Part shown: positions 1 through 64,000 of the stretch, piece after piece
How positions within the stretch are numbered: position 1 is the stretch's first letter
How the letters are laid out: each line of letters opens with the position of its first letter
Sequence record: OM718002.1
Strand: one strand, 5' to 3'
DNA length: 64,000 nucleotides
Notes under the pieces: generated by a model
What the model was told of the DNA's origin: nothing
The model's input: only the letters and a program-made list of their open reading frames with translations
Databases searched by the model: none
Position numbers and translations under genes: made by a program

Positions 1-5
1 GACTG

Positions 6-1334
6 ATGACGACTAGTGAGTATGCCGAACTCTATGTCAAGTTATATCCTGAATCACAAATGGGTCTAGCATGTGAACGGGTTATCAGTAATTGTAACAC
101 ACATCCATTCAAATCACCGGTTGTTAATATCGGTTCTCAGGGTGAAACATTTAAGACTGTAGGTTTGGACGGCAGTTCTATAGATACCAACTGGACGACT
201 AAGGGACCTTTATACATGGTCGTCGAGTTAATGAATCGCGGTGATATGGGCTGGCCTAATCCAGAGATTAGTGTCACTCTTGCAGATCCGACTGATCGAA
301 TGATGTTTTGCCAATCAGAGATCGTCAATGGACGTGCCCACTTCTTTGGTGGTATCTATAGTAAGTTTAATAGTTACACATACGCCGTTAATAAACATAT
401 TAGTGTGAATCTAGATGGAACAGATCGACAGGTACATGCCGATATGCCAGTTGGAGTGTATAACGCCTGTACCTGGGTACATGGTAATAAGATCTACTGT
501 TTAGGTGGCGCTAAGAAGATAGGTGGTAGCGAATATACATATTCTGAACTTTATAATGACATTCAGGTATGGGAAGACGATGGTACCCAAGAAGGTATAT
601 GGACAACGATAACTAATAGTCTACCATTTTATTATGGCGCAAGCGTCACCACATACCAAGATATGAAATCAGATAAGAAACGCCTCTTGTATATTGGCGG
701 GTATAACGATGTAGTGCCATCTGGTGAAAATAACTTCGCTACGGCTGATTTGGATACATTCGATGGTACGTTCACCGTTTATGATAGGGCGACCTTCTAT
801 AGTGGTAGCGGTGGTGGTCCTGTAACGCAATATGAAGATTATTTTCTTTGGGTCGGTCCAGAAACTAGAACAAATAACTATACGAATGCGACATATAGTT
901 TCACGATTCCCGAGGAAGTAGACAATTTTATCTATACAAGTGGGATTAAACAACAAGGGACTGAATTACCCACAACCAAAGGTGGTAAGATACATGTTTG
1001 GCGTGATACGATCTTTATGTTCAGCGAGGCATCGATTGATAAAAAGCAAGGTGAGTTATATCTATATCAATTCGTACCAAGCGAAAGCAGGTGGCTAAAA
1101 ATAACTGTACCTATACCTGGATTAAGTGAAGATACCCGCGCATCTATCAGTGGTGCATTCCATGAAGGTAAGTTAGTCCTTATGTTAAATCAACCGTGGA
1201 CTAATGCTTCATTCGTTTCAAGTTTCTACTCCATTAGTCTAATTGATCCAATCGATGCTCCGATTGTTCCAGTAACTGATGTTATAGTCGGCAATAGTCG
1301 AATATTCACAACATACGCCGAGGTTTCGATATGA
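6..1334 (+). CDS. Kelch-repeat (beta-propeller) protein, probably virion-associated
   Basis: Kelch-like motifs VHGNKIYCLGG and LLYIGGYND with downstream W; sits in a plus-strand block of phiKZ-like structural-type genes. Confidence 0.55.
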   Translation: MTTSEYAELYVKLYPESQMGLACERVISNCNTHPFKSPVVNIGSQGETFKTVGLDGSSIDTNWTTKGPLYMVVELMNRGDMGWPNPEISVTLADPTDRMMFCQSEIVNGRAHFFGGIYSKFNSYTYAVNKHISVNLDGTDRQVHADMPVGVYNACTWVHGNKIYCLGGAKKIGGSEYTYSELYNDIQVWEDDGTQEGIWTTITNSLPFYYGASVTTYQDMKSDKKRLLYIGGYNDVVPSGENNFATADLDTFDGTFTVYDRATFYSGSGGGPVTQYEDYFLWVGPETRTNNYTNATYSFTIPEEVDNFIYTSGIKQQGTELPTTKGGKIHVWRDTIFMFSEASIDKKQGELYLYQFVPSESRWLKITVPIPGLSEDTRASISGAFHEGKLVLMLNQPWTNASFVSSFYSISLIDPIDAPIVPVTDVIVGNSRIFTTYAEVSI

Positions 1335-2191
1335 TCACATTTAAAATTCGGAATCCAAACTCTAGATCTATTACGAGTATAGAGGTGTATCGAGAACTGA
1401 CGGGGGTGCCAATTCCAGATGTACCGGTTAATCCACCACTCCAGAAACTAGATGGATTCACTACTGCCATTATTGACTATGATGTTGTAACTGGTAATAC
1501 ATACGACTACCGTATTAGGACTGTGCGTGAAGGTGGTGACTTTGCAATGAGTCCTGTATTTACGTTCAAAGCTGTATCACCTTACGGACCAGGTGGTTTC
1601 TTAGAACCTATGGCTCAAACCGTAGGTGCTGCGCTCTTGGATAAAGTAACTAGTCTAGAAGAACTACCCAGTTTACAAGAACTCTTGGCGCTGTTTGACG
1701 GACAACCAAATAACGCTATTAACTGGACGGATAAGTGGGTTAAAGTTAAACAAGGTTCAGATATCTATTTCTTCCCGAGTATGGGTTACATTGAAGTACC
1801 CAAGACTAATATAGCGACCCTACTCAGTCGTATAAATGCTACCCCTACAATAACCAAAGGGGATTGCAAATATTCTTTTAGGGCCAGTGATTTACAAGAA
1901 AGATCATACATGCCGGTACTAGACGGTCGATTTGTATGTAAGTACCCACTACCAACTGAATATCCTCGGAAGTCTATGGCGTCAGCTATTAATGATATCG
2001 TCGGTAAGAATATAGATAACGTTAGGGTATTCATGACTGTATCCGAATCAACGTCTACTGTAAAGGCTTATAAAGATACACGAAAATATGGATCATCCGT
2101 GGCGTCTATAGTCAATCCTGTTTCGGATAGCGGAACAGATTGGTATTGGAAACCTATACTGAAATTCGTACAAGAATCGGGGGTAGTTTAA
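1331..2191 (+). CDS. Putative virion protein with N-terminal FN3/Ig-like domain
   Basis: N-terminus SIEVYR...IIDYDVVTGNTYDYRIRTV resembles FN3-like modules of phiKZ-like virion paralogs; ATGA overlap with upstream gene. Confidence 0.5.
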   Translation: MITFKIRNPNSRSITSIEVYRELTGVPIPDVPVNPPLQKLDGFTTAIIDYDVVTGNTYDYRIRTVREGGDFAMSPVFTFKAVSPYGPGGFLEPMAQTVGAALLDKVTSLEELPSLQELLALFDGQPNNAINWTDKWVKVKQGSDIYFFPSMGYIEVPKTNIATLLSRINATPTITKGDCKYSFRASDLQERSYMPVLDGRFVCKYPLPTEYPRKSMASAINDIVGKNIDNVRVFMTVSESTSTVKAYKDTRKYGSSVASIVNPVSDSGTDWYWKPILKFVQESGVV

Positions 2192-3051
2192 TGTATATCA
2201 CTACTAATAATGTTAGGGGTTGGCCAGGTTCTACACCAATCGTTACCTTCTGGTCCTATTCGAATGATATACCTTGGGACTATAATAACCTACCACCTCA
2301 TTACTACCATGACTGGGATCTATTGAGCGGGTTTTATCCAGGTAGAATACCTGATGACAAATGTATCTGGTTAAATCTCAAGTATAAAGATATATTTGGT
2401 CAATTAGCTTACACTGGTCCAATGCGCTCAGTAAGTATCAGCAGTGGATGGAAAAAGGTATTGGGGTATGCTGATCTAGAGGCTGGGGATGGTATCTACG
2501 CTCGATTAACTAAGTCTTATAAAGCAGAGAATCGACCGACCCTTAAATCAATCTCAACAACACCATACCTTATCCCAGAAATGAATGTAGATGAAGCACC
2601 CACGCCTTACTTCATCGATAACGAATATGTTGCATTCCATGATAAGTCTAGTATTAAAGCCTCAGCAGCAGTTGCTGTTTATCATGCAGGGTATATGGCT
2701 AGTTCAGGTGATATGACTGGTGTCTGGCCTCCAGAGCTAATTGAACAGATTGGTGGTAATAGAGAACAAGGTAGGGCTATTGATCTCTTAGATGTGAAAT
2801 GGTCTGTTTATGTACCTACACTCGCAGAATTCAAGCGGTATATGGGTACAGCTTTCCAGACCGGGATAATGTCAGACCAGCCACCGGTAACGAATATAAC
2901 TCTACCAGATAATGTCAAATTCATCACATCAACCCCTTCACCGAGGAATGTGAGAATGTTGGTTGCGATTGATAATACTGGGACAGAACATGATGTCGAC
3001 CCAACTGATGAAGTAGATGTAATGTTTGTATTTAGACCTACACTAAAATAA
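2191..3051 (+). CDS. Hypothetical protein, probably virion-associated
   Basis: ORF track starts at 2140, but ATG 2191 overlaps the upstream stop (TAATG) and follows GGGGG; ends just before a terminator. Confidence 0.6.
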   Translation: MYITTNNVRGWPGSTPIVTFWSYSNDIPWDYNNLPPHYYHDWDLLSGFYPGRIPDDKCIWLNLKYKDIFGQLAYTGPMRSVSISSGWKKVLGYADLEAGDGIYARLTKSYKAENRPTLKSISTTPYLIPEMNVDEAPTPYFIDNEYVAFHDKSSIKASAAVAVYHAGYMASSGDMTGVWPPELIEQIGGNREQGRAIDLLDVKWSVYVPTLAEFKRYMGTAFQTGIMSDQPPVTNITLPDNVKFITSTPSPRNVRMLVAIDNTGTEHDVDPTDEVDVMFVFRPTLK

Positions 3052-3065
3052 CTTTATATGACATA

Positions 3066-3089
3066 AGACCCCTCTATATAGAGGGGTCT
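3066..3089 (+). terminator. Intrinsic terminator hairpin (perfect 24-nt palindrome)
   Basis: agacccctctat/atagaggggtct just after the stop at 3051. Confidence 0.75.
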
Positions 3090-3210
3090 ATTTATAAGTA
3101 AAATTATACATAGAGTCAATATTATCTGTAGATTAGCTCTACACATAACTCAACTTGAAACCGGGTGTTAAAAAAATTTAACACTACGGAAAACATAAAG
3201 GTGTATAAAA

Positions 3211-3840
3211 ATGGCTTTTCATTTTACTGAAGTAGATTTAAATGATTTTATCAATGAATCAGGTAAAGACTTAAAAATAAATGTTGGTAAACAAACACTA
3301 GCAGTTTATGATATCAATAGGCTAAATATTGTTAATTCAGCTATTAATAAACTAGTTTATAATGAACCTATAAGTGAAGAACACATAGACGCATCACTTA
3401 CAGATAATTCATTGAAAGAGCTTAATGATTATTTACTAAATGTTGGTGTTACTGAAAGCGCTAAAATGATGATTGATGCTGTGTTAGAATTAAGCGATTA
3501 TCATAAAAGTGATGAATACTTTAATCCAATGATGTATAAATTAAAAAGTATGCACACTAAAAATACAGATGGTGTTTATTTGATATTTTTACCAACACCT
3601 ACTATCGATGATCACATTAACACCATGCAAGGGTATATTATCAATAAATCCGGTAATCTCATTAGGACTACTGTGCAGTCATGGCGATTTGAGAAAATTG
3701 AATTCAAAGACTTAGCCAAACATGATAGACGTTGGCTATTTATTGAATACTACATTAATGTTAAGCAAACGAAAAATAATATAATCAAAGAACAACAAAA
3801 CGAATTAACTAAATTTATTTATTATAGTACTCCAAGTTAA
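3211..3840 (+). CDS. Hypothetical protein
   Basis: 209-aa ORF, AAGGT upstream, followed by a hairpin. Confidence 0.7.
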   Translation: MAFHFTEVDLNDFINESGKDLKINVGKQTLAVYDINRLNIVNSAINKLVYNEPISEEHIDASLTDNSLKELNDYLLNVGVTESAKMMIDAVLELSDYHKSDEYFNPMMYKLKSMHTKNTDGVYLIFLPTPTIDDHINTMQGYIINKSGNLIRTTVQSWRFEKIEFKDLAKHDRRWLFIEYYINVKQTKNNIIKEQQNELTKFIYYSTPS

Positions 3841-3862
3841 AACAAATAAAAAAATAAATATA

Positions 3863-3889
3863 AGAGCTAGCCCTTAATGGGCTAGCTCT
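3863..3889. terminator. Bidirectional terminator
   Basis: agagctagccc-ttaat-gggctagctct between convergent genes. Confidence 0.8.
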
Positions 3890-3897
3890 ATGTTATC

Positions 3898-4035
3898 TTA
3901 CTCTGCTACATCTTTTACATCAGGTTTATTATTTCCACGTACTGCTCTCACAATACCATACGTAAGAATAAGAGCACCTACGGTGCCAATAGTGGTGCTA
4001 ATAATAATACCAAGAGTTTTTGGATCAATATTCAT
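3898..4035 (-). CDS. Small single-TM membrane protein (45 aa, not in ORF track)
   Basis: Manual translation MNIDPKTLGIIISTTIGTVGALILTYGIVRAVRGNNKPDVKDVAE; AGGA upstream; downstream of a promoter variant. Confidence 0.7.
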   Translation of the reverse strand: MNIDPKTLGIIISTTIGTVGALILTYGIVRAVRGNNKPDVKDVAE

Positions 4036-4091
4036 ATTTAGTATCCTATTTACAATTAATAGAAAATATTACTTTTAGTAATATCAAGTTA

Positions 4092-4099
4092 GTGATATA
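4092..4099 (-). promoter_or_regulatory. Early promoter variant TATATCAC
   Basis: One mismatch to TATATTAC; shares the flanking ctgtttaaa block with 24852 and 49996. Confidence 0.55.
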
Positions 4100-4170
4100 C
4101 TGTTTAAATAGGTTTGAATATAATTTTATTTATTATAATACTCATTAAAATAATACTTTCATATACACTA

Positions 4171-4174
4171 TATG
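4171..4174 (+). promoter_or_regulatory. Candidate late promoter TATG for the tRNA
   Basis: TATG 12 nt upstream of the tRNA; TATG is the phiKZ nvRNAP late motif but is only a 4-mer. Confidence 0.4.
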
Positions 4175-4185
4175 TAGAAGATTCC

Positions 4186-4262
4186 GCCGCTATAGCTCAG
4201 CTAGGTAGAGCAACGCACTTGTAATGCGTAGGTCCTCCGTTCGATTCGGAGTGGCGGCACCA
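4186..4262 (+). tRNA. trnT: tRNA-Thr(UGU)
   Basis: Full cloverleaf: GCCGCTA/TGGCGGC acceptor, GCTC/GAGC D-stem, ACGCA-CT-TGT-AA-TGCGT, CTCCG-TTCGATT-CGGAG, encoded CCA. Confidence 0.97.
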
Positions 4263-4340
4263 AATTTACTGAGGTTTAAACTATTCTTAAATATATTAGT
4301 TAGGATGGGATTGAACGCGAAAGACTCAGTAAATCATATT

Positions 4341-4360
4341 GCCCCTCCATATGGAGGGGC
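4341..4360 (+). terminator. Terminator after the tRNA (perfect 20-nt palindrome)
   Basis: gcccctccat/atggaggggc followed by TTATG. Confidence 0.75.
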
Positions 4361-4391
4361 TTATGTTTGTCATTAATCAGGAAAATATAAA

Positions 4392-4568
4392 ATGAGTCAT
4401 CTATTATTTATCATCCAAGAATACATTACTAATAAATTTGAGATAACACGAATTGATATGAAGCCAGGCAATCGAATGTTACGCGTATGTGTATACGGTC
4501 AACATGAGGGGAAAGGTTTCGTCCGTGTAGATTTATGGTCAGTTGGTTATCGCATTACAAAGAAATAA
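4392..4568 (+). CDS. Small hypothetical protein (58 aa, not in ORF track)
   Basis: Manual translation MSHLLFIIQEY...GYRITKK; CAGGA upstream. Confidence 0.6.
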   Translation: MSHLLFIIQEYITNKFEITRIDMKPGNRMLRVCVYGQHEGKGFVRVDLWSVGYRITKK

Positions 4569-4585
4569 TACTCCAGATTATTTAA

Positions 4586-4589
4586 TATG
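4586..4589 (+). promoter_or_regulatory. Candidate late promoter TATG
   Basis: TATG 25 nt upstream of ATG 4611, followed by AAGGA. Confidence 0.3.
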
Positions 4590-4610
4590 TATTAATCAAA
4601 GGAATTTATA

Positions 4611-5021
4611 ATGAGTAATGAAACTAACTATCTAGGTTATGAATGGAAAACAGATATAACTACTTCAAATATTAATAGAGTGGTTGATTTATATACACTT
4701 GAATTAGCATGGTTAAAAGAAGATTTTAATGATACTCTTTTTATAAAGTCTTATAAAGTTTTAGAGGGTCTATTAGAGGAACCGTCTAGGGCAATCCATG
4801 ATGATACAGTAACTATTCAAGATCAATTAGATGAATTAAATACTGTTTTTAAATTAGTATTTGGAAAAGATAATGACGTAGAGTTATCAATTAATAATGA
4901 TTCAATTATTGTGATCGGTGCTACAGATGCAACTAAAGAAAAATTAGAAGCAGAGGTGCGTGAGTTTGCATATAGAAAATCATTAATTGATGAACGTTAT
5001 CCAGACATTGTAACGGATTAA
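4611..5021 (+). CDS. Hypothetical protein
   Basis: 136-aa ORF with AAGGA SD. Confidence 0.75.
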   Translation: MSNETNYLGYEWKTDITTSNINRVVDLYTLELAWLKEDFNDTLFIKSYKVLEGLLEEPSRAIHDDTVTIQDQLDELNTVFKLVFGKDNDVELSINNDSIIVIGATDATKEKLEAEVREFAYRKSLIDERYPDIVTD

Positions 5022-5101
5022 AATACTTACAGCTATCTAGTATGTAACTAGGCGGATTGCCATTTGTAAATTATCTATTTAATCAAACTGAGGAAATACT
5101 A

Positions 5102-5491
5102 ATGAAACAATTCTTTCAACTACTTCTAAGCCTACTTTTCAAACTACCGGTTCTATCATATTTTGCTGAGAAGAAACGACTAGAGAAAGAGAAAAAGGAA
5201 GAAGAAAAGCGTCAGCAAGAACAACGTCAAAAAGAACTACTTGACGAACAGCGTCGCGAACAAGAAGATCATTATCGAAAGACGGCTTACGATCGCCTAG
5301 CAAAACTTATTCATACTCGGTGGTATGATGAGTTTAATGCATATGAAAAGAAACTAGTTGATCTTGCCGTGTCTACTGGTAAAGCAGTTAGTGTTAAGTA
5401 TGGTAAAGTTACTAAGATGCAACACCCTCATCAATTTAAACTACTTAATGATTGGCTGGATGATATTCCAGTAGAAGATTTTTCTAAGTGA
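5102..5491 (+). CDS. Hypothetical protein with hydrophobic N-terminus and E/K/Q coiled coil
   Basis: Start moved from 5057 to ATG 5102 (GAGGA SD); TATG at 5041. Confidence 0.7.
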   Translation: MKQFFQLLLSLLFKLPVLSYFAEKKRLEKEKKEEEKRQQEQRQKELLDEQRREQEDHYRKTAYDRLAKLIHTRWYDEFNAYEKKLVDLAVSTGKAVSVKYGKVTKMQHPHQFKLLNDWLDDIPVEDFSK

Positions 5492-5517
5492 GTTTAAATA
5501 AAAAAATAAAGACATAT

Positions 5518-5539
5518 CCCCTCTCCATACGGAGAGGGG
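5518..5539. terminator. Bidirectional terminator
   Basis: cccctctcc-atac-ggagagggg between convergent genes. Confidence 0.8.
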
Positions 5540-5551
5540 TTTATGCCGTAA

Positions 5552-6232
5552 TTATACACTTACTTTGATAAGATTTTTAATATCAGTAAAATGGGTATAT
5601 GTTGCCTTTTTATCTTTGTGAACCAGTAAGCAACAGGTGCCTTCATTTACTGTATTGGTTTGTTTTAATGGGATATTTAAAGCATATTCAAACAGATCAT
5701 CCATCCAGTTAAATACCATGAACTTACTGATAAGGACATGATCGAAATCAATTAATCCAATAAACGAATCGATCTCAAATTGATAATACTCTACAACCAT
5801 TTTAGACCATTCTTTGTTTATTGCCTCAATGACATTAGGATTATTTATTTTATTAAATAACTCAGTGCGTTCCTTAGTAGGTAAACTGAGGTAATAATTA
5901 ATATTACTCCTAACGATATCTGGATTAGTGATATCAATTTTTTCTGGTAAGTTATATTTACTATCTACATAATTCTTAGTTTCTGGCGTCATTCTCCAGC
6001 AACCATAATCAGCAGTAGTACTTGATAGATCTACTCTAGCCTCTACTACTTTAGAAAATACATTTACATATAAATTAACAGATTCACATATATCAGGTCT
6101 GATTGAATTAAAGTTTAAACTTTTAATAAGACCCCTAACTGGTCGAGTACCAATTAGACAATGCAATTCAAGCTTAACATTTTCCTCTTTAGCCATCTTA
6201 AATATATCAGCAAAACTGAGCTTTTCTACCAT
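5552..6232 (-). CDS. Hypothetical protein
   Basis: 226-aa ORF, AAGGT upstream. Confidence 0.7.
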   Translation of the reverse strand: MVEKLSFADIFKMAKEENVKLELHCLIGTRPVRGLIKSLNFNSIRPDICESVNLYVNVFSKVVEARVDLSSTTADYGCWRMTPETKNYVDSKYNLPEKIDITNPDIVRSNINYYLSLPTKERTELFNKINNPNVIEAINKEWSKMVVEYYQFEIDSFIGLIDFDHVLISKFMVFNWMDDLFEYALNIPLKQTNTVNEGTCCLLVHKDKKATYTHFTDIKNLIKVSV

Positions 6233-6401
6233 TTAGAATATACCTTTTATTAATTGGACAAATAGATTAGATACACATAGCAATAGAATAAACCATAAAC
6301 CTAGTCTTTGTAATTTATCTATACGCTTAGCTTTTTGTTTCCTCTTTAATCTAACTAATAATGTATTTTTAATATCATTCATTAAATTATCTCAGATTTT
6401 T

Positions 6402-6917
6402 TTAGACGGTGTATAAACCTTCAGTATTACATGTTGTTATGATGTTGTAAAGACGATGCCAATAGCGATCATACGTATTTTTACGTTTGTAGCTATTGGT
6501 GCGGATGACTAGATTGGCGACCCAGTGATTCTGATCAATGGTCTCATGTAGATGCCCGAAATAAGCCCCCAGTTCAATTTCGAATGGGATCTTACACTCA
6601 CGCCCCTTACACATTGCTTCACGTAATAAACGCATTGCAGAATTCTCTGCATTAGTGTCTTTAAATAAAAGACTAATGTATCCAGGGCTACCACCAGTTT
6701 CTTCATCAACATGGCCTGAACAACAATAAATAGTTGCAATATTGGTGAATTGGTTAAACCATTTAATCAATGGTCTACATGCTTCATCAATAAGATCTTC
6801 ATATTCAGGTTTATACATTACTTTAACAGTATCATCTGCACGTTGTTTCACATGATGAAAATATTGCTCCCAATTTACATTAGTGTAATATAGCATATCC
6901 ATATTAGAATTACTCAT
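6402..6917 (-). CDS. Hypothetical protein with CCSGH motif
   Basis: TIYCCSGH motif recalls Tyw3-like/phage T..sCsGH proteins (inference); start moved to 6917 on SD grounds. Confidence 0.6.
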   Translation of the reverse strand: MSNSNMDMLYYTNVNWEQYFHHVKQRADDTVKVMYKPEYEDLIDEACRPLIKWFNQFTNIATIYCCSGHVDEETGGSPGYISLLFKDTNAENSAMRLLREAMCKGRECKIPFEIELGAYFGHLHETIDQNHWVANLVIRTNSYKRKNTYDRYWHRLYNIITTCNTEGLYTV

Positions 6918-6922
6918 ACAAA

Positions 6923-7654
6923 TCAACCCCATATGTTATTGGCATATTCGCGGTCATTGAAAATGCGGGTAAGATCCATCCGCTTTTGAATGCGCGCTAG
7001 TATCCATTTTAGTTGTTTAGTTGATAGTTCTTGATTTTGCTTGTACTCACCTGTAGCATGGATGTAATAATCAAATTTACGACTTACAGTAGTAGTATGT
7101 GCACATGCAATAGCAAATGCTTCAAGTGCAGTTAGTTTGGTTGATCCATTATCATTACAATTAGGGATAAACTCAAGTACACTATTAACTGCATCTACAC
7201 CACTACCCAAATGAGCCCAATCTTTCTTGGTGATGTTGATACCCATGTCTTTAAGAATAACTGTATATATGTCACCATTCTCCATAGTGAACATCATAGA
7301 AGTATTACCATTAAACAACCTGCGTTCTATGACTGGCAAGATATTTACTTCAACTTTAAACCAATCAGCTAAATCAACACCTGCGGTAAGGGCATTCAAT
7401 AGATCATAAACATTATCTATAGTTCCAGCAAAAGCCATAGTTTTAACACGTTTGCCTTGCCAAGTAACAGTCGGATGAAAAATTATCTTGTGGCAATCAT
7501 TGTAATATACATCTACACCTTCAGCTTTAGCAGTTAGATCAATATAACCGTTATCTAATACTGGAAGTCGCCCAATGCTATCAGTTGCATTATTCCGCTC
7601 AATTAATAGGCAGTCTGCAATCATGACTTTACCATCATTTACGATATATGTCAT
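6923..7654 (-). CDS. Hypothetical protein
   Basis: About 243 aa; AAGGGG SD fits ATG 7654. Confidence 0.7.
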   Translation of the reverse strand: MTYIVNDGKVMIADCLLIERNNATDSIGRLPVLDNGYIDLTAKAEGVDVYYNDCHKIIFHPTVTWQGKRVKTMAFAGTIDNVYDLLNALTAGVDLADWFKVEVNILPVIERRLFNGNTSMMFTMENGDIYTVILKDMGINITKKDWAHLGSGVDAVNSVLEFIPNCNDNGSTKLTALEAFAIACAHTTTVSRKFDYYIHATGEYKQNQELSTKQLKWILARIQKRMDLTRIFNDREYANNIWG

Positions 7655-7697
7655 TTTCACCCCTTATAATAAAATAAATAGGCTTAAGCGAAATAAA

Positions 7698-7717
7698 GCC
7701 CTCCCCGAAGGGAGGGC
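7698..7717 (-). terminator. cUUCGg-loop terminator
   Basis: Minus strand gccctccc-ttcg-gggagggc followed by tttatt. Confidence 0.85.
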
Positions 7718-7730
7718 ATTATCAATAGGT

Positions 7731-7794
7731 GGGATCTCGGCGGCACCTTCATTTGCGGACGGGAACGCTGAAGGGAGATAGTCCGGGAGATCCC
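7731..7794. ncRNA. Candidate structured RNA element
   Basis: GC-rich intergenic island; gggatctc/gagatccc, ccttca/tgaagg and cross-pairing cggac/gtccg. Confidence 0.4.
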
Positions 7795-7820
7795 GATTTG
7801 GGTATTCTTTACATATGGTA

Positions 7821-8201
7821 TTACTGCAAGTATTTGTTCCCCGCAGTATAATCACCATTGATCCAATTTTTGATTACAACACTGATCCCTTCATTTTCTT
7901 TAACGGTAACCCCCAACTCAAGATCGATTGATTGATAAGCTACAGCCGCCAGTGTTAACCGAAGATAAACGGATCCATCTTTTTCGATATCGTAGGATAC
8001 TACGAACCCGTCTTGTAGATTTTGTAGCTGGAATGTATTAGCATGTTGTGGGTGGAGACGATCCATATTGTACTCGACGACATCTAGTAGATATTGCCGA
8101 GCATCAGCAGCATTATCAAATCCGAGATCGCACAGACCGATCGGATAGCGAGCTTGCGTGCATGTAACTTTCATAGATACTACACGATGTTGTTTGCACA
8201 T
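7821..8201 (-). CDS. Hypothetical protein
   Basis: 126-aa ORF, GAGGA SD. Confidence 0.75.
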   Translation of the reverse strand: MCKQHRVVSMKVTCTQARYPIGLCDLGFDNAADARQYLLDVVEYNMDRLHPQHANTFQLQNLQDGFVVSYDIEKDGSVYLRLTLAAVAYQSIDLELGVTVKENEGISVVIKNWINGDYTAGNKYLQ

Positions 8202-8226
8202 TATATTTTCCTCTTAGATGTCAAAA

Positions 8227-8249
8227 ACCCTCCCCGATCAGGGGAGGGT
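8227..8249 (-). terminator. Intrinsic terminator
   Basis: accctcccc-5 nt-ggggagggt with a T-tract on the minus strand. Confidence 0.8.
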
Positions 8250-8342
8250 ATCTCATTGGTACTTCTTCAGCAAAACTGAAACTAAGATAAAAGAGCAATC
8301 GTAAAGGAACTACATAGAATAGTGTATTTCTTTTACTATTTT

Positions 8343-8756
8343 TTACACAACCTCTTTAGATGGGGGTTCTTTATGAATCCAGTCTAAAGTTGTTGGTAAA
8401 CTATTATCTGATCTGAAGGTACACACCGTCCGGAACCGAGAGTGATCAACTACAGATAATTGCCCGTTAATCGCAGCCTCATATTGCCTACACAACTTCA
8501 CACACCTTTTCTCTAGATCAGTTGGTTCGTAACCTTCTTCTCTTGGTTCAGTGTATGGTCCATCCCAAAAGAATATTAATCTAAGATCAATCCCAGATTT
8601 ATACTCCGCTTGGTATGAATATTGATGAACATCAAAATCATCTAATTCTTCAACTAGATGTGATGTTATTGTTCTAGGGTGTTCATGAGTTAATTCACTG
8701 TATATATGTTTATTTCTAGGGTTTTGTAAATCAACTACGATAAGTTGACTAGTCAT
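8343..8756 (-). CDS. Hypothetical protein
   Basis: Start moved to ATG 8756, just after the stop of the 8758 gene. Confidence 0.65.
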   Translation of the reverse strand: MTSQLIVVDLQNPRNKHIYSELTHEHPRTITSHLVEELDDFDVHQYSYQAEYKSGIDLRLIFFWDGPYTEPREEGYEPTDLEKRCVKLCRQYEAAINGQLSVVDHSRFRTVCTFRSDNSLPTTLDWIHKEPPSKEVV

Positions 8757-8757
8757 T

Positions 8758-9411
8758 TTAACTTTTATCCAGATGTCTATTACGAGTGCGTTCCACTGCT
8801 GTAGGTTCGACAGTGGCTCGCGGTAGATAAGTAATCTCCGGGAAAGTCTTATTAAGAGCATCTTCAATTAGCTCTTTAGCAATCTCTGCTTCGATGTAAT
8901 GGTTTAGAATAATACCACGATGATACAGGAAGAAGCTGTATTCATCATAACCATGGCGAAGACTTACTTTACCACGATACCCACCATAGGTTAGAGTATC
9001 TTCGTTAATTTCATTCCGATAAATATCAAGTTGGATATTATTTTGAAGATGCATTTGAATGAAGTCATTACTATCACCGCCGAATAGGGTTGGTCGTTTC
9101 CGACCAGTAACAACATCTTGGATGGAATCCATTAGTCGGTTAATGTCTGTTTCTAATCGTTGGATATCACATTGAGAATTCATTGCTTCATGGAAACGAG
9201 TTACAACTGCATTGAATTCTTCTTCAGTCCAACCACTGGTACGTTTTTCATAATCAACAATGATAATACCGAACCAGGCATAACCGTTAGAATGTTTTAC
9301 TTTAACACATAGATGAGGTACATTATCAGCACCTGACTGATGGTTAACAGTGTAATTATTATTACGGCTGATTACTAGTTTGATAAAAGGTAGACTAATG
9401 ATTGACGCCAT
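8758..9411 (-). CDS. Hypothetical protein
   Basis: 217-aa ORF, AAGGA SD. Confidence 0.75.
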   Translation of the reverse strand: MASIISLPFIKLVISRNNNYTVNHQSGADNVPHLCVKVKHSNGYAWFGIIIVDYEKRTSGWTEEEFNAVVTRFHEAMNSQCDIQRLETDINRLMDSIQDVVTGRKRPTLFGGDSNDFIQMHLQNNIQLDIYRNEINEDTLTYGGYRGKVSLRHGYDEYSFFLYHRGIILNHYIEAEIAKELIEDALNKTFPEITYLPRATVEPTAVERTRNRHLDKS

Positions 9412-9559
9412 GGAAATATTCCTTTTGTATTTTTTAAATTAAAGTAGGAGTTATTATTGAGTTTCAACTCAATACATCAATAACTCCAGTATGTTTTCAA
9501 AATTAAATACATGTATTTACAGTTACATTGTAACCAGTTAGTTTTGCCAACAATACAAA

Positions 9560-9748
9560 TTAGCGAACCTGTTCGATTTTTTCAGAAACAATGAAAATAT
9601 GTGCAATACGATCCTCATCAACATACCGATATCGAAATGAGGTATAACTAGATGACACATCCGTATCGTTTAAATAGGTGATATTAAAATCATCTACTTC
9701 CCTACCATTAGCAGCCGCAACGGTATTTAGAATGTTGAGTAGACTCAT
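9560..9748 (-). CDS. Hypothetical protein
   Basis: 62-aa ORF, AAGGA SD. Confidence 0.7.
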   Translation of the reverse strand: MSLLNILNTVAAANGREVDDFNITYLNDTDVSSSYTSFRYRYVDEDRIAHIFIVSEKIEQVR

Positions 9749-9771
9749 TTTACAGATTCCTTTTTAGTATA

Positions 9772-11298
9772 TTAATATTTCAATAGACTATTGATAAAAG
9801 CATTAGGGTCATAACGGTTATTTGAAAAAGCCGCCATTACATCACACCCTGGCTGATCTTTAAATCTGATATCTTCAGGAATATCGAAGTCAGGGAACAT
9901 TAGTTTAATATACTCCCTAACTTCTTGATCTCGTAGATATGGAATCTCCACCATGTAATCAACGCGACCTTTCCTTAGAAGTGCTTTATCAATATTCTCA
10001 GGATGGTTTGTAGTTAGAATGGTCATAGTCTCATCTAGTGGAACAATGCCATCTAGCCCATTTAATAGAGCTGACAAAGTTAATCCGCTAGCTGGTTGTT
10101 CATACGTGATTCCATTCTTCATGCACTTCTTTAATTTCCACCATCGGCGAATTGTGGTAAATAATGGATCTTTTTCATCGGCCCATTTTGAAACACCCAG
10201 TTCAGCCATAGCATAAGCACTTATCCCAAAACCTTGATCATCGCTATTTTCATCAAAGATATAGATGGTGTCATTAAACCCAACTACAGAGTATCCTTCA
10301 TAGTCATCTTTAAGATCAACCCATGCAGACGGATATTTTTCAATTAAATCAATAAAAGAATATTTCCTCTCTAATTCCTTTATCTCTTTATCTAGTTTTA
10401 CAGGATCATTTAAAACACGATCTTTAACTGCCGGGGTATCATCGAAATCTTCAATTAGAAGAATATTACCTTTAGGTAGTGTAGTAAATGCCCGCCTAAG
10501 ACTATCATTGGTCATAGAGGCTAATGACAGTGCACTAACATTTTTATTAAAATGTGAGGCAATCGCTTTACTGATTGAGGTTTTACCAGTACCAGGAGGA
10601 CCTGTTAGAACACAAGTGAATTTATAGGGTAGTCCACGATCATCGTACCATTTCCGATCAGAATAGAATTCTTCAATCTTATTAAGGAATTCTTCTTTGA
10701 TCTCTTTACGCAAAATCACCGTGTTGATATCGCGTTTAGTAACTTCAATCTCATTGCCCCAACGGTTACCATCCCAATGTGAAATAGTCAGACCCCTTTC
10801 ATTTGGGCGCCAATGGTAAGCATCTACTAAATCAATAATTAGTTTACTACTCCTAGATAATCCACGGATAGTAATATCCATTTGATCTCGACTGGCATTT
10901 TGACTATCCCGGCGTGCTTTTACAAACCAGAATAACCTACCTTTAAACAGAAAGAAATGTAAGCCAAAACCAACACCAATTTTCTGTTTAGTTGCACTAT
11001 AACTTTGCTCATCAACATTAGTTGAAAAACGTCGATTAAATCCAGCTAATGGCTGCTTAATATACCATTCCATGAAACAATCAAAGTTCTTCTCGTTCAG
11101 CCCATTACCCATGTTGGTAATATGTAGACTAACTGTAAACTGATTTAATGCGAACCTAGCTAGTTTACTTGGTAAGCCTCTTAGAGTGGTCCAGAATAAA
11201 CCACCAATTGCCATTCCGATAGCTCCACCCATAACCATATTCTTCTGAGAGATATCGATGAACATGGCGTAATATTGCAATAAGGTTTCTATAATCAT
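9772..11298 (-). CDS. BCS1-like membrane-anchored AAA+ ATPase
   Basis: N-terminal TM, BCS1_N-like GFGLHFFLFKGRLFW, Walker A GPPGTGKT, Walker B LLIEDFD, LSALLNGLDG, SRH ALLRKGRVD. Confidence 0.85.
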   Translation of the reverse strand: MIIETLLQYYAMFIDISQKNMVMGGAIGMAIGGLFWTTLRGLPSKLARFALNQFTVSLHITNMGNGLNEKNFDCFMEWYIKQPLAGFNRRFSTNVDEQSYSATKQKIGVGFGLHFFLFKGRLFWFVKARRDSQNASRDQMDITIRGLSRSSKLIIDLVDAYHWRPNERGLTISHWDGNRWGNEIEVTKRDINTVILRKEIKEEFLNKIEEFYSDRKWYDDRGLPYKFTCVLTGPPGTGKTSISKAIASHFNKNVSALSLASMTNDSLRRAFTTLPKGNILLIEDFDDTPAVKDRVLNDPVKLDKEIKELERKYSFIDLIEKYPSAWVDLKDDYEGYSVVGFNDTIYIFDENSDDQGFGISAYAMAELGVSKWADEKDPLFTTIRRWWKLKKCMKNGITYEQPASGLTLSALLNGLDGIVPLDETMTILTTNHPENIDKALLRKGRVDYMVEIPYLRDQEVREYIKLMFPDFDIPEDIRFKDQPGCDVMAAFSNNRYDPNAFINSLLKY

Positions 11299-12080
11299 AC
11301 TAGCATCCCTCTGGATAGCTTAGGAAAATATTGTCCACAGATCATGTATTCACGTTCTAGAAAATCTAGAGTATGACTTTCAAATATTTCACCTACATCT
11401 TTACCATAGATTTCCGTATACCCATTTTTGAATACGGCCATTACATAAACATCAGACATAGTCATGCCGTAGTTATAAATTTGATTGTCTCTGTATTTTG
11501 GATGAAATAGGTCATATAAAAAACGAGTCATTGAACTATTGGCAACAGTTGTCACCCCTTTCTGCTTTAAGGCATAACGTACTTGTTTAACCACATAGTT
11601 AACTTTAGAGCGCTCGCCAAATACCGTCAGTTTATCTACATTGCAATTACGATATCCCATAACATCAGGATTAGCTATCACGGTGTGTTTTGGAACACGT
11701 ACATCAAAGATAATGCCATTAGGGGATAGAATAATCTTTTCATGGTTAAATAGAACATGAAATAAATGTCGTTCTGGTTTAGTGATTTTGATACTTAACC
11801 CAATCACCCCACTAATCTTTCTTTCTAGATCCTCTAGTGACTGCATCACCATGTGATATTGATTGAAGAAAGCATTGTTCTTATATTGATCTAACTCAAA
11901 GTATTTCCAACTTCCACGAAAATGAATAGCATGGCTTTTGGTATAACCTTTAGTTAATCGGCACTTGAGTTTGTCAAACCAGCTTTCAAGATAACCTTCG
12001 ACTGTAAAACCAAGTGGGTTATTATTAATCAGTTTATTGGGATATGATAAGCTAAATCTGTACATAGTTCGACGATGCAT
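11295..12080 (-). CDS. Hypothetical protein
   Basis: 261-aa ORF overlapping the next start (ATGA). Confidence 0.75.
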   Translation of the reverse strand: MHRRTMYRFSLSYPNKLINNNPLGFTVEGYLESWFDKLKCRLTKGYTKSHAIHFRGSWKYFELDQYKNNAFFNQYHMVMQSLEDLERKISGVIGLSIKITKPERHLFHVLFNHEKIILSPNGIIFDVRVPKHTVIANPDVMGYRNCNVDKLTVFGERSKVNYVVKQVRYALKQKGVTTVANSSMTRFLYDLFHPKYRDNQIYNYGMTMSDVYVMAVFKNGYTEIYGKDVGEIFESHTLDFLEREYMICGQYFPKLSRGMLV

Positions 12081-12110
12081 TTTATATTCCTGCCAAATAA
12101 AGAAAAAAAT

Positions 12111-12132
12111 AAAGGGCTCCGAAGAGCCCTTT
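12111..12132 (-). terminator. cUUCGg-type terminator
   Basis: aaagggctc-cgaa-gagcccttt. Confidence 0.8.
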
Positions 12133-12137
12133 ATATA

Positions 12138-13010
12138 TTAGATTTTTACAGACCAGTGTTGCTCGAATTCCTGATATAGGAAATTGTCGGATGCATTATC
12201 CCAATTTTCTCGATCGGTTACACCATAATAATGGAATTCTAGTTCAGTAGGTCCACCAACAAAACCATTCTTAGCATAGCTATAAACTTTGCCATTGGTT
12301 AGCTTAATAAGTACATCCACATAGAAACTATTACGGTTCCATATTTCATTGTGGATGTACTTAAATACCACACTGTGGATATACTTAAATTGCGCACTTG
12401 GTTTTCCGAGTACACTCCAATAGAATTTACGGATACCTATTTCGGTCTTGAAATTAAACTCTCCGTTGCGAATGTTGTTAGAAACAATACGTGCCAGTTT
12501 ATTAACCCGATTTTCTTCACCGATTAGATAGATCCCGGAAACACTACATCCATCTCCTATTGATCCATTATTAACTAGTGGATCAACACCATATTCATCA
12601 GTGAAAATGGTTTTGATAACCTCTTTACCTTCTCGACGCACTAACATATTCAGGTGACCATCTTCGATATATGACATATGGCTAGGCTGAATATATTCAC
12701 TTGTATCGACGATAACATCATTCGCCATTACATTAAACTGTAGATGGTTTACCAGATCACTAATACCTTTAAAACGAATGGCTTGGTTCGCTGTATTTAG
12801 ATCGACATACACCACGACATCAATAATGCCTTGTTTTAGTGATTTGTCATCTTTGTCAGTAGTTGTATCAATTTTTACGTAATTTTGATATAGTTCACTA
12901 AAACAAGATATGATGTCATCATGTAGTTTAATTACATCAGATCCATTTCGTTCAAGCGCTTTAAGCGATACGTTAAAACCAATACGAATTTTATTAGAAC
13001 GACGTGCCAT
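12138..13010 (-). CDS. Hypothetical protein
   Basis: 290-aa ORF, AGGTG SD. Confidence 0.75.
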   Translation of the reverse strand: MARRSNKIRIGFNVSLKALERNGSDVIKLHDDIISCFSELYQNYVKIDTTTDKDDKSLKQGIIDVVVYVDLNTANQAIRFKGISDLVNHLQFNVMANDVIVDTSEYIQPSHMSYIEDGHLNMLVRREGKEVIKTIFTDEYGVDPLVNNGSIGDGCSVSGIYLIGEENRVNKLARIVSNNIRNGEFNFKTEIGIRKFYWSVLGKPSAQFKYIHSVVFKYIHNEIWNRNSFYVDVLIKLTNGKVYSYAKNGFVGGPTELEFHYYGVTDRENWDNASDNFLYQEFEQHWSVKI

Positions 13011-13051
13011 GGTTATATCACCTATGTTAAATTAATGAATTATTTATTCAA

Positions 13052-13414
13052 TTACCGTACTACATCTGTGATTAGAATAAGTTCACCATCACTATTGATA
13101 ACACTATAGCTTTTTACAATTTCGATGCGCTTACTAATAATCTTATTCTCTAGATCTACTTTTACGATATTAACACGAATTACCTTATTCGATTGATCAT
13201 GCATTTCTTTAAAAATGCATTCGATATTTTTACCAATGACAGCTTTTAATTTTTCAATGCTGTCAATGGATGAATATTTAAAACTATATGCTTCTGCCAG
13301 GGTTTTTGCATTACCCACAACCGTAGTTAGGGTACCCCAATAATCATAAACATACAACGCAGTATCACTATTGGGATTATCGATAATTTCAATTATAAAA
13401 TCCACTTGTATCAC
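13052..13414 (-). CDS. Hypothetical protein
   Basis: First gene after the early promoter at 13442; AGGAG SD. Confidence 0.7.
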   Translation of the reverse strand: MIQVDFIIEIIDNPNSDTALYVYDYWGTLTTVVGNAKTLAEAYSFKYSSIDSIEKLKAVIGKNIECIFKEMHDQSNKVIRVNIVKVDLENKIISKRIEIVKSYSVINSDGELILITDVVR

Positions 13415-13441
13415 TCCTATTAGTTTATTGATAGTACACTT

Positions 13442-13449
13442 GTAATATA
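13442..13449 (-). promoter_or_regulatory. phiKZ-type early promoter TATATTAC
   Basis: Exact octamer, intergenic, AT-rich upstream. Confidence 0.8.
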
Positions 13450-13469
13450 GATCTTAAATAAATTATGAT

Positions 13470-13934
13470 CTAACCATTTAAAATAGATAAAGCCTCTATA
13501 TGCCAATGGTGTATTAGTTCTTCTTTACTAATAATATTATTGAAGTAGTTTAACCGATGTGATACCATTAATTTAGAATGCATATCGACTTCACTACTTA
13601 CCTTAATCACCCCAGTCTCTAATAATTGCAGAGAGCCAACATACGCAAATAAAGTTGGTTTTAAATACCAGTGTTCCCTATATTGTTTTTGATCAGGTAC
13701 ATTTCCTATAATGTAGTCAGTAGAATTACTTCGGTATGCGTAAATAGTTGATTTAGAACCAAGTAAATTAAGATCGATATCATAACTCCCGCTTTTAGCT
13801 GCAATACATTCAATAACTGATGGGGCCACACATATACGGTTGGTTACACTGTCTTCGCCATCAGCTCTATTACTTGGAATATATGGCCTTAATAAAACAT
13901 AATCCCCAAGGTATACTGTCGATATGTGATACAT
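13470..13934 (-). CDS. Phage protein, possible ADP-ribosyltransferase-like fold
   Basis: MYHIS...P.IP....GED...RICVAPS pattern. Confidence 0.4.
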   Translation of the reverse strand: MYHISTVYLGDYVLLRPYIPSNRADGEDSVTNRICVAPSVIECIAAKSGSYDIDLNLLGSKSTIYAYRSNSTDYIIGNVPDQKQYREHWYLKPTLFAYVGSLQLLETGVIKVSSEVDMHSKLMVSHRLNYFNNIISKEELIHHWHIEALSILNG

Positions 13935-13949
13935 AATTAACCTATTTAA

Positions 13950-14465
13950 TTAAAACAGATAACGCTCTGTTACTGAACGATATTGTGACATGATGTTTAA
14001 TGGATCAACATCCACTGGTGCTTTAGTGACAGTTAAGCGAGCACCTTTTAAAAATTCACCAATATCTAATTTCCTTACAGTAACATCATGGATAGTGTTT
14101 TTCGTAATCCACTCAGTATCAATGCTATTGTGAGGATTATTATTCTTAATCCATTTGTCAGAGTCCCTAAATGGAATGGTATAAACATACACAACCATTT
14201 TTAAAATATCACTTTTATCGATATTATTTTGACAATAGATTGTAATATCCCTATCAACAGTAGCATATCTATCACTATCAAATAACTTTTCGATAGCGCT
14301 ACCAATACCTAAATAAGATGCATCTTTTTCAGATGACGTTGCATATAGGTATTGGTTAGACTCAATACCATCCCACATAACAAGTTCACCAGATCTTTTA
14401 AATCCTGGCATTAATTCGTCTTGTTTATACAGAGAACCATGGTAAAGTAATTCTGGTTTATTCAT
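13950..14465 (-). CDS. Putative ADP-ribosyltransferase-fold protein
   Basis: LYHGS near the N-terminus and YLYATS strand, as in Arr/PARP-like ART folds. Confidence 0.45.
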   Translation of the reverse strand: MNKPELLYHGSLYKQDELMPGFKRSGELVMWDGIESNQYLYATSSEKDASYLGIGSAIEKLFDSDRYATVDRDITIYCQNNIDKSDILKMVVYVYTIPFRDSDKWIKNNNPHNSIDTEWITKNTIHDVTVRKLDIGEFLKGARLTVTKAPVDVDPLNIMSQYRSVTERYLF

Positions 14466-14565
14466 AATAAATTCCTTTTAGTGAATCTATATTGTGGACA
14501 CTATAAATAATATCCACAATATAAAATCCACTGTGCTTTATAAGGGTTATGGTTATCAATTAACT

Positions 14566-14922
14566 TCAAGGTAGTAGTGTGGCAGTATTGAAGTGATTGG
14601 TTACTGCTTCGATCAGCATTTGCTCGATGTTGATTTTGTAGTATTCTGGTTCTTCGTTCAATTCCCAAATAATAGTCGCACGTAATAGTGCAGGTGCTAT
14701 GAATCTAACTACCTTACCATGTGTGTCAAACTCTACATTGAACATTGCATATTGTTCAGTAGTATGATTTTTATAGAAAATGAAATTACCAGCGTAACTG
14801 CGAACCTCTATTTCACCATGAATACTGGAGTAGGTTTCCTGGTGGAATACTTTACCTTTAAGGCGTGTATTCTCTTCAATGATATTTACCAATTCTTTCA
14901 ATTTGTCTTTATCTAGTTGCAT
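14566..14922 (-). CDS. Hypothetical protein
   Basis: ORF tiling the minus-strand run. Confidence 0.7.
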   Translation of the reverse strand: MQLDKDKLKELVNIIEENTRLKGKVFHQETYSSIHGEIEVRSYAGNFIFYKNHTTEQYAMFNVEFDTHGKVVRFIAPALLRATIIWELNEEPEYYKINIEQMLIEAVTNHFNTATLLP

Positions 14923-14962
14923 TTGTAGGTTCCTATTAATAAATGTATACGATGGATAACTT

Positions 14963-15328
14963 TTACGATTTCCGGTGCTTATCCATATCTAGTTTTATAT
15001 CAGTATATATCTTGAATCTATTAGATAGGCTATCCATATCTACGCGCAATGCCCGAATATGCATATCAGTATCTTTTGGTTTACCTTCAGACTCCCATAC
15101 GGCCTTTGCGATATCAAATGCTACATTGTTCAAATAGTATTCGACTTCATGTTCATCAAGCAAAAGAGCATCATGGAAACCAATACGTGATAGAATGGCG
15201 TAATCACGCTGATTAACATCTCTCCAATCTTTACGCACTAAGTAACTTTTACCAATTCCATCTTTTTTACAACTTTTACTAATAATTTCTATAATGAACT
15301 TATCATGCCATTTATAATCCATAATCAT
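14963..15328 (-). CDS. Hypothetical protein
   Basis: ORF tiling the minus-strand run; AAGGAG SD. Confidence 0.7.
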   Translation of the reverse strand: MIMDYKWHDKFIIEIISKSCKKDGIGKSYLVRKDWRDVNQRDYAILSRIGFHDALLLDEHEVEYYLNNVAFDIAKAVWESEGKPKDTDMHIRALRVDMDSLSNRFKIYTDIKLDMDKHRKS

Positions 15329-15335
15329 TACTCCT

Positions 15336-15848
15336 TTATTTAATCAGCTTCATTACTAGAGGAACAGATAGACTTATGCCATTAGCCATTTTAGCTAGAA
15401 TATGATAGACATCGTCTGCTTCTTGATTATTGGTACAAGGTATAGAAATGGCATCACCATAGTAAGGACTGTAGTTAATACGGTTGCCATATACACCACT
15501 TACAAAACTATAATCTAATCCATCCGTAGTGGTCATAATAACTACAACATGATCATCCCCAACCATACCGGATTCCAGATAGTCACATAGTTCCAGTTTT
15601 TGTTGCACACCTCGTTGACAGATCCATACTTCACGGTATTGATGATGAGGATATGGATTACATGCTACATCATTTTCACTAACGAAGTACATAGTCCCCC
15701 AGTTGTAAGACTGGAATTGGGTTGTTTGTTTGTGGGCTTCCCATACCTCTTCCATACAAAAGGTATGTTTGTTAACCCATAGACCATCGTTATTAAGACT
15801 ATCAACGATCCCATCACGGACACGTACTACACGGAGTGTTTTTGCCAT
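15336..15848 (-). CDS. Hypothetical protein
   Basis: ORF tiling the minus-strand run. Confidence 0.7.
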   Translation of the reverse strand: MAKTLRVVRVRDGIVDSLNNDGLWVNKHTFCMEEVWEAHKQTTQFQSYNWGTMYFVSENDVACNPYPHHQYREVWICQRGVQQKLELCDYLESGMVGDDHVVVIMTTTDGLDYSFVSGVYGNRINYSPYYGDAISIPCTNNQEADDVYHILAKMANGISLSVPLVMKLIK

Positions 15849-15880
15849 TTTTAATTATCCTAAATACATAAAGGAATCAC

Positions 15881-16342
15881 TTAGTAAACACCATTGACAA
15901 TAGCATCGCGGAAACGAGACCATTCCGTTTGACCAACTACGAATACTCGTTCTTTAGGACGCCATAGATGATCACCGCAGTCAAGACCCAAGTAAAGCAT
16001 ATTGGTTTTCCAATGATTGCGATGAACACGTAGTTTAGCTGATACACTGAACTCACACATTACTTCATTTACATCAAGATGTGTTAGTGTATCACTAATC
16101 ATACCTGACATACTGATACCAATTGATTTACGAACTCGGATTAGATCCTCAGTCATCACCCGCCAAGTTACCAGATGCTCGTAATACTCATCTGGGGTCA
16201 TGTTGTTTTTATAATTCAGTGCACCTGGAGTCATTGACATCCAGTTAGTGAACTGGGAAGTCATGTAATACATCCAATCACTATTATGACGGAGTTCTTT
16301 AAGCTTCTCTTGTATTACGATATTAGTAGTTGCTTTAGTCAT
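15881..16342 (-). CDS. Hypothetical protein
   Basis: ORF overlapping the upstream stop. Confidence 0.7.
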   Translation of the reverse strand: MTKATTNIVIQEKLKELRHNSDWMYYMTSQFTNWMSMTPGALNYKNNMTPDEYYEHLVTWRVMTEDLIRVRKSIGISMSGMISDTLTHLDVNEVMCEFSVSAKLRVHRNHWKTNMLYLGLDCGDHLWRPKERVFVVGQTEWSRFRDAIVNGVY

Positions 16343-16775
16343 CTACGTAACCCTCATCAGATACATAAGTACGTTCAGGGCTGAACACATATTTGATGTT
16401 ATTAATTACAGCTGTGATATAAACCTGATATTCTTTTGAAATAGATTCCATCAGTTCAATAGATACGGAATTTGAACTCTGAATAAGTTTATTTACTTTC
16501 TTTAGTTCATCAAATTCTAACCGACCGTAGATTACACCAACATCTCTGAAACTGATAACTGGATAGTGTTTCCAAATATAACAATTCAGTTTACCAAGAT
16601 GAATTACTTGAATTGTTTCATCGCACCATTGTTTCTTTTTCTTATTGTAGTATTCAACACGACGTTCGATGAAGACGCGAGTACCAGAAACAGAGGTGTA
16701 CGCATTCAGTTCATAACCATACTTATGGTCAACGTTATTTGGGTCTTGGCGCCATTTTGGGATGAACGCTTTCAT
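16335..16775 (-). CDS. Hypothetical protein
   Basis: ORF tiling the minus-strand run. Confidence 0.7.
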   Translation of the reverse strand: MKAFIPKWRQDPNNVDHKYGYELNAYTSVSGTRVFIERRVEYYNKKKKQWCDETIQVIHLGKLNCYIWKHYPVISFRDVGVIYGRLEFDELKKVNKLIQSSNSVSIELMESISKEYQVYITAVINNIKYVFSPERTYVSDEGYVDD

Positions 16776-16802
16776 TTGTATTTTCCTTTTTACGAAATAG
16801 AA

Positions 16803-16820
16803 GCCCTCCCGAAGGAGGGC
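16803..16820 (-). terminator. cUUCGg terminator
   Basis: gccctcc-cgaa-ggagggc. Confidence 0.8.
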
Positions 16821-16833
16821 AATTATACCATTA

Positions 16834-17148
16834 TTAAATTACGAGTCTATATACTTCTTTTAATTTCTCACCAGGGGTAGCTAGATAATCGACATTATAT
16901 TTAATAGCAATTACACCCACAAGTTCTTTTCTCAGTAGTAGTTCTACCTGATCGCATAATTTATCGATAGCTTCATCTTCTACATCCTCGTATAATGGAT
17001 ATTGACTATAAATATTATCAGGTGTAAGTACAGACAGTTTCAATTCCCCATCTTTACCAATGACTGGGTGATATGTCTGTTTAAGACCTTTACAATGATA
17101 GTGATAGGTAATGCGCTGCTGTTTAGTGGTCATGTAAAGATACCTCAA
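16834..17148 (-). CDS. Hypothetical protein
   Basis: ORF tiling the minus-strand run. Confidence 0.65.
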   Translation of the reverse strand: MRYLYMTTKQQRITYHYHCKGLKQTYHPVIGKDGELKLSVLTPDNIYSQYPLYEDVEDEAIDKLCDQVELLLRKELVGVIAIKYNVDYLATPGEKLKEVYRLVI

Positions 17149-17666
17149 ATAAACCGTTGGGTAGTTCCGTCTTTAAAGACAGTTAGTTGATTAACATCTT
17201 TCAATGAATTATCTGCAATATTCTTAGCCAATAGCAGTAGATCATTGTGATATGTTTTAATGAGAACTTTAAGCCTCTCCCTCTGTTTATAGCGGAAACC
17301 TTTATTAATCACAGTAACTCCATCTGGGTTATTTTTATAATTCAGTACAGTGATTGGTGTATTCGGTACAAAGACGGCTAGTTCGTCATCGAATACAATG
17401 TAAACCATCACTTTATAATTATTAACCGATTCTTGGAATTGTTGTGTGATTACATTATAGTCTTTTGTGCGATGACTAAGAAATAGCTCTCTATTAGCTC
17501 GGCAGAAACTATGTCGTGCTTCTTTATCAGCACTCATAACAGCGATACCACGGATAATGAATTTATTATCTAAGGTATATTTTCTTTGAGACATTGCATA
17601 ATCGACTACATCAACATCACCGCCGAATAGTACGGCATTTTCACCATATCCACAAATAAGAGCCAT
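17145..17666 (-). CDS. Hypothetical protein
   Basis: ORF tiling the minus-strand run. Confidence 0.7.
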   Translation of the reverse strand: MALICGYGENAVLFGGDVDVVDYAMSQRKYTLDNKFIIRGIAVMSADKEARHSFCRANRELFLSHRTKDYNVITQQFQESVNNYKVMVYIVFDDELAVFVPNTPITVLNYKNNPDGVTVINKGFRYKQRERLKVLIKTYHNDLLLLAKNIADNSLKDVNQLTVFKDGTTQRFI

Positions 17667-17680
17667 TTATAATTACCTGT

Positions 17681-18040
17681 TTAAAAATTATATTCAATAA
17701 ATTGGAGAGTGAATAGTTCACTACATTCCCATGTACGACTTGCTAATTTATATTTACCTTTAACAGGTAAGTCATATTCATGTAATGCCTTTTCTACTGA
17801 ACCTGCCTCATGATTGGCTAATAGCACCTGTCTAGCTTTTATGATTTCTGAGCAATTAACTAACTCATAATCATCTCGCTTTGGTGTCCAAATGGCAACA
17901 TTGGTGCCTGGCTTTCTAGCATACCAGAGTACATCATGGCCCTCTGGATTAATAATAGAGATGTATAGCTGACGTGCAGCGGGTAACCATAAGTTACGTG
18001 GATCATATTCTCCATTAACATCAAAGAATTTAAATATCAT
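17681..18040 (-). CDS. Hypothetical protein
   Basis: ATGA overlap with the upstream gene. Confidence 0.7.
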   Translation of the reverse strand: MIFKFFDVNGEYDPRNLWLPAARQLYISIINPEGHDVLWYARKPGTNVAIWTPKRDDYELVNCSEIIKARQVLLANHEAGSVEKALHEYDLPVKGKYKLASRTWECSELFTLQFIEYNF

Positions 18041-18276
18041 AGAGTTGGAACCGGTTTTGATGGATCAGCAATTAGTGCAGATTCGTCTACATAAACCATT
18101 GCAAAGTTTTCACCTTCTTTACGAATACCAGTAGAAGGTGTTTTCGATGGATCATAAACGATAATTTGGCACTGCTGTCCAGCTGTTAAATAAGTTGGGC
18201 CAGTTAATGCATTGGGTTTTGGATGAGGAATATCAATTTTAGTAATACAATATTGACCAGTACGAAACTCACGCAT
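18037..18276 (-). CDS. Small SH3/KOW-like beta-barrel protein
   Basis: FRTGQYCITKIDI...LTAGQQCQII pattern shared with 20139, 20360 and 52725. Confidence 0.5.
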   Translation of the reverse strand: MREFRTGQYCITKIDIPHPKPNALTGPTYLTAGQQCQIIVYDPSKTPSTGIRKEGENFAMVYVDESALIADPSKPVPTL

Positions 18277-18288
18277 TATATTAACCTC

Positions 18289-18975
18289 TTAATGAATAAC
18301 TGTTGCAGAAGGACGACATTTCATAGTTTTAAAAATGTCAGTAGGATAGATATTACCAGCTTGTCCGAAAGGTTTATCGGCTAGAAGAAACTGCGGACAA
18401 ACTGTTTGTAGATAACCACTATCAGTGGGTAGGAATCCTTCAATATCACTGATGAGAATTTGCCAGATGGGCAATTGGTTATAATAGTCATCCATATTGT
18501 AGTATGCGTGGAGTTTACCACCAAAACCATATACAAATTGACGAGTATCAATTAGGCGAATACCAAATTTAGGTTGGCGTCCCATCCGTTGATCTTCTTC
18601 AAATGCACTCAGTAAATCTGCAATCTCTACGCCACCCGTGATCTGTTTCACTTCTTTTAATTTTTCAAAAATGGCGTAAAAGGTATTTACTGCCGATTCC
18701 TTAGTAATGCAGGCAGTGATCACCAGTTCAGGAAAGAGTGGATCTTCTTTATTACATCCACACGTGTAATAAACAACATTGGAACCAATATCACCTTCTC
18801 GTTCAACCACGGCAAAAGGTTTTTTGGATAGTTTCATTTGCTTTTCAATTAACTGTCTGCTATTCTCACGAATAGATTCATATTCGTGACTGGCCTTAAA
18901 AATAGGTGCTTTGTAATCTATCTCTTTTGGTTCTACTAGATCACTTGCCGATTTGATAACTAATGGATTACTCAT
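18289..18975 (-). CDS. Hypothetical protein, possibly DUF4262-like
   Basis: YYTCG...FPELVITA resembles the YTxG...PEL motif (weak). Confidence 0.45.
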   Translation of the reverse strand: MSNPLVIKSASDLVEPKEIDYKAPIFKASHEYESIRENSRQLIEKQMKLSKKPFAVVEREGDIGSNVVYYTCGCNKEDPLFPELVITACITKESAVNTFYAIFEKLKEVKQITGGVEIADLLSAFEEDQRMGRQPKFGIRLIDTRQFVYGFGGKLHAYYNMDDYYNQLPIWQILISDIEGFLPTDSGYLQTVCPQFLLADKPFGQAGNIYPTDIFKTMKCRPSATVIH

Positions 18976-19004
18976 TGTATATTTCCTTTTCTTATATAAG
19001 AAAA

Positions 19005-19022
19005 GGGAGGTATTACCCTCCC
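19005..19022 (-). terminator. Intrinsic terminator
   Basis: gggagg-tattac-cctccc with a T-tract on the minus strand. Confidence 0.65.
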
Positions 19023-19357
19023 TAATTAAGCATTAAATATTTAGGTTCAGTAGTGGCTCGGATCTTAGCAATAAGTGCTTTTTGATCACTAACCTTACTA
19101 ATGGGATATTCTAATAAACGTAAATCCATGTCCCGATGTACTAAACCTAACATTGCCTTATTTTGATGACTATTATTACGTAATGCAGCGATATGTTTAT
19201 CAACTTCATTACTAACAGTCTTTGAAAGCCCTACCAAATACTTCCCAGTTGCAATGTGTTCAATAACATAAACACCTGCTCCAACTATTTCGCTTCTTTT
19301 CCCACGACCGTGCGAAGTACTTGACCAACTATAACACTTATCATCAACTATAAACAT
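19022..19357 (-). CDS. Stand-alone, degenerate GIY-YIG domain protein
   Basis: GVYVIEHIATGKYLVG has I-TevI GIY-x-YVG spacing, plus H...L...H.N; several catalytic residues are substituted. Confidence 0.65.
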   Translation of the reverse strand: MFIVDDKCYSWSSTSHGRGKRSEIVGAGVYVIEHIATGKYLVGLSKTVSNEVDKHIAALRNNSHQNKAMLGLVHRDMDLRLLEYPISKVSDQKALIAKIRATTEPKYLMLN

Positions 19358-19400
19358 GGTTAATTCCCGTCCTATAACTATCTAATTGGACGGTCAAGTA

Positions 19401-19763
19401 TTAGCTACCAGTCCATGAATACTTATCATAAACTAACCACATTGAATGGATCTTATTGATGATATTGAAAATAGGTTCTTGGACCTCTTCAAAATCACCT
19501 AGGTTAGCTGCCAGATTGGCCATGTATTGGAATAGCCACTCAATTGACACATCCACTAGATTGGTAAATGGGATACTGGCATATGGGATTTGCTTTGACA
19601 TACCAAACTGATAAACCTTAGCAAACCATGCATCCAACATTGCAACATCTGCTTTAAGCATCCAATTAATTTCAGCAGGATGTGCGCCATAGGTGATGTT
19701 AAATAAATCACCAGTAACTGTTTTAACAAGCATTTCCACTTCAGTCGCATTAAATTCAATCAT
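19401..19763 (-). CDS. Hypothetical protein
   Basis: ORF tiling the minus-strand run. Confidence 0.7.
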   Translation of the reverse strand: MIEFNATEVEMLVKTVTGDLFNITYGAHPAEINWMLKADVAMLDAWFAKVYQFGMSKQIPYASIPFTNLVDVSIEWLFQYMANLAANLGDFEEVQEPIFNIINKIHSMWLVYDKYSWTGS

Positions 19764-19764
19764 C

Positions 19765-20142
19765 TCAACCCACCTTTAGTTTACTGCAATATAGTCTAAA
19801 CTTAAGAATATCCTCTACTAAGTTAGACCACAGGGTATACCTATTTCGTGATGCATTTACTTCTTCAATCTTAGCATTTATATTTTGGCGAAGAACTTTG
19901 TAATGCTGATACGCATTAGTCGCATGTTTAGAGAACATGATGATAATATCATCAGGACTTTTATTTAGCACATCAGCTAGTGAATCATCATCATATATTT
20001 CAATAAGTGTATTAACGATACGATGATGAAGATGGGTTAGTAATTGGTAAATATGATATTCGCTACCAATATAATCACCTTTTATAAAAGCTCTTTTACT
20101 GTAGAAGATCTGTGCAGTATCTCTTATGCATTCAAGTTTCAT
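19765..20142 (-). CDS. Hypothetical protein
   Basis: ATGA overlap. Confidence 0.7.
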   Translation of the reverse strand: MKLECIRDTAQIFYSKRAFIKGDYIGSEYHIYQLLTHLHHRIVNTLIEIYDDDSLADVLNKSPDDIIIMFSKHATNAYQHYKVLRQNINAKIEEVNASRNRYTLWSNLVEDILKFRLYCSKLKVG

Positions 20143-20351
20143 TGTGCATTAACCTGATGTAGATGAACATAAAATCCATTACTAGGACCACTATTAGATG
20201 GATAAACTAACAGATGGTCTCCATTAACAGATTCGATTATAACTACAGTACCAGCTTTACATAGTGTAAGATCATAACCGCATTCACCGGTGCTATTAAT
20301 AATATCTGTATTGACTACAACTTTGTCACCGGCTTTAAATGAATTTGACAT
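20139..20351 (-). CDS. Small SH3/KOW-like beta-barrel protein
   Basis: FKAGDKVVVNTDI...LCKAGTVVIIE. Confidence 0.55.
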   Translation of the reverse strand: MSNSFKAGDKVVVNTDIINSTGECGYDLTLCKAGTVVIIESVNGDHLLVYPSNSGPSNGFYVHLHQVNAQ

Positions 20352-20359
20352 ATACCACC

Positions 20360-20662
20360 TCAGTTATATGCGTGAAGAATATCATCCATATCTGTACATT
20401 GTACAGTTTCAATTTGATTATAATTGTCGGCATTTAAAACTCTAAAGCCGCCTTCGGGATTACCCTCATCAACGCCTAATACGGTTAGGTCATCTCCTTC
20501 ATCGGCAAACTTCCATTCTAGATAACCATTCTTTTTACAAGTACGCATGATCCAAATATCCTGTGTTGCTTGTAGAATCATACCAACTTGAACTTTATTC
20601 TTAGCGATAAGACTAATACCATTAGCTAGCGCGTTTGCTAGACAGCTCACTGTTGAACTCAT
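20360..20662 (-). CDS. SH3/KOW-like small protein
   Basis: VQVGMILQATQDI...FADEGDDLTVL. Confidence 0.5.
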   Translation of the reverse strand: MSSTVSCLANALANGISLIAKNKVQVGMILQATQDIWIMRTCKKNGYLEWKFADEGDDLTVLGVDEGNPEGGFRVLNADNYNQIETVQCTDMDDILHAYN

Positions 20663-20718
20663 TTCTTTTTACCTCTTTACAACTCTTCTCTTCAGTCAGC
20701 CATGACTTGTTAAAGATG

Positions 20719-20871
20719 CTATTTATGATAGGATTGAATTTCGGTGATTCTTTCTTTTTCTGATCGGTATCCATCGATATCACCTATATTGATAATTTTA
20801 TTAATACCAATTAGCGTACTACCTAAAACCGCTATAACTAAAAACAATGCTACATATTTCATTCCTTCCAT
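20719..20871 (-). CDS. Small membrane protein (50 aa, not in ORF track)
   Basis: Manual translation MEGMKYVALFLVIAVLGSTLIG...; GAGGT SD. Confidence 0.55.
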   Translation of the reverse strand: MEGMKYVALFLVIAVLGSTLIGINKIINIGDIDGYRSEKERITEIQSYHK

Positions 20872-20956
20872 TTGTGATACCTCAGATAATATTTATTTTA
20901 TTTGGCATGGTTGTTATATAACTTTAAATTTTATTATAATAAACTATTACCCCGTA

Positions 20957-21259
20957 TTAAGGTAATAGTTTATTATATTTATTATAGTTATCGATAACCC
21001 ATTGGCATGACATATGTTTAGGAGTATCACCTAGTAATTTGGTGTACGTTAGAAAATATATTACTTGGGCTTTGTTAAAGTCCAATCCAGCTTCTTCCCA
21101 GATATAACGATACTGTTCAGTTTTATCCCCATGTGCAGCAACCAGACCAGCGCATGCATCAATGTATCGATCCTCACCAGAGAAAACAGCACTTATGAAT
21201 TTATCAGTATTATCCAACATATACTGAGTCGATTTGATTACCTTATCATTCATTTTCAT
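20957..21259 (-). CDS. Hypothetical protein
   Basis: ORF tiling the minus-strand run. Confidence 0.7.
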   Translation of the reverse strand: MKMNDKVIKSTQYMLDNTDKFISAVFSGEDRYIDACAGLVAAHGDKTEQYRYIWEEAGLDFNKAQVIYFLTYTKLLGDTPKHMSCQWVIDNYNKYNKLLP

Positions 21260-21293
21260 TTGAATATACCTGTTTATATAAAAGGATATAAAA

Positions 21294-21311
21294 GCCTCCC
21301 CGAAGGGAGGC
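21294..21311 (-). terminator. cUUCGg terminator
   Basis: gcctccc-cgaa-gggaggc. Confidence 0.8.
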
Positions 21312-21321
21312 CATTATGACG

Positions 21322-21756
21322 TTACATTGTGAAACGAATTGACACACCACAAATAGGACTATTGTCATCTGTCCAAATTTTTGCAGTACCATCATTTTTA
21401 ATAGTTAAACAATAACCCCAACGGAGATTATTTATTTTAGTGGTATAACCACTTTTGAATACAGCCATGTCTTTATAAAGCTGAGGGATAGTTGGCACTA
21501 CCTTTGACTGCATTTTACCAGATAAATCACGATAGTAGAGTTTATCTACAATCACATTATCAAATTTTTTGTAATCACCAAAGACTTCAGATAGATTAAA
21601 CTCTACCCCATCTGTTTTCAGTGGGGCTGTCATAAAACTACCTTGCTCAGTTGTAACCATACTGATAGCAACATCATGGTCTAATAGAAATCGAGTTTCA
21701 CCAATAGTTTTCTTATATACTGGGAAACTTCCTAGCGGTTGTAGAACACTCATCAT
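21322..21756 (-). CDS. Hypothetical protein
   Basis: AGGAG SD. Confidence 0.7.
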   Translation of the reverse strand: MMSVLQPLGSFPVYKKTIGETRFLLDHDVAISMVTTEQGSFMTAPLKTDGVEFNLSEVFGDYKKFDNVIVDKLYYRDLSGKMQSKVVPTIPQLYKDMAVFKSGYTTKINNLRWGYCLTIKNDGTAKIWTDDNSPICGVSIRFTM

Positions 21757-21789
21757 TAACTCCTGATTGACGGTCTATAAAATTGACCA

Positions 21790-22236
21790 TTATAAACCTT
21801 TATAGCATTCTACGCTAATTTTCTTTATGGTCATATCAAACTCACTATCAACATACTCATTGTCATGATAGTATTCATCTGAATAACCTATGAGTTTTTT
21901 CTGGTTATGATAATTTAAAAAGAAAATAACACGCATCACAATACAAGCATGTTCGGGATGATTAAGGTATAATTCTTTCTTATTTAGGTCTAAATAAAGT
22001 GTTTTTATTTGAACTGGTTCATTAGTGAAAACTAGTTTTACAGGGTTATCCAGCTGTATTACTTTGGGTTCACTATTAAAAAATGTATCACCGGGTTCAC
22101 CTAAGTAATATGTAATTGATTTAACATAATAGGCTATATCTTCGGTTTTCTCTAACCGGGTTATACAATAGCCGGTTATGACTGAAAGAACAAACAATGA
22201 TAAAATAACTAATATTATCTCAGTCACATTGACCAC
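21790..22236 (-). CDS. Hypothetical protein with N-terminal TM
   Basis: IILVILSLFVLSVITGYCI. Confidence 0.65.
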   Translation of the reverse strand: MVNVTEIILVILSLFVLSVITGYCITRLEKTEDIAYYVKSITYYLGEPGDTFFNSEPKVIQLDNPVKLVFTNEPVQIKTLYLDLNKKELYLNHPEHACIVMRVIFFLNYHNQKKLIGYSDEYYHDNEYVDSEFDMTIKKISVECYKGL

Positions 22237-22516
22237 CCATATAAAGTGTTGTTATATCGATACACTGTGAAACAGAATGTTTACGTGGAATAAATATTTC
22301 ATCGATGGTTAAATCATCATCAATGGGTTGAATACTTTCTAATCTACCAAATCCATCACAGTTAAATTTAAGTGCTGGATAACCTTCAATACCCATGCTA
22401 ACCCAACTATTTTTATTTTTAGTTACATGGTTGAATTTAAAATTACGCATCTTTCCTAGAAATTCAATTGTCCATGTAGCATCCTTCTGTTTCTTCAAAT
22501 GGTAATATTTATTCAT
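22220..22516 (-). CDS. Hypothetical protein
   Basis: ORF tiling the minus-strand run. Confidence 0.65.
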   Translation of the reverse strand: MNKYYHLKKQKDATWTIEFLGKMRNFKFNHVTKNKNSWVSMGIEGYPALKFNCDGFGRLESIQPIDDDLTIDEIFIPRKHSVSQCIDITTLYMGGQCD

Positions 22517-22562
22517 TAGTATTCACCATTATTAAGATTAGTTTCATTCTATTAAATAGATA

Positions 22563-22580
22563 GGGGGTCTAAAGACCCCC
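22563..22580 (-). terminator. Intrinsic terminator
   Basis: gggggtct-aa-agaccccc inverted repeat. Confidence 0.7.
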
Positions 22581-22594
22581 ATTTTCATAATTAA

Positions 22595-23014
22595 TTAGAA
22601 TGCAGAAATGGTCAACTCATTGTACTTAACGGCAGCGAGTTTTTCCCAATCTTCTTCATGTTCCATCAAGCATTCAATTACAACATGCATGGACCATGAT
22701 TCACCGTCAATATTTGCAAATACAAAGAAACCATCATCAAGCTCAGTGATACCACTAATCAGATTATTTTTGATCAGATAGACCAATTGATCATTAACGA
22801 TTTTAACTTCATTATCAATGAGATGGCTGACATATTTGCTAGTGATATCAAACACTTCTTTTGATGAAAGTGACCCATCCCGTTTGACAGCAGTTAGGCT
22901 CCAATTAACCAAAGACGGTGAATACCAATGAAGACCATGTACATTCATCAAAACTGGATGTTTGTTATCCATAGCTTTTACAGAATAAGCCCAATACTTT
23001 TCATCAATATACAT
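22595..23014 (-). CDS. Hypothetical protein
   Basis: ORF tiling the minus-strand run. Confidence 0.7.
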   Translation of the reverse strand: MYIDEKYWAYSVKAMDNKHPVLMNVHGLHWYSPSLVNWSLTAVKRDGSLSSKEVFDITSKYVSHLIDNEVKIVNDQLVYLIKNNLISGITELDDGFFVFANIDGESWSMHVVIECLMEHEEDWEKLAAVKYNELTISAF

Positions 23015-23040
23015 TTATATTTCCTTTTTTTCCAGATTGA

Positions 23041-23319
23041 TTATTTTATTACAATGCCTTCAGCATTGCGTACTGCTTCTTTAGCAAATTGAACATCTCC
23101 AAATACATGTTCAATAAACTTTGATGCATCTGACCCAGCTACATCGCTTGATAGTAGTTTCACAGTCTTGGTAATCTTACCAGGATAATAGAGGATGATA
23201 TCCCATCCATCACTTTCTTTAACAGAGCGAATTTTTAGAATAGGCTCTTCTTTACCAAGGTGTTCAAGACTAACACCACTTTTGACAGCGGCTTCATATA
23301 CTACATCAGAGATAGACAT
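23041..23319 (-). CDS. Hypothetical protein
   Basis: ORF tiling the minus-strand run. Confidence 0.7.
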   Translation of the reverse strand: MSISDVVYEAAVKSGVSLEHLGKEEPILKIRSVKESDGWDIILYYPGKITKTVKLLSSDVAGSDASKFIEHVFGDVQFAKEAVRNAEGIVIK

Positions 23320-23346
23320 ATTAGTTACCTTCTTAAAAGAAAGCGG

Positions 23347-23580
23347 TCATGCGACCGCATCTTTAATCAGCGAGATAATTCGCGCTGATGGTTCGCGCCA
23401 AAATTCAATACGTACATTATTGAACTGGCTATCGTGATGCATAAAAGCTGACGATTGCTTTGCTGCATCGTGATTCATAATAGAACGTAGCTGGATAATA
23501 TTTTTGTCTTTGAGTCGGATACCATCCAGATCAATGACTTTCAGTCCAGAGTTCATAGTTTTTACAGTTACATGTTGCAT
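23347..23580 (-). CDS. Hypothetical protein
   Basis: AAGGA SD. Confidence 0.65.
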   Translation of the reverse strand: MQHVTVKTMNSGLKVIDLDGIRLKDKNIIQLRSIMNHDAAKQSSAFMHHDSQFNNVRIEFWREPSARIISLIKDAVA

Positions 23581-23631
23581 TTACAATTTCCTTTTAGTTG
23601 GATTAAAAATCTGTTAAACTTCTTTTATAAG

Positions 23632-24054
23632 TTATTTCGGTTTTGCGATAGCTTTAATGAGTTCCTGTTCAAGTTGCACGAGTTCATCATCTGCGATGTC
23701 GCGTGAAACACACATACACCGTCCTGGTCGTTTATACCAAGTAATGCAGACATCACGCCAAATAAGCGCACCTTCATCGATATCATTGAGCCTGAAAGTC
23801 TTTAGCTCGTCAGTGTTAAGAGAAGGACCACCAGGATAAGGATAAAATCTTTCGTAATCAATTCCACTATATTTCATCACTAGGGCATATAGTGGTGGTT
23901 GAACCATTTTCCAATATGAAGCTAATTTAATATCCTCACTTGGTACAGATGCCCAATACTCTTTTTCTGCTTCATCCATTTCTTCTGGTTTAGGAAGTCC
24001 ACCAATCAGGCAATATGCATGTTCAGCAACTTCAACTAAGCGTGTATTTTTCAT
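23632..24054 (-). CDS. Hypothetical protein
   Basis: ATGA overlap. Confidence 0.7.
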   Translation of the reverse strand: MKNTRLVEVAEHAYCLIGGLPKPEEMDEAEKEYWASVPSEDIKLASYWKMVQPPLYALVMKYSGIDYERFYPYPGGPSLNTDELKTFRLNDIDEGALIWRDVCITWYKRPGRCMCVSRDIADDELVQLEQELIKAIAKPK

Positions 24055-24395
24055 AGCTTAATCCTAATCTTTGTAATACCGCAATCGTGCTCACCGAACT
24101 CGACTTTTCTCCAGCCCGCTTCACGCAATCGTGCTTTAACAACCTTCATTACAGATGGAGCAATTTCATCCTTATGTTCGACAACAATTTCATAACTGCG
24201 AATAAAATGGAAGTTGTTGAAACCAGGTAGGTCTTCAAGCATCTTTCTCCGAATACCCGCACAGACTTCATTGGCTTGCCGTTCAACCAACATTGCATGA
24301 ATTTCATTTTTGGTCGGAATAGAGCAATTGCCAGTTTCTATTTGAAGAGTTTTGATTGCATTTTCCAAAAGAGATTTTGAAATACCAAGAGTCAT
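24051..24395 (-). CDS. Hypothetical protein, paralog of 56705 and 57271
   Basis: IPTKNEI ... VKARLREAGWRKV pattern. Confidence 0.65.
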   Translation of the reverse strand: MTLGISKSLLENAIKTLQIETGNCSIPTKNEIHAMLVERQANEVCAGIRRKMLEDLPGFNNFHFIRSYEIVVEHKDEIAPSVMKVVKARLREAGWRKVEFGEHDCGITKIRIKL

Positions 24396-24448
24396 TGTAT
24401 CAGTTCCCCGTGAGTTAAATAAATTTTAATACGCGTTTTGATGGTTTA

Positions 24449-24808
24449 TTATTTACCAATAGATACAATTACCTCTTTTAATTTACCATGGTCATTAATT
24501 GCCATCTGACAAGTGGGGCACGGATACGCATCCAATGGCCTGCCATCAGCACCGACCCGCGCAACATAGATTCTATATCCTTTTCCTTTGGAGAGGATGA
24601 TAGAACGCAACTCACTATGCATCTCACAACGTAGATCAGACAATCCTGCTTTTAGAGAATAACGTTTCTGAACAGGATGTGTTTTACCATACATATTTTG
24701 GCTTTCACTAATAATCCTGCCACGCTTATCAGTAATGACTGAATAAACACGTTGACGATGTTTTACATAAGGGATCTCGCGACACTTTTCCAAAGCATAA
24801 TCCAACAT
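24449..24808 (-). CDS. Zn-dependent cytidine/dCMP deaminase-family protein
   Basis: HSE and PCPTC motifs; start moved to ATG 24808 because the ORF-track extension crosses a promoter and terminator. Confidence 0.8.
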   Translation of the reverse strand: MLDYALEKCREIPYVKHRQRVYSVITDKRGRIISESQNMYGKTHPVQKRYSLKAGLSDLRCEMHSELRSIILSKGKGYRIYVARVGADGRPLDAYPCPTCQMAINDHGKLKEVIVSIGK

Positions 24809-24851
24809 AATTGATTTACCTATTTGAAATTTAGATAGTTTTATCACATTT

Positions 24852-24859
24852 GTAATATA
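24852..24859 (-). promoter_or_regulatory. Early promoter TATATTAC
   Basis: Exact octamer about 40 nt downstream of terminator 24900. Confidence 0.85.
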
Positions 24860-24895
24860 CTGTTTAAAATGCTTTAAATACAAAAAAAATAAAAT

Positions 24896-24921
24896 ATAAG
24901 CCCTCCCGCAATGGGAGGGCA
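24896..24921. repeat. 26-nt terminator repeat, identical copy at 62575-62600
   Basis: ataagccctcccgcaatgggagggca at both sites. Confidence 0.9.
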
Positions 24922-24933
24922 ATATAATAACTA

Positions 24934-25368
24934 TTACAATTTATTCGCCATTTTACCTGGTACTATAACCCAGTGTAAATTACATTTAATGTGTTTATTT
25001 TTAAGAGACATTCCTGAGATACACACATCCTCTTTGGTTATGCTAATTTTAAATAAAGCTTCCCATTTATTAGCTGTGATGATTTCATCAACAGTGTGAT
25101 GGAATTTAAGTGTGTTATCTAATACTGAAATATAAAAGTCTTTATTGGGTTGACCTTTAGTTAAATCAATTATTAACCTATTATTTAATTTAGGTGAAAA
25201 AGTTGTTAATGTACCATCTTCATTATTTTCAGATATATAAGAGCAACCAGTAACAATGAAGACATTATCATTTACACTATTGGCATAAATTATTTTTGGG
25301 TGTTTAAAAATATTAATTAGATAAACAATAATTGCTGACAGGATTAGTGCAATTACTATATCAGCCAT
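24934..25368 (-). CDS. Hypothetical protein with N-terminal TM
   Basis: IVIALILSAIIVYLI. Confidence 0.7.
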   Translation of the reverse strand: MADIVIALILSAIIVYLINIFKHPKIIYANSVNDNVFIVTGCSYISENNEDGTLTTFSPKLNNRLIIDLTKGQPNKDFYISVLDNTLKFHHTVDEIITANKWEALFKISITKEDVCISGMSLKNKHIKCNLHWVIVPGKMANKL

Positions 25369-25370
25369 TA

Positions 25371-25745
25371 TTAACCCCTATTAACAAAGATAAAATAATC
25401 TCGTAGTTCACCAGCTAAATCTAATGGTTGATAATTATCACTACCATCATCATAAGGGATATAATCAGCACCTGCTTCTACAGCCGCTAAATATTCTTCC
25501 TCACCAACTGCTGGAATTAAATGAAACGCTGGGCAATCGTCATTATTGCCATCTAGTATATCTAGCATGCCTGTAATGACACTATCTGCTACAGCCCTGT
25601 CCCGATCAGCTGGCTCTGTAAATTGATCAAGTTTAGAGTTATTGATAGCATTATCACGCATATTGACAACACTACTAATAAATAGTTCTTTAACTTGTTC
25701 CTGTGTTACAGGTTTAACATTACCATCGCCTTCAAAATAGATCAT
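25371..25745 (-). CDS. Hypothetical protein, tandem paralog of 25790
   Basis: LDGNNDDCPAFHLIP ... DLAGELR. Confidence 0.75.
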   Translation of the reverse strand: MIYFEGDGNVKPVTQEQVKELFISSVVNMRDNAINNSKLDQFTEPADRDRAVADSVITGMLDILDGNNDDCPAFHLIPAVGEEEYLAAVEAGADYIPYDDGSDNYQPLDLAGELRDYFIFVNRG

Positions 25746-25789
25746 AATTACATACCTTGTTATCAGTAGCTTATAAATTTATTAGTTCA

Positions 25790-26476
25790 TTAACGCATTA
25801 TTCGACTGATATCATCAGCTATTTGTGATTGTATCTTTTCCGCTTTTTCTTTAGCTTTTTCTACTAACATAGCAAGTTGCTCTTGCGTAAAATTACCCGA
25901 GTAATACTTAACAGGTTTCTCACCTGCTAAACTAAGGAAATGGTTCAATAGTGCATGTGGTCCTTTGAAAGGTTCCGTAAATGTCTTAGAAACTTGATAA
26001 CGTAGATTACCAGAAATATCAACTGCATCACACTTTGCACGGATATTATCTTTTAAATTTTCAACTGGGTTTACTGGCCAATAATTCTCACCAATACTTA
26101 TTAGGTAGTCAATATCCTCTTGAGTAACATTAGGTATAAGTTTGAATCCGGGTATATTTGGATCATTGCCATCTAGGCCAGCTGCGATGCTATATATAAA
26201 TCCATCAAGCATATCTCTGATAGATAGTGCCTTATCTGTATTTTGAGTATCGGTATACTGTTTATGCCAGTAATTACGTGTGCTTTGAAGCCAATTTACA
26301 AAGAGAGAAGTTTGTTCCTCTTTTGTATATTCTCTCGGATCATCTACTTTCTCCCATTCTTTTTGTTTATTTATCTTAGGAGTCTTAGTTTTCTTTACAG
26401 GTTGTTCAATCGGTGAATCTGAAACCTTTGTTTCAAATCCTATACCAACTATAGTTTTATCGGTTGTATTGATCAT
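25790..26476 (-). CDS. Hypothetical protein, tandem paralog of 25371
   Basis: LDGNDPNIPGFKLIP ... DISGNLR. Confidence 0.75.
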   Translation of the reverse strand: MINTTDKTIVGIGFETKVSDSPIEQPVKKTKTPKINKQKEWEKVDDPREYTKEEQTSLFVNWLQSTRNYWHKQYTDTQNTDKALSIRDMLDGFIYSIAAGLDGNDPNIPGFKLIPNVTQEDIDYLISIGENYWPVNPVENLKDNIRAKCDAVDISGNLRYQVSKTFTEPFKGPHALLNHFLSLAGEKPVKYYSGNFTQEQLAMLVEKAKEKAEKIQSQIADDISRIMR

Positions 26477-26703
26477 AGAACATGAAACCTTTGTATATAG
26501 TTTGGTTTTATGCGTTTAGTAAATTGCGCTGAATGCTCAATGTAATAAATGCATTTATCATTAAGTGAATACACTGTATAATAGGTTTTAGCACATATAT
26601 GTCGTATGCCAATAGTAACACATATTTCCCAACCGATCTTTGTAAATACATAACCTAACTGATTAGGCTCTATTTCTAAACATCTTTTGTCGAAGTTAAC
26701 CAT
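26473..26703 (-). CDS. Hypothetical protein
   Basis: ORF tiling the minus-strand run. Confidence 0.6.
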   Translation of the reverse strand: MVNFDKRCLEIEPNQLGYVFTKIGWEICVTIGIRHICAKTYYTVYSLNDKCIYYIEHSAQFTKRIKPNYIQRFHVL

Positions 26704-27143
26704 TGTGGCTTCCTCGGAATAGTTCGCAAGTACTGAACAATAAGTCGCGCGAATTCATCCATATCGTCTTCAACTAGAATTAACTCATCCAATGTATACC
26801 AGCCATCATCAGTTGTTTCAATTAGATTAGAATCATCTTTGATTTCTCTATCTAAGATGGCGTATAATCTAGTTGGTCCAAAATCAGGCTCTTCTATAAC
26901 CCCAAGATGTATCAAAGAATTTCTATTATTAGTATCATCTGTGATAGTTGGCTGAACACTAATATTGGAAGTTTCCTCTGGGAAGTTATAACTATCTAAA
27001 ATAGCAAAATCAGTTAATTGTCTAATAGCCTTTCTAGTGAAATCATAAACCTTCACTATGGGATGAATCACATAGGTTAGTTTATCATTAACTAAACGTT
27101 GCCTTAAATTAATAAATGCGCAGTTATTCATCGACATACTCAT
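26676..27143 (-). CDS. Hypothetical protein
   Basis: ORF tiling the run; C-terminal GWYTLDEL is weakly Nudix-like but there is no Nudix box. Confidence 0.65.
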   Translation of the reverse strand: MSMSMNNCAFINLRQRLVNDKLTYVIHPIVKVYDFTRKAIRQLTDFAILDSYNFPEETSNISVQPTITDDTNNRNSLIHLGVIEEPDFGPTRLYAILDREIKDDSNLIETTDDGWYTLDELILVEDDMDEFARLIVQYLRTIPRKPQWLTSTKDV

Positions 27144-27498
27144 GTACCATTTTAATAGTTTTCAAAAATACTTCTTGATTATTACTATCATCTGCTTTTA
27201 GAATAACAGGATGACACATAAATTCATTTTCCAATGATACTCGATAATATTCATTAATTGTCTGAATGAAATCAAGCGGGGGATAAATAATAATATCCTT
27301 ATCTGTTTCGGCGTAATTAACTACATTTGGTTCATGTTTAAATTTGGATTTATTTAATTTATAAACAAAGTATTTTATATCATTTTTATCTACTTGTGAT
27401 ACAAATACAATTCGTTCATACATTGATAAATCAATATCTTTACCAATATTGATAGACAGTGGCATACCAATAAATGAGCGTTTAATATTTTCATTCAT
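27124..27498 (-). CDS. Hypothetical protein
   Basis: First gene after promoter 27538. Confidence 0.7.
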   Translation of the reverse strand: MNENIKRSFIGMPLSINIGKDIDLSMYERIVFVSQVDKNDIKYFVYKLNKSKFKHEPNVVNYAETDKDIIIYPPLDFIQTINEYYRVSLENEFMCHPVILKADDSNNQEVFLKTIKMVHEYVDE

Positions 27499-27536
27499 TT
27501 TTTAATTACCTATTTAATAGTTTAATGTTGTATTAG

Positions 27537-27566
27537 TGTAATATAGATTTCAAAAAAAATTTAATG
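27537..27566. repeat. 30-nt promoter cassette, identical copy at 42186-42215
   Basis: tgtaatatagatttcaaaaaaaatttaatg at both sites. Confidence 0.9.
27538..27545 (-). promoter_or_regulatory. Early promoter TATATTAC
   Basis: Exact octamer downstream of terminator 27573. Confidence 0.85.
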
Positions 27567-27572
27567 TAAAAG

Positions 27573-27592
27573 CCCTCTCCTTTGGGAGAGGG
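27573..27592 (-). terminator. Intrinsic terminator
   Basis: ccctctcc-tttg-ggagaggg. Confidence 0.75.
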
Positions 27593-27601
27593 TTTATGAC
27601 T

Positions 27602-27709
27602 TTATTTATATTTTTTCTTATGAGTGTGGTAAATATAGCTAAATAGCATACCGATTGACATTGATACAGCTACCATACCCACATAGAAAAGTTCATTACT
27701 AAGTTGCAT
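27602..27709 (-). CDS. Small single-TM peptide (35 aa, not in ORF track)
   Basis: [35 protein letters not shown]; GAGGA SD. Confidence 0.65.
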
Positions 27710-27770
27710 TAGATTTCCTCAAATAGTTTAATTTATCCCACCTAGTTTTAACCGTCCAGTCGGTTAAAAA

Positions 27771-27788
27771 GAGGACCCGAAGGTCCTC
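27771..27788 (-). terminator. cUUCGg terminator
   Basis: gaggacc-cgaa-ggtcctc with a T-tract on the minus strand. Confidence 0.8.
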
Positions 27789-27791
27789 TAA

Positions 27792-28031
27792 TTATTTCTT
27801 ATAACTCTCAGGGCATCCCATTTTGAGTTTGCCATCCTTTGGGTCTTCAGCGAATAATACTTCATCTGGACACTTCTTAACAGGAGTGTCCTTCGCCTTA
27901 TCTTCCCATTCTACAACAGGCATTTCTAATTTCTTACGAAATTGATACGTATCATAAAGAACATACGTAATCATTCCCATAAGAGAGATTACCCATACCC
28001 ATGCAACAATTAGGATGATTCTAGTTATCAT
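27792..28031 (-). CDS. Membrane protein with a two-Cys C-terminal segment
   Basis: N-terminal TM; KKCPD...MGCPES. Confidence 0.65.
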   Translation of the reverse strand: MITRIILIVAWVWVISLMGMITYVLYDTYQFRKKLEMPVVEWEDKAKDTPVKKCPDEVLFAEDPKDGKLKMGCPESYKK

Positions 28032-28398
28032 ACAACTCCTCGCCGACTATATTGAAACACCCATTACTGAGTTTTTCAGTCAGCATCTCACCAAGATCAC
28101 TTCCCTCGCTCTTTGCCAAAAGCTTAAGTGCGGGATCAGTGAGATTTTGGTATATTACATCGACATTATCCAATGCGATATTAATAGCGAGTGCCTTATC
28201 ACTCTGGTTTTTATCTATGGCAATGGATAGTTCATCTTGCAGTATTGCATACATCTCCAATGGCTCACCGCCATTAGTGTAGAATTGAACCATATTCTTT
28301 GCCAAGCTGTGCAGCACGTAGCAAGATGACACGGTTACGGGTTGTGCATTAACCGACATTGCTACCATAGTGATAATGAGCGAGAAGACGTATTTCAT
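28021..28398 (-). CDS. Secreted two-Cys paralog-family protein
   Basis: Signal peptide ending VNA; SSC ... NGCFNIVGE. Confidence 0.75.
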   Translation of the reverse strand: MKYVFSLIITMVAMSVNAQPVTVSSCYVLHSLAKNMVQFYTNGGEPLEMYAILQDELSIAIDKNQSDKALAINIALDNVDVIYQNLTDPALKLLAKSEGSDLGEMLTEKLSNGCFNIVGEELYDN

Positions 28399-28430
28399 CC
28401 TATTTTCCTTTTGAAAGTATTCGATATGAA

Positions 28431-28886
28431 TTAAATGAGTTCAACAATTACCATGTGAGTGAATTTCTCACCAATATGCTTCATGCAGTAATTGCCATAA
28501 TACCCGCTGATAAAAGCTGCCAGATTAGGAGTAGTCACATTGTAACCTTGACTACGGATATAATCATGGATCTCTTTACTGTTAAGGTCATTATTGATTT
28601 TATTAAGACTATTGAATACGAATGTTAACGCAATCCAATTATTGGTATCCAACTCATCTTTGAGTTTAGCAGAGTTGTTGAGCATAAGCACACCAACTTC
28701 ATCTGCGCTATGACCTTCACTCATTCGAAATACAGCTTGTTTAGTAATGGTTTCAACCATTGCACACGACTGCACAGTGAGTTGAGCATCTTTTTTACCA
28801 ATCTTGATTTCAGCCATTGCGGTATTGAACATGATACCGGTAATGGCAATGAGACCAGCGAAAGCTGCTGCAATTACATTTTTCAT
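28431..28886 (-). CDS. Secreted two-Cys paralog-family protein
   Basis: Signal peptide ending AMA; QSC ... NYCMKHIGE. Confidence 0.75.
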   Translation of the reverse strand: MKNVIAAAFAGLIAITGIMFNTAMAEIKIGKKDAQLTVQSCAMVETITKQAVFRMSEGHSADEVGVLMLNNSAKLKDELDTNNWIALTFVFNSLNKINNDLNSKEIHDYIRSQGYNVTTPNLAAFISGYYGNYCMKHIGEKFTHMVIVELI

Positions 28887-28903
28887 TTTAAATCCTTCTT
28901 CAT

Positions 28904-29287
28904 TTATTTAATGGTAAGAATAGTAATTTTTTCAGGATTTACTGGAACTTTAATTTTAGATTTATGTTGGAGAAACTCAACAACCACCATAGACTTATCC
29001 ATTTTATACACTTCACATACTTTGACAAGCCTATCTACTACGCAACCAATTTTACCGGCATTTTGAGAAAAGAAAGATTTTGCTTTTCTAATAGCCTCGC
29101 GTTTCTCAAGCATTTCCATACGCATATTTTCAATATGTTTATCGCGTTGAACACGATTAAACTTACGCATATGTCGTTCGATCTTACTAATTTCAGAAGA
29201 GTGTAATGAATAAGCAGCAGCTTCTTTCAGTTTCTCATATACTTCCACTGCCATTACCACGTGATCATCTTCAAAATTTCTTTTCAT
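28904..29287 (-). CDS. Hypothetical protein (coiled coil plus SH3-like C-terminus)
   Basis: ORF inside the secreted-protein operon. Confidence 0.65.
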   Translation of the reverse strand: MKRNFEDDHVVMAVEVYEKLKEAAAYSLHSSEISKIERHMRKFNRVQRDKHIENMRMEMLEKREAIRKAKSFFSQNAGKIGCVVDRLVKVCEVYKMDKSMVVVEFLQHKSKIKVPVNPEKITILTIK

Positions 29288-29300
29288 ATCTATGCCTTTT

Positions 29301-30095
29301 TCACTGTTTGATTAAATTTGACACTGCTTCTTGTTTACATTGAGTATTCATCCATAATGCAATGTCTTTGGGTTCTTGTCCAGTTTCCACCATATCGATA
29401 ATGATACGGGTATTACGTTGTGCTTTCTCACGGGCATTTAACATATCAGGATCATTAATAATGAATTCCCTACCCATAACTGGATCTAATCCAATATAAG
29501 CTTTAGATGCAATAGTTCTCACCATTGCTTCATATTGGTCACATCCACGTTCAGTTAATACAAGGTTATCTGCATTGGCACTACCGCCAAATAGCAAACC
29601 TAGGAATCCATAGAAAAAAGTGTGACGTATTGTCTTCCAACAAATACGCATCTCTTCATTTTTTGTATAAAGCTTTTCCCAATCAAACATTAAATAGAAA
29701 CTTTCTTTTTGGATAGAAGGGTGTAACCAAATAGGTTTAATACTTACTTCAAGAAGTTTACTATTTGGATTCTTACCGATAAAGATAACTTCAACAATGG
29801 CTCGTGCTAAAGCATCTTTTTCTTTACCATTCCATCCAAATTTTATTTCATCAGCCGTAATGTAAAGACGTATTCCATCACCCACGTATTTGGGTAACCA
29901 AACAGCTTTACCTAGTTGCATTGGAACACTATTAGGGATCCCCCCAACCATCCAGGTAGCATTGGTGAAATGAATAGCGACATCATCATTTAACCACTTT
30001 AGAATAGCTGGCCTTACCCAGCTATCTACCAAATTACCACATGTCAATGCAGCTAGCATAGCCATGAGTATAATGACAATATAAATACTAACCAT
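29301..30095 (-). CDS. Membrane protein; C-terminal part is a two-Cys paralog domain with an internal signal-peptide-like segment
   Basis: N-terminal TM; MRICWK...LFGGSANA then RGC ... TQCKQEA. Confidence 0.7.
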   Translation of the reverse strand: MVSIYIVIILMAMLAALTCGNLVDSWVRPAILKWLNDDVAIHFTNATWMVGGIPNSVPMQLGKAVWLPKYVGDGIRLYITADEIKFGWNGKEKDALARAIVEVIFIGKNPNSKLLEVSIKPIWLHPSIQKESFYLMFDWEKLYTKNEEMRICWKTIRHTFFYGFLGLLFGGSANADNLVLTERGCDQYEAMVRTIASKAYIGLDPVMGREFIINDPDMLNAREKAQRNTRIIIDMVETGQEPKDIALWMNTQCKQEAVSNLIKQ

Positions 30096-30098
30096 ATT

Positions 30099-30458
30099 CT
30101 ACTCCAAGTTAAATTTAGTACCAATTGCTTCAACACAGTTTTCAGCTAGCCTATCTAGAATAGCTCCATTGGTAAATCCTTTTCGTTTATTTACGCGAAT
30201 ATCAACTAAGTTTAATTTAGCATATACGGTACCTGCATAGAACTCTAAGTCATCCATATCCTTACGAGAGATCATATCTAACTGCATCATTATCTCAAAT
30301 TGGGATAGGTTCTTATCATAAAGCTCAGTTGCTTTTTGTGAAAGATTTACTGCCACATTACATGATTTCTTAGTAATACCCACTTCTACAGCGTGGGCAG
30401 GCTGACATGCAATGGACAGGATTGGCAGGAAAAGGAATAATAGCCAATTCTTAAGCAT
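30099..30458 (-). CDS. Secreted two-Cys paralog-family protein
   Basis: Signal peptide ending AHA; KSC ... ENCVEAIGT. Confidence 0.75.
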   Translation of the reverse strand: MLKNWLLFLFLPILSIACQPAHAVEVGITKKSCNVAVNLSQKATELYDKNLSQFEIMMQLDMISRKDMDDLEFYAGTVYAKLNLVDIRVNKRKGFTNGAILDRLAENCVEAIGTKFNLE

Positions 30459-30470
30459 GTTGTACCTCCA

Positions 30471-30878
30471 TTATTTTAGAGTAAGTGGTTTTGCTTCAAA
30501 CGCACCTGCCGCTACACAACGCTGGAAATAACCATCAATGATGAATTTCTCAGGAGTGGTCTTATAGACTTTAGCAGCATTTGTTGCACGTGGCAAACTT
30601 GCCTCAATTGCCATTTTATCTACCTTAGACCATAGGTAAAATAGACCAGTGAGTTCTTCAACTTTAGACTGGTTGGTCTTTAGATCTTTAGTGTTATTAA
30701 GGATATAATGAATCCTTTCATAAGTCTTCATTTGCACTTCAGTTACAGATGCACCTTTTACAAACAATTCATCTGCCTGTTTTACAAACTCGATGCATGA
30801 ATCACGATTAGTGTACATGACAGCCGAGTTAGCAGTGATAGTTACAATAGACAACATAAATACAATTACATATTTCAT
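30471..30878 (-). CDS. Secreted two-Cys paralog-family protein
   Basis: Signal peptide MKYVIVFMLSIVTITANS; DSC ... QRCVAAG. Confidence 0.75.
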   Translation of the reverse strand: MKYVIVFMLSIVTITANSAVMYTNRDSCIEFVKQADELFVKGASVTEVQMKTYERIHYILNNTKDLKTNQSKVEELTGLFYLWSKVDKMAIEASLPRATNAAKVYKTTPEKFIIDGYFQRCVAAGAFEAKPLTLK

Positions 30879-30904
30879 AATGAATTACCTCAAAATTAAT
30901 TTTA

Positions 30905-31168
30905 TTAACTATTGGTTTCACCACGAGTATTGAATTCTAAATCCAATACAACTTTAGTAAATTCTTCCAGTGCACCACCCTCGTAGATGAGTGGGTCACT
31001 GTCACCCCGGTACATGCTACCTACCGGTACTTGACCACGAAACACCATCAGCATATCGTTTTTTACTATGACATGATGTTCATCCCCGACAGCAATGTCT
31101 TGGATGTGTCTCCAGCGTTCACGCAGTAAGCTGCAAGCGCACCATACGGATTTCAAACGTTCAGTCAT
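30905..31168 (-). CDS. Hypothetical protein
   Basis: First gene after promoter 31202; GAGGG SD. Confidence 0.7.
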   Translation of the reverse strand: MTERLKSVWCACSLLRERWRHIQDIAVGDEHHVIVKNDMLMVFRGQVPVGSMYRGDSDPLIYEGGALEEFTKVVLDLEFNTRGETNS

Positions 31169-31201
31169 TGTATTGCCCTCTTGGTTATTAAATTCATATT
31201 T

Positions 31202-31209
31202 GTAATATA
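31202..31209 (-). promoter_or_regulatory. Early promoter TATATTAC
   Basis: Exact octamer about 40 nt downstream of terminator 31249. Confidence 0.85.
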
Positions 31210-31248
31210 GCTTTTTAAATAGTTTAAATACAAAAAAAGATAAATAAA

Positions 31249-31268
31249 ACCCTCCCCGAAGGGAGGGT
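31249..31268 (-). terminator. cUUCGg terminator
   Basis: accctccc-cgaa-gggagggt. Confidence 0.85.
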
Positions 31269-31286
31269 GTATATTAAGTAATTATT

Positions 31287-31943
31287 TTAACATACAATTT
31301 CATTATCAGAAAATAGTTTATTATATTCTTTTAGTGCATCCCCACCAACCATAGTACACCTGCCATAGAGAACAGATATAGCCAGATCTTTAATAGCGGG
31401 GTGACAATTATTTAACTTACTGATTAGTTGAGCTTTCTCAGTCAGATACAGTTCAGCAAAATCAGGCTTATCATTAACAATCGACCACATGTTTGAAATG
31501 GAATCTAGTAACTTAAGAGATTGACCACTCCATGAAATGCGAGAAAGTCTTTCATGTTGTAAACTAATCCTAGTTTTACGATTACCTTCGTAAGTTACAT
31601 TTGTTAGTTCAGTTACTAAATTAACAACAGGGATTGAGAATAGTTTAGTTAGATCAGAAGCAGTTACAGCAGTATCCTCAATTACATCATGTAACCATGC
31701 TGCTTTATAAGCAGCGTGAGATAGGTCGAATAATTGCGCCATCTCAGCTACTTGTAATAAATGATGCCAGTAAGGTTTTCCTGAACCATCTCGCAATTGA
31801 CCAACAGCAGTATGTGCCGCAATGGCATATGATGCAGCCATTGCATTACCCGCATTGGAATATTTGCCATTACCTAGATGGTTAGTTAAGAGAATATTCT
31901 CTTTCCCTCCTTCTAGAATATCGATAATTTCATTCATTAGCAT
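31287..31943 (-). CDS. HD-domain hydrolase, small alarmone hydrolase (Mesh1/SpoT-HD-like)
   Basis: H..Q.R.GSGKPY.HH, AAWLHDVIEDT, LV.ELT, LKLLDSISN. Confidence 0.8.
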   Translation of the reverse strand: MLMNEIIDILEGGKENILLTNHLGNGKYSNAGNAMAASYAIAAHTAVGQLRDGSGKPYWHHLLQVAEMAQLFDLSHAAYKAAWLHDVIEDTAVTASDLTKLFSIPVVNLVTELTNVTYEGNRKTRISLQHERLSRISWSGQSLKLLDSISNMWSIVNDKPDFAELYLTEKAQLISKLNNCHPAIKDLAISVLYGRCTMVGGDALKEYNKLFSDNEIVC

Positions 31944-31973
31944 AGCTATATTCCTATTTAAATTATTGGAAAC

Positions 31974-32408
31974 CTAATATAGGTCTTCACTAAATAAATA
32001 TTTAGTTACTAATCTATTTTCTAATTCAGCTCGATATAACTGATTATTATTCTTAGCGATAATTACTGCTTCTTCCCTAGAGTGGAAGTTTTCATACTGA
32101 TCAATAAAACCTTGTTCATGATCATCTCCTGCATATTCATGCAATACCTTAAGACCACCATACATTAGCTGTTGTTGAGTCATTATGATTGATGAATGCC
32201 TCGCTGCAATGAAATAAACATCCTTCCATCTATTGCAGGCGGCAACTATCCTTAATTTCACATCGGGATGTTGTTCCCACCACCATAGACCAGTTTCCTC
32301 ATTCCAATACCTTTCTTTCATTTGAGTTTTTCTAAACTCACCTTGTATGTCTAAAAGTCTAAATGCCTCTTCTTTAGACATAGCTTGTAGAATAGGATAC
32401 TTATCCAT
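31974..32408 (-). CDS. Conserved-looking phage protein
   Basis: IVAA...ARH...QGFIDQ...SREEA...LFSEDLY pattern. Confidence 0.7.
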   Translation of the reverse strand: MDKYPILQAMSKEEAFRLLDIQGEFRKTQMKERYWNEETGLWWWEQHPDVKLRIVAACNRWKDVYFIAARHSSIIMTQQQLMYGGLKVLHEYAGDDHEQGFIDQYENFHSREEAVIIAKNNNQLYRAELENRLVTKYLFSEDLY

Positions 32409-32437
32409 TTAATACAGATACCTAATTGCGAAATAGA

Positions 32438-32457
32438 AAGAGCCCCGAAGGGCTCTT
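32438..32457 (-). terminator. cUUCGg terminator
   Basis: aagagccc-cgaa-gggctctt. Confidence 0.8.
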
Positions 32458-32458
32458 A

Positions 32459-32815
32459 TTATACAAGTAGCTTTTCAATAGTGAAGCTTGTCCAGACCAT
32501 TGCCCTATAACCAACACTCTCTTCAGTATAAGTGATATCATCAAACTTATTAGGTGGCATGAAACCACGTTGTGTACTAGCATCAGTCACAACAAGATTA
32601 GAATCTTTTAAAGTTTCATTTAGAGCCTTAAGTTTATCCTTACTAATTGATCCCTTAACATGGAACTTAAAATAAGCATAGCCTTTATGATTGATACGAC
32701 AACTGTCAAGAACAGTTTGTTTATCATTCATTTGACTCATCAGATCACTAATAACTGCATCATCTACAGGAGTATCATCATTGACAATATTGATTAATTC
32801 AATATAAGTTGGCAT
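32459..32815 (-). CDS. Early protein, positional equivalent of phiKZ gp241
   Basis: AAGGA SD; identity inferred only from gene count between thymidylate synthase and the HD hydrolase. Confidence 0.5.
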   Translation of the reverse strand: MPTYIELINIVNDDTPVDDAVISDLMSQMNDKQTVLDSCRINHKGYAYFKFHVKGSISKDKLKALNETLKDSNLVVTDASTQRGFMPPNKFDDITYTEESVGYRAMVWTSFTIEKLLV

Positions 32816-32872
32816 TCTTTTTGTTTCCTTAATTAGATAAACTACATAAGATAATTTTTAATTGATATTCTA

Positions 32873-33772
32873 TTAAATTTTTAATAGGAGTCCACTGTGA
32901 TTAAATGAGATAATACAGTTATGTCCCATCATGGCAATATGATAAGATATTATATTATCACGTGTATCATTTGAAATCTTGTTCACCTTAAATTCATTCA
33001 TGATCGCATTATGAATGGCTAAGTCTTTTTCTCGATACTGCTTTGAGAAAAACATAATATCATTATGATTAATATTGATAGTATCCATTGTATTAAGAAA
33101 ATCTTCAACATCAAACTTTTTAATAGTTTCAGATTTTCCAACACAACGCTCGGTTTTATCAATTAATGAAAAACCAATAGTCCTAATTGGTTCATCCTTA
33201 TTATGGAAGCTATAATTGGTAATACTCATACCTACCAATAGTCCATTTTTATCTACATTAACTACTTTAGAATCAGTGTACTTATAAATATCATTGATTG
33301 CATAACCAGCTGAATATAATACATCTTTAAAATGACTAGTTACTTTATCAATAATAAAGTTTTGATAATCTGATTGATATAGTTTATCACTATATTCAAG
33401 CTTTTTGATAATATCACTTAGTTCATGATACACATTAGTAAAACTATTCGAAAAATAATTATCTTTTATTCCTAACCTAGTTAACAGATCTAGCTGGATT
33501 TCTTTTTTAGATAGTTTCGTAGAATTACTAAGTTTTTCAATGACGGATGTAATTGTACGTAGATCAATTGCTAGTGAAAGTGATTTAAAGATATTATTAA
33601 TTGGTGTATCAGATAGCTTTGAAATAGCTATTAGTAGATTATCTAATTCATCATTAGTAATTTTCAGTTCTTTCACAATGTCATTATATTCAATTAGTTT
33701 ACCATCAATAATATTACAGATTAGAAGTTTATGTAATTCTTTAATAGTGGTATTAACTTGTAGATTATTCAT
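32873..33772 (-). CDS. Hypothetical protein (N/K/I-rich)
   Basis: 299-aa ORF. Confidence 0.7.
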
Positions 33773-33792
33773 TTTTTTACCTTTTAGTTAAT

Positions 33793-34230
33793 TTAAAATT
33801 TATTTACAGTTCTAAGAAAATATTCAGATGGATCGTCGAAGAAGACAATACTATCAACAACACTATTTTGTCGAGTACACCTTACTTTGATAAGATTATA
33901 TTCTCTGAATTTATTAAGACCCCAAGCTTCTTTAGCACGATGGCGTAATCCACTACCAACAATAGCCCCATACCTAGTTTGTTCAACAAATAAATAAACA
34001 TCCCAGCCATGATGATTATCATGGTATTTTGCGTAGTATTTATTGTCTTTAGTTTTGTTTAAACTAAGACTATACCTTTCTGTCTGTAGTTGATTAATAT
34101 TCGATTTAATCATTTCATTTAATTTGGGTTCCACTATATGAATGACATCGCCAGCAGTAGTGGCCATTACCTTTAGTTTGTGATGCACGTTCGTAAGAAC
34201 GTCCTCCCAAATGTTAGTAACTACGTCCAT
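33793..34230 (-). CDS. Hypothetical protein
   Basis: First gene after promoter 34276. Confidence 0.7.
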   Translation of the reverse strand: MDVVTNIWEDVLTNVHHKLKVMATTAGDVIHIVEPKLNEMIKSNINQLQTERYSLSLNKTKDNKYYAKYHDNHHGWDVYLFVEQTRYGAIVGSGLRHRAKEAWGLNKFREYNLIKVRCTRQNSVVDSIVFFDDPSEYFLRTVNKF

Positions 34231-34275
34231 CTATTAAAACCTCGACACATTAATTTGATTTTGTAATACACACAT

Positions 34276-34283
34276 GTAATATA
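34276..34283 (-). promoter_or_regulatory. Early promoter TATATTAC
   Basis: Exact octamer downstream of terminator 34310-34329. Confidence 0.85.
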
Positions 34284-34284
34284 T

Positions 34285-34329
34285 ATCTCAAATAAAATTT
34301 AGTGCAATAGCCCTCCCCGAAGGGAGGGC
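34285..34329. repeat. 45-nt terminator-promoter cassette, identical copy at 48939-48983
   Basis: atctcaaataaaatttagtgcaatagccctccccgaagggagggc at both sites. Confidence 0.9.
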
Positions 34330-34341
34330 CATATGCTCTTA

Positions 34342-34671
34342 TTATCGATTAACTACACGATAATTATCAATAATAAACTCGATGTACTGTTCGACATCAT
34401 GTAAGAAGCAGTTGTAACTATACCGATCAAGTTTATTTAAAGCTTCAGTTAGAACTGGTTCGATATAGATATTTATTTCAGCTATTGATGGAATCTCAAC
34501 ATACTTGTTTTCATATTCGGTAAGCTGCTCCTTTACCTTAGCCATTTGCTTTTTGTAAATGTATTCCATCGACCATTCTTTATAAATGGAACGTGCCCCA
34601 TCAAAGAGATGGTAACCAAATGCAATACCACCAAGCACCAGAACACCAGTGGAAATAGTTGACATATTCAT
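34342..34671 (-). CDS. Hypothetical protein with N-terminal TM; single-gene unit
   Basis: Flanked by promoter 34708 and terminator 34310; AAGGAG SD. Confidence 0.75.
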   Translation of the reverse strand: MNMSTISTGVLVLGGIAFGYHLFDGARSIYKEWSMEYIYKKQMAKVKEQLTEYENKYVEIPSIAEINIYIEPVLTEALNKLDRYSYNCFLHDVEQYIEFIIDNYRVVNR

Positions 34672-34707
34672 GACATATCTCCTTTTTTCAAGATTGAATT
34701 CACATTA

Positions 34708-34715
34708 GTAATATA
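34708..34715 (-). promoter_or_regulatory. Early promoter TATATTAC
   Basis: Exact octamer about 40 nt downstream of terminator 34756. Confidence 0.85.
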
Positions 34716-34755
34716 CTGTTAAAATATGTTTGAATACAAAAAATAAAATATAAAG

Positions 34756-34771
34756 CCTCCCCGAAGGGAGG
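34756..34771 (-). terminator. cUUCGg terminator
   Basis: cctccc-cgaa-gggagg. Confidence 0.8.
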
Positions 34772-34799
34772 ACTTTATGGTGACTTTGTAAAAGACTTA

Positions 34800-35282
34800 T
34801 TATAGTTGAAAGTCTTTATCTTCTTCAATGATTTCATAACCTGGTAAATTAACTATATTTTTATTTAAACGAACTCGTTCATCTACTAGGTATTTAACTA
34901 CTTTAAGTAATTGACTTATCGACAGGTCATTATTTTCATCAGTATCTGATTTAAAAATACGACCACTGGTAGGTGAAGCATTCGTAAAACAAATACCTTC
35001 ATTATCTTTATAAATATCATAATACCATACGACATATGGATTATTGGTATTACTTATGACAAATACTAAAAACAGATCTTCATCATCACCTTGACCATTC
35101 AGGATCCCGATATTTTTTCGATGCGTTATACCACCTGTAATAACTAGGCCGTTGACATCATCACTGAATTTAAATATATCATACCCACCTTCAAGTTTAC
35201 CATTTTCAAAATACTGTAATAGCGCACCACCTACTACAGCACCCCATGAAAAGAAGTTATCTTTATTTAAATGCTCAACCAT
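34800..35282 (-). CDS. Hypothetical protein
   Basis: Start moved to ATG 35282 (GAGGA SD). Confidence 0.7.
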   Translation of the reverse strand: MVEHLNKDNFFSWGAVVGGALLQYFENGKLEGGYDIFKFSDDVNGLVITGGITHRKNIGILNGQGDDEDLFLVFVISNTNNPYVVWYYDIYKDNEGICFTNASPTSGRIFKSDTDENNDLSISQLLKVVKYLVDERVRLNKNIVNLPGYEIIEEDKDFQL

Positions 35283-35395
35283 CTTAAAAATCCTCTTTAG
35301 GTTCAGTGATCCGAGAATAAAGAACAAACATATCAGTTAGGATATTTCTATCTAGAATGGTACGTGTAAGTAAGATTCCATATTGAAATATACCT

Positions 35396-35403
35396 GTAGT
35401 ATA
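35396..35403 (-). promoter_or_regulatory. Early promoter variant TATACTAC
   Basis: One mismatch; same position relative to terminator 35424. Confidence 0.45.
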
Positions 35404-35423
35404 CAAATTATAAAACAACATAA

Positions 35424-35452
35424 AAAGAGAGAGGATAAATTCCTCTCTCTTT
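35424..35452 (-). terminator. Intrinsic terminator
   Basis: aaagagagagga-taaat-tcctctctcttt. Confidence 0.75.
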
Positions 35453-35468
35453 ATGCAACTAAATAGTT

Positions 35469-35591
35469 TTATTCTTTTTGCTTTTCTTTAGCTTCACGTT
35501 TAGCTTTGAGTTCTGCATTATTAAGCCGCCAAGCAGCTTGCATAGTAGCTAGATTGACAAACTTAGGCTGTTGCTTATTTTTAACTTTCAT
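35469..35591 (-). CDS. Small basic protein (40 aa, not in ORF track)
   Basis: MKVKNKQQPKFVNLATMQAAWRLNNAELKAKREAKEKQKE. Confidence 0.55.
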   Translation of the reverse strand: MKVKNKQQPKFVNLATMQAAWRLNNAELKAKREAKEKQKE

Positions 35592-35662
35592 TTGCTAATT
35601 CCAAATTTATTTCAAATGGTTAATCTAAACTATTAAATTGCTTCATATTCTTCATGCATAAT

Positions 35663-35956
35663 TTAATCCTCAGTCAGCGTAGTATAATCTACATAAAGAT
35701 CATTGAGTTGCTCTTTTAATGAAATATTTATTTTTAATTCATTAAGAGTAATCCTATTCCAATGTTTACGCGGATTACCACATAGCATACAACGAGACCT
35801 ACCGCAGTTAAACGGATTATGTTTACGCCATTTACCTTTAGCCTTTGCTGAAGGATTAGTGTCATTATAACGACTCTCGGCTAGTGAAACATAATAATTA
35901 ACTATACGAGTATTGTGATGACGATTAAGTTGTGCAGATAGTTTGTTGCTTGACAT
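35663..35956 (-). CDS. Basic protein with a putative Zn-binding Cys motif
   Basis: NCGRSRCMLCGNPRKH; GGAG SD. Confidence 0.65.
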   Translation of the reverse strand: MSSNKLSAQLNRHHNTRIVNYYVSLAESRYNDTNPSAKAKGKWRKHNPFNCGRSRCMLCGNPRKHWNRITLNELKINISLKEQLNDLYVDYTTLTED

Positions 35957-36055
35957 ATTTATACTCCACCTTAATACCCCTACCCCAATATGGAGTAGGG
36001 TAAAGTATGTAGTAGAGTAAATTTAATACATTAACTTTTAACATTCTAAACTTCA

Positions 36056-36556
36056 TTAATTTTCCACAATATCCTGGATGGTACGTAGACTTTCTTGCAT
36101 TGTCAGTAAGAAATTACGATAAGGTTCACTGGTGTCCAAAAAAGGTGGCATGTTTAACCTATTAGTAACCTCTTCTAGAAATTCTTTATACTTATAAAGA
36201 TTAATAGTGAATTTATTACAATCTGGATCAGTAGTAGTTGGGATAATATAATTACGAATAATGTAGTAAATATGAAAACTGCTACCATATTCAATTAAAG
36301 TATAAGGATTATCATCAATGAATTTCTGTGCTTCTTTTCCTTTTAAGGCGAAATCTTCTCGTTCAACGATTTCATGAAGTAGCGGCCCTAAGAATTGCAT
36401 TGGAATCACACCATACATTTTAGTGAATTCCTTAATATATTTATATGTTACTTTTGGATTAGGATATACCTCACGATTCCTACCAATATTTCTAACTAGA
36501 TATAGTTTTTCTTTTACTAAGATATTTTCGATGCATAGTTCATCTTTAAATAGCAT
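36056..36556 (-). CDS. Hypothetical protein
   Basis: AAGGA SD. Confidence 0.7.
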   Translation of the reverse strand: MLFKDELCIENILVKEKLYLVRNIGRNREVYPNPKVTYKYIKEFTKMYGVIPMQFLGPLLHEIVEREDFALKGKEAQKFIDDNPYTLIEYGSSFHIYYIIRNYIIPTTTDPDCNKFTINLYKYKEFLEEVTNRLNMPPFLDTSEPYRNFLLTMQESLRTIQDIVEN

Positions 36557-36605
36557 AAAATATTTTCCTTTTAATAAGATGGTATTAAACTTTTTTCTTT
36601 ATTGA

Positions 36606-37439
36606 CTAATATTTTCTTCGTTCGATATCCTGTAGTTTCGCGAATGTGTCGAGCTTGTATTGGTCAACAAAATGCCAGGCTAGATCGGTAAGTGTATAGA
36701 TGTCCGGACGTTCGTATTTACCGAAGTCTGGTTTCTCACGACTCAATTGAAAATCGATGAACTGATCTAATATAGGGCAACGATCTATCAGATCCTGTTC
36801 AATAGACCCAACCTTATCATTAACCAGTTCTTGGATACGTTTATAAAGGATAGGATCTGACAGAAGAGGCAGTAGGTCATGGAATACCATCGGCGGATGT
36901 TCCAGACTTTCACGGACCCACATTGCAGCCAACAGAGGACGAAGAGAATAGAAGTATTTCTTCATCCGGATCTTCTCATCTGACAACCAACGCATTTTGG
37001 TTTGTTTGGCCATCGAGATATAGTGCATGTAACTCGATTCAGGGATGAAGTGCTTTAGTGCAGCATCACGGATTAACTTGTAGTCACAATCAACCTTACG
37101 GTAAACGATTGGGGAGTTTAGCCATTCCAAGAGAGTGGGATTAGATTTGTAAGCAAGTTGAAGAGTCTTAGTGATGTTCCAACCAGCAAGGTCTAGTTCT
37201 TTAGACACCATCTCTTCAATAGTATCACGTGCTTCATTATCCACACGAACGTAATGTCTCGGATGGTTAACATAAATGAAGCGAACATCATAATCACTAT
37301 TAGTAGAAGCGAAACCCCAACCACGACTACCGGACTCACAGGCATAAATAACCTTTACACCATACTTCTGTTCAATTCTAGTTAGTTCTGTATCAATGAC
37401 TGAACGCATCTCATCACTAACCGGATGACGTGGATCCAT
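36606..37439 (-). CDS. DNA polymerase beta-superfamily nucleotidyltransferase (RlaP/YcgL-like)
   Basis: ESGSRGWGFAS..SDYDVRFIY, SNPTLLEWL.SPIVY, KKYFY.LRPLL. Confidence 0.85.
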   Translation of the reverse strand: MDPRHPVSDEMRSVIDTELTRIEQKYGVKVIYACESGSRGWGFASTNSDYDVRFIYVNHPRHYVRVDNEARDTIEEMVSKELDLAGWNITKTLQLAYKSNPTLLEWLNSPIVYRKVDCDYKLIRDAALKHFIPESSYMHYISMAKQTKMRWLSDEKIRMKKYFYSLRPLLAAMWVRESLEHPPMVFHDLLPLLSDPILYKRIQELVNDKVGSIEQDLIDRCPILDQFIDFQLSREKPDFGKYERPDIYTLTDLAWHFVDQYKLDTFAKLQDIERRKY

Positions 37440-37497
37440 TATTCGCCTACCTTTTCAAAAAGCAAGAAGTTCATTATTCCACCAAGGGAAAATAAAA

Positions 37498-37513
37498 CCT
37501 CCCCGAAGGGAGG
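37498..37513 (-). terminator. cUUCGg terminator
   Basis: cctccc-cgaa-gggagg. Confidence 0.8.
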
Positions 37514-37521
37514 CGTTTATG

Positions 37522-38982
37522 TTAAATAGCAACTTTACCAGCAATATGTGGATGATATTCATAGTTCTCGATAACAAAATCATCTACACCAATTTCCCGA
37601 ATATCTTTACCAATAGCTTCTTCTTTAAAGCGGATGATAGGTTGAACCTTCGGTTCACGAGTTAATTGAAGATCAGTTTGTTCTTGGTGGTTAGAGTAAA
37701 TATGTACATCACCACCAGTCCAGATAAACTCTTCAGCAATCATATTCATTTGGTTAGCTAACATGTGAGTCAGCAGACTATAGAACGTGATGTTAAAGGG
37801 TTTTCCTAAGAAAGTATCACAAGATCTTTGATAGAGTTGACAACTGATAGCTCGTTTCGGAGCACCATGTTGATCCAGCCATTCTACCACTGCTTCATCG
37901 GTAGCCTTTTCATAACCACGACAGATACGTAGAAATGCTTTAACCTGCTCAGCACTACCGAATGGAGGTTGACCACGAGTAATCTCACCACTAATCTGAT
38001 CATGGTAAGCATCAGCTTCGATCTGAGTTTGGTATAGAGCTTGCACTCGTTCATCTACGGTCAGTTCACGAGTCCAGAACTGGAAGAAGCTATGACATGG
38101 TGGAAGTGCTTGTTCATCAACGAGATGTGGCGCCCATGCACAAACAATGATCCGACGAGAATCCGGGTTGGTACGAAGTTGATCGATGATGTCTTGGATT
38201 TGGTCGATACGTCGAGTAACAACGCAGCGGTCATTCTCCATACACGTACCAGGAATATCAACTACGAAGTTAAAGCCACGCTTCTCATAATCCACCCACT
38301 CATATTTAGGGATTACACGAGTGTCTTCAAGATCACGCCAAGTCTTACCGTAAACGGCACCTAGATCGCCCCCGATGAGTTTCAGAGGCTTAACTCCAAA
38401 TAGCAATTTATATAGTCGTTTACCATATTCATATTTAATTAGTTCTGGTGTTACACTCTCATCGAAATCTATAGTAGATACTGCCAGCCATTGGCTAGTG
38501 TTAACACCAATTACATGCGTAGCATCAATATTAATGGTTGGATATTGATTCCAAAAGCTAGCTATCTCATCATCACTTAAAGAAGCTTCAAACTCATCTC
38601 TAGTTTGAATGATTACTTCATCATCTAAACAATGAAAATAAAGGGCAAATGGGCCACCAACTTTCTTTAGAATAGCTGAGTCAAGCTCTTCTTGATTTAA
38701 CTCACGATACATCGCGGTATTTGGTTTAACCCATTCATTCCAAATGCGTACGCCATTTTCAATTAAATAATCTACACGAGTATCACCAGAAAGCATCCAG
38801 AACAATTCATGGATAACAGATGGAAGATGAATTTTCTTAGTAGTTACTACGGGTAGAACGTTGTTACGTAAACTATAACGTTCTTGTTGACCAAACATGC
38901 TCTGAGTACCAGTACCAGTACGGTCACCTTTATGCACACCGTGTTCTTTAACTAAACGAATTGAATTAAGATATTGTTCCAT
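37522..38982 (-). CDS. thyA: Thymidylate synthase ThyA with insertions
   Basis: DRTGTGT, ELFWMLSG, SRRIIV.AW, LPPCH, LYQRSCD.FLG.PFN, GDVHIY.NH. Confidence 0.95.
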   Translation of the reverse strand: MEQYLNSIRLVKEHGVHKGDRTGTGTQSMFGQQERYSLRNNVLPVVTTKKIHLPSVIHELFWMLSGDTRVDYLIENGVRIWNEWVKPNTAMYRELNQEELDSAILKKVGGPFALYFHCLDDEVIIQTRDEFEASLSDDEIASFWNQYPTINIDATHVIGVNTSQWLAVSTIDFDESVTPELIKYEYGKRLYKLLFGVKPLKLIGGDLGAVYGKTWRDLEDTRVIPKYEWVDYEKRGFNFVVDIPGTCMENDRCVVTRRIDQIQDIIDQLRTNPDSRRIIVCAWAPHLVDEQALPPCHSFFQFWTRELTVDERVQALYQTQIEADAYHDQISGEITRGQPPFGSAEQVKAFLRICRGYEKATDEAVVEWLDQHGAPKRAISCQLYQRSCDTFLGKPFNITFYSLLTHMLANQMNMIAEEFIWTGGDVHIYSNHQEQTDLQLTREPKVQPIIRFKEEAIGKDIREIGVDDFVIENYEYHPHIAGKVAI

Positions 38983-39182
38983 TACTTGATCCTCGGATTG
39001 TCTACTAGTCCACAGTTGAACCAGAGATGTTTATCATGGCGGCGATCATCACTAATAGATACGATCGTACCCTTACCATCTTTAAAGTTAATAATCAATG
39101 CCCGAACTCGACCATGGGTGAGAGCATTGAAAATTTTGTACGACTTTACACTGAATGCGATTCTTTCATCAAGACGATCCAT
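38982..39182 (-). CDS. Hypothetical protein
   Basis: TAATG coupling to thyA. Confidence 0.65.
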   Translation of the reverse strand: MDRLDERIAFSVKSYKIFNALTHGRVRALIINFKDGKGTIVSISDDRRHDKHLWFNCGLVDNPRIK

Positions 39183-39209
39183 ATTTCATTCCTCTAACCT
39201 TACTGGTAA

Positions 39210-39503
39210 TCACAGATCAACCTCTATCCGTTTGTATTTGATATTAACTGGAATACCTAATTCATTTTTTACAAGATTAAATGAGTTTTTCGATGGAGTG
39301 TATGTAGCAACTATAACGGCTTGGCTATCAGCTACAACTACATCTCGCCATTCCATGTGCATGTTATCGAAATCATCTTTACCCATAATCAAGTAATAAG
39401 ACGTATCATTATGCGTAATGGTATTTTCAAACGGTCTAATTACAAAAGCACTTAAACTAGACTGTATACGGTGTCCTACTTGTTCAAGTGTAACTGTATA
39501 CAT
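39210..39503 (-). CDS. Hypothetical protein
   Basis: GGAGG SD. Confidence 0.7.
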   Translation of the reverse strand: MYTVTLEQVGHRIQSSLSAFVIRPFENTITHNDTSYYLIMGKDDFDNMHMEWRDVVVADSQAVIVATYTPSKNSFNLVKNELGIPVNIKYKRIEVDL

Positions 39504-39608
39504 AAAACCTCCTAGACGGCATACGGGAGTCCCGAAGGACCCCCTAAGCGCAACTAACCAATCGGCCAGTATTTTGCCTATAATATTAGTCTATTAAAAG
39601 TATTTTTA

Positions 39609-40316
39609 TTACAGACCAATACGAGTCAAAATTTCAGCCCAACCTTTCTCTTTAGCATATCGCAATAGGCTATTTTCAATATGGGTTTCACTATAGACAA
39701 TAGGCTCATGACCACCTTGTACATGATACATTGTTAATGGTTCCACCACATGTTGACTAGACCAAGCATCGTATAAACGATCATTGATTTTAATCACCAC
39801 ATATACCATCAATTTATCGTCGATGTCAAGATCAATACCTGCTACAAATGCATTAACATTGGAACGCACTTGGTCAGCAGTTAGTTGCACTTGCAGCCCG
39901 CCATGTACTTCAAATTCGATATCACAGATATTCTTATTTAACCAAGTATACACTGCCTGATTAGCATATGTCTCAATTGGATCACTACTACGTAAATCTA
40001 TTAATGGACCATATGTTTCTAATGATGAGACACTGGTATCAACTAAGTCATTCAATGAGTATTCGGTACTAGAACAACTATCTAAAACACAGATAGTGTT
40101 ATCCTCGATATGGATAGGTAATACCTTGAATACCACATTAGCAACATTAGGTAATGAGGTACCTGGTTCAGAACTATTGAATGGAGTATAAAATAATCGA
40201 TCAGCCACTTCATTATCAATAGTTGATACATCCATTGGAACGAATCCATTAAGATCTTGTTTGATTACGTCATTGTGTCCAATTCCAGAAAAAGATAAAT
40301 ACATTTTCTCAGACAT
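39609..40316 (-). CDS. Hypothetical protein
   Basis: 235-aa ORF. Confidence 0.7.
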   Translation of the reverse strand: MSEKMYLSFSGIGHNDVIKQDLNGFVPMDVSTIDNEVADRLFYTPFNSSEPGTSLPNVANVVFKVLPIHIEDNTICVLDSCSSTEYSLNDLVDTSVSSLETYGPLIDLRSSDPIETYANQAVYTWLNKNICDIEFEVHGGLQVQLTADQVRSNVNAFVAGIDLDIDDKLMVYVVIKINDRLYDAWSSQHVVEPLTMYHVQGGHEPIVYSETHIENSLLRYAKEKGWAEILTRIGL

Positions 40317-40324
40317 ATCCGTAC

Positions 40325-40582
40325 CTATTTATTTACACAGATTAGAGTATGTTCTACTTTACTAGTACTAGAAGAAAAATAACGTAATAGAACACCATCA
40401 CTGATTTTTACAGTCTCTACATTATTACGAATAGCACTTGCTTTAGCTAGTTTTTGAATACGCTCAATCGCGCTAAAACAAGTAGTCATGTCAGAGAACT
40501 CAGTGGTTGACTGCGATGCACCATTGGCTTGATAACCAGCGATACTGATACTACTAAAAAGAATTGCTAAAGTTGCATTCAT
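40325..40582 (-). CDS. Small secreted/membrane protein with two Cys
   Basis: Hydrophobic N-terminus; EFSDMTTC ... LICVNK. Confidence 0.6.
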   Translation of the reverse strand: MNATLAILFSSISIAGYQANGASQSTTEFSDMTTCFSAIERIQKLAKASAIRNNVETVKISDGVLLRYFSSSTSKVEHTLICVNK

Positions 40583-41487
40583 TTCTTACCACCTTTAATA
40601 ACAGTGAGTTTTGGTGGACCAGTAGGACGAGAAGGTTTATTAATAATAATCTGCGAATTGGAAGAATTATTGAAATCCTCAACCATCTTATTTACATCAT
40701 TGTCAAATGAATTAGATGTATTATCACCCGAGTCCACAGTTGATTCACTAACCACATTTGAAATAGGGTAACTGAGGAGTTCCATCATAAGTACATTGAT
40801 GTTATCCTGATAGTTTTCATTACGTGTACAATTAATAACCCGCTCACACCAATCCATAATTAATTCTGGTGCATTCTGTTTAATTGCAGTTACCGCTACT
40901 CTAATATGTGCATCTAATTCTGGATTACTAAATTCAGTTACTCTGTTAATGGCGCTTTCAATCATCTGATCATGCTCATTCTCAGATGTATTCCTTACAA
41001 CTAACTTACCATTAGTGGTATCGGCTTTATTTTTAAAATTAACCTCAGTGACATTACCTACGGTAGTTAATACTGGGTTTTTGTCAACTACATTATTAAC
41101 AGTTCCTTCTAATGTTGCACGAATAGTATCTGCATTGAGATATCTATCCACTAGCGGCATTTCAAAGAATGCGTTAGAATTATCATCAATAGGTGTAACT
41201 ACACCCAATACTGCATAAAGAGGAAGTTTAATACTGACCCCAACTCCATTTACTGTTACATTGAAAGAGATATATTCGTCACTGATATAAAAATTCTTTG
41301 CACAGCGTGGATGGATATTGAAAGTGATAGTGTGATCTTCTTTCGCATGCTTTAGAGCTACCTCAGATAAATCAGGTACTAATTGAGTATGTGCTACAAT
41401 TAGAATATCTCTGAAGTTATTCTCAAGAAACCAATCATAGGTAGCTCGAAGAATATGGCCAGTAAGTAATGATTTTACCTTTAGCAT
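40579..41487 (-). CDS. sspB: SspB-like (ClpXP adaptor) protein
   Basis: LRATYDWF..N, ITFNI, ISFN..VNG, LP..AVLG; C-terminal PKLTVIK resembles the ClpX-binding LRVVK motif. Confidence 0.7.
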   Translation of the reverse strand: MLKVKSLLTGHILRATYDWFLENNFRDILIVAHTQLVPDLSEVALKHAKEDHTITFNIHPRCAKNFYISDEYISFNVTVNGVGVSIKLPLYAVLGVVTPIDDNSNAFFEMPLVDRYLNADTIRATLEGTVNNVVDKNPVLTTVGNVTEVNFKNKADTTNGKLVVRNTSENEHDQMIESAINRVTEFSNPELDAHIRVAVTAIKQNAPELIMDWCERVINCTRNENYQDNINVLMMELLSYPISNVVSESTVDSGDNTSNSFDNDVNKMVEDFNNSSNSQIIINKPSRPTGPPKLTVIKGGKK

Positions 41488-41509
41488 ATTTGTATTACCT
41501 TTAAATAAA

Positions 41510-41977
41510 TTATAGGAAGATATCTTCTACTGAGGGCACTATATTCTTTTCTTTTACAAGTTCAGTAGATTTGGTATAATGTGTATTAAATAGTTTCTTT
41601 AAATCTGCTTTTTCATATTTTACAGTATCTGCTAATTTCCAAATAGTAAGACCTAGATGAATACTAACTGAATTAACATGTTTTACGCATAGATCAATTA
41701 ATTTGTTAAACTCTTCTAATTCATTTTTAATCAACGTTGCATCTAAAGCTTGGTGCAAACGATTAGATAATTTAACTTTATCTTTGTCAATTGTAAAGTT
41801 ATTTTCAATATCCTTAGCACTCATCGGTGGTTCAACTTTATACCACACATTGGTTAGTTTACCGTCCACACGCGTCGTGATGGGATGTTTATAATCAGTC
41901 CAACTTCTATGTAGATTATGTTTATCATCAAGAACATCTACAGTAACTTTCTCATTACCTGTAAAGAATGGATACAT
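41510..41977 (-). CDS. Hypothetical protein
   Basis: TAATG-coupled. Confidence 0.7.
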   Translation of the reverse strand: MYPFFTGNEKVTVDVLDDKHNLHRSWTDYKHPITTRVDGKLTNVWYKVEPPMSAKDIENNFTIDKDKVKLSNRLHQALDATLIKNELEEFNKLIDLCVKHVNSVSIHLGLTIWKLADTVKYEKADLKKLFNTHYTKSTELVKEKNIVPSVEDIFL

Positions 41978-42150
41978 TAGGTTGCCTTTATTTTATCAAT
42001 GAGTAATTTTAATAGTTCATCATTAGTTAAATTGTCTTTATTTTTAATAATGTCTTTTAGTTTAAACATATTGAAAGTATACCACAACCACTTATGAATT
42101 ATATAACAAATCACTATAACTAATAATAGTAGTGAATGTAATGCTAGCAT
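41977..42150 (-). CDS. Small membrane protein (57 aa, not in ORF track)
   Basis: MLALHSLLLLVIVICYIIHKWLW...; first gene after promoter 42187. Confidence 0.6.
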   Translation of the reverse strand: MLALHSLLLLVIVICYIIHKWLWYTFNMFKLKDIIKNKDNLTNDELLKLLIDKIKAT

Positions 42151-42186
42151 TATAACTACCTATTTTGATATGACTTGACCAAATAT

Positions 42187-42194
42187 GTAATATA
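42187..42194 (-). promoter_or_regulatory. Early promoter TATATTAC
   Basis: Exact octamer downstream of terminator 42222. Confidence 0.85.
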
Positions 42195-42221
42195 GATTTC
42201 AAAAAAAATTTAATGCAATAA

Positions 42222-42243
42222 AGGAGAGCTAAATAGCTCTCCT
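42222..42243 (-). terminator. Intrinsic terminator
   Basis: aggagagct-aaat-agctctcct. Confidence 0.75.
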
Positions 42244-42251
42244 ATTTATGC

Positions 42252-42542
42252 TTATTTATTTTTCTTTCTTGACTTATCTTTAATAACTAAGTCTAATGCT
42301 TCAAACATTTTAACAGCAGTTAAATGGTCGATAGAGTATGCCTTTTTACGTAAACGTCCAATAGCTACTGTATACTGGTATTCAGATAAACCATCACTCA
42401 TATTGTCAATAATTGATAGTGCTTCTTTATAAAGCCTGTTACACTTTATCGTGTGTTTGATGGCATAATAACCCCAGTTAATTAAAGCCATCATTATAAT
42501 CAGAAACAAAATACCTATAATTACTGTCATGATATCATTCAT
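42252..42542 (-). CDS. Membrane protein, tandem paralog of 42535
   Basis: TM followed by IIDNMSDGLSEYQYTVAI. Confidence 0.7.
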   Translation of the reverse strand: MNDIMTVIIGILFLIIMMALINWGYYAIKHTIKCNRLYKEALSIIDNMSDGLSEYQYTVAIGRLRKKAYSIDHLTAVKMFEALDLVIKDKSRKKNK

Positions 42543-42852
42543 TTGCTGTTTCCCTATTATTACATTTTAATATAATCAATGAGTTGATATCGTAAATAAA
42601 AGATGTAAAAATATGTTGATTTGTTATTTTAGATGATTCTTTATCTATAATGTCTTGGACAGCATTTTGATAGAAAAAATAACTTATGCCATTGGGCATT
42701 TTATCTAATACATATCTAACCTTATAAACACCCATCCAGTGAATATAATGATTTTTTATATTAATAATGAAAGTTACACATGTTGATATAGCCGTTAGTG
42801 TTATCATTGATATAACAAATACTTTATACATTTGCAACCCACAGATTCTCAT
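42535..42852 (-). CDS. Membrane protein, tandem paralog of 42252
   Basis: TM followed by VLDKMPNGISYFFYQNAV. Confidence 0.65.
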   Translation of the reverse strand: MRICGLQMYKVFVISMITLTAISTCVTFIINIKNHYIHWMGVYKVRYVLDKMPNGISYFFYQNAVQDIIDKESSKITNQHIFTSFIYDINSLIILKCNNRETANE

Positions 42853-42865
42853 CTAGATGAAATAA

Positions 42866-42885
42866 ACCAGCCCCGAAGGGCTGGT
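42866..42885 (-). terminator. cUUCGg terminator
   Basis: accagccc-cgaa-gggctggt. Confidence 0.8.
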
Positions 42886-42887
42886 AT

Positions 42888-43256
42888 TTATTTTACAACC
42901 ACAGCTTTACCGTAGTTGTTATCCATACAGGTTTTAAATGATGTAACGTATGCATCACGTGGGCTTTGTCTACGTGAATACACAACGTGCACCTCTTTAA
43001 TTGCTGCTGGGAGAACATTGTAAAGAACGTTATCTTTGTTCTTCACGCCGTACCCTTTTAGGGATCGTAGGTTTTCTTCCCATTGTAAAATGGGTGTTTT
43101 ACGCTGACGTGCTTCTGCTGTGGCATGTGCTATAAGTGCAACACCATTACAGTAATTCTCGTCAACTACCAACGATGCAGCTAGTGGGTTTGATACGTAT
43201 AACAACGTACTTAATACGGCCACTAACTTCATTACGTGTGTTAAACATTGCATCAC
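42888..43256 (-). CDS. Secreted two-Cys paralog-family protein (dispersed copy)
   Basis: Signal peptide ending LAA; NYC ... KTCMDNNYGK. Confidence 0.7.
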   Translation of the reverse strand: MMQCLTHVMKLVAVLSTLLYVSNPLAASLVVDENYCNGVALIAHATAEARQRKTPILQWEENLRSLKGYGVKNKDNVLYNVLPAAIKEVHVVYSRRQSPRDAYVTSFKTCMDNNYGKAVVVK

Positions 43257-43309
43257 GTTGTACCTAGGTTGTTAAGATCAGAATATAAAGCTACTAAAAT
43301 AGCCTTAAA

Positions 43310-43909
43310 TCATTCTACAACCTTAACGTTACCATCTTCAATAACTAGATCTTTACCTACAACATCGGCAAGATCTAACTTATCCTTTACTTCCAGTTTC
43401 TTGATACTGTGTACAAAACGGAATACAGATAGACGAAGAATTAGTTCTTCTGGTACATCAACAACATCAATAAAGTATTCTGATGGGTTGATATCACAAT
43501 TGACATATTCCCAACTTTGTCTTAGTTCAGTTTCATTCTCAGTTACTTGTGCATCAAGAACTTCTTCAAAGTTAATATTGGCAATATTAGTATCATTATC
43601 ATTCAGATAAGTAAATTGAAGACTAGCATTATTAATGAATTCTTCTTCAACTACAGTTAGTGCACGTTGAGCGTGAATGGGTAGATGATATCGAATACAC
43701 CCATTAATAATAACCTCATTTGCCTTTTCAATATAACGTTCTTCTTTGAATTTTACATTAGATACGACGTAATCTAGGATTGCCTTGTAATATTCTTTAT
43801 GATCTGGGTGGCTCTTTTCAATCCACTGTCGGCTACTTACGCTAATTTTTTTCTCGGCTAGAAAATCTCGGAATTTAGCACGATCGATATAAGCGGTACG
43901 TTTTTTCAT
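43310..43909 (-). CDS. Hypothetical protein
   Basis: AGGA SD. Confidence 0.7.
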   Translation of the reverse strand: MKKRTAYIDRAKFRDFLAEKKISVSSRQWIEKSHPDHKEYYKAILDYVVSNVKFKEERYIEKANEVIINGCIRYHLPIHAQRALTVVEEEFINNASLQFTYLNDNDTNIANINFEEVLDAQVTENETELRQSWEYVNCDINPSEYFIDVVDVPEELILRLSVFRFVHSIKKLEVKDKLDLADVVGKDLVIEDGNVKVVE

Positions 43910-43921
43910 CAGTAGTTCCTA

Positions 43922-44437
43922 TTATTTAACATTTCTAGGTGTTAGTTCGATATGTGAACAGATCACATAAGATGCACATGCCAGTACATCTAAACCATAA
44001 TACTCATCATAATGGAAATATCCTCTGAGATTACCTTGTTTAGTAAAGGTGTATTCATCAGCTAAATCTAACTCGTTACTTGTCTCTAGCACATTGATTA
44101 ATTTATCATATTCAACTTTTAGTGCTATATCAGTACAGATTATTTGCTTGATATATTTATCAGAGTTTGGATCATTTTTATAATCTAAAGTATCAGTTAA
44201 TACAGTGGTTAATGCTAGAATAACATAGTCATGGTAACTTTCCGGTTGTTTAATCTCACCTTCAGGTATTTCAATCCATTCCCAACCATGTCGTAATATA
44301 TTTAGCATTACATGCCACTTACTGGTTTCATTACTAACCACAGCTATTGGTGAATCATTATAAGGTTTATACAAACCTGTTGTTTTTAAAAGATCTTTTT
44401 TAATAGCAGCTATATATAACGGGCGGTTTTCTGACAT
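43922..44437 (-). CDS. Hypothetical protein
   Basis: ORF tiling the minus-strand run. Confidence 0.7.
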   Translation of the reverse strand: MSENRPLYIAAIKKDLLKTTGLYKPYNDSPIAVVSNETSKWHVMLNILRHGWEWIEIPEGEIKQPESYHDYVILALTTVLTDTLDYKNDPNSDKYIKQIICTDIALKVEYDKLINVLETSNELDLADEYTFTKQGNLRGYFHYDEYYGLDVLACASYVICSHIELTPRNVK

Positions 44438-44446
44438 TTTTATAAC

Positions 44447-44776
44447 TCACATATATTTCAAATGTTTGCCAATTGGTCTGTTAGGGTTATACATATAACC
44501 ACGACCTGCTGCTGCCCTAATTACTAATTTCTGCATATCTGTTAATTTTCTATAATTATCACCAATTAATTTAAGTATAATACTTTCTATAGAATCATTA
44601 GTTAATTCAGAAGGATCTGTTACTTTGAAATAATTATATACTAATTCTCTTTTAACTAGAAAATCAACTCTTCGTTTTTCTTTAATTCGTTTATAACGTT
44701 GCGATACATGGATAAATGAAAATAAAACAACTATCCAGAATAAGGTCAAAAGTAGGTACTCATCAACTACATTCAT
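44447..44776 (-). CDS. Hypothetical protein with N-terminal TM
   Basis: YLLLTLFWIVVLFSFI. Confidence 0.65.
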   Translation of the reverse strand: MNVVDEYLLLTLFWIVVLFSFIHVSQRYKRIKEKRRVDFLVKRELVYNYFKVTDPSELTNDSIESIILKLIGDNYRKLTDMQKLVIRAAAGRGYMYNPNRPIGKHLKYM

Positions 44777-45101
44777 TTTTAATCCCTATCTTTTTTTTCA
44801 AATTATCTTGTAACTCAACTAGTGTTCTGTTTAATAAACTAATTTGTTTCTGTTGTTCACATACAAGTTCACTTAACGTATTAATCTGTGCCTGTAGTTC
44901 TTTAGTATTAGTATCAATAACATCAAGAATATATTCTTTATTTTTCTTAGGCATTCTTTGCTTCCTCAACGTTAATTCACCAAACGGCAGAAAAGATGAC
45001 TGGGCAGCCAACACTCTTTTAGAATGTCTTTTGCCCAGTCTTTTAAATGTCTTACGAAGTTTAATTGGTATAAGCATTAAATAATATCTCTTGATGCCCA
45101 T
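44763..45101 (-). CDS. Basic protein with C-terminal coiled coil
   Basis: ORF tiling the minus-strand run. Confidence 0.6.
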   Translation of the reverse strand: MGIKRYYLMLIPIKLRKTFKRLGKRHSKRVLAAQSSFLPFGELTLRKQRMPKKNKEYILDVIDTNTKELQAQINTLSELVCEQQKQISLLNRTLVELQDNLKKKIGIKNECS

Positions 45102-45511
45102 GTACCATCTACAGAGTCATTTACAAATGGTGCACGGTCACCAGGTATTACTTGAGCCCATAAATCCACTTCAAGTAATATCCGACGACATGCATAAAAA
45201 GGCTCTACTTCTACCCTGTATGAATTATCTTTAGGATCAATATACACAGTAGCAACTAGCTTAGGCTGGGCTCTTCGCCATTTATCCCATACTTTAAGAA
45301 TTACTTCGCCTTCCATTCTGGCTATACGTGGAGTTATCTTTACCTCACTAATGATTAGCCCATCTGGACCTACCACTCGTTTAGGGGATAGCCATTTATG
45401 ATAACCAATATCATTAATCCCATTCTTTGAAAATACCGAGTCTTCAAGATATCCTCTCACACCAGGGTATAACGGAACCATTGTAAGCATATGACACCTA
45501 TAGTGATCCAT
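45077..45511 (-). CDS. Hypothetical protein
   Basis: ORF tiling the minus-strand run. Confidence 0.7.
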   Translation of the reverse strand: MDHYRCHMLTMVPLYPGVRGYLEDSVFSKNGINDIGYHKWLSPKRVVGPDGLIISEVKITPRIARMEGEVILKVWDKWRRAQPKLVATVYIDPKDNSYRVEVEPFYACRRILLEVDLWAQVIPGDRAPFVNDSVDGTWASRDII

Positions 45512-45896
45512 TGGATGCCCATAAAACTGAATAAGGATTTTGAGTTAATTGGAATCTAATTGCAAAGTTTTCGATTTCCCAAAAACGATCAGTCTTATTC
45601 CACTCTAATTCCTTTTTCGCCAGATCAACATTAATTGTTGATATAATACGATTACGCTCTTCTTCAAATACAGTAAACCTGACGATTGCTGGAAATAAGC
45701 AATCTCTTTCTTTATAAAAGTTTAGAGTATTCTTATCGATATAACCTGGTCCTGGAATAATTTCAAGGATATTAAAATCAGTCCATCCTAAGTCTGGTGT
45801 ACCTAGATCAGGTAAATGTTTTAAAACCCCATTGCGTATAAAGGGTTTTCCATATTCTAGTGTGACCTCATGAAAAGAAGAACCATAGATTTTCAT
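45498..45896 (-). CDS. Hypothetical protein
   Basis: ORF tiling the minus-strand run. Confidence 0.7.
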   Translation of the reverse strand: MKIYGSSFHEVTLEYGKPFIRNGVLKHLPDLGTPDLGWTDFNILEIIPGPGYIDKNTLNFYKERDCLFPAIVRFTVFEEERNRIISTINVDLAKKELEWNKTDRFWEIENFAIRFQLTQNPYSVLWASNGSL

Positions 45897-46056
45897 ACAA
45901 CCACCGTGCGTTTTAATTCATAGGGTTAGTATGTTTAGTACCGTTTGAATTTTATTTCATTACAGATGATCGCTTTGTTATATTTGGTGTTTGAATATTT
46001 TAGACTAGTTTCAATAAATGCTTTCTTTTTCATATATACACTTACGCAAAATAAAT

Positions 46057-46079
46057 AGGGACTCTCATTAAGAGTCCCT
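46057..46079 (-). terminator. Intrinsic terminator
   Basis: agggactct-catta-agagtccct. Confidence 0.75.
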
Positions 46080-46084
46080 TAATA

Positions 46085-46417
46085 TTAAACGAATAATAAC
46101 TCCAGTACTAATACTGGAAATTTATGCCGATATTGTGGATGTACATACGTATGAAATTTATGTGTGCCTAAATGGAATTCAACGTACAGTACAATAAAAT
46201 CTTTAGCTACATTTCGATCATGTACGTAAATAGTGAGTATTTCACCATCATCATCTTTCTTACGTCCATAATCAAAATAGTAATTTTTGTTATCAGCTAT
46301 CCCTTCAGCATTTAATTGAATGCCCCTTACATCAACAACATTTAAACTAGAATCTTCATTAAATAAAGATCTAGTGCTACCATGGTAAACCATTAATGGA
46401 TCTAATTGAATCTGCAT
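46085..46417 (-). CDS. Hypothetical protein
   Basis: GAGGA SD. Confidence 0.7.
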   Translation of the reverse strand: MQIQLDPLMVYHGSTRSLFNEDSSLNVVDVRGIQLNAEGIADNKNYYFDYGRKKDDDGEILTIYVHDRNVAKDFIVLYVEFHLGTHKFHTYVHPQYRHKFPVLVLELLFV

Positions 46418-46485
46418 GTGTTAGTCCTCTACTATGTAGTGAGGCACATGCCTCACTTATATTGTTTTAATTTTCATATTAATGA

Positions 46486-46833
46486 TCAATTAAAGTTAAC
46501 AGTGCTATAAGCTTTGCCTAAAGCTGTAAATAGTTCTTCATTAAGTTCATCAAATTCTAACCAACCATTCATTTCACCTAAGATAGTTTTAACAATCGTA
46601 AGATTAACAATCTCAGAGCTAGGAATGATATCTCGAATTCGCTCATGGAAATTAACTACTTGTTGAATACTTACTTTAGTATCATTGACTGAGATATCAT
46701 CATCAGTTAACTTATTAATAGCCATCATCGCTATACGTGAGAATAGATCAGTATGTTCTTCCTTAACAATTTCCCATGCTGCATTAAAGGAGTCAAGAAC
46801 ATCTAGATCATCAGAATTTAGTTGCTTTTGCAT
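46486..46833 (-). CDS. Hypothetical protein
   Basis: GAGG SD. Confidence 0.7.
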   Translation of the reverse strand: MQKQLNSDDLDVLDSFNAAWEIVKEEHTDLFSRIAMMAINKLTDDDISVNDTKVSIQQVVNFHERIRDIIPSSEIVNLTIVKTILGEMNGWLEFDELNEELFTALGKAYSTVNFN

Positions 46834-46935
46834 TTTAACCTCTTAAACATTATAACACATATACCCCACAACATAAGTCATGGAGTATATGCCTCGAAAG
46901 GTACGTAATAGAAATACTACTACATAGTATTGTAT

Positions 46936-47406
46936 TTACTCATTAATAACAGATACTTTGTTATTCTCAGCTTTACTTTTAGCCGATAGCGCTAAATAGA
47001 GACAACTATACCAAGTGAAGTAGTCTCTTGGGAAATAGCCCTTTAAAAAAGTAGCCATATTTTTAGCACACGCTTTATTAATATTCTTATTAATGATTTT
47101 CCTCTCATTCATTATTTTACAAGCTAACAATGAATAATGTAGTTGATTATTAGTACTTAGGTCTTCAAGGAATAGTTCTTTCACTGCTTGTGGCTTAGAA
47201 CTTAGACACATTATAATTTCTTGAACAATATAGTCATTCGTCACTGAATGAATAAGTTCAAGATAGAGTGAAAGATTAATCGAATACAGATCTTGTTTAT
47301 TATTGAAAATGTATCCATTTCTATCTAATGTAACTAATTTCTTATATGTGGGTGACATCTTTTCATTAACTATTTTATAAAAAAGACTAATCACTAATTT
47401 AATCAT
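46936..47406 (-). CDS. Hypothetical protein
   Basis: ATGA overlap. Confidence 0.65.
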   Translation of the reverse strand: MIKLVISLFYKIVNEKMSPTYKKLVTLDRNGYIFNNKQDLYSINLSLYLELIHSVTNDYIVQEIIMCLSSKPQAVKELFLEDLSTNNQLHYSLLACKIMNERKIINKNINKACAKNMATFLKGYFPRDYFTWYSCLYLALSAKSKAENNKVSVINE

Positions 47407-48536
47407 TTTAATAAACTTCCATCTACTCTATAAAAACCATGGACATCACGTTTACCATTTAGACTAGGTATCTCATATGGATCAGTTGATGGATTTATCA
47501 GTTTGATTTTGCATTTATCTAAACGATCACGCAAGCTGATATTACCAGATAATGTTAAACCACGATACTGAATATCGACATTATCTAAATCAACAATGAG
47601 CGTACTAAGCTCCCCATTTGTTAAGTATGGTACCACAACCGAGTCAATTACTTTTGCAATTGTTTTAGCTTCAATATGTATCCAGTTTCCAATATGATTA
47701 ACAATCTCTGGAAACTTATCTAGATCTAATATGATACTATAGTCACACCTAATTTTGATAATTCCATTACTTGACCAATAATGCATTGCACTATTTATAC
47801 CACCTAAATGATTCTCCATAGGTGTGAACTTTAGCCGTCCATTGAAATCTATAAGCACTTTTGAGTTATTACATGTATCAACTATTCTTGACTGATACAT
47901 AAACATATTAAGTAGTTTTCTATTGATGGCCACAGTTGTACCATTAGTTAGTTCAACTACGACGATATCACCATCTGCTTCATAAGACTCTACAATTAGA
48001 GTTATTGGGTTACTATCAAATTTGGAATTATCAGATAACCCATCCATCACAATCTTGTAATTACTATTAACTGATTTAACTTGATCTATTAAAGATGGAT
48101 CAATGAAATCCTTAGTGAGTGATTTTGATGTGAAAATTACAGCCACATTTAGATCACTATTGATTGGTGTATTTAAAGGTAAGTATTGTTCATTAGAAAA
48201 ATAGAATAATTTAAGATCTTCTATATCAGTTAGATTAATAATATCTAATGAATTATTAGTTACTTTATACATGAATGAATCAAAATTTTGTTCAACAAAA
48301 TAAATCATCCATGTCTTAGTTTCTTTGGTATAATAACCCCATGCTAAACTTCGATCATGTAATTTACCAGATAGCATTCCTGTGAAGTAACCTGACAAAA
48401 TATCAATTTTATCAACATTTACATTTTCTCTGATGTATTTATCATTTAGATTAGCTATCTTTTGTTCTAATGTATCTACCTTTTTTGGTTTGTTAAAAAT
48501 ATCAATAACATTTTTTAAGTACTTAAACATAATCAT
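47403..48536 (-). CDS. Hypothetical protein
   Basis: 377-aa ORF. Confidence 0.75.
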   Translation of the reverse strand: MIMFKYLKNVIDIFNKPKKVDTLEQKIANLNDKYIRENVNVDKIDILSGYFTGMLSGKLHDRSLAWGYYTKETKTWMIYFVEQNFDSFMYKVTNNSLDIINLTDIEDLKLFYFSNEQYLPLNTPINSDLNVAVIFTSKSLTKDFIDPSLIDQVKSVNSNYKIVMDGLSDNSKFDSNPITLIVESYEADGDIVVVELTNGTTVAINRKLLNMFMYQSRIVDTCNNSKVLIDFNGRLKFTPMENHLGGINSAMHYWSSNGIIKIRCDYSIILDLDKFPEIVNHIGNWIHIEAKTIAKVIDSVVVPYLTNGELSTLIVDLDNVDIQYRGLTLSGNISLRDRLDKCKIKLINPSTDPYEIPSLNGKRDVHGFYRVDGSLLK

Positions 48537-48567
48537 AAATTACCTTTTGAGTATAAACACGGAATAA

Positions 48568-48587
48568 AAGCGGTGTACACACCGCTT
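48568..48587 (-). terminator. Intrinsic terminator
   Basis: aagcggtg-taca-caccgctt. Confidence 0.7.
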
Positions 48588-48885
48588 ATTGTTCAAATTT
48601 GATTTTGATATATCCACCACCAACATTAGGCTGCTTAGGTCTTAGCCATCCTAGATTAAGATCCATATTCAAAACAAACGTATATGCTGTTACTCCATTT
48701 TCATCATCAACACTAATGGAGTGCCATCCATCATGATTTTGATCTTTAAGAGAATGGATTTTGGGATATAGTTGATTATGATTCAAATCAAATACTGTAA
48801 CATCTCCAATTGATCTAATTGGATAACCGCGAGATCCTAAATGATGGGCTCCTCTGCGGTCCAGTGAAATAATAGCTTCGTTCAC
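48586..48885 (-). CDS. Hypothetical protein
   Basis: First gene after cassette 48939; GAGGT SD. Confidence 0.7.
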   Translation of the reverse strand: MNEAIISLDRRGAHHLGSRGYPIRSIGDVTVFDLNHNQLYPKIHSLKDQNHDGWHSISVDDENGVTAYTFVLNMDLNLGWLRPKQPNVGGGYIKIKFEQ

Positions 48886-48938
48886 GATAATTACCTCATG
48901 TAGATGTTTCCATTAGTATATGCTAATCTATAATGTAG

Positions 48939-48983
48939 ATCTCAAATAAAATTTAGTGCAATAGCCCTCCCCGAAGGGAGGGC
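48939..48983. repeat. Second copy of the 45-nt terminator-promoter cassette
   Basis: Identical to 34285-34329; adjacent octamer diverged to TACATTAT. Confidence 0.9.
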
Positions 48984-48995
48984 TTTATGACAACA

Positions 48996-49226
48996 TTACC
49001 GCTTACTCATTATCGCAGCTAGTTCAACTTTAAATAATGCTTCTTCGACTTTACGAGAAATAGCATTTATTTGAACACGTTTATTATTTTCACGATCTAA
49101 TGCAATTGTATTTTTTCGTGTACAATAATCGTGTAAACCCAGTTGTCGCCTAACATAGAAAATAACAATTAATTTCAAAACACGAATATATCTCATAACG
49201 CGCTTGAACATTTTATAAATCCTCAA
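48996..49226 (-). CDS. Small basic hypothetical protein
   Basis: ORF tiling the minus-strand run. Confidence 0.55.
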   Translation of the reverse strand: MRIYKMFKRVMRYIRVLKLIVIFYVRRQLGLHDYCTRKNTIALDRENNKRVQINAISRKVEEALFKVELAAIMSKR

Positions 49227-49230
49227 TAAT

Positions 49231-49422
49231 TTAAGGAATTGCTTTTAAAGCTTCTTCGCGTTCAGCTAAAAGCTTATCATATTGTATTTGTAATCGGTTA
49301 ATTTCCGCACGAGTTAATTTTGTCTTAGCATTAGGTTTCAACTTATGGTTAATATCAACGGTAATACCATGGTACCTAAATAGAGCTTCCATTTTGGCTA
49401 TTTTCTTTTCAATATCATCCAT
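49231..49422 (-). CDS. Small hypothetical protein
   Basis: ORF tiling the minus-strand run. Confidence 0.65.
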   Translation of the reverse strand: MDDIEKKIAKMEALFRYHGITVDINHKLKPNAKTKLTRAEINRLQIQYDKLLAEREEALKAIP

Positions 49423-49453
49423 AGCTAAAATCCAAAAAAAATAATAATGACTA

Positions 49454-49473
49454 AGGGGACCAGAAGGTCCCCT
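49454..49473 (-). terminator. Intrinsic terminator
   Basis: aggggacc-agaa-ggtcccct. Confidence 0.75.
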
Positions 49474-49479
49474 ATATCG

Positions 49480-49956
49480 TTAGGCAGTAATAGCGCGGCG
49501 GAAGACTGAATCAAACTCTTCCTGGTATGCTTTAATCAGCTTTGCAGTTTCTTCACAAATGGTATTATTACCATAAAATGCGTCTGCAAAAGATTCTTGC
49601 TTACGTACTTCACAACCAAATAGCTCAAGACCATTTTTCGCTAGCTCAACTTTGAACTTAGCTAATTCGGTCATGCCAATTGGTTTGGCCCGCCCTTCTT
49701 CGATACCATTTTCTTTTAGTTTAATGTTGTCACATACACTGCAATGACGAACATCTTTTTGTTTGTTCTTATGGAAGTTAGGGCTTGCTTTAGTTTGTTT
49801 TGCAGCAATATCCATAAAGGTTTCCCTAGAATTTTTACGAACCGCAGCTTCATGATTTTTCTTAGCTCGATTTTTCTGTTTCTTCTGAACAGGTTTAGGC
49901 TGTACACCCAGCATTGAACCAAGTTCACTCCAGGAAGAAATAGTATTGCGTGACAT
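49480..49956 (-). CDS. Lys-rich protein with CxxC; single-gene unit
   Basis: RHCSVC; GGAG SD; flanked by promoter 49996 and terminator 49454. Confidence 0.75.
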   Translation of the reverse strand: MSRNTISSWSELGSMLGVQPKPVQKKQKNRAKKNHEAAVRKNSRETFMDIAAKQTKASPNFHKNKQKDVRHCSVCDNIKLKENGIEEGRAKPIGMTELAKFKVELAKNGLELFGCEVRKQESFADAFYGNNTICEETAKLIKAYQEEFDSVFRRAITA

Positions 49957-49995
49957 GTATTAGAATCTCCTATATATGTTGATTATATCACATTT

Positions 49996-50003
49996 GTGAT
50001 ATA
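49996..50003 (-). promoter_or_regulatory. Early promoter variant TATATCAC
   Basis: One mismatch; flank ctgtttaaaatgcttt is identical to that of 24852. Confidence 0.7.
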
Positions 50004-50046
50004 CTGTTTAAAATGCTTTGAATGTATAAACCACTATGTTGGTCAA

Positions 50047-50283
50047 TCATAGATAGAATGGTTCATGAATAACAACCCGATAACGAGTGTTATATTGGTT
50101 AATTGGAAACATATGAACAATCTTAAAATGCAGTTCAGCAACCAAATTAAAGAATTCAGCATGCATGTTATCAGTTGAAATATCAAATGAGATTGTATCA
50201 TTAACCACGCAAAGTTCTGAATCAGATGCCTTTGTAATTTCAGTTAACCGACTGACAAACTTTTCTTGGTTAGGACTAAGCAT
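50047..50283 (-). CDS. Hypothetical protein
   Basis: Follows dcd directly. Confidence 0.65.
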   Translation of the reverse strand: MLSPNQEKFVSRLTEITKASDSELCVVNDTISFDISTDNMHAEFFNLVAELHFKIVHMFPINQYNTRYRVVIHEPFYL

Positions 50284-50285
50284 TA

Positions 50286-50855
50286 TTAAAGCCTCGCTGT
50301 TGTGATACCAATTTGATTTTGATATTTACCATTACGTTTTGCATAACTAACTTCACATGGGGCATCCCCTCTAAAAAACATAAACTGGGCAATACCCATA
50401 TCAGCATAAATTTTTAGAGGTAGTGTAGTGCAGTTCGCAATCTCAATAACGACTTGTCCTTTGAAACCTGGTTCAATAGGAGTGACATTAACAATTGCGC
50501 CTAGTCGTGCATAGGTTGACTTACCTGTGCAAATAGCTAGGACATCATCTGGAATATTAAATGATTCTACAGTGTGACCAAGAATATAACTGTTAGGTGG
50601 AATAATACAATAATCACCAGTCCAATCTACTAAGAATCCATCACTAGGGTCTAATGGGTCAATAACTGCACTTGTTACATTAGAAAAGATCTTAAAATTA
50701 CGGGCTAGCCTTACATCGTACCCATATGAACTAAGCCCATAACTAATAATCTTTTTACCATCTTTTTCACGGACCTGGTGACCAATGAAATCCGTAATCA
50801 TTGGTTCACGACCTTTAGATAAGTCAGTGATTGTTTTATCAGATAGAATAGCCAT
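50286..50855 (-). CDS. dcd: dCTP deaminase
   Basis: YGLSSYGYDVRL, GKSTYARLG, TPIEPGFKGQVVIEI, YA...GKYQNQ. Confidence 0.93.
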   Translation of the reverse strand: MAILSDKTITDLSKGREPMITDFIGHQVREKDGKKIISYGLSSYGYDVRLARNFKIFSNVTSAVIDPLDPSDGFLVDWTGDYCIIPPNSYILGHTVESFNIPDDVLAICTGKSTYARLGAIVNVTPIEPGFKGQVVIEIANCTTLPLKIYADMGIAQFMFFRGDAPCEVSYAKRNGKYQNQIGITTARL

Positions 50856-50878
50856 TTTTAACTTTTCCTGTTAAGTAA

Positions 50879-51463
50879 TCATCCCCAGAATCGGGCGATG
50901 AAGTGAACACACTCCATCTTTTTAGTTTCTTCCAGGAACTTGAAATAACCATCATCCACACCATTGCTCAAAAATAGCTGGCGATAGGTTTTTTCCGAAA
51001 TGACTTCACCATTAACATCTTGATCGAACATCGTTGGCTTCTGATCATAATCGAAGTTCCAGAGGTCTTCCATATTGAAGATCATTGTAAGTGGGTACCA
51101 ACCATCTTCACTATAATAGGCGTACGGTGTTAGATTGTCCTGTTTGGAATTGACAATTTGTGAAAGGCGACCTTCAAAGTTGTTCCATACTGGATGCGAG
51201 TCATCACTGACGAGTGTACCAAATCCACAGCCTTTAAGAGTCGGTCGACAGAATCGGTTGGTATACTCATTATTATCGGTTAACCAATCCCAAAGATAAT
51301 AGCAACGGCTAAAGTTAAGAGCCTCGCATGTATGCATGTCAATGAATTTAAGTACACGTGCACCATCTGAAGAACGTGTGGAACGTTTGGTAACTACAGG
51401 GAAAACATCAATACCCATTTTAATCATCCATTTAACAGAATTTTTCTTGACCAGGGATTTCAC
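50879..51463 (-). CDS. Hypothetical protein
   Basis: ORF tiling the run; start uncertain. Confidence 0.65.
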   Translation of the reverse strand: MKSLVKKNSVKWMIKMGIDVFPVVTKRSTRSSDGARVLKFIDMHTCEALNFSRCYYLWDWLTDNNEYTNRFCRPTLKGCGFGTLVSDDSHPVWNNFEGRLSQIVNSKQDNLTPYAYYSEDGWYPLTMIFNMEDLWNFDYDQKPTMFDQDVNGEVISEKTYRQLFLSNGVDDGYFKFLEETKKMECVHFIARFWG

Positions 51464-51776
51464 CGTCCATAACCTCTAGTACCCAACGGCCAGTCATCAA
51501 CTCACGTGCAACATCACATGCCGCCCCGCCAATCTTCTCAGCTACTTTGTCCAGCAGAATTGGATGATAGTTGTGATCACCCATTACTGCGAACTTGCTT
51601 TCCCGTTCTATTTCAGCAAGTAAATCAGTGTCAACCCATTCAACACGCCCATCTGGATAGACAATATTAAGACCATACCACTTACAATAGTTTTCGATGG
51701 TTACAACTGGAATGTCATAAACACCTTTAAAACACAGCGGTAACTTACGATCTGAGTAATGAATACGTTCAGTCAT
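51432..51776 (-). CDS. Hypothetical protein
   Basis: ATGA overlap. Confidence 0.7.
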   Translation of the reverse strand: MTERIHYSDRKLPLCFKGVYDIPVVTIENYCKWYGLNIVYPDGRVEWVDTDLLAEIERESKFAVMGDHNYHPILLDKVAEKIGGAACDVARELMTGRWVLEVMDGEIPGQEKFC

Positions 51777-52192
51777 TTGCCATTCACCAATTCAAAATAA
51801 TTTTTTAGTAGATCTTCAGTTATTGGACGAGTATGTTCTTTAATCGATAATTCCTTACTGTCCATTTCAATTTCATATTCAGAAATTTGAAATTGCTTAT
51901 GTGGCACTGAACCATCTAACATAATGATCACATCTGCTAAGACTTGATCCACTGCACATTGCAACAAATTATTAACTTGTTGATTATCAGTAAGTGAGTA
52001 ATCATTGATGGCTTTATTACGAATGTCATATAGCCTTTTACTTAAAGGAGTATTACGTTCAATATGTTCTGTTCGCCACTCTTCTAAAATCTGTTCTGTA
52101 CTTAGTTTGGATAATGACGATCCGCCAAGTTTCTTCCTAACTTCATTTTCTGAAAATGGTTTATCATGCCAGAATTGATGATCTTGTTTCAT
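51773..52192 (-). CDS. Hypothetical protein
   Basis: AAGGA SD. Confidence 0.7.
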   Translation of the reverse strand: MKQDHQFWHDKPFSENEVRKKLGGSSLSKLSTEQILEEWRTEHIERNTPLSKRLYDIRNKAINDYSLTDNQQVNNLLQCAVDQVLADVIIMLDGSVPHKQFQISEYEIEMDSKELSIKEHTRPITEDLLKNYFELVNGK

Positions 52193-52204
52193 AGTAAATC
52201 CTTT

Positions 52205-52462
52205 TTATAATTTAGAAATAGGTTTTAATACCGTATCTTTTTCATTGAATGGATTATAAACTTTATGCGGATTAATCATCTTTAGTTGCTCATTCTTTCT
52301 TTCTAAATAAGCATCTGATGGTTTAATTGTTTTAGTTTTCCAAAAGTCATCGATTGGTTTTAACTTATCCATTTCTGACTGTTCGTTATCAAAAGGAGTT
52401 TCCCGATTTCTTAGTCGGGTCGAATTGAATAGGAGTCGTAAACTCCCGTCGTAATTCCTCAT
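52205..52462 (-). CDS. Hypothetical protein (true start may be the internal MDKLKP)
   Basis: ORF tiling the run. Confidence 0.5.
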   Translation of the reverse strand: MRNYDGSLRLLFNSTRLRNRETPFDNEQSEMDKLKPIDDFWKTKTIKPSDAYLERKNEQLKMINPHKVYNPFNEKDTVLKPISKL

Positions 52463-52578
52463 CTAAATTCTTCTCTTGAATTAATTTAGGAAAATGTTTT
52501 CTAACTGTTTTAATTGAAGCTATTAAATTGGAATAGGCTTTTTCTATGGACATTTTTATAACTCAAAATACATTATAA

Positions 52579-52602
52579 AGACAGTGGCTAAAACCACTGT
52601 CT
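52579..52602 (-). terminator. Intrinsic terminator
   Basis: agacagtgg-ctaaaa-ccactgtct. Confidence 0.7.
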
Positions 52603-52724
52603 AATTATTTCCCATAATGATCCACCTATAACTGCACTTAGAAAAAGCATTTTGAATATGGGTGGTTCTTCTTGTTCATGTTGCATGTCTGATTTATTAT
52701 TTTCGCTAGCCATTTTCTTTTACT

Positions 52725-53093
52725 CTAATGCCCACCATATTCTCTAATTTTCTCACCATCCCAAAACTCATAACCAGTCATATTGTGATTAAATGGCTTT
52801 ATTTTAGTAAACCCACTACGATAGATCCAGAAATGACCAGTGCCTCTTTTTAAGCGGCACTTATACATTGCTTTTTTCTCATATTCCGTGGGAGGGCTAA
52901 TTTCTAGAACTTCAAGTTCATCACCCCGTATACAGAATAGCGCTGGTGGATGCTCACAGGATGCTTTCATACCGAGAACACCTGTTGACCAAACTGTATC
53001 ACCTGGCTTAATAACAGTGATGTCATTTGATACAGGTATTACAGGAATTGCACACATATTAGATGCTCCAGAGTAATTACCTCCAAAGAGCAA
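52725..53093 (-). CDS. SH3/KOW-like small protein
   Basis: IKPGDTVWSTGVL...FCIRGDELEVL. Confidence 0.55.
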   Translation of the reverse strand: MLFGGNYSGASNMCAIPVIPVSNDITVIKPGDTVWSTGVLGMKASCEHPPALFCIRGDELEVLEISPPTEYEKKAMYKCRLKRGTGHFWIYRSGFTKIKPFNHNMTGYEFWDGEKIREYGGH

Positions 53094-53184
53094 ACACTGA
53101 TATATTCATAGTCTGCTCTTTAGTAATATTTAAGAAGTTGGAATACTCATACTGGAGATAAACTAATGTCCATTTATACTAATC

Positions 53185-53787
53185 TCATTGTGTATAATAA
53201 TTCTTTTTGAGATTATCCATATCGTAAGAATCATGTTTGAACTCAAACTTCTTAGCTATCTCACTCGAAAAAGCTTGTTTACGTTTTTCTTCTTGTTCAC
53301 GGATATCGTAAGGACCATTCTCTTTAACAAGATATTTTTTATACGGCCCAGTTCCTTGGATATATCCATCAGGAATAATGGTTGTGAGATATTTAGCCTC
53401 TACCAACCGGATGCACCGTCCATAACCAACTTCATTGGCATGACGAACTTGGATTAGTTGTCTATTCTTGGCAATACGTTCAGATATGCATGGGAAGTAA
53501 ACCGGATCATCTCCTTTTTTACAGTTACCCATATCAACCTTTGCGTACAGAATTTTTCTATGATTGGCTTCGAAGAAAGCCCGAGCTTCACGAATACGTT
53601 GGGACCGAATAGCTTCCTTAGTTCTGACATTCTTTAGATGTGCAGGTTGTAAAAAAGGATTCATCTTTCGCACGTGACGTTGGATAAGTTTTGTCGTGTA
53701 ATGAGGTGAATCATTAGCCATAGCCAGTAGGCTATTGTACATCTCAATCGACATGATTACTTGCTGCGGGTCATTATTGCGCTGCAT
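53185..53787 (-). CDS. Basic hypothetical protein
   Basis: GGAG SD. Confidence 0.7.
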   Translation of the reverse strand: MQRNNDPQQVIMSIEMYNSLLAMANDSPHYTTKLIQRHVRKMNPFLQPAHLKNVRTKEAIRSQRIREARAFFEANHRKILYAKVDMGNCKKGDDPVYFPCISERIAKNRQLIQVRHANEVGYGRCIRLVEAKYLTTIIPDGYIQGTGPYKKYLVKENGPYDIREQEEKRKQAFSSEIAKKFEFKHDSYDMDNLKKNYYTQ

Positions 53788-53894
53788 GCTGATCTCCGTA
53801 TGTGAAATAATGCTTTACTTTAAGGTCATCAGGATTATAAATAACACGTTGGAATTCATGTTTCTTCGCTAGTTTAAAAGCAGCTTACTTTTCC

Positions 53895-54995
53895 TTAGAA
53901 ACCTACACGACTTGCTTTGCGTGGGCTACTGCAAGAACTAGTATTCAATGCTTCAGCTAAAGTAAGATTATTACCGACAAACTCAACTGGATCTAGACCA
54001 TTAGCTAAACGAGCTGCATTCGCTTGTTCAGCAGTAAGTGTTTTGAAGGTAAGAATATCGAAAGCACGGCCAGGTCGAACTAAAGCTTCATCAACATCAC
54101 GAAGAGTCGGAAGATTAGTAGAAATGATAATCTTGGTCTTAGTAGATACTAGACCAGCTGTAGCATTTAATAGCCCTGACATATTACTATTACCATCTAC
54201 ACGTTTAGCCACCATTTTATCAGAGTCTTCTGTAATAATGAGTGAATTATCCTCAACACCACGAATAAAATTAGTCAAACCGGCGTGGCCAAGTACATCA
54301 TCTTGATCAGCTAGATACACATTACGATCATTATAACCACGAGCCCGAATAATCTCATTGATATAATTAGACTTACCAGTACCAGGAGGACCAATCAATA
54401 GTAGAACATTAGATTCAGATGCAGCGAATTCAGTCCAGATTTCAGCTGGAGATCGATCTAGGAATGGATACATTTCCATCATATTTGGATTGTAGTTACG
54501 AACAGAAATAACTTCACTAAAGCTATATAGTTCATTATTTTGATAGTTAACCCGAATTCTTTTAATACTAGGTGGACGAGTCTGATCAAATACTTCTTCA
54601 AAACGTAATTTAAATACTTTGATCAGTTCTTCATTGGAGTATAATCTAAAGTTCTGACTAGTGGTACCTTCCATTCCATTCATTAGGAAACCAATGATTC
54701 CTTCATCATCTAGTAATGCAAAACCACCACTAATTCTGAATGCTTTCAGATTTAAAGGGCTTATAACTTCATCACATAGTTTGTAAATTTGTTCTTTGAT
54801 GAATTCTTTTCTATCAACTCCAAAAGGATAGTGAATACGTAGATCTTCACTATCTGAACTAATTCCCTGTTCATTAAGAGTATAGCGATATGCATTGGAA
54901 ATTGCACGGCCATTATCAACCTCCATAGCAATGGAGATAAAACGATCAATCCACTTCTGCTGGACTAACGTAAGTTTGCTATTACGATAATTCAT
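53895..54995 (-). CDS. AAA+ ATPase
   Basis: GPPGTGKS, IITEDSD, SGLLN, ALVRPGRAFD. Confidence 0.88.
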   Translation of the reverse strand: MNYRNSKLTLVQQKWIDRFISIAMEVDNGRAISNAYRYTLNEQGISSDSEDLRIHYPFGVDRKEFIKEQIYKLCDEVISPLNLKAFRISGGFALLDDEGIIGFLMNGMEGTTSQNFRLYSNEELIKVFKLRFEEVFDQTRPPSIKRIRVNYQNNELYSFSEVISVRNYNPNMMEMYPFLDRSPAEIWTEFAASESNVLLLIGPPGTGKSNYINEIIRARGYNDRNVYLADQDDVLGHAGLTNFIRGVEDNSLIITEDSDKMVAKRVDGNSNMSGLLNATAGLVSTKTKIIISTNLPTLRDVDEALVRPGRAFDILTFKTLTAEQANAARLANGLDPVEFVGNNLTLAEALNTSSCSSPRKASRVGF

Positions 54996-55038
54996 TTGAT
55001 GTTCCTTTTCTAATTGATAATCTAATTTGAGACGATAT

Positions 55039-55064
55039 AAACCCTCCTACTAAGAGGAGGGTTT
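55039..55064 (-). terminator. Intrinsic terminator
   Basis: aaaccctcct-actaag-aggagggttt. Confidence 0.75.
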
Positions 55065-55098
55065 ATTTTGGCTATTATAACTAATTCATTTGAGAAAA

Positions 55099-55752
55099 TT
55101 AATTATTATATTCATCCATCAATTCAGGTAGACGGCTATCTCTAGGATCTAAGATTTCAGACCAATCAATTGGCATATATGGCTCATCAGATTCATTTTT
55201 ATTTAACCATTCTTCTAGTCTCTTTACATCATCGGACCAGTATAGGTTATACATAGTTGGCACATTTGCATCTAATGCCAACTGCCACGCTGTATTAGTA
55301 CCACCACTAATTACAGAGGTTGGTGTCTTTTGTTCACCGTATGCAATAATAGTTGAAACAGGTTCACGTAAAGTATGGCCATGAATTTGAAATACATTAC
55401 GAGTATGTAGTTCAATACCTGTTCTACCTAAACCATTGAAACTTCCCCGAGCTGCACAGGCCATTGCCATAGCTGTGGGAATGGTATCAGTATATACGGA
55501 GGCATCATGAAACCACGCTAGATTCTCAATTCGTCTTCCAAGAAATCCATTTCGAATAATGTAAATACGACTTTCTACTGTATCCCATTTATCAGACTGA
55601 ATTGCACCATACCAACCAGCTCTATCTGATCCATATGCATCGCCTGATGAAATACCTATACCTAGATCAACAAATGTTCTTCCTGCGCGTATCATCAATT
55701 CTAGGGCCCATGTAGGGGCATAGCGACTACCGACAATAGCTGTCATTGCCAT
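55099..55752 (-). CDS. SLOG-superfamily (DprA/Smf-like Rossmann) protein
   Basis: AIVGSR, ISSGDAYGSDRAG, SGGTNTA.QLA. Confidence 0.7.
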   Translation of the reverse strand: MAMTAIVGSRYAPTWALELMIRAGRTFVDLGIGISSGDAYGSDRAGWYGAIQSDKWDTVESRIYIIRNGFLGRRIENLAWFHDASVYTDTIPTAMAMACAARGSFNGLGRTGIELHTRNVFQIHGHTLREPVSTIIAYGEQKTPTSVISGGTNTAWQLALDANVPTMYNLYWSDDVKRLEEWLNKNESDEPYMPIDWSEILDPRDSRLPELMDEYNN

Positions 55753-56462
55753 TATCTAACCCTCATTAGAAGACGGATATCACCGTACTTAAGAACGGCA
55801 TTTCGGACTTGATAAATAAAAGGTTTAAATTCTTTTCGCTGTTGATCAGCCGTGAGTGTATAAGTTACTTTGATAGGTTCATTAGGAACATTGCAGAAAG
55901 ATAGATAACGCGATACTCGACGTAGATTACGTAGGTGATTCTTACCACATTTAGGCCCGACTCGTTGTAACCGACCGTCGATAACCTTCCAATCATAATT
56001 AGCTTTAAGGTTTAGAGAATAAAAACTTTCAGTTAAATTCTTATAATACTGTAATTGTTTTTGAGAGATTTTATTAATTTTTGGTTCATCTGTTACAAGA
56101 CGTGGGCTATACCGTGAATAACAATCTGGTTCTGACATACGATCCCAGGACATATAAGTATATAGACTCATATATACTGTTTTAGTAACTGGTTTAAGCT
56201 CACTCATACCTTTTAGAATAGCTTCACCACTAATCCATGCATCACAGCGTGGATCATCATCATAACTACTCCACCATTCTGGTTTCTTTTTCAGATCATC
56301 AGGAACACCATTATGGTAAGCAAATGGTTTTACATCCCAATAATTGCGAATATCAAGTAGATATGCATAAAGATCATAATTCTGTGTTAGTTCAATATCT
56401 TCGATACCAATCCATTCATTATTTACTTTAGCTTGAGTTTCTAAATATACATAATCACCCAT
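55752..56462 (-). CDS. Hypothetical protein
   Basis: TAATG coupling to the SLOG gene. Confidence 0.7.
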   Translation of the reverse strand: MGDYVYLETQAKVNNEWIGIEDIELTQNYDLYAYLLDIRNYWDVKPFAYHNGVPDDLKKKPEWWSSYDDDPRCDAWISGEAILKGMSELKPVTKTVYMSLYTYMSWDRMSEPDCYSRYSPRLVTDEPKINKISQKQLQYYKNLTESFYSLNLKANYDWKVIDGRLQRVGPKCGKNHLRNLRRVSRYLSFCNVPNEPIKVTYTLTADQQRKEFKPFIYQVRNAVLKYGDIRLLMRVR

Positions 56463-56666
56463 TTTCTTTATTTCCTGTATTAGATTAATATAAATGTTTT
56501 ATAACAACTATTTCAATATTGAATAACGTATTATTGGTTGTTTTAATTTACTACTCAACCTGATAATGTGTAATACGTCTATCTATATATCTCTTTTCTC
56601 TGGTGAAGAGCATTAGCATTATTCCAAGGTAGAGTCCTTATTCTATTAAACATATAAGTAAATAAT

Positions 56667-56688
56667 CCCTCCCCAATAAAGGGGAGGG
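56667..56688 (-). terminator. Intrinsic terminator
   Basis: ccctcccc-aataaa-ggggaggg. Confidence 0.75.
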
Positions 56689-56704
56689 TATATGTTATCT
56701 TAAT

Positions 56705-57106
56705 TCATGCTTTTGAAAGATCATATTTAATAGCTTCATCTTTCATAGGAGTTAATACAATAGTCACTTTTTCAAAACCATGTATATCCCTACCATTATA
56801 AGAAATATCAATACTCTCCCAATCCTGGTTAACTACTTCAGCATGAAGAATATTTTTAATATTGATAGCATCTGTTTTATCAAACCATTTAAAAACCTTT
56901 GGGTTAAATACAAGTTCGAAAGTAGTTTGATATGGATAGCTTTTCTGTTTAACAAGCCTACTAGATGCTAGTGATGTATTCTCAATATTTCGAATAACAT
57001 CAATCATTGCTTTACGGATAGTAAGTAATTTACTTTTCAGAACCAAATCAATAAATGCTGGATCAGTTGTCATTACTTCTTTTACAGATGGAAATGTGAT
57101 TTCCAT
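56705..57106 (-). CDS. Hypothetical protein, paralog of 57271 and 24051
   Basis: FPSVKEV ... AEVVNQDWESIDI. Confidence 0.7.
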   Translation of the reverse strand: MEITFPSVKEVMTTDPAFIDLVLKSKLLTIRKAMIDVIRNIENTSLASSRLVKQKSYPYQTTFELVFNPKVFKWFDKTDAINIKNILHAEVVNQDWESIDISYNGRDIHGFEKVTIVLTPMKDEAIKYDLSKA

Positions 57107-57122
57107 AGCATCCTCTTATAGG

Positions 57123-57299
57123 TTAATTATTAAAAGATAAATCATAATCACTTTGTCTGCGATTCGGATTAACAGGATCAGGATATTTTCCAGTTTTGAT
57201 AACTTCTTTTATAGCTCTAAAATCACGTTCTAGAAAATCTAGTTTTTTAACTAACTCTTTTTCTAATTCTTTATTGAGTAGTCTTCTTAATTTGCTCAT
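57123..57299 (-). CDS. Small hypothetical protein (58 aa, not in ORF track)
   Basis: Manual translation MSKLRRLLNKELEKELVKKLDFLERDF...; fills the gap between neighbours. Confidence 0.5.
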   Translation of the reverse strand: MSKLRRLLNKELEKELVKKLDFLERDFRAIKEVIKTGKYPDPVNPNRRQSDYDLSFNN

Positions 57300-57666
57300 C
57301 TACGTATACTCTCACAATGAACCAATTGATTAGGCCAAAACCTTTTGGTGTGATGGTAATGTCATCTTTATATCCATTTTTAGTGATTACATTACGTAAT
57401 ACTTTAATTGCTTCAGGTGGAATAAGATTAGCATTACCGGTAACACTATACTCGAAATAATAACCTACACCTGGTAAATAACCTGATGCAATCTGGTTAG
57501 TACCTGTGATATTACTAACGTGTTGGAAGTCACTAAAAGCATTCTTGTAGAATAACAAAATATTAGGAATTACTTCATCCCTAATAGTAGAACTAGTAAT
57601 GGCATCCGCCGATGGAAAATAAGGTACTAATTCATCTGTTACATTGGTGCTATTAATATCGGACAT
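57271..57666 (-). CDS. Hypothetical protein, paralog of 56705 and 24051
   Basis: FPSADAI ... RNVITKNGYKDDI; first gene after promoter 57713. Confidence 0.7.
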   Translation of the reverse strand: MSDINSTNVTDELVPYFPSADAITSSTIRDEVIPNILLFYKNAFSDFQHVSNITGTNQIASGYLPGVGYYFEYSVTGNANLIPPEAIKVLRNVITKNGYKDDITITPKGFGLINWFIVRVYVDEQIKKTTQ

Positions 57667-57712
57667 AATCTTTTCCTCATTATAAAAGGATAAATATCTT
57701 TATGGTAATCCT

Positions 57713-57720
57713 GTAATATA
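57713..57720 (-). promoter_or_regulatory. Early promoter TATATTAC
   Basis: Exact octamer downstream of hairpin 57750. Confidence 0.85.
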
Positions 57721-57749
57721 GATTTAAATTAATTTATAATGAATGGCAT

Positions 57750-57774
57750 AAAGGAGCCCCTGGTGGGCTCCTTT
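57750..57774. terminator. Terminator-like hairpin
   Basis: aaaggagccc-ctggt-gggctccttt. Confidence 0.65.
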
Positions 57775-57813
57775 AATGTAATAGGTCCGACCCCTATCTA
57801 GAGGTCGGTGAGT

Positions 57814-57929
57814 AGCAAGGCACCGTAGTTGGGGTTCGTGTCGTTCCTGACGATACTTTAGTACCCCGGTTTATTTACGACTGGATCACCCCCTTAAAGT
57901 GCAGTGCGTTTTACGCAAACTGCCTTGCT
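57814..57929 (+). ncRNA. Candidate structured non-coding RNA (about 116 nt)
   Basis: 9-bp terminal repeat agcaaggca/tgccttgct enclosing several hairpins; GC-rich, non-coding; G-U pairs favour the plus strand. Confidence 0.5.
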
Positions 57930-57972
57930 CTATATCATTGCACTGTGCGTATTTTTATTCGTTAGCTAATCT

Positions 57973-57976
57973 TATG
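57973..57976 (+). promoter_or_regulatory. Candidate late promoter TATG for the helicase operon
   Basis: 44 nt upstream of ATG 58017. Confidence 0.35.
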
Positions 57977-58016
57977 ACTTAGAGTTATATTTACATACCC
58001 CTTAAGGAAAAATGCA

Positions 58017-60128
58017 ATGATAGACTCATTTAGGAAGCTAATGGGCTCGCTATCAATTACTGAAACTGATCAAGAAATTATCATCAGTGGTTTTGATGGT
58101 GCTGCATTCATTAGAGATATTAACAAGTATTGGCGAACCACTAAATTAGCTACGCAGTTATTTAACACGGTTAGTCGTCGTAGTATTTCATTTTATAAAT
58201 TCTTTGCTCCTGAAATATATTACATGCTAGAAGCAGTAAAGAATTATAGAAGTAGATACATCTCTATTAAAACTGTTAATGCCATCCGTGAAGCAATGCT
58301 TCAATATACCTGGTTAAAAAATACTCGTCCTGTAGATACCAACTCTGTACCAGGTAGACTCAATTTCAAGATGTTAGACAAATTGACATTTACACCAGAT
58401 GAGTCTCAAAAAGCTTATTTTGAAAATTATAATTATCGAATTGACCAGTATGGTTTACGTGGTGATATTGTTGCAGGTAAACCTGGTACTGGTAAGACAT
58501 TCATGACGATGGCTATTGCTGAAATGGTTGAGTCGGATATCATTATAGTTGTTTGTGAAAAGAAGTCTATTGATCTAATATGGAAGCCATCTATTATTGA
58601 GATGTATAAGGAAAGACAAAAAGTATGGTCGACCATTGATGATAAAGCCTACAACGGTCAAAGAATACTTATATCCCATTACCAGGCGCAAGATAAAATA
58701 ATTGATCTATTAAGAAGCGGTATATTCAAAGGTAAGAACATTACGGTGATTCTGGATGAATCACACAATATGAACGATCCTAATTCTGCACAATCTCTTA
58801 AGTTCCAGCAAATATGTTTTATGTCTAACTCTAATAACAGATTATTAGCGTCAGGTACCCCTGTTAAAGCACTTGGTTCTGAATTAGTAAGTGCATTAAG
58901 AGTATTAGACGATCTCTTCACCAATGAGGTTGAAGAACGTTTTAAGAAAGCATTTGGAAAAGAGACACAGAAAGGATTAGATATTGTCCAACATCGCTTT
59001 GGGTTAATTGCGTACGTCATTGAAAAGAAAGATACTGAGGTTTTACCACCGAGGATAAAAGCGTATCGTATCAAGATACCAAATGGATCACAGTATACTC
59101 TTAATGCCATTAAACGTGATTGTGAAGCTTTTATTAGAGAACGTGTAAAGTTCTATGCTGCGCGCCGACCAGAAGATGAGAAGTATTGGGCTAAACTAAT
59201 GGCGATACACGAGAACTCTCTTAAGACCCAGGCGCAGAAAGATGGTTTCGCTCGCTATAAGAATTTGATTAAAATAATTCAGAAGAATCAAGACCCGCGA
59301 TACATTGGTGAAGAAATTAAAGAATCTAACCAATATGAAAAAATGTTTATAGAGCCAACTTTACCTCGTAATGAAATAGCTGCTTTTAGAGATATTAAAT
59401 CAGTTATAAAATACGTTATGCTAAAGATACAAGGTGAATGTTTGGGAAGGGTTTTAGGTGCTAAACGCATTCAGTGCCATGTGGACATGGTACCGTATAT
59501 TGACTGGGTTGGTATCACTGAATCAACTATGAAGAAAACGATTGCATTTACATCGTTTGTTGAGGTTGTTGATACTGTTGATAAGTACACCAATAAATTA
59601 GGTATGCATCCGGCGGTGGTGTATGGTAAAACCAATGACAATTTACCTCAAATAATCAGTAGATTTGAGAAAGACCCTAAATTAAATCCATTGGTAGCTA
59701 CATATGCTTCCCTTTCAACAGCGGTCCGTATGACGATGGCTGATACTATGGTGACAATTAATTCACCGTTTAGGCATTACATTCTAGAACAAGCTATTGC
59801 TCGAATTTACCGTAAAGGTCAGGATTCACAAACAGTCGTATATCAATGTACTCTCGATACAGAAGATGAACCGAATATCTCAACAAGGTCAGATGACATT
59901 CTAAAATGGAGTCAGGCAATGGTTGAAGCTATTATGGGTATTAAATCTCCATTTGAGATCACAGAGTCATTAGAAAGTTATGTTGATAAAAATAATAATT
60001 TTGATGAAAATAAAATCATTTATCAGATGCTAAAAGAATCATTTGAGAAGTATGATATCGCAATTGATTTTAATGACTTTGATACACGTATGTATAAACC
60101 ATATCAGCCCGCATATATGCGGTTTTAA
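58017..60128 (+). CDS. SF2 SNF2-like helicase/ATPase
   Basis: GKPGTGKT, ILDESH, LASGTP, EQAIARIYRKGQ. Confidence 0.88.
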   Translation: MIDSFRKLMGSLSITETDQEIIISGFDGAAFIRDINKYWRTTKLATQLFNTVSRRSISFYKFFAPEIYYMLEAVKNYRSRYISIKTVNAIREAMLQYTWLKNTRPVDTNSVPGRLNFKMLDKLTFTPDESQKAYFENYNYRIDQYGLRGDIVAGKPGTGKTFMTMAIAEMVESDIIIVVCEKKSIDLIWKPSIIEMYKERQKVWSTIDDKAYNGQRILISHYQAQDKIIDLLRSGIFKGKNITVILDESHNMNDPNSAQSLKFQQICFMSNSNNRLLASGTPVKALGSELVSALRVLDDLFTNEVEERFKKAFGKETQKGLDIVQHRFGLIAYVIEKKDTEVLPPRIKAYRIKIPNGSQYTLNAIKRDCEAFIRERVKFYAARRPEDEKYWAKLMAIHENSLKTQAQKDGFARYKNLIKIIQKNQDPRYIGEEIKESNQYEKMFIEPTLPRNEIAAFRDIKSVIKYVMLKIQGECLGRVLGAKRIQCHVDMVPYIDWVGITESTMKKTIAFTSFVEVVDTVDKYTNKLGMHPAVVYGKTNDNLPQIISRFEKDPKLNPLVATYASLSTAVRMTMADTMVTINSPFRHYILEQAIARIYRKGQDSQTVVYQCTLDTEDEPNISTRSDDILKWSQAMVEAIMGIKSPFEITESLESYVDKNNNFDENKIIYQMLKESFEKYDIAIDFNDFDTRMYKPYQPAYMRF

Positions 60129-60139
60129 AGGAGACAGAA

Positions 60140-60610
60140 ATGTCTGATCCACATTCATCTAATACTGGTGAAGATCTTATTCTTGGGCCTGAAGCCACCA
60201 GTGAAGAAATGTATAATGCGATTTTAAGGTGGGTTGACAAAGTAACAACCATCCTAGAATCTGGTGGTGGCCCTGGTCCAGGTCCTAGTACTGGTTTAAA
60301 ACCAATTCTATTTCAAACTGGTACATTAAACCCAGGAGATGTAGTTACTTATGATCTTTCCAAAGTTATTACTTCTATGGGTGATTATACTCTGGCTACA
60401 GCCATCGTTGATCTCAAGATTATCGACCCTGAAACTACTAGTCCTACTAGTGGTAAGCTTATTAGCGCTTCTGCTAGTATTGGTTGGGATCTCGATTCAT
60501 CTACAGGGATTTTAAATATCCGTGGGTATAGCCTGTCTGTACCAATCACTTATTATATTCGAGTTGACTCACCTATTAAGACGGCTGATATTCCCGTGTA
60601 TACCCCGTAA
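60140..60610 (+). CDS. Putative virion protein
   Basis: AGGAG SD; beta-rich with a GGGPGPGP linker; phiKZ-like position. Confidence 0.55.
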   Translation: MSDPHSSNTGEDLILGPEATSEEMYNAILRWVDKVTTILESGGGPGPGPSTGLKPILFQTGTLNPGDVVTYDLSKVITSMGDYTLATAIVDLKIIDPETTSPTSGKLISASASIGWDLDSSTGILNIRGYSLSVPITYYIRVDSPIKTADIPVYTP

Positions 60611-60620
60611 GGAGTGAGAA

Positions 60621-62570
60621 ATGCCTTCTATTGTCCCGTCGCAAGTGCCGGGTCCTGTGGCACTAAACTCTAAAGTTAAATTTAACTTTAGTTCAGATAT
60701 TCAGAAGGTGTATTATACAGTGAGCCCGGAGTTACCTCCGGTGCTCTCTGAATACATTGCTTATGATGGTGACCCTGCAACAGGTGGTAGTCCATTTATT
60801 GCTGTTGTGCAAGATGGCACTGGTAATGTTCTTTATGATTGTAGTTTTCCAAAATTCTATAATTTAAACTATGATACTTACCAAATTCCGGCTAATACAA
60901 CAAACCCTCAAGATCTATGGGGATGGGTAAGATATTTTTATAATGCTATTGGGTTTATTAGGAATGGTAGTAAGTACGAATCAACTGGAAAGAAATTCTT
61001 AGTAATCACAGATAGTAATCCTAGTGAACCTTATTCAGTCCTCAATACGTCAGGTAATGGTTTTAAAAAGATACTAGATACGGCTGCTCGTGTACAAGAT
61101 TCTACCTATGATGTTTATTACCCAGAAATGATGGGTGGCACAGTAGACCTTACTTTAACAGATCTTAATAAGTATTATGCATGTATTCTATTCTCTACTA
61201 AAGATCATAATACTGGTGCATTAACTCCTGAAAGAGTGAGTCAGGCGACTATTGATAATCTAGCTACTTGGCGTAAATCGGGTAATGGTATCTTTGTTAT
61301 AACTGATTCTGCTTCAAGAGATTACACTAATATTGAAGATGCTAAAGAAAATAATGGTAGTTTTGCATTTACCGCTAATAGACTAGCCTTTAATTTTGGT
61401 TCTTATTTCTCTGGTGTTGTTGATAGGTCAGATGTTCAATATACTGTAAATCAGATGCTAAGCTGGTCACCAAAAGCTGCATCATCTGGTTTGTTTACAG
61501 GTATGAATAAATCTATTGGTAATGGTCAAGTAACTGACTTTGTTATCAAAGGTGATTCAAGTGAAAGTGAGATTAAGCTTGTTACTTTCCCAGCGTATAA
61601 CAAAGAAGATATTCCTGAATTTACCTTCGATCATACTGGCGAGTACATTTACAATTTTCTGTGTACGACATCTGAAAATCCTAATAAACCGTATGCTATT
61701 TCATTTAGATTCCAAGTTGGTGTAGATGATGGTATCTTTGTTGCACGTGATAATGGCCAAGCTATTGATACTACTCAGATACTAACAGCTAAGCGTTATT
61801 TTGATCTTAATCTAGGTTACTCAAATGGTACTGACCATCAGGATTATCTAGGCGATATTCAAATAAATGGCTATTTAGTTGGATCATTCTTATTTAGTCA
61901 GGGCATTACTCAGTGGGATCTGATAACTCATGGATCAACTCTTTTAATCCATGATAATGATCAGATACGTATTAACGTACGTGTACCTTATACTTACACA
62001 ATGCAGCATCAAGTGGTACTTAGTTCAAAACCTGCTTCTCTTTATAATGAAGCATCCCTTATAGGTACAATGGCATGGGATGATTATAAAGGGATAAGTA
62101 AAGCTAAAATTTATGAATATATTAATCTTAGCATGACCAAGTATATGTATCGTGTAGCGAATGCATATAAGAATAACATTAATATAAAACCAATAGTATT
62201 GACTGCATTACGCCGTACATTCCTTGGTGAGACATTAAATACAGCTAATGTATATGTTTATGATAATAACTCCACATGGGGTAAACTATCACAACGTGTC
62301 CAGAACGGACGACATGGTGATATTGTTATCTTTGCAGATACTTCTAAAGTTGTCCAGTATGATGAACTGGCTTCAACACCTGGCTGGTATGTAATGAAAG
62401 ATCCAGGATTAGCTGATGTAACAGTAGCTAAACTAGTTCCATTCTTTGGAAATAACCGAGCTATTAAAAATAGGTTAAAGACTGGTGACATTCTTGATGA
62501 GACCACTGGTCAACCAATTTCTTTCCATGCTAATTGGAAAATAGAAAATGATAAACTTGTAAAAGTTTAA
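60621..62570 (+). CDS. Putative virion structural protein
   Basis: 649 aa, AAGGAG SD; central LATWRKSGNGIFVITD segment suggests a GATase-like alpha/beta fold (weak). Confidence 0.55.
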   Translation: MPSIVPSQVPGPVALNSKVKFNFSSDIQKVYYTVSPELPPVLSEYIAYDGDPATGGSPFIAVVQDGTGNVLYDCSFPKFYNLNYDTYQIPANTTNPQDLWGWVRYFYNAIGFIRNGSKYESTGKKFLVITDSNPSEPYSVLNTSGNGFKKILDTAARVQDSTYDVYYPEMMGGTVDLTLTDLNKYYACILFSTKDHNTGALTPERVSQATIDNLATWRKSGNGIFVITDSASRDYTNIEDAKENNGSFAFTANRLAFNFGSYFSGVVDRSDVQYTVNQMLSWSPKAASSGLFTGMNKSIGNGQVTDFVIKGDSSESEIKLVTFPAYNKEDIPEFTFDHTGEYIYNFLCTTSENPNKPYAISFRFQVGVDDGIFVARDNGQAIDTTQILTAKRYFDLNLGYSNGTDHQDYLGDIQINGYLVGSFLFSQGITQWDLITHGSTLLIHDNDQIRINVRVPYTYTMQHQVVLSSKPASLYNEASLIGTMAWDDYKGISKAKIYEYINLSMTKYMYRVANAYKNNINIKPIVLTALRRTFLGETLNTANVYVYDNNSTWGKLSQRVQNGRHGDIVIFADTSKVVQYDELASTPGWYVMKDPGLADVTVAKLVPFFGNNRAIKNRLKTGDILDETTGQPISFHANWKIENDKLVKV

Positions 62571-62574
62571 CGGC

Positions 62575-62600
62575 ATAAGCCCTCCCGCAATGGGAGGGCA
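62575..62600. terminator. Bidirectional terminator (copy of 24896-24921)
   Basis: gccctccc-gcaat-gggagggc between convergent genes. Confidence 0.85.
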
Positions 62601-62610
62601 TTATGTTGTT

Positions 62611-63270
62611 TTAACCACGCGTTATATTAAATAACCGTCTTTTCTGATCAAGTAATAAAATAGCGCTTGTGGTAATTTTAATGTTAAACCTACGTTTAGC
62701 TAAACTCTGAGCTACTAGTTCAATAGCATCAACTAGATCGATTGATTCTATATCACCTGTATTTTTAGATTTACTAATTGGTTTACTAAGAATTTTCCAT
62801 CCCTTAGTAAAATTACTAGCTGACGGCTTTTGACCTATCTTGCTACGAAAAAATAGTCCAACTAATTTACTAGCTAGTTCACGTGGATCATTAAAATCTG
62901 TTTCTGGTGAATGTAAGGTAATATTACTGTTTGCCAGGAATTCATGGTTCTCCGCACGATCCTCGATGGTTTTAGCACGTGGATCAAAATCCCAACAATT
63001 AACAGTTATATTTACGTCATTACCATTACGACGTAGATCAATACATCTAATGAAATCAGTCATATCAAACTTACGTTCAACATCACGCATGTCATTAGCA
63101 ATCTTCTCTAATTCATCGTTATCAGTAATACCAACTTGCTTAGTAATATCAAAAGTCAAATCGGCTAAAACGGATTGAGGAAAACTGGTTGCGATCAGCA
63201 AACGCAGTACGATTTCTGGACGACTTTTTCTATCTTTGTCGCCTGACATCTTCTCAAAGGTATTAGTCAT
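62611..63270 (-). CDS. Hypothetical protein
   Basis: 219-aa ORF. Confidence 0.7.
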   Translation of the reverse strand: MTNTFEKMSGDKDRKSRPEIVLRLLIATSFPQSVLADLTFDITKQVGITDNDELEKIANDMRDVERKFDMTDFIRCIDLRRNGNDVNITVNCWDFDPRAKTIEDRAENHEFLANSNITLHSPETDFNDPRELASKLVGLFFRSKIGQKPSASNFTKGWKILSKPISKSKNTGDIESIDLVDAIELVAQSLAKRRFNIKITTSAILLLDQKRRLFNITRG

Positions 63271-63289
63271 GATGGCTATCCCAAAAAGG

Positions 63290-63721
63290 TTAGTTCACAC
63301 CATTTAAACGCTCCCAGTCATCTAGGGTTGCACGAGCATCAAATAGTGCGTTGTGAAGCATTTTAGAACCTTTTCCACTTAGCTCATGATTTAATTCAAA
63401 TATAGTTGGTAACTCAACAACTTGTTTACCTTTACCCATATCCATAGCTTTACCAGTGTAAACCATATCGTTAACATGATTAGCTATAAAATGTAATCGA
63501 GCAAACTGACCAAGAAACTTGGCTAGTCTATCATGGAATTCTTCTAAAGAGATTGGTTCTTTTTGAAGAATAGGAATAACGTTTTCTTTAACCCATTCAT
63601 CTTCAATATTGTCATATGGTAGAACTTCGTAGAATTCACAACGTCGATCTTCACTAACAATACCGAGTGAAATAAGAGTACCAGTAGGCGTATCAAATTC
63701 TGTATCAACAAAAAGTAACAT
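63290..63721 (-). CDS. DEDDh 3'-5' exonuclease (DnaQ/RNase AS-like)
   Basis: FVDTEF...LISLGIV, HNALFDAR. Confidence 0.8.
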   Translation of the reverse strand: MLLFVDTEFDTPTGTLISLGIVSEDRRCEFYEVLPYDNIEDEWVKENVIPILQKEPISLEEFHDRLAKFLGQFARLHFIANHVNDMVYTGKAMDMGKGKQVVELPTIFELNHELSGKGSKMLHNALFDARATLDDWERLNGVN

Positions 63722-63777
63722 AGTAGTTTTCCTTATACGAAAGTCTTATCATAACAATAATGCACTTACGTCAAAAA

Positions 63778-63800
63778 GAGAGAACCATGGCGGTTCTCTC
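63778..63800 (-). terminator. Intrinsic terminator
   Basis: gagagaacc-atggc-ggttctctc. Confidence 0.7.
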
Positions 63801-63811
63801 CTATAAAAGTA

Positions 63812-64000
63812 TTAGACTTTTAGTCCACGAATATTGAAGATTATTTGACAAGCTGCAATTATTCTATTTCTAGAAATCTTTACAGGAATTTTGTAGTGGT
63901 TGAGTACAGCTTTAGGATTCTCAACACTCATCAATTCTTTAAGTAATTCGTCGCTAATTTTATTATGTGTCAGGACAAAGGTTGCGACATCGTGGTCCCA
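63812..64000 (-). CDS. 3' end of a gene running off the window
   Basis: Open frame WDHDVATF...NIRGLKV-stop. Confidence 0.6.
   Translation of the reverse strand, partial: WDHDVATFVLTHNKISDELLKELMSVENPKAVLNHYKIPVKISRNRIIAACQIIFNIRGLKV

Follow-up and report, generated by a model that had tools for sequence, protein, structure and literature searches.

Studies of phiKZ-like phages have so far dealt mainly with cytoplasmic matters (nucleus, spindle, RNA polymerases and anti-defence), and a jumbo-phage review of 2026 makes no mention of periplasm, lipoprotein, secretion or superinfection. Here, we addressed if the small two-cysteine proteins encoded in one early operon of phiKZ belong to a single exported family and if any role at the envelope of the infected cell can be proposed for them. 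The analysed window comprises 64,000 nucleotides of record OM718002.1 and represents phiKZ (strain Churi). The candidate genes named in a preliminary description of this DNA proved to be gp247, gp248, gp249, gp251, gp252 and the dispersed gp229, and all ORFs of gp247–gp253.1 as well as gp229 lie on the minus strand at the coordinates given beforehand (Table 1). The comparisons reported below show that the early unit contains a number of paralogs, diverged from one another, of a single phage-specific domain (about 90–125 residues), modelled as a five-helix bundle with one conserved Cys each in the first and last helices. That they jointly form a family, are exported and are expressed from an early operon appears highly probable to us; phiKZ devotes an early transcript to at least five predicted exported proteins, probably of one fold.

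The genes had been assigned to a single unit extending from a promoter at 31202 to a terminator at 27771, and these sequence elements match published transcript ends of the early class. Namely, a 50-nt string identical to P122 is listed in the ONT-cappable-seq supplement as "phiKZ P122, 240373, early promoter, Wicke et al. 2021", and long-read mapping in this supplement defines TU179 and TU180 of phiKZ ("early promoter" class) with TSS 240373 and TTS 243801 and 243999, respectively. In window coordinates, these published data give one early transcription unit running from TSS 31194 to the terminators at 27766 and 27568. Intergenic gaps are 3–32 nt long, with good Shine-Dalgarno sites, and P122 is also kept in the diverged relative L007.

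Table 1. Elements and genes of the early unit and the dispersed gene gp229, in window positions (gp229 residues are counted from the ATG at 43253)
Feature	Position	Strand	Description
P122	31194..31243	-	Early promoter, T-rich element + TATATTAC (31209-31202); TSS 31194
gp246.1	30905..31168	-	87 aa, first gene of the unit, no leader, outside the family
gp247	30471..30878	-	135 aa, leader (~ANS|AV), Cys28 + Cys121; membership unproven
gp248	30099..30458	-	119 aa, LSIAC18 then QPAHA, mature Cys33 + Cys108; reference member
gp249	29301..30095	-	264 aa, internal leader-like segment + C-terminal two-Cys domain
gp250	28904..29287	-	127 aa, basic, no leader, co-transcribed, outside the family; used as control
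gp251	28431..28886	-	151 aa, leader (AMA|EI), Cys41 + Cys134, CMKHIGEKF motif; member
gp252	28021..28398	-	125 aa, leader (VNA|QP), Cys26 + Cys114, pI 4.2 (very acidic); member
gp253	27792..28031	-	79 aa, one transmembrane helix + charged two-Cys tail, last before T111
T111	27766..27788	-	Intrinsic terminator, GAGGACC-TTCG-GGTCCTC + T5; published TTS 243801
gp253.1	27602..27709	-	35-aa single-TM peptide, read-through product (TU180)
T112	27568..27592	-	Intrinsic terminator, hairpin + T-run; published TTS 243999
gp229	42888..43253	-	121 aa, leader (LAAS|LV), Cys35 + Cys109, pI 9.4 (basic); dispersed

Cleavable-looking leaders were recognised in gp247, gp248, gp251, gp252 and gp229 by a simple home-made screen for a positive n-region, an uncharged h-region of 8–17 residues and small residues at -3/-1. 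Sec-type signal peptides had been ascribed to all six candidates; SPase I-type features are present in gp247, gp251, gp252 and gp229, which accordingly have putative cleavable Sec leaders, while gp248 carries a probable lipobox and gp249 an internal leader. The claim that one Cys lies near the mature start and another near the C-terminus stood up in all cases: exactly two mature Cys are found in 6/6 proteins, 8–16 residues from the mature N-terminus and 11–17 from the C-terminus (mature positions 10/103 in gp247, 10/85 in gp248, 10/78 in the gp249 domain, 16/109 in gp251, 8/96 in gp252 and 8/82 in gp229). Leader and two-Cys pattern together occur in six of six candidates vs one of 56 size-matched window genes, and the joint positional probability estimated by shuffling, with two Cys each given and thresholds set post hoc, is 2.5e-6. 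Glycine, described as usually following the second Cys, is found in the motif C-x(3-5)-G in five proteins, gp249 being the exception. All Cys of the operon genes, the gp251 pair included, are kept in the L007 copy (58–96% identical), with dN/dS of 0.03–0.16, low values that speak against a rapid arms race at present. From such features, periplasmic location and a disulfide may be predicted for the two-Cys proteins. Two further ORFs with a leader and two Cys (40325-40582 and 42535-42852) have no profile link to the family.

Since pairwise BLASTP among the six proteins gave values near noise, with the signal dominated by leaders, profile comparisons were made leader-less. At E<0.004, hhalign connected 8 of 36 candidate pairs vs none of 42 pairs including a control, and the gp248 profile placed gp252, gp249 and gp251 above all other 98 window ORFs. 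Homology was accepted for gp251, gp252, the C-terminal domain of gp249 and Psa21 gp333 at E values from 1.9e-6 to 5e-3, the best control having 0.014–0.018. The closest pair is gp251 and gp252 (E=1.9e-6 over 103 columns); against the gp248 profile, gp252 (E=5e-4) and gp249 (E=2-5e-3) are the best and second-best non-self matches among 102 window ORFs, and gp251, scoring E=9e-4, also matches the gp248 PHROG (E=0.0026). Foldseek with the gp248 model retrieved Psa21 gp333 (TM 0.56), a 151-aa target (TM 0.63, prob 1.0) and a 264-aa target (TM 0.59, 110 columns), the last two taken as gp251 and gp249 by length only; gp252 is not among the best 50 matches. Thus profile similarity supports shared ancestry of gp248, gp251, gp252 and the C-terminal domain of gp249, and models suggest that gp251 and gp249 probably share the fold of gp248. 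Members can be clearly diagnosed by a leader, by T-x-x-S-C within the first helix and by C-x4-G-x-[KF] where the last helix ends. The claim of novelty holds as well: searches in Pfam, NCBIfam, PADLOC and PDB sequences returned nothing meaningful for the two-Cys proteins, and neither PHROG annotation nor the searched literature describes the family, whose distribution covers only Pseudomonas chimalliviruses and few metagenomic relatives (19 cluster representatives among 1.84 billion).

The reference member, gp248, is the best characterised. Conservation of the cysteines, suggested beforehand as a decisive check, is complete: C33 and C108 are invariant in 32/32 relatives (25–39% identity), each with two mature Cys, never more or fewer, and the pair is likewise kept in all L007 orthologs and in 5/5 gp229 orthologs. 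A leader Cys is present in 28 of the 32 relatives. With a canonical lipobox taken as [LVI]-x-[GAS]-C closing the h-region, 20 of them have canonical boxes, four near-canonical (YVGC, SIAC), four the non-canonical MTMC and four no leader Cys. The corresponding sequence of phiKZ gp248 is LSIAC, the UniRef label reads "Lipoprotein", and our leader screen also offers an alternative AHA|V cleavage site. Because most relatives have a lipobox, gp248 is more likely to be a lipoprotein, processed by SPase II, than an ordinary Sec substrate. Its AF2 model (pLDDT 89, about 97 for the mature part) is a five-helix bundle with a short N/C-terminal beta-clasp, in agreement with the helical body proposed earlier. 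Detection of the protein itself, Churi gp059, 15 min after infection has been published (PMC11849849). Among the matches to the gp248 profile, a 495-aa repeat protein free of Cys (P0037) was discarded as false positive.

gp249 has a composite layout, with an N-terminal hydrophobic segment, a domain of ~120 aa, a leader-like segment at aa ~149–175 and the two-Cys domain at aa 176–264 (window 29301-29570). This second leader-like segment is complete, MRICWKTIRHTFFYGFLGLLFGGSANA|DN, and directly precedes the two-Cys domain, so that gp249 looks like a larger membrane protein with an internal leader. Separate translation of the C-terminal domain from Met149 was rejected, as there is no usably spaced Shine-Dalgarno and none conserved in L007. 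For gp251, gp252 and gp247, a phage collection and a database of 5.8 billion proteins contained no relatives beyond the phiKZ species save one metagenomic contig (72–85% identical), so few that deep alignments were impossible. Phage orf252::Tn is viable (10.1101/2025.11.23.690004).

Whether all six proteins descend from one ancestor is a separate matter. It might be supposed that gp247, and perhaps gp229, are unrelated exported proteins in which leader and terminal Cys pair are convergent, the operon simply grouping envelope-directed genes. For gp248, gp251, gp252 and the gp249 domain, this is ruled out by the homology evidence. gp247 is linked only to PS119XW gp302 (hhalign E=1.2e-4), its leader-less comparisons with the gp248, gp251 and gp252 profiles giving E of 0.2–0.7, as for controls; the AF2 model, based on the window protein and three proteins from the protein search, is poor (pLDDT 53), so that the helical body could be modelled with confidence for gp248 but not here, and a Foldseek search with it gave nothing informative. 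Nevertheless, its five predicted helices with Cys in the first and last mirror gp248, and both Cys are kept in L007 (dN/dS 0.09). In the case of gp229, the sequence link is weak (gp251, E=1.7e-3) and not above the empirical null among window ORFs, yet the orthologs from PS119XW, PA1C, PhiPA3, Phabio and 201phi2-1 (39–54% identity) include the PS119XW protein A0A5C1K8Y4, whose model matches that of gp248 with TM 0.64, prob 1.0 and E=7e-3. Given Cys geometry alike in 6/6, independent origin of these two proteins seems improbable, though less so than the functional alternatives weighed below; structural models support common descent of gp229 with gp248, and membership of gp247 is unproven. The diversified family proposed earlier is hence retained by profiles for four proteins and by structure for gp229, leaving gp247 aside.

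Superinfection exclusion and inhibition of periplasmic or membrane defence and cell-wall enzymes were the roles put forward initially. Our best guess is that the two-Cys proteins are envelope-directed accessory proteins serving superinfection exclusion or envelope protection. Since each copy bears a predicted export signal, early expression would bring the two-Cys domains to the periplasmic side a few minutes into infection; there, DsbA may oxidise the Cys pair to a disulfide by which the two terminal helices are clasped in the way known from saposin-like proteins. A lipid anchor would place gp248, by default, in the outer membrane, and the others would be either soluble or attached to the inner membrane. 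Diversified surfaces (pI from 4.2 to 9.4 among paralogs) could then bind differing envelope targets, lipids or proteins, conditioning the envelope of the infected cell and most likely keeping out or weakening a secondary attack that comes from outside; on a laboratory host such proteins would be dispensable. For this explanation as a whole, an early exported two-Cys family directed to the envelope, we see the chances as evenly balanced, and exclusion or protection as the specific function is a tentative suggestion, somewhat doubtful by itself. The new domain family offers a tractable handle on envelope manipulation by a nucleus-forming phage, as mutants can be made, orf252::Tn being one, and purification of such small proteins should be easy. 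If they exclude other phages or alter the outer membrane, this would bear on the design of phiKZ/OMKO1-type therapeutic cocktails.

The structural neighbours of gp248 bring in another possibility, that the domains handle lipids like saposins, binding or extracting phospholipid, LPS or lipoprotein acyl chains and remodelling membranes, for instance with changed outer-membrane composition or vesiculation, rather than binding host proteins. Saposin A, saposin C, Na-SLP-1 and the saposin-like insert of prophytepsin lead the PDB matches of the gp248 model, itself a confident one (73–96 columns, prob 0.6–0.9, TM 0.43–0.50 per query and 0.55–0.69 per target, the best superposing with an rmsd of about 3 A), and saposins make up the top six distinct folds. 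In the SAPLIP fold, outer disulfides connect first and last helices, which the single predicted disulfide of gp248 would do as well. However, the E values of 0.6–1.8 are not significant and short helical bundles match one another easily; the six-Cys, three-disulfide signature is missing, with two Cys in every mature domain examined, and the GRAVY values of these domains (-0.06 to -0.43) show no marked hydrophobicity. Lipid handling is therefore unlikely in our estimation, and still more so its strong form, in which nucleus-forming jumbo phages, minutes after infecting, export soluble and lipid-anchored, disulfide-clasped saposin-like lipid binders to the periplasm that re-engineer host envelope lipids; if true, no saposin-type system of lipid handling would have been described earlier from a phage or the Gram-negative periplasm. 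An expectation as low as that for lipid handling in general is attached to inhibitors of host periplasmic or envelope enzymes and weapons, such as peptidoglycan hydrolases, type VI effectors of neighbours or envelope-acting defence systems, each paralog neutralising another target and the infected cell being kept intact through the ~1 h cycle. An expanded set of paralogs differing widely in surface charge, copy number at the locus differing among genera (one in PhiPA3/Phabio, three in PS119XW, five in phiKZ) and location of the operon in a largely non-essential region, within the dispensable accessory arm thought to be home of host-interaction genes, all agree with it; against it, PADLOC, Pfam and NCBIfam gave no similarity, and Foldseek matches include no known immunity or inhibitor fold. 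Periplasmic control of lysis timing in the manner of the T4 antiholin RI, likewise a small exported helical protein, would imply sensing of superinfection or binding of a lysis protein with delay of lysis. It would fit slower lysis of phiKZ at high multiplicity, for which a lysis-inhibition system was suggested (PMC12894885). But the large soluble domain of the class IIIb holin gp142 and the regulator gp143 are cytoplasmic (PMC12894885), leaving a periplasmic antiholin without obvious partner, and the early operon lies a long way from the gp141–144 cassette, so that we regard such timing control as very improbable.

Among known systems, members of SAPLIP (saposins A–D, NK-lysin, Na-SLP-1, plant-specific inserts) resemble gp248 as small all-helical bundles of four to five helices, with disulfide-tied N- and C-terminal helices and activity outside the cytoplasm, both predicted for the gp248 family too. 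The family differs in having one Cys pair instead of three, a domain about 15–45 residues longer and a beta-clasp; sequence similarity is absent and structural scores are below significance. T5 Llp is a lipoprotein with a disulfide, and both Llp and Cor (phi80/T1/N15), which are dispensable in the laboratory, share small size and early expression with gp248 and have the lipobox predicted for it; they are single-copy, whereas the phiKZ proteins form a paralog array, most of it predicted not to be lipidated. Neither Pfam, PHROG annotation and NCBIfam nor Foldseek gave a sequence or fold match between the two-Cys proteins and exclusion lipoproteins. T4 Imm/Sp and RI are similarly early, small, envelope-located and non-essential and alter the response of the infected cell to further phage, but their architectures (membrane proteins and a SAR anchor, respectively) are unlike those of phiKZ and no homology was detected. 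Outer spanins of Rz1 type, like putatively gp248, are phage lipoproteins with periplasmic Cys; spanins, however, are proline-rich, unstructured and embedded in or beside the i-spanin gene, in contrast to the folded helical bundle from the early operon. The o-spanin of phiKZ is gp141.1 of the late lysis cassette gp141–144 (PMC12894885), and gp248, whose unit has an early promoter, was rejected for this role.

As for the remaining genes of the unit, gp250 and gp246.1 are without leader, and gp246.1 was not found in the contig L007. The further membrane proteins announced at 27792 (gp253) and 27602 (gp253.1) do have one TM segment each. gp253 is 96% identical in L007, and in PhiPA3, Phabio, PS119XW and L008 the orthologs of gp248 are likewise followed by small TM proteins whose tail has the motif C-x6-C.

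The N-termini of gp247, gp248, gp251, gp252 and gp229 begin with a short positive stretch; a hydrophobic run without charged residues follows, and then a small-x-small site. In gp249 an N-terminal hydrophobic segment and a domain of ~120 residues are followed by a further full leader-like segment spanning residues ~149-175 (SANA/DN at its end) and an 89-residue two-Cys domain (gp249C). Past the predicted cleavage site exactly two Cys are present per domain in all six candidates, the first being 8-16 residues from the predicted mature start and the last 11-17 residues from the C-terminal end. The two-Cys character with predicted export noticed in the preliminary description holds for five proteins with leaders and, through the internal leader, for gp249, and the further membrane proteins it reported are indeed found, gp253 and gp253.1 being single-pass. 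The same positional pattern occurs in 1 of 56 size-matched window genes, and the joint positional probability, given two Cys each, was estimated by shuffling as 2.5e-6, a value that is indicative only, the thresholds having been chosen post hoc with the data in view. By its sequence gp249 looks like a fusion; its middle domain is Cys-free, relatives of this domain were not detected, and positively charged residues separate it from the internal leader; the positive-inside rule would put the middle domain in the cytoplasm and the C-terminal domain in the periplasm. Two ORFs, 42535-42852 (neighbour of gp229) and 40325-40582 (85 aa), likewise combine a hydrophobic N-terminus with two Cys close to the termini; neither has a profile link to the family and they were not accepted as members.

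Coordinates of the operon genes, the dispersed copy and associated genes (loci L003, L004, L005 and L008 in their own numbering)
Gene	Position	Strand	Features
gp246	31287-31943		adjoins the operon upstream
gp246.1	30905-31168	-	no leader
gp247	30471-30878	-	hypothetical; leader, two Cys
gp248	30099-30458	-	hypothetical; leader, two mature Cys
gp249	29301-30095	-	hypothetical; internal leader-like segment
gp250	28904-29287	-	no leader
gp251	28431-28886	-	hypothetical; leader, two Cys
gp252	28021-28398	-	hypothetical; leader, two Cys
gp253	27792-28031	-	single-pass membrane protein
gp253.1	27602-27709	-	single-pass membrane protein
gp229	42888-43253	-	dispersed copy; leader, two Cys
small TM gene after gp248 ortholog	L003:6505-6669
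small TM gene after gp248 ortholog	L004:6351-6506
small TM gene after gp248 ortholog	L005:7348-7518
small TM gene after gp248 ortholog	L008:5741-5896

Since plain BLASTP among the candidates gave results near noise, leaders were removed and profiles compared. The gp248 family was assembled as 32 sequences from a search of 5.8 billion proteins and from 1.84 billion cluster representatives scanned in full with HMMER, of which only 19 matched, so that the family is narrow; the second sequence for each phiKZ-only gene was taken from L007, a 6.4-kb metagenomic contig with the entire operon at 58-96% protein identity. All-against-all hhalign comparison of leader-less profiles gave E<0.004 in 8/36 candidate pairs versus 0/42 pairs that included a control (the lowest E of these being 0.014); the candidate pairs included gp251-gp252 (E 1.9e-6 across 103 columns), gp247-PS119XW gp302 (1.2e-4), gp248-gp252 (5e-4), gp248-Psa21 gp333 (6.5e-4), gp248-gp251 (9e-4), gp251-gp229 (1.7e-3) and gp248-gp249C (3e-3). 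Among 102 window ORFs the gp248 profile ranked gp252, gp249 and gp251 at the head, with E 0.018 for the best other, and did not recover gp247 or gp229. A metagenomic protein of 495 aa (P0037) matched the gp248 profile with E=6e-11 across eight stretches; it is Cys-free, consists of roughly eight repeats in tandem, each ~55 residues long (…YVYKGQVYT…LRKMLAQFSETAGRIEVTQLIDDYLKKR…), and was treated as a repeat-driven false positive.

The AlphaFold2 model of gp248, computed from an 18-sequence alignment of the family, has pLDDT 89 (~97 for the mature part) and comprises a strand (25-27), five helices (30-48, 53-67, 71-82, 84-92 and 97-110) and a closing strand (115-117), the mature residues Cys33 and Cys108 belonging to the first and last helices, respectively. 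Foldseek search of viral models returned, after gp248 orthologs, A0A5C1K8Y4 (121 aa, TM 0.64, prob 1.0), which cluster look-up identified as the gp229 ortholog of PS119XW, a 151-aa target (TM 0.63, prob 1.0), targets of ~160 aa from 201phi2-1 and Phabio, A0A481W4R7 (150 aa, TM 0.56), identified likewise as Psa21 gp333, and a 264-aa target (110 aligned columns, TM 0.59). By match of length alone, we infer that the 151-aa and 264-aa targets are gp251 and gp249. The gp247 model, obtained from four sequences, is poor (pLDDT 53), showing five helices with Cys in the first and last, and its fold search recovered its own ortholog alone (TM 0.46). The proposed single paralogous family is supported for five of the six members: profiles join gp248, gp251, gp252 and gp249C, and the modelled fold extends to gp229 through its ortholog and to Psa21 gp333. 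With a poor model and no link to the gp248 profile, gp247 is a candidate member that these results do not refute.

Conservation of the Cys residues is complete in the homologs collected. C33 and C108 are invariant, with exactly two mature Cys, in 32/32 gp248 relatives (25-39% identity), where G76, I100 and a C-x4-G motif are near-invariant; both Cys are kept in 5/5 gp229 orthologs, and L007 retains all Cys of gp247, gp248, gp249, gp251, gp252 and gp253. A disulfide between the paired Cys and an exported location can be predicted on good grounds from these sequences. The dN/dS values for phiKZ versus L007 (0.03-0.16) point to purifying selection. Orthologs of gp248 and gp229 occur in every Pseudomonas chimallivirus genus sampled, the number of copies at the gp248 locus being one in PhiPA3 and Phabio, two in Psa21, three in PS119XW and five in phiKZ. 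In 28/32 gp248 relatives the leader carries a Cys followed by Q/H-P; of these, 20 have a canonical lipobox, 4 a near-canonical one (LSIAC of phiKZ among them) and 4 a non-canonical one (MTMC), and the remaining 4/32 have a plain signal peptide lacking this Cys; thus the family appears to alternate between lipid-anchored and soluble forms. UniRef names the phiKZ and Phabio gp248 proteins 'Lipoprotein'. The residues Q-P-A after Cys contain no known Pseudomonas inner-membrane retention signal of Lol sorting, so that the outer membrane would be the default expectation for gp248. In PhiPA3, Phabio, PS119XW and a metagenomic relative, the gene that immediately follows the gp248 ortholog encodes a single-TM-helix protein of 51-56 aa whose tail has the conserved motif E-x-C-x-[RK]-Y-P-x-x-C (C-x6-C). 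This small protein is a possible conserved partner for gp248; gp253 of phiKZ shares this architecture and has a different tail.

Assignment of the operon to one early unit from promoter to terminator, made previously on sequence elements, coincides with published transcript ends. A T-rich element with TATATTAC at 31209-31202 is identical in sequence to P122, classified as 'early promoter' in the ONT-cappable-seq supplement with concurring dRNA-seq, its TSS 240373 corresponding to window position 31194, and GC-hairpins with T-runs at 27788-27766 and 27592-27568 correspond to T111 (243801; window 27766) and T112 (243999; window 27568), delimiting TU179 (gp246.1 to gp253) and TU180 (the same plus gp253.1) (10.1101/2023.10.13.562163). 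Intergenic gaps are 3-32 nt with one overlap of 11 nt, and a Shine-Dalgarno site precedes each gene. At 15 min after infection with Churi, the gp248 protein (Churi gp059) was identified by mass spectrometry in two infection formats (PMC11849849). L007 lacks gp246.1 and is otherwise collinear, its early promoter directly preceding gp247; judging from this comparison, gp246.1 at the operon head is a recent gain or loss. The ONT-cappable-seq supplement also lists two internal starts: P123 (phiKZ 243202; window ~28365), a 'late' TSS that lies in gp252, 33 nt beyond the beginning of the gene, and P124 (243620; window ~27947), a 'middle' TSS within gp253; a leaderless late form of gp252 is conceivable. 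In the Churi record gp252 is annotated shorter (28021-28293), without leader and first Cys. A second early-promoter-like TATATTAC element lies at 27528-27535, just past T112 and before gp254, and no matching TSS was found for it in the passages of the supplement consulted.

As to function, the closest solved structures found by Foldseek for the gp248 model are weak matches to saposin A, saposin C, Na-SLP-1 and the saposin-like insert of prophytepsin (E 0.6-1.8; TM 0.43-0.50 per query, 0.55-0.69 per target), and sequence search of solved structures found no similarity to the family. This modelled resemblance is a lead, short of membership. The six-Cys signature of saposins is absent. We regard lipid handling as a rather unlikely role of these proteins. 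That they inhibit periplasmic host enzymes or weapons seems about equally doubtful; across the family pI ranges from 4.2 to 9.4 and surface charges are diversified. Control of lysis timing would be highly improbable; gp248 was also considered as an o-spanin and rejected, the phiKZ lysis cassette being gp141-144 (PMC12894885). Tentatively, we favor a putative envelope-directed accessory role (superinfection exclusion or protection), whereby the proteins would protect or close the envelope of the infected cell. Nearest in lifestyle are T5 Llp and Cor, early phage lipoproteins blocking reinfection, but homology to them was not found. The orf252 transposon mutant is viable, and the operon resides inside the largely dispensable orf184-orf304 arm, where host-interaction genes are suspected by the authors (10.1101/2025.11.23.690004).

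Record annotations of the operon genes and gp229 are all hypothetical, Pfam, NCBIfam and PADLOC gave zero matches for them, and PHROG search placed each protein in a separate function-less PHROG with a sole cross-match, gp251 to the gp248 PHROG (E=0.0026). The family had been put forward as undescribed, and no description was found in the papers or libraries searched; it is a new domain family inside the known general theme of small early exported phage accessory proteins, meriting modest experimental follow-up. The window matches Pseudomonas phage Churi at 100% identity and reference phiKZ at 99.8%. In the phage U5 record (MT995928.1) gp247 is named 'MazF family toxin-antitoxin system protein' and gp248 'putative DNA methylase', which look like annotation errors, unsupported by any search here. 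The gene gp246, just upstream of the operon, belongs to an early unit of its own that terminates at T110; it encodes an HD-domain protein (Pfam HD_4 matched on the L007 ortholog) variously labelled metal-dependent phosphohydrolase, (p)ppGpp synthetase or GTP pyrophosphokinase. Many short fragments entered as 'partial [Klebsiella pneumoniae]' on 200-700-bp contigs are 86-100% identical to phiKZ gp247-gp252 or gp229, and entire phiKZ-like contigs are labelled 'Pseudomonas aeruginosa'; all these entries probably represent phage carry-over or assembly contamination.

Follow-up and report, generated by a model that had tools for sequence, protein, structure and literature searches.

Shine-Dalgarno (SD)-like sequences that bind the 30S subunit without initiation stabilize RNA in Firmicutes, as displayed by the STAB-SD of the Bacillus thuringiensis cryIIIA leader and the polypurine stabilizer of the Bacillus phage SP82. 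These elements span about 9 nt and act in cis from the 5' UTR of an mRNA, in Firmicutes possessing a 5' exonuclease. The anti-SD region of the ribosome can also be occupied by host proteins, namely RMF in hibernating ribosomes and the bS21-type sequestration of Bacteroidia. In other domains of life, U3 snoRNA-type RNAs pair with pre-rRNA, and archaeal and yeast ribosome-associated ncRNAs bind small-subunit rRNA or the subunit itself, not mRNA. In phiKZ, a phage-therapy relative that serves as the model of nucleus-forming jumbo phages, the factors so far known, to our knowledge, to bias host ribosomes are all proteins, PHIKZ014 being an example. Grad-seq and ONT-cappable-seq yielded several ncRNA candidates in phiKZ and its relative 201phi2-1 (3'UTR_PHIKZ298, the p40 5'UTR, RNAs upstream of PHIKZ221, PHIKZ302 and gp182, and sRNA005 of 201phi2-1).

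The window analyzed here, a 64,000-nt stretch of record OM718002.1, belongs to phage phiKZ. A gap without CDS separated PHIKZ204 (minus strand) from the helicase gene PHIKZ203 (plus strand) at positions 57667-58016, in agreement with the gap of about 350 nt between divergent units noted in a preliminary description of this DNA. GC content rose sharply inside the gap, reaching 0.51-0.55 over 57750-57900 compared with about 0.31-0.36 in the flanks, again in agreement with that description. The stems listed there were all located, i.e., agcaaggca (57814-57822) with tgccttgct (57921-57929), ttggggt/accccgg, gtgtcgt/acgatac, gcagt..actgc and the separate hairpin ccgacc/ggtcgg (57787-57808), and the helices were backed by covariation across 17 sequences.

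These features very probably belong to a real and independent ncRNA gene of about 184 nt, predicted on the minus strand from 57930 down to 57747 (approximately 212854-213037 on the plus strand of NC_004629, which is the minus strand of the window). A covariance model (R1) scored 127 bits at the phiKZ locus and 103 to 152 bits in 16 homologues. The length of about 116 nt initially proposed was too short, the predicted unit also comprising hairpin B and a terminator hairpin. The latter (57753-57771) falls just outside the start of the region first described, the true unit being larger.

No known RNA family was recognized at the locus, as previously stated. The whole window searched against Rfam 15 at the gathering threshold returned tRNA-Thr (4186-4259) as its sole match, and the search of region 57600-58100 at E<=10 returned five chance-level matches, none of them over 57781-57935. 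ARAGORN detected one tRNA in the window (4186-4262) and no tRNA or tmRNA at the ncRNA locus. Among the decoy functions first suggested (RNA polymerase, ribosome or protein), a 6S-like polymerase decoy was rejected, with no 6S match in Rfam and a supported fold consisting of a branched junction with two 3' hairpins, not a rod; the ribosome part of the suggestion agrees, at sequence level, with the 16S complement described below. Open reading frames crossing the ncRNA were chance occurrences of 20-27 aa that all lay on the opposite strand, none being conserved. On the minus strand, no ORF of at least 20 aa was found within the ncRNA, and none between the SD-like stretch and the terminator in 17/17 members. 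The claim of a discrete, structured and non-coding phage RNA was supported by covariation and by the lack of a conserved ORF. Several GenBank records carry small hypothetical CDSs that overlie the RNA gene, an annotation which is corrected here. The RNA was not described in the main texts of the phiKZ and 201phi2-1 transcriptome papers or in a 2025 review, and no locus that the ncRNA papers on these phages name in their main texts corresponds to it, although supplementary tables may list it. Supplements of the Grad-seq paper, which sampled 10 min after infection, contain neither the name of a neighboring gene nor the ncRNA coordinates.

The fold was above chance on comparative evidence and not on single-sequence folding, which was unconvincing against dinucleotide shuffles (z = -1.9 on the plus strand and -2.8 on the minus strand). 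The alignment gathered 17 sequences of nucleus-forming jumbo phages of Pseudomonas, representing six genera or more, with slid partners and shuffles as controls. Paired cells accounted for 92.2% of the total, against 34-42% with slid partners. Covariation across phiKZ-like phages, which the preliminary description had named as a check on its candidate, displayed compensatory changes on both sides at 19 of the 31 pairs. Compensatory cells numbered 95, for 5-20 with slid partners and 30 in shuffles, and 0/500 shuffles reached the observed value.

Comparison supports a three-way junction (P1, P2 and P3) with an optional hairpin B and the terminator hairpin, all read on the minus strand. The 5' strand of P1, AGCAAGGCA (57921-57929), begins one nucleotide past the predicted 5' end and pairs with UGCCUUGCU (57814-57822); 95% of P1 cells were paired, with double changes at two pairs, and one pair was G.U in six sequences, where the plus strand would show C.A. 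P2 (57901-57923, GCAG..UGCG-loop-CGCA..CUGC) was paired in 89% of cells, and its distal stem and base co-varied between clades (GCAG/CUGC, GGUC/GACC, GAUA/UAUC). Because the base of P2 overlaps the inner end of P1, two P1/P2 registers are possible, which accords with the alternative folds anticipated earlier; no alternative pairing engaged the terminator hairpin. P3 (57831-57867) is a long hairpin with an internal loop, formed by an outer GGGGU/ACCCC and an inner GUAUCGU/ACGACAC helix, with double changes at 4/5 (helix 3) and 5/5 (helix 4) pairs. Its apical loop was a GNRA tetraloop in nearly all homologues (GGGA, GAGA, GUGA, GCGA), and residues of the internal loop were conserved. Hairpin B (CCGACCUCU/AGGGGUCGG, 57787-57808) is a stable hairpin whose sequence differs in each phage; it was found in the phiKZ, PhiPA3, Pawinskivirus, 201phi2-1 and Phabio clades and was reduced or absent in the Psa21 clade. 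An additional helix or pseudoknot, joining (G)YCG after the 16S-complementary stretch to CGR(Y) before the P1 3' strand in a helix-45-like closure, fitted phiKZ, Pawinskivirus, Psa21 and L280, but was dropped because it failed in the 201phi2-1 clade, L240 and Phabio.

In the predicted fold, conservation peaked in a single-stranded segment. The junction between P2 and P3 (J2/3, 57878-57896) harbors UUAAGGGGGUGAUCCAGUCG, a complement of the 3' end of 16S rRNA, and within it the 12-mer GG(G/A)GGUGAUCCA (57882-57893) held 12 of the 29 invariant columns, remaining unvarying in the 17 sequences while the helices varied freely. The stretch is a perfect 13-nt complement of the free 16S 3' tail (anti-SD), GAUCACCUCCUUA, with one G.U in most members. 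Complementarity extends to 17-19 nt, reaching the base of helix 45, where the final 4-6 complementary nucleotides are paired in the mature 30S. The two variable positions of the stretch toggled between A and G only, each opposite a U of the 16S tail. The 16S reference was a 51-mer found exactly in many Pseudomonas genomes, which is the exact 3' end of the SSU rRNA. An 18-mer complement of this end matched the window once, for 0.01 matches expected. Computed binding to the 13-nt tail (-21 kcal/mol) was the strongest in the 64 kb on both strands, the next best site reaching -15.1 kcal/mol, and the SD regions of 90 ORFs in the window averaged -5.6 kcal/mol (minimum -12.6). No covariation-supported partner for this stretch was found inside the RNA in the 17-sequence alignment. 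In single-sequence predictions, the accessibility of the 13-mer was unremarkable, with an opening cost of 3.6-7.3 kcal/mol and an unpaired probability about average. No AUG, GUG or UUG was conserved 4-12 nt from the SD core, and an in-frame GUG within the motif opened only 4-10 codons of unconserved sequence. This invariant single-stranded complement had been overlooked in the preliminary description.

The gene appeared to be bounded by its own promoter and its own intrinsic terminator, as expected of an independent sRNA gene. In middle promoters of phiKZ, an A-rich repeat comes first and is followed by TACT, which lies about 22 nt before the transcription start site (TSS) (Wicke 2021); an AT-rich motif centered on -24 has also been described for them (Sokolova 2020). 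The putative ncRNA promoter (57931-57960, minus strand) displayed an A-rich tract at about -29 to -25, TAC at -21 to -19 (57951-57949) and TATA at -4 to -1, counted from the G at 57930, and the consensus aAAaa..atAC(10 nt)AT..TATA|G was present upstream of 17/17 homologues. The A-rich tract and TAC(T/G) stand at a distance from TATA|G that suits middle promoters, the start site itself being predicted; phiKZ reads TACG rather than TACT. The same A-rich/TAC/TATA architecture was found upstream of tRNA-Thr in the window. Late promoters of phiKZ have the form T(-3)ATG(+1), overlapping the TSS (Sokolova 2020); a late promoter was rejected for the ncRNA, which displays TATAG and not TATG at that place, while the divergent helicase gene has a late-type TATG at 57973-57976. 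The phage non-virion RNA polymerase probably transcribes the ncRNA from this putative middle-type promoter.

At the other end, the predicted terminator (57747-57771, minus strand) is a GGAGCCC/GGGCUCC hairpin (57753-57771) followed by UUUAUG. Terminators of phiKZ have been described as a GC-rich stem-loop followed by YTTATKYYGT (TTAT-K-YY-GT) (Putzeys 2024). In agreement with this motif, the phiKZ hairpin is followed by TTTATGCCAT, and those of relatives by GGGCTTTATGTCGT or GGCTTTATGCCGT. The tail motif was enriched in the window (11 occurrences for 1.8 expected). Double changes occurred at 7/8 pairs of the terminator hairpin, and its loop read UUCG, UGCG or UACG on the minus strand in 9/17 sequences.

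The RNA was assigned to the minus strand because of its GNRA and UNCG tetraloops, its excess of G.U pairs, the phiKZ-type terminator and the conserved, probably middle-type promoter, which reverses the plus strand implied by the G-U argument of the preliminary description. Read on the minus strand, the 17-sequence alignment contained 36 G.U for 15 A.C cells, and in hairpin B the pairs that would be A.C on the plus strand are G.U on the minus strand in PS119XW, 201phi2-1 and Phabio. Minimum free energy (MFE) of the whole RNA was ambiguous as a strand test, being lower on the minus strand in only 10/17 sequences. A functional plus strand would mimic the 16S 3' end, with GGCUGGAUCACCCCCUUAA after a helix-45-like hairpin, and act as a protein or nuclease decoy or as an anti-SD decoy titrating SD-containing mRNAs. 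It would account for the likeness to 16S AAGUCGU..CAAGG..CCGUAG..CGGCUGGAUCACCUCCUUA over about 40 positions, turn the 15 A.C cells into G.U and fit the lower plus-strand MFE of the Psa21 clade. Such a mimic is very unlikely and was rejected on loop types, pair counts and the polarity of the promoter and terminator. Plus-strand loops would read UCCC/UCUC and CGAA/CGCA instead of GNRA and UNCG, and G.U cells favored the minus strand. The conserved promoter and the hairpin with UUUAUG are readable on the minus strand only. No phiKZ promoter motif was found upstream of the element on the plus strand, and a plus-strand RNA would be antisense to all neighboring genes in four phages.

The whole RNA block was conserved in Phikzvirus, Miltoncavirus, Pawinskivirus, Serwervirus, Phabiovirus, Tepukevirus and uncultivated relatives, yet the proteins of these phages were only 51-58% identical. 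The element was not found within 8-20 kb on either side of the helicase gene in EL, OBP, RP12, RTH11 and Goslar, as searched with R1 and a mismatch-tolerant motif, and it is therefore not universal among nucleus-forming phages. Its genomic surroundings were not fixed. In phiKZ the gene downstream was PHIKZ204; PhiPA3 had the helicase at this place, 201phi2-1 had gp305 and PS119XW a convergent CDS, and neighbors and orientations also differed in Phabio. Since neighbors and orientations vary between phages, the element appears to be an independent gene and not a helicase leader; the switchable leader of the helicase operon proposed initially is further contradicted in phiKZ, where transcription of the RNA would lead away from that gene.

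A cis-acting leader or attenuator of whichever gene lies downstream, or a tiny peptide started from the strong SD, is likewise highly improbable. A terminator lying shortly after a TSS is the ONT-cappable-seq signature of the "5'UTR-derived" phiKZ RNAs (Putzeys 2024), and a same-strand gene follows the element in phiKZ and Psa21. In phiKZ and Psa21, though, that gene has an early-type promoter of its own (TCTATATTAC) between the terminator and its start; several contigs likewise carry an early-type promoter ahead of the gene that follows, and other phages have a different or a convergent neighbor. A 5' leader or riboswitch-attenuator was rejected on these two grounds, the unfixed downstream gene and the intervening promoter. 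As for a peptide, it is contradicted by the lack of a conserved start 4-12 nt from the SD core and of a minus-strand ORF of at least 20 aa.

Given that the best-conserved stretch exactly complements the ribosomal tail on which mRNA docks, the phage RNA probably binds host ribosomes directly. Action of the ncRNA through pairing with the 16S 3' tail is favored, at somewhat above even odds. The best explanation overall, with a probability of roughly 0.55, is that of a trans-acting RNA docking on the 30S as a super-SD devoid of start codon. The independent minus-strand gene would produce a structured RNA of about 184 nt ending at the phiKZ-type intrinsic terminator, which would be made inside the phage nucleus and would then need to be exported, a point against the model. 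The RNA would dock on the 30S, or on the 70S platform, via an unusually long SD/anti-SD helix, and the adjacent P2 and P3 would keep it out of the mRNA channel, so that the anti-SD would be occupied with no translation. Ribosomes may then be held in a standby or sequestered state, biasing initiation; the 16S tail may be shielded from factors or nucleases that bind there; or P3 and hairpin B may tether ribosomes to a phage RNP. Because phiKZ genes themselves use SD sequences, a simple ribosome sponge would hurt the phage too.

The SD-like stretch could instead act only in cis, as a 30S-bound stabilizer or standby site against decay, the function proper (protein sponge or scaffold) residing in P3 and hairpin B. 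The STAB-SD and SP82 elements provide precedents in Firmicutes and a Bacillus phage, and P3 retains its GNRA loop and conserved internal-loop residues. Numerous intergenic, non-RBS copies of the 15-mer complement in unrelated phages would also suit a stabilizer. This reading is nonetheless rather unlikely. No part of the RNA is better conserved than the 12-mer, and a complementarity of 13-19 nt far exceeds what a stabilizer needs. Rather than being 5'-terminal, the stretch is preceded by two helices and begins about 35 nt into the RNA. It is not located in the 5' UTR of a stabilized mRNA, with no ORF following it in 17/17 members. Moreover, we know of no RNase J-type 5' exonuclease in Pseudomonas.

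Docking on the free tail was also weighed against a two-block antisense to the whole 16S 3' minor domain, pairing with nascent or unfolded 16S at nt ~1492-1514 and 1523-1542. The effect would be to block or redirect 30S maturation, or to make a long duplex for a double-strand RNase. Downstream of P3, CUACGG(UG)CCUUG(ACGACU) complements 16S AGUCGUAACAAGGUAGCCGUAG, and the duplex with the last 51 nt of 16S reached -48 to -65 kcal/mol, compared with -35.8 +/- 3.9 in shuffles. The second block alone stood out in phiKZ, PhiPA3, PS119XW, HPP-Temi, L241 and L280 (z = -2.5 to -4.9), but in the 201phi2-1, Phabio and Psa21 clades it was weak or lacking (z = -0.4 to -2.3), and this dependence on the clade led to its demotion to a rival. 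The CCUUG within it serves as the P1 3' strand and is accounted for by the fold of the RNA itself, invariance is limited to the tail complement, and no clear gain appears for a ribosome-dependent phage. A two-block antisense is unlikely. A broader reading, in which a virus RNA would seize host ribosomes by rRNA pairing and some members might pair with both sides of helix 45, is tentative and slightly below even odds.

Compared with described systems, the phiKZ RNA shares with STAB-SD and SP82 an SD-like 16S complement without a conserved start codon downstream, thought in those systems to bind the 30S untranslated, and SP82 is likewise phage-encoded. It differs from them by a stretch of 13-19 nt, a three-way junction, the lack of an ORF, a Gram-negative host and the fact that the stretch is the invariant core of the family. 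With trans-acting sRNAs and RNA sponges it has in common a predicted promoter and terminator of its own, a length of 160-190 nt, and co-varying helices on either side of a conserved single-stranded seed, which at sequence level is the 12-mer facing the 16S tail; however, its best target is the 16S 3' tail and not an mRNA or sRNA, and its seed is much longer. The ncRNA candidates of phiKZ and 201phi2-1 come from the same phages and are also short structured transcripts with TSS and terminator (one of them, sRNA005/gp182, being conserved between genera), but they have been described as deriving from UTRs and as linked to a conserved gene downstream, and rRNA complementarity is unreported for them. 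The proposed outcome, a 16S 3' tail unavailable for SD pairing, is that of RMF and bS21, which are host-encoded proteins, whereas here a virus-encoded RNA would act by Watson-Crick pairing. Two-block complementarity flanking a helix recalls U3, though with no homology, no snoRNP proteins, another domain of life and a second block not found in all members.

With an invariant core that is the exact anti-SD complement, the question of how phiKZ biases ribosomes becomes directly testable. If the proposed docking is true, this would be the first description of a trans-acting RNA that pairs with rRNA in a bacterial virus, and rRNA would join the targets of regulatory RNAs in bacteria. Such an RNA would be a counterpart of hibernation and anti-SD-masking factors, and a compact natural tool to occupy or tether 30S subunits.

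The metagenome scan returned mostly antisense 16S genes, which were filtered out, and the IMG/VR scan with a looser first pattern gave mostly chance matches. Among viral contigs, the perfect 15-mer complement was found in many non-RBS intergenic copies in unrelated phages, some of whose contigs carry intergenic elements of the form TAAGGAGGTGATCCA + ATCT, a hint that 30S-docking non-coding elements are perhaps widespread.

The 350-nt gap between PHIKZ204 (57271-57666, minus strand) and PHIKZ203, a virion-associated DEAD/SNF2 helicase (58017-60128, plus strand), matched Pseudomonas phage phiKZ and about 40 sibling isolates at 100% identity, none of whose records carried an annotated feature in it. 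The gap encompassed a GC-rich block (0.51-0.55; flanks about 0.31-0.36), in which we place a candidate structured RNA gene of 184 nt on the minus strand, from about 57930 to about 57747 (about 212854-213037 on the plus strand of NC_004629). No Rfam family was found for the RNA on either strand, no tRNA or tmRNA at its locus, and no minus-strand ORF reaching 20 aa within the gene. GenBank 'hypothetical protein' CDSs overlapped the RNA gene, on either strand, in HPP-Temi (locus L006, 2358-2447 and 2545-2640) and Viktualia (locus L007, 2460-2549); these small CDSs are almost certainly spurious calls.

Sensitive blastn gave partial matches in phages of other genera (PS119XW, PhiPA3, Phabio, 201phi2-1 and Viktualia), each within an intergenic gap close to a gp203-like helicase. 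When the gaps were aligned, the conserved block spanned the whole ~180 nt, with helicases just 51-58% identical. Enlarged by pattern scans of IMG/VR and metagenomes, and by Psa21, the set held 17 distinct homologues of 157-185 nt (pairwise identity 58-95%); phages D6 and RVTF4 are further GenBank members outside this set. R1, a covariance model made from family members, scored 103-152 bits across every member and matched nothing in the 64-kb window besides the RNA gene. No R1 match was found within 8-20 kb of the helicase in EL, OBP, RP12, RTH11 and Goslar, in agreement with a mismatch-tolerant motif search of these helicase surroundings, which also returned none. The distribution is given exclusive of the Noxifer helicase region, the 5-kb Noxifer locus searched (L008) having come from a spurious short match. 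As far as sampled, the RNA marks the clade of Pseudomonas nucleus-forming phages with a helicase at least 51% identical to that of phiKZ. One 125-kb contig carrying a full copy also displayed a weak second R1 match (L240:1579-1650, plus strand; 25 bits, E about 5e-4), probably a merely similar terminator hairpin. The gp203-like helicase itself, called 'DarB-like antirestriction' in some records, matched in two pieces in SL2 (MF805716, 74235-77165), PhiPA3 (216447-219608), PA1C and PS119XW; these matches stretched over about 0.8-1.05 kb of DNA beyond what a protein the size of the phiKZ helicase (703 aa) requires, which indicates that these phages have an inserted intron, intein or extra domain.

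The helices that the preliminary description had read from the sequence alone, for a structured RNA at 57781-57950, were all present where it had placed them. The single-sequence fold gained only marginally over shuffles (z = -1.9 on the plus strand, -2.8 on the minus strand), so that one sequence alone proves nothing. Covariance across relatives supported the helices: in the R1-guided alignment (A5), standard pairs filled 92.2% of 513 cells, against 74% after column shuffling and 34-42% with the 3' partners slid by 1-3 columns, and 19 of the 31 pairs displayed two-sided changes. Compensatory cells numbered 95 (5-20 in slid and 30 in shuffled controls), and none of 500 shuffles attained the observed covariation values. 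A5 was fitted to the model and is therefore biased towards the structure; the slid controls and a plain MAFFT/RNAalifold result concurred with it. Covariation-supported helices on the minus strand were P1 (the 9-bp closing helix), P2, the outer and inner stems of P3, and the terminator hairpin (57753-57771). Hairpin B (57787-57808, minus strand) was stable and differed from phage to phage among those having one, and was nearly missing from the Psa21 clade.

G-U pairs had been taken to favour the plus strand, whereas the family evidence favoured the minus strand. Cells pairing on the minus strand only (G.U) numbered 36, against 15 pairing on the plus strand only (A.C). On the minus strand, the apical loops of P3 were GGGA, GAGA, GUGA and GCGA, and in 9 of 17 homologues a UUCG, UGCG or UACG terminator loop was closed by a C-G pair; read on the plus strand, the same loops were UCCC or CGAA-type. 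Directly 3' of the minus-strand 3' hairpin stood UUUAUG(Y)(Y)(G/A)U, a match to the published ONT-cappable-seq terminator motif of phiKZ, whose tail was enriched in the window (11 against 1.8 expected). A putative promoter consensus upstream, found in 17 of 17 homologues (A-rich tract, TAC at -21..-19, AT..TATA|G) agreed with descriptions of phiKZ middle promoters. Whole-RNA minimum free energy was non-discriminating, being lower on the minus strand in just 10 of 17. Pairing counts, loops, terminator and promoter consensus together argue for a minus-strand RNA. The promoter architecture also resembled the sequence ahead of tRNA-Thr in the window (4186-4262, plus strand), where AAAATAATACT..TATATG displayed the same A-rich/TAC/TAT arrangement. 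On the 3' side of this tRNA, about 80 unannotated nt preceded a hairpin and a CTTATGTT terminator motif at 4343-4367 (whole region 4135-4367, plus strand), and this spacer might contain an RNA released by processing or the remnant of a tRNA.

In the comparison of neighbouring genes (INDEPENDENCE), RNA transcription headed away from the helicase in phiKZ and Psa21, towards PHIKZ204 and PSA21_272, which possess their own early-type promoter, TCTATATTAC, beyond the RNA terminator. This early-promoter-like sequence lay at 57713-57722 (minus strand), between the terminator and the PHIKZ204 start, and was also found 3' of the terminator in Psa21, L240, L242, L245, L246, L249 and L280, and with one change in L241 (these L-numbers denoting homologue loci). 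In PhiPA3 the RNA and the helicase shared a strand, with the RNA upstream; other small genes flanked the RNA in 201phi2-1, Phabio and Viktualia, and in PS119XW its downstream neighbour was convergent. The phiKZ helicase had its own late-type motif back to back with the RNA promoter (GCTAATCTTATGAC, 57964-57978, plus strand, core TATG at 57973-57976), 41 nt upstream of its start. Psa21, L240, L242, L246 and L249 conserve the reverse complement, GTCATAAGATTAGC, upstream of their RNA promoter, so the two promoters stand back to back in those phages too; the copy in L017 was more diverged. Given such varying neighbours and orientations and the separate promoters, the RNA is neither a leader of the helicase operon, as had been suggested earlier, nor the leader of any fixed gene.

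The P2/P3 junction was unpaired in the consensus, without a co-varying partner, and its phiKZ sequence, UUAAGGGGGUGAUCCAGUCG, was the complement of the 16S rRNA 3' end. The 51-nt Pseudomonas 16S terminus used was exact in many Pseudomonas genomes and formed the last 51 nt of the P. putida Rfam SSU match. The 18-mer complement of the 16S end occurred once in the window (0.01 expected). Pairing with the free 13-nt tail (GAUCACCUCCUUA) was predicted at -20.8 to -22.2 kcal/mol in 17 of 17 members, and the phiKZ junction was the strongest 16S-tail site of the window on both strands (runner-up -15.1 kcal/mol); SD regions of 90 ORFs averaged -5.6, the best reaching -12.6 kcal/mol. The block GG(G/A)GGUGAUCCA accounted for 12 of the 29 invariant columns of the family, with the helices around it varying freely. 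The two positions of this complementary stretch that varied were A or G only, each opposite a U of the tail, so that pairing is retained either way. Complementarity extended 4-6 nt into the helix 45 3' strand (AGYC(G)), and no conserved start codon was found downstream of the stretch in the family. Were the RNA a simple ribosome sponge, the SDs used by phiKZ genes themselves and the predicted cost of opening the stretch (3.6-7.3 kcal/mol) would both count against it.

In phiKZ, PhiPA3, Pawinskivirus and two contigs, complementarity to 16S 1492-1514 was also seen in a segment 3' of P3, and a rival, less likely mechanism would have the RNA pair with this region besides the tail; in the 201phi2-1, Phabio and Psa21 clades this second block was not significant. 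It consisted of CUACGG and the P1 3' strand, plus ACGACU in Pawinskivirus, and in members having it the RNA resembled the last 50 nt of 16S copied in antisense, P3 replacing the helix-45 loop. We regard the block as either a vestige of origin or an extension confined to some clades.

At the level of sequence, comparison established a conserved, structured and independently bounded minus-strand unit, carrying an invariant, unpaired and ORF-less stretch that is a perfect complement of the anti-SD tail. The RNA would be transcribed during the middle phase, exit the phage nucleus and dock on the 30S or 70S through an extended SD/anti-SD helix, with P2 and P3 blocking accommodation in the mRNA channel. 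Such docking could sequester ribosomes or hold them on standby, mask the 16S tail from factors or nucleases, or tether ribosomes to phage RNP. STAB-SD-type 30S-binding stabilisers, ordinary base-pairing sRNAs and anti-SD-masking protein factors have a principle in common with the RNA, but it is a member of none of these groups. Neither the locus nor an rRNA-complementary phage RNA appeared in the main texts of the phiKZ dRNA-seq, Grad-seq, ONT-cappable-seq and ribosome-targeting papers and of the 201phi2-1 transcriptome paper, or in a 2025 review of nucleus-forming phages, and a full-text literature search for phiKZ or phage-encoded RNA with anti-Shine-Dalgarno gave nothing relevant. The RNA may be an unnamed supplementary-table entry (17 phiKZ candidates; three intergenic 201phi2-1 sRNAs). 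A new ncRNA family is well supported, and 16S-tail docking, its most likely though putative mode of action, would be unprecedented. The structured RNA of the preliminary description was thus confirmed as an observation, and its interpretation was partly right, failing on strand and operon leader.

A scan of IMG/VR for a perfect 15-mer 16S-tail complement (TAAGGAGGTGATCCA) gave at least 120 loci (L371-L490); no rRNA genes were found among the matches listed, of which about a third were very long SDs of real genes. Dozens of those listed were intergenic non-RBS copies on unrelated phage contigs, starting at the TAA codon that ends the preceding gene (e.g., L396:2877, L410:7292, L413:1833 minus, L430:4251, L385:780 minus). 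These copies had ATCT(C/A) 0-4 nt on, often with a hairpin after it (in some cases bearing a T-run), while the RBS of the next gene came 50-80 nt later; Rfam gave no match for the elements tested. ATCT occurred within 10 nt in about 40% of the matches listed, against about 3% by chance as a rough, uncomputed estimate. The intergenic copies may represent a widespread 30S-docking or STAB-SD-like element. Metagenome contigs of JAAUYG01 displayed a recurring element in which a 16S-tail inverted repeat (TATAGGATCACCTCCTGAGG...CCGAGGAGGTGATCCAACTTCTCC) precedes a further long inverted repeat (L255, L269, L270, L274, L275, L286, L299, L306, L307, L309, L310, L318, L332, L349 and L358); the element has the look of a repeat family dispersed within a single sample and bears no relation to the phage RNA.
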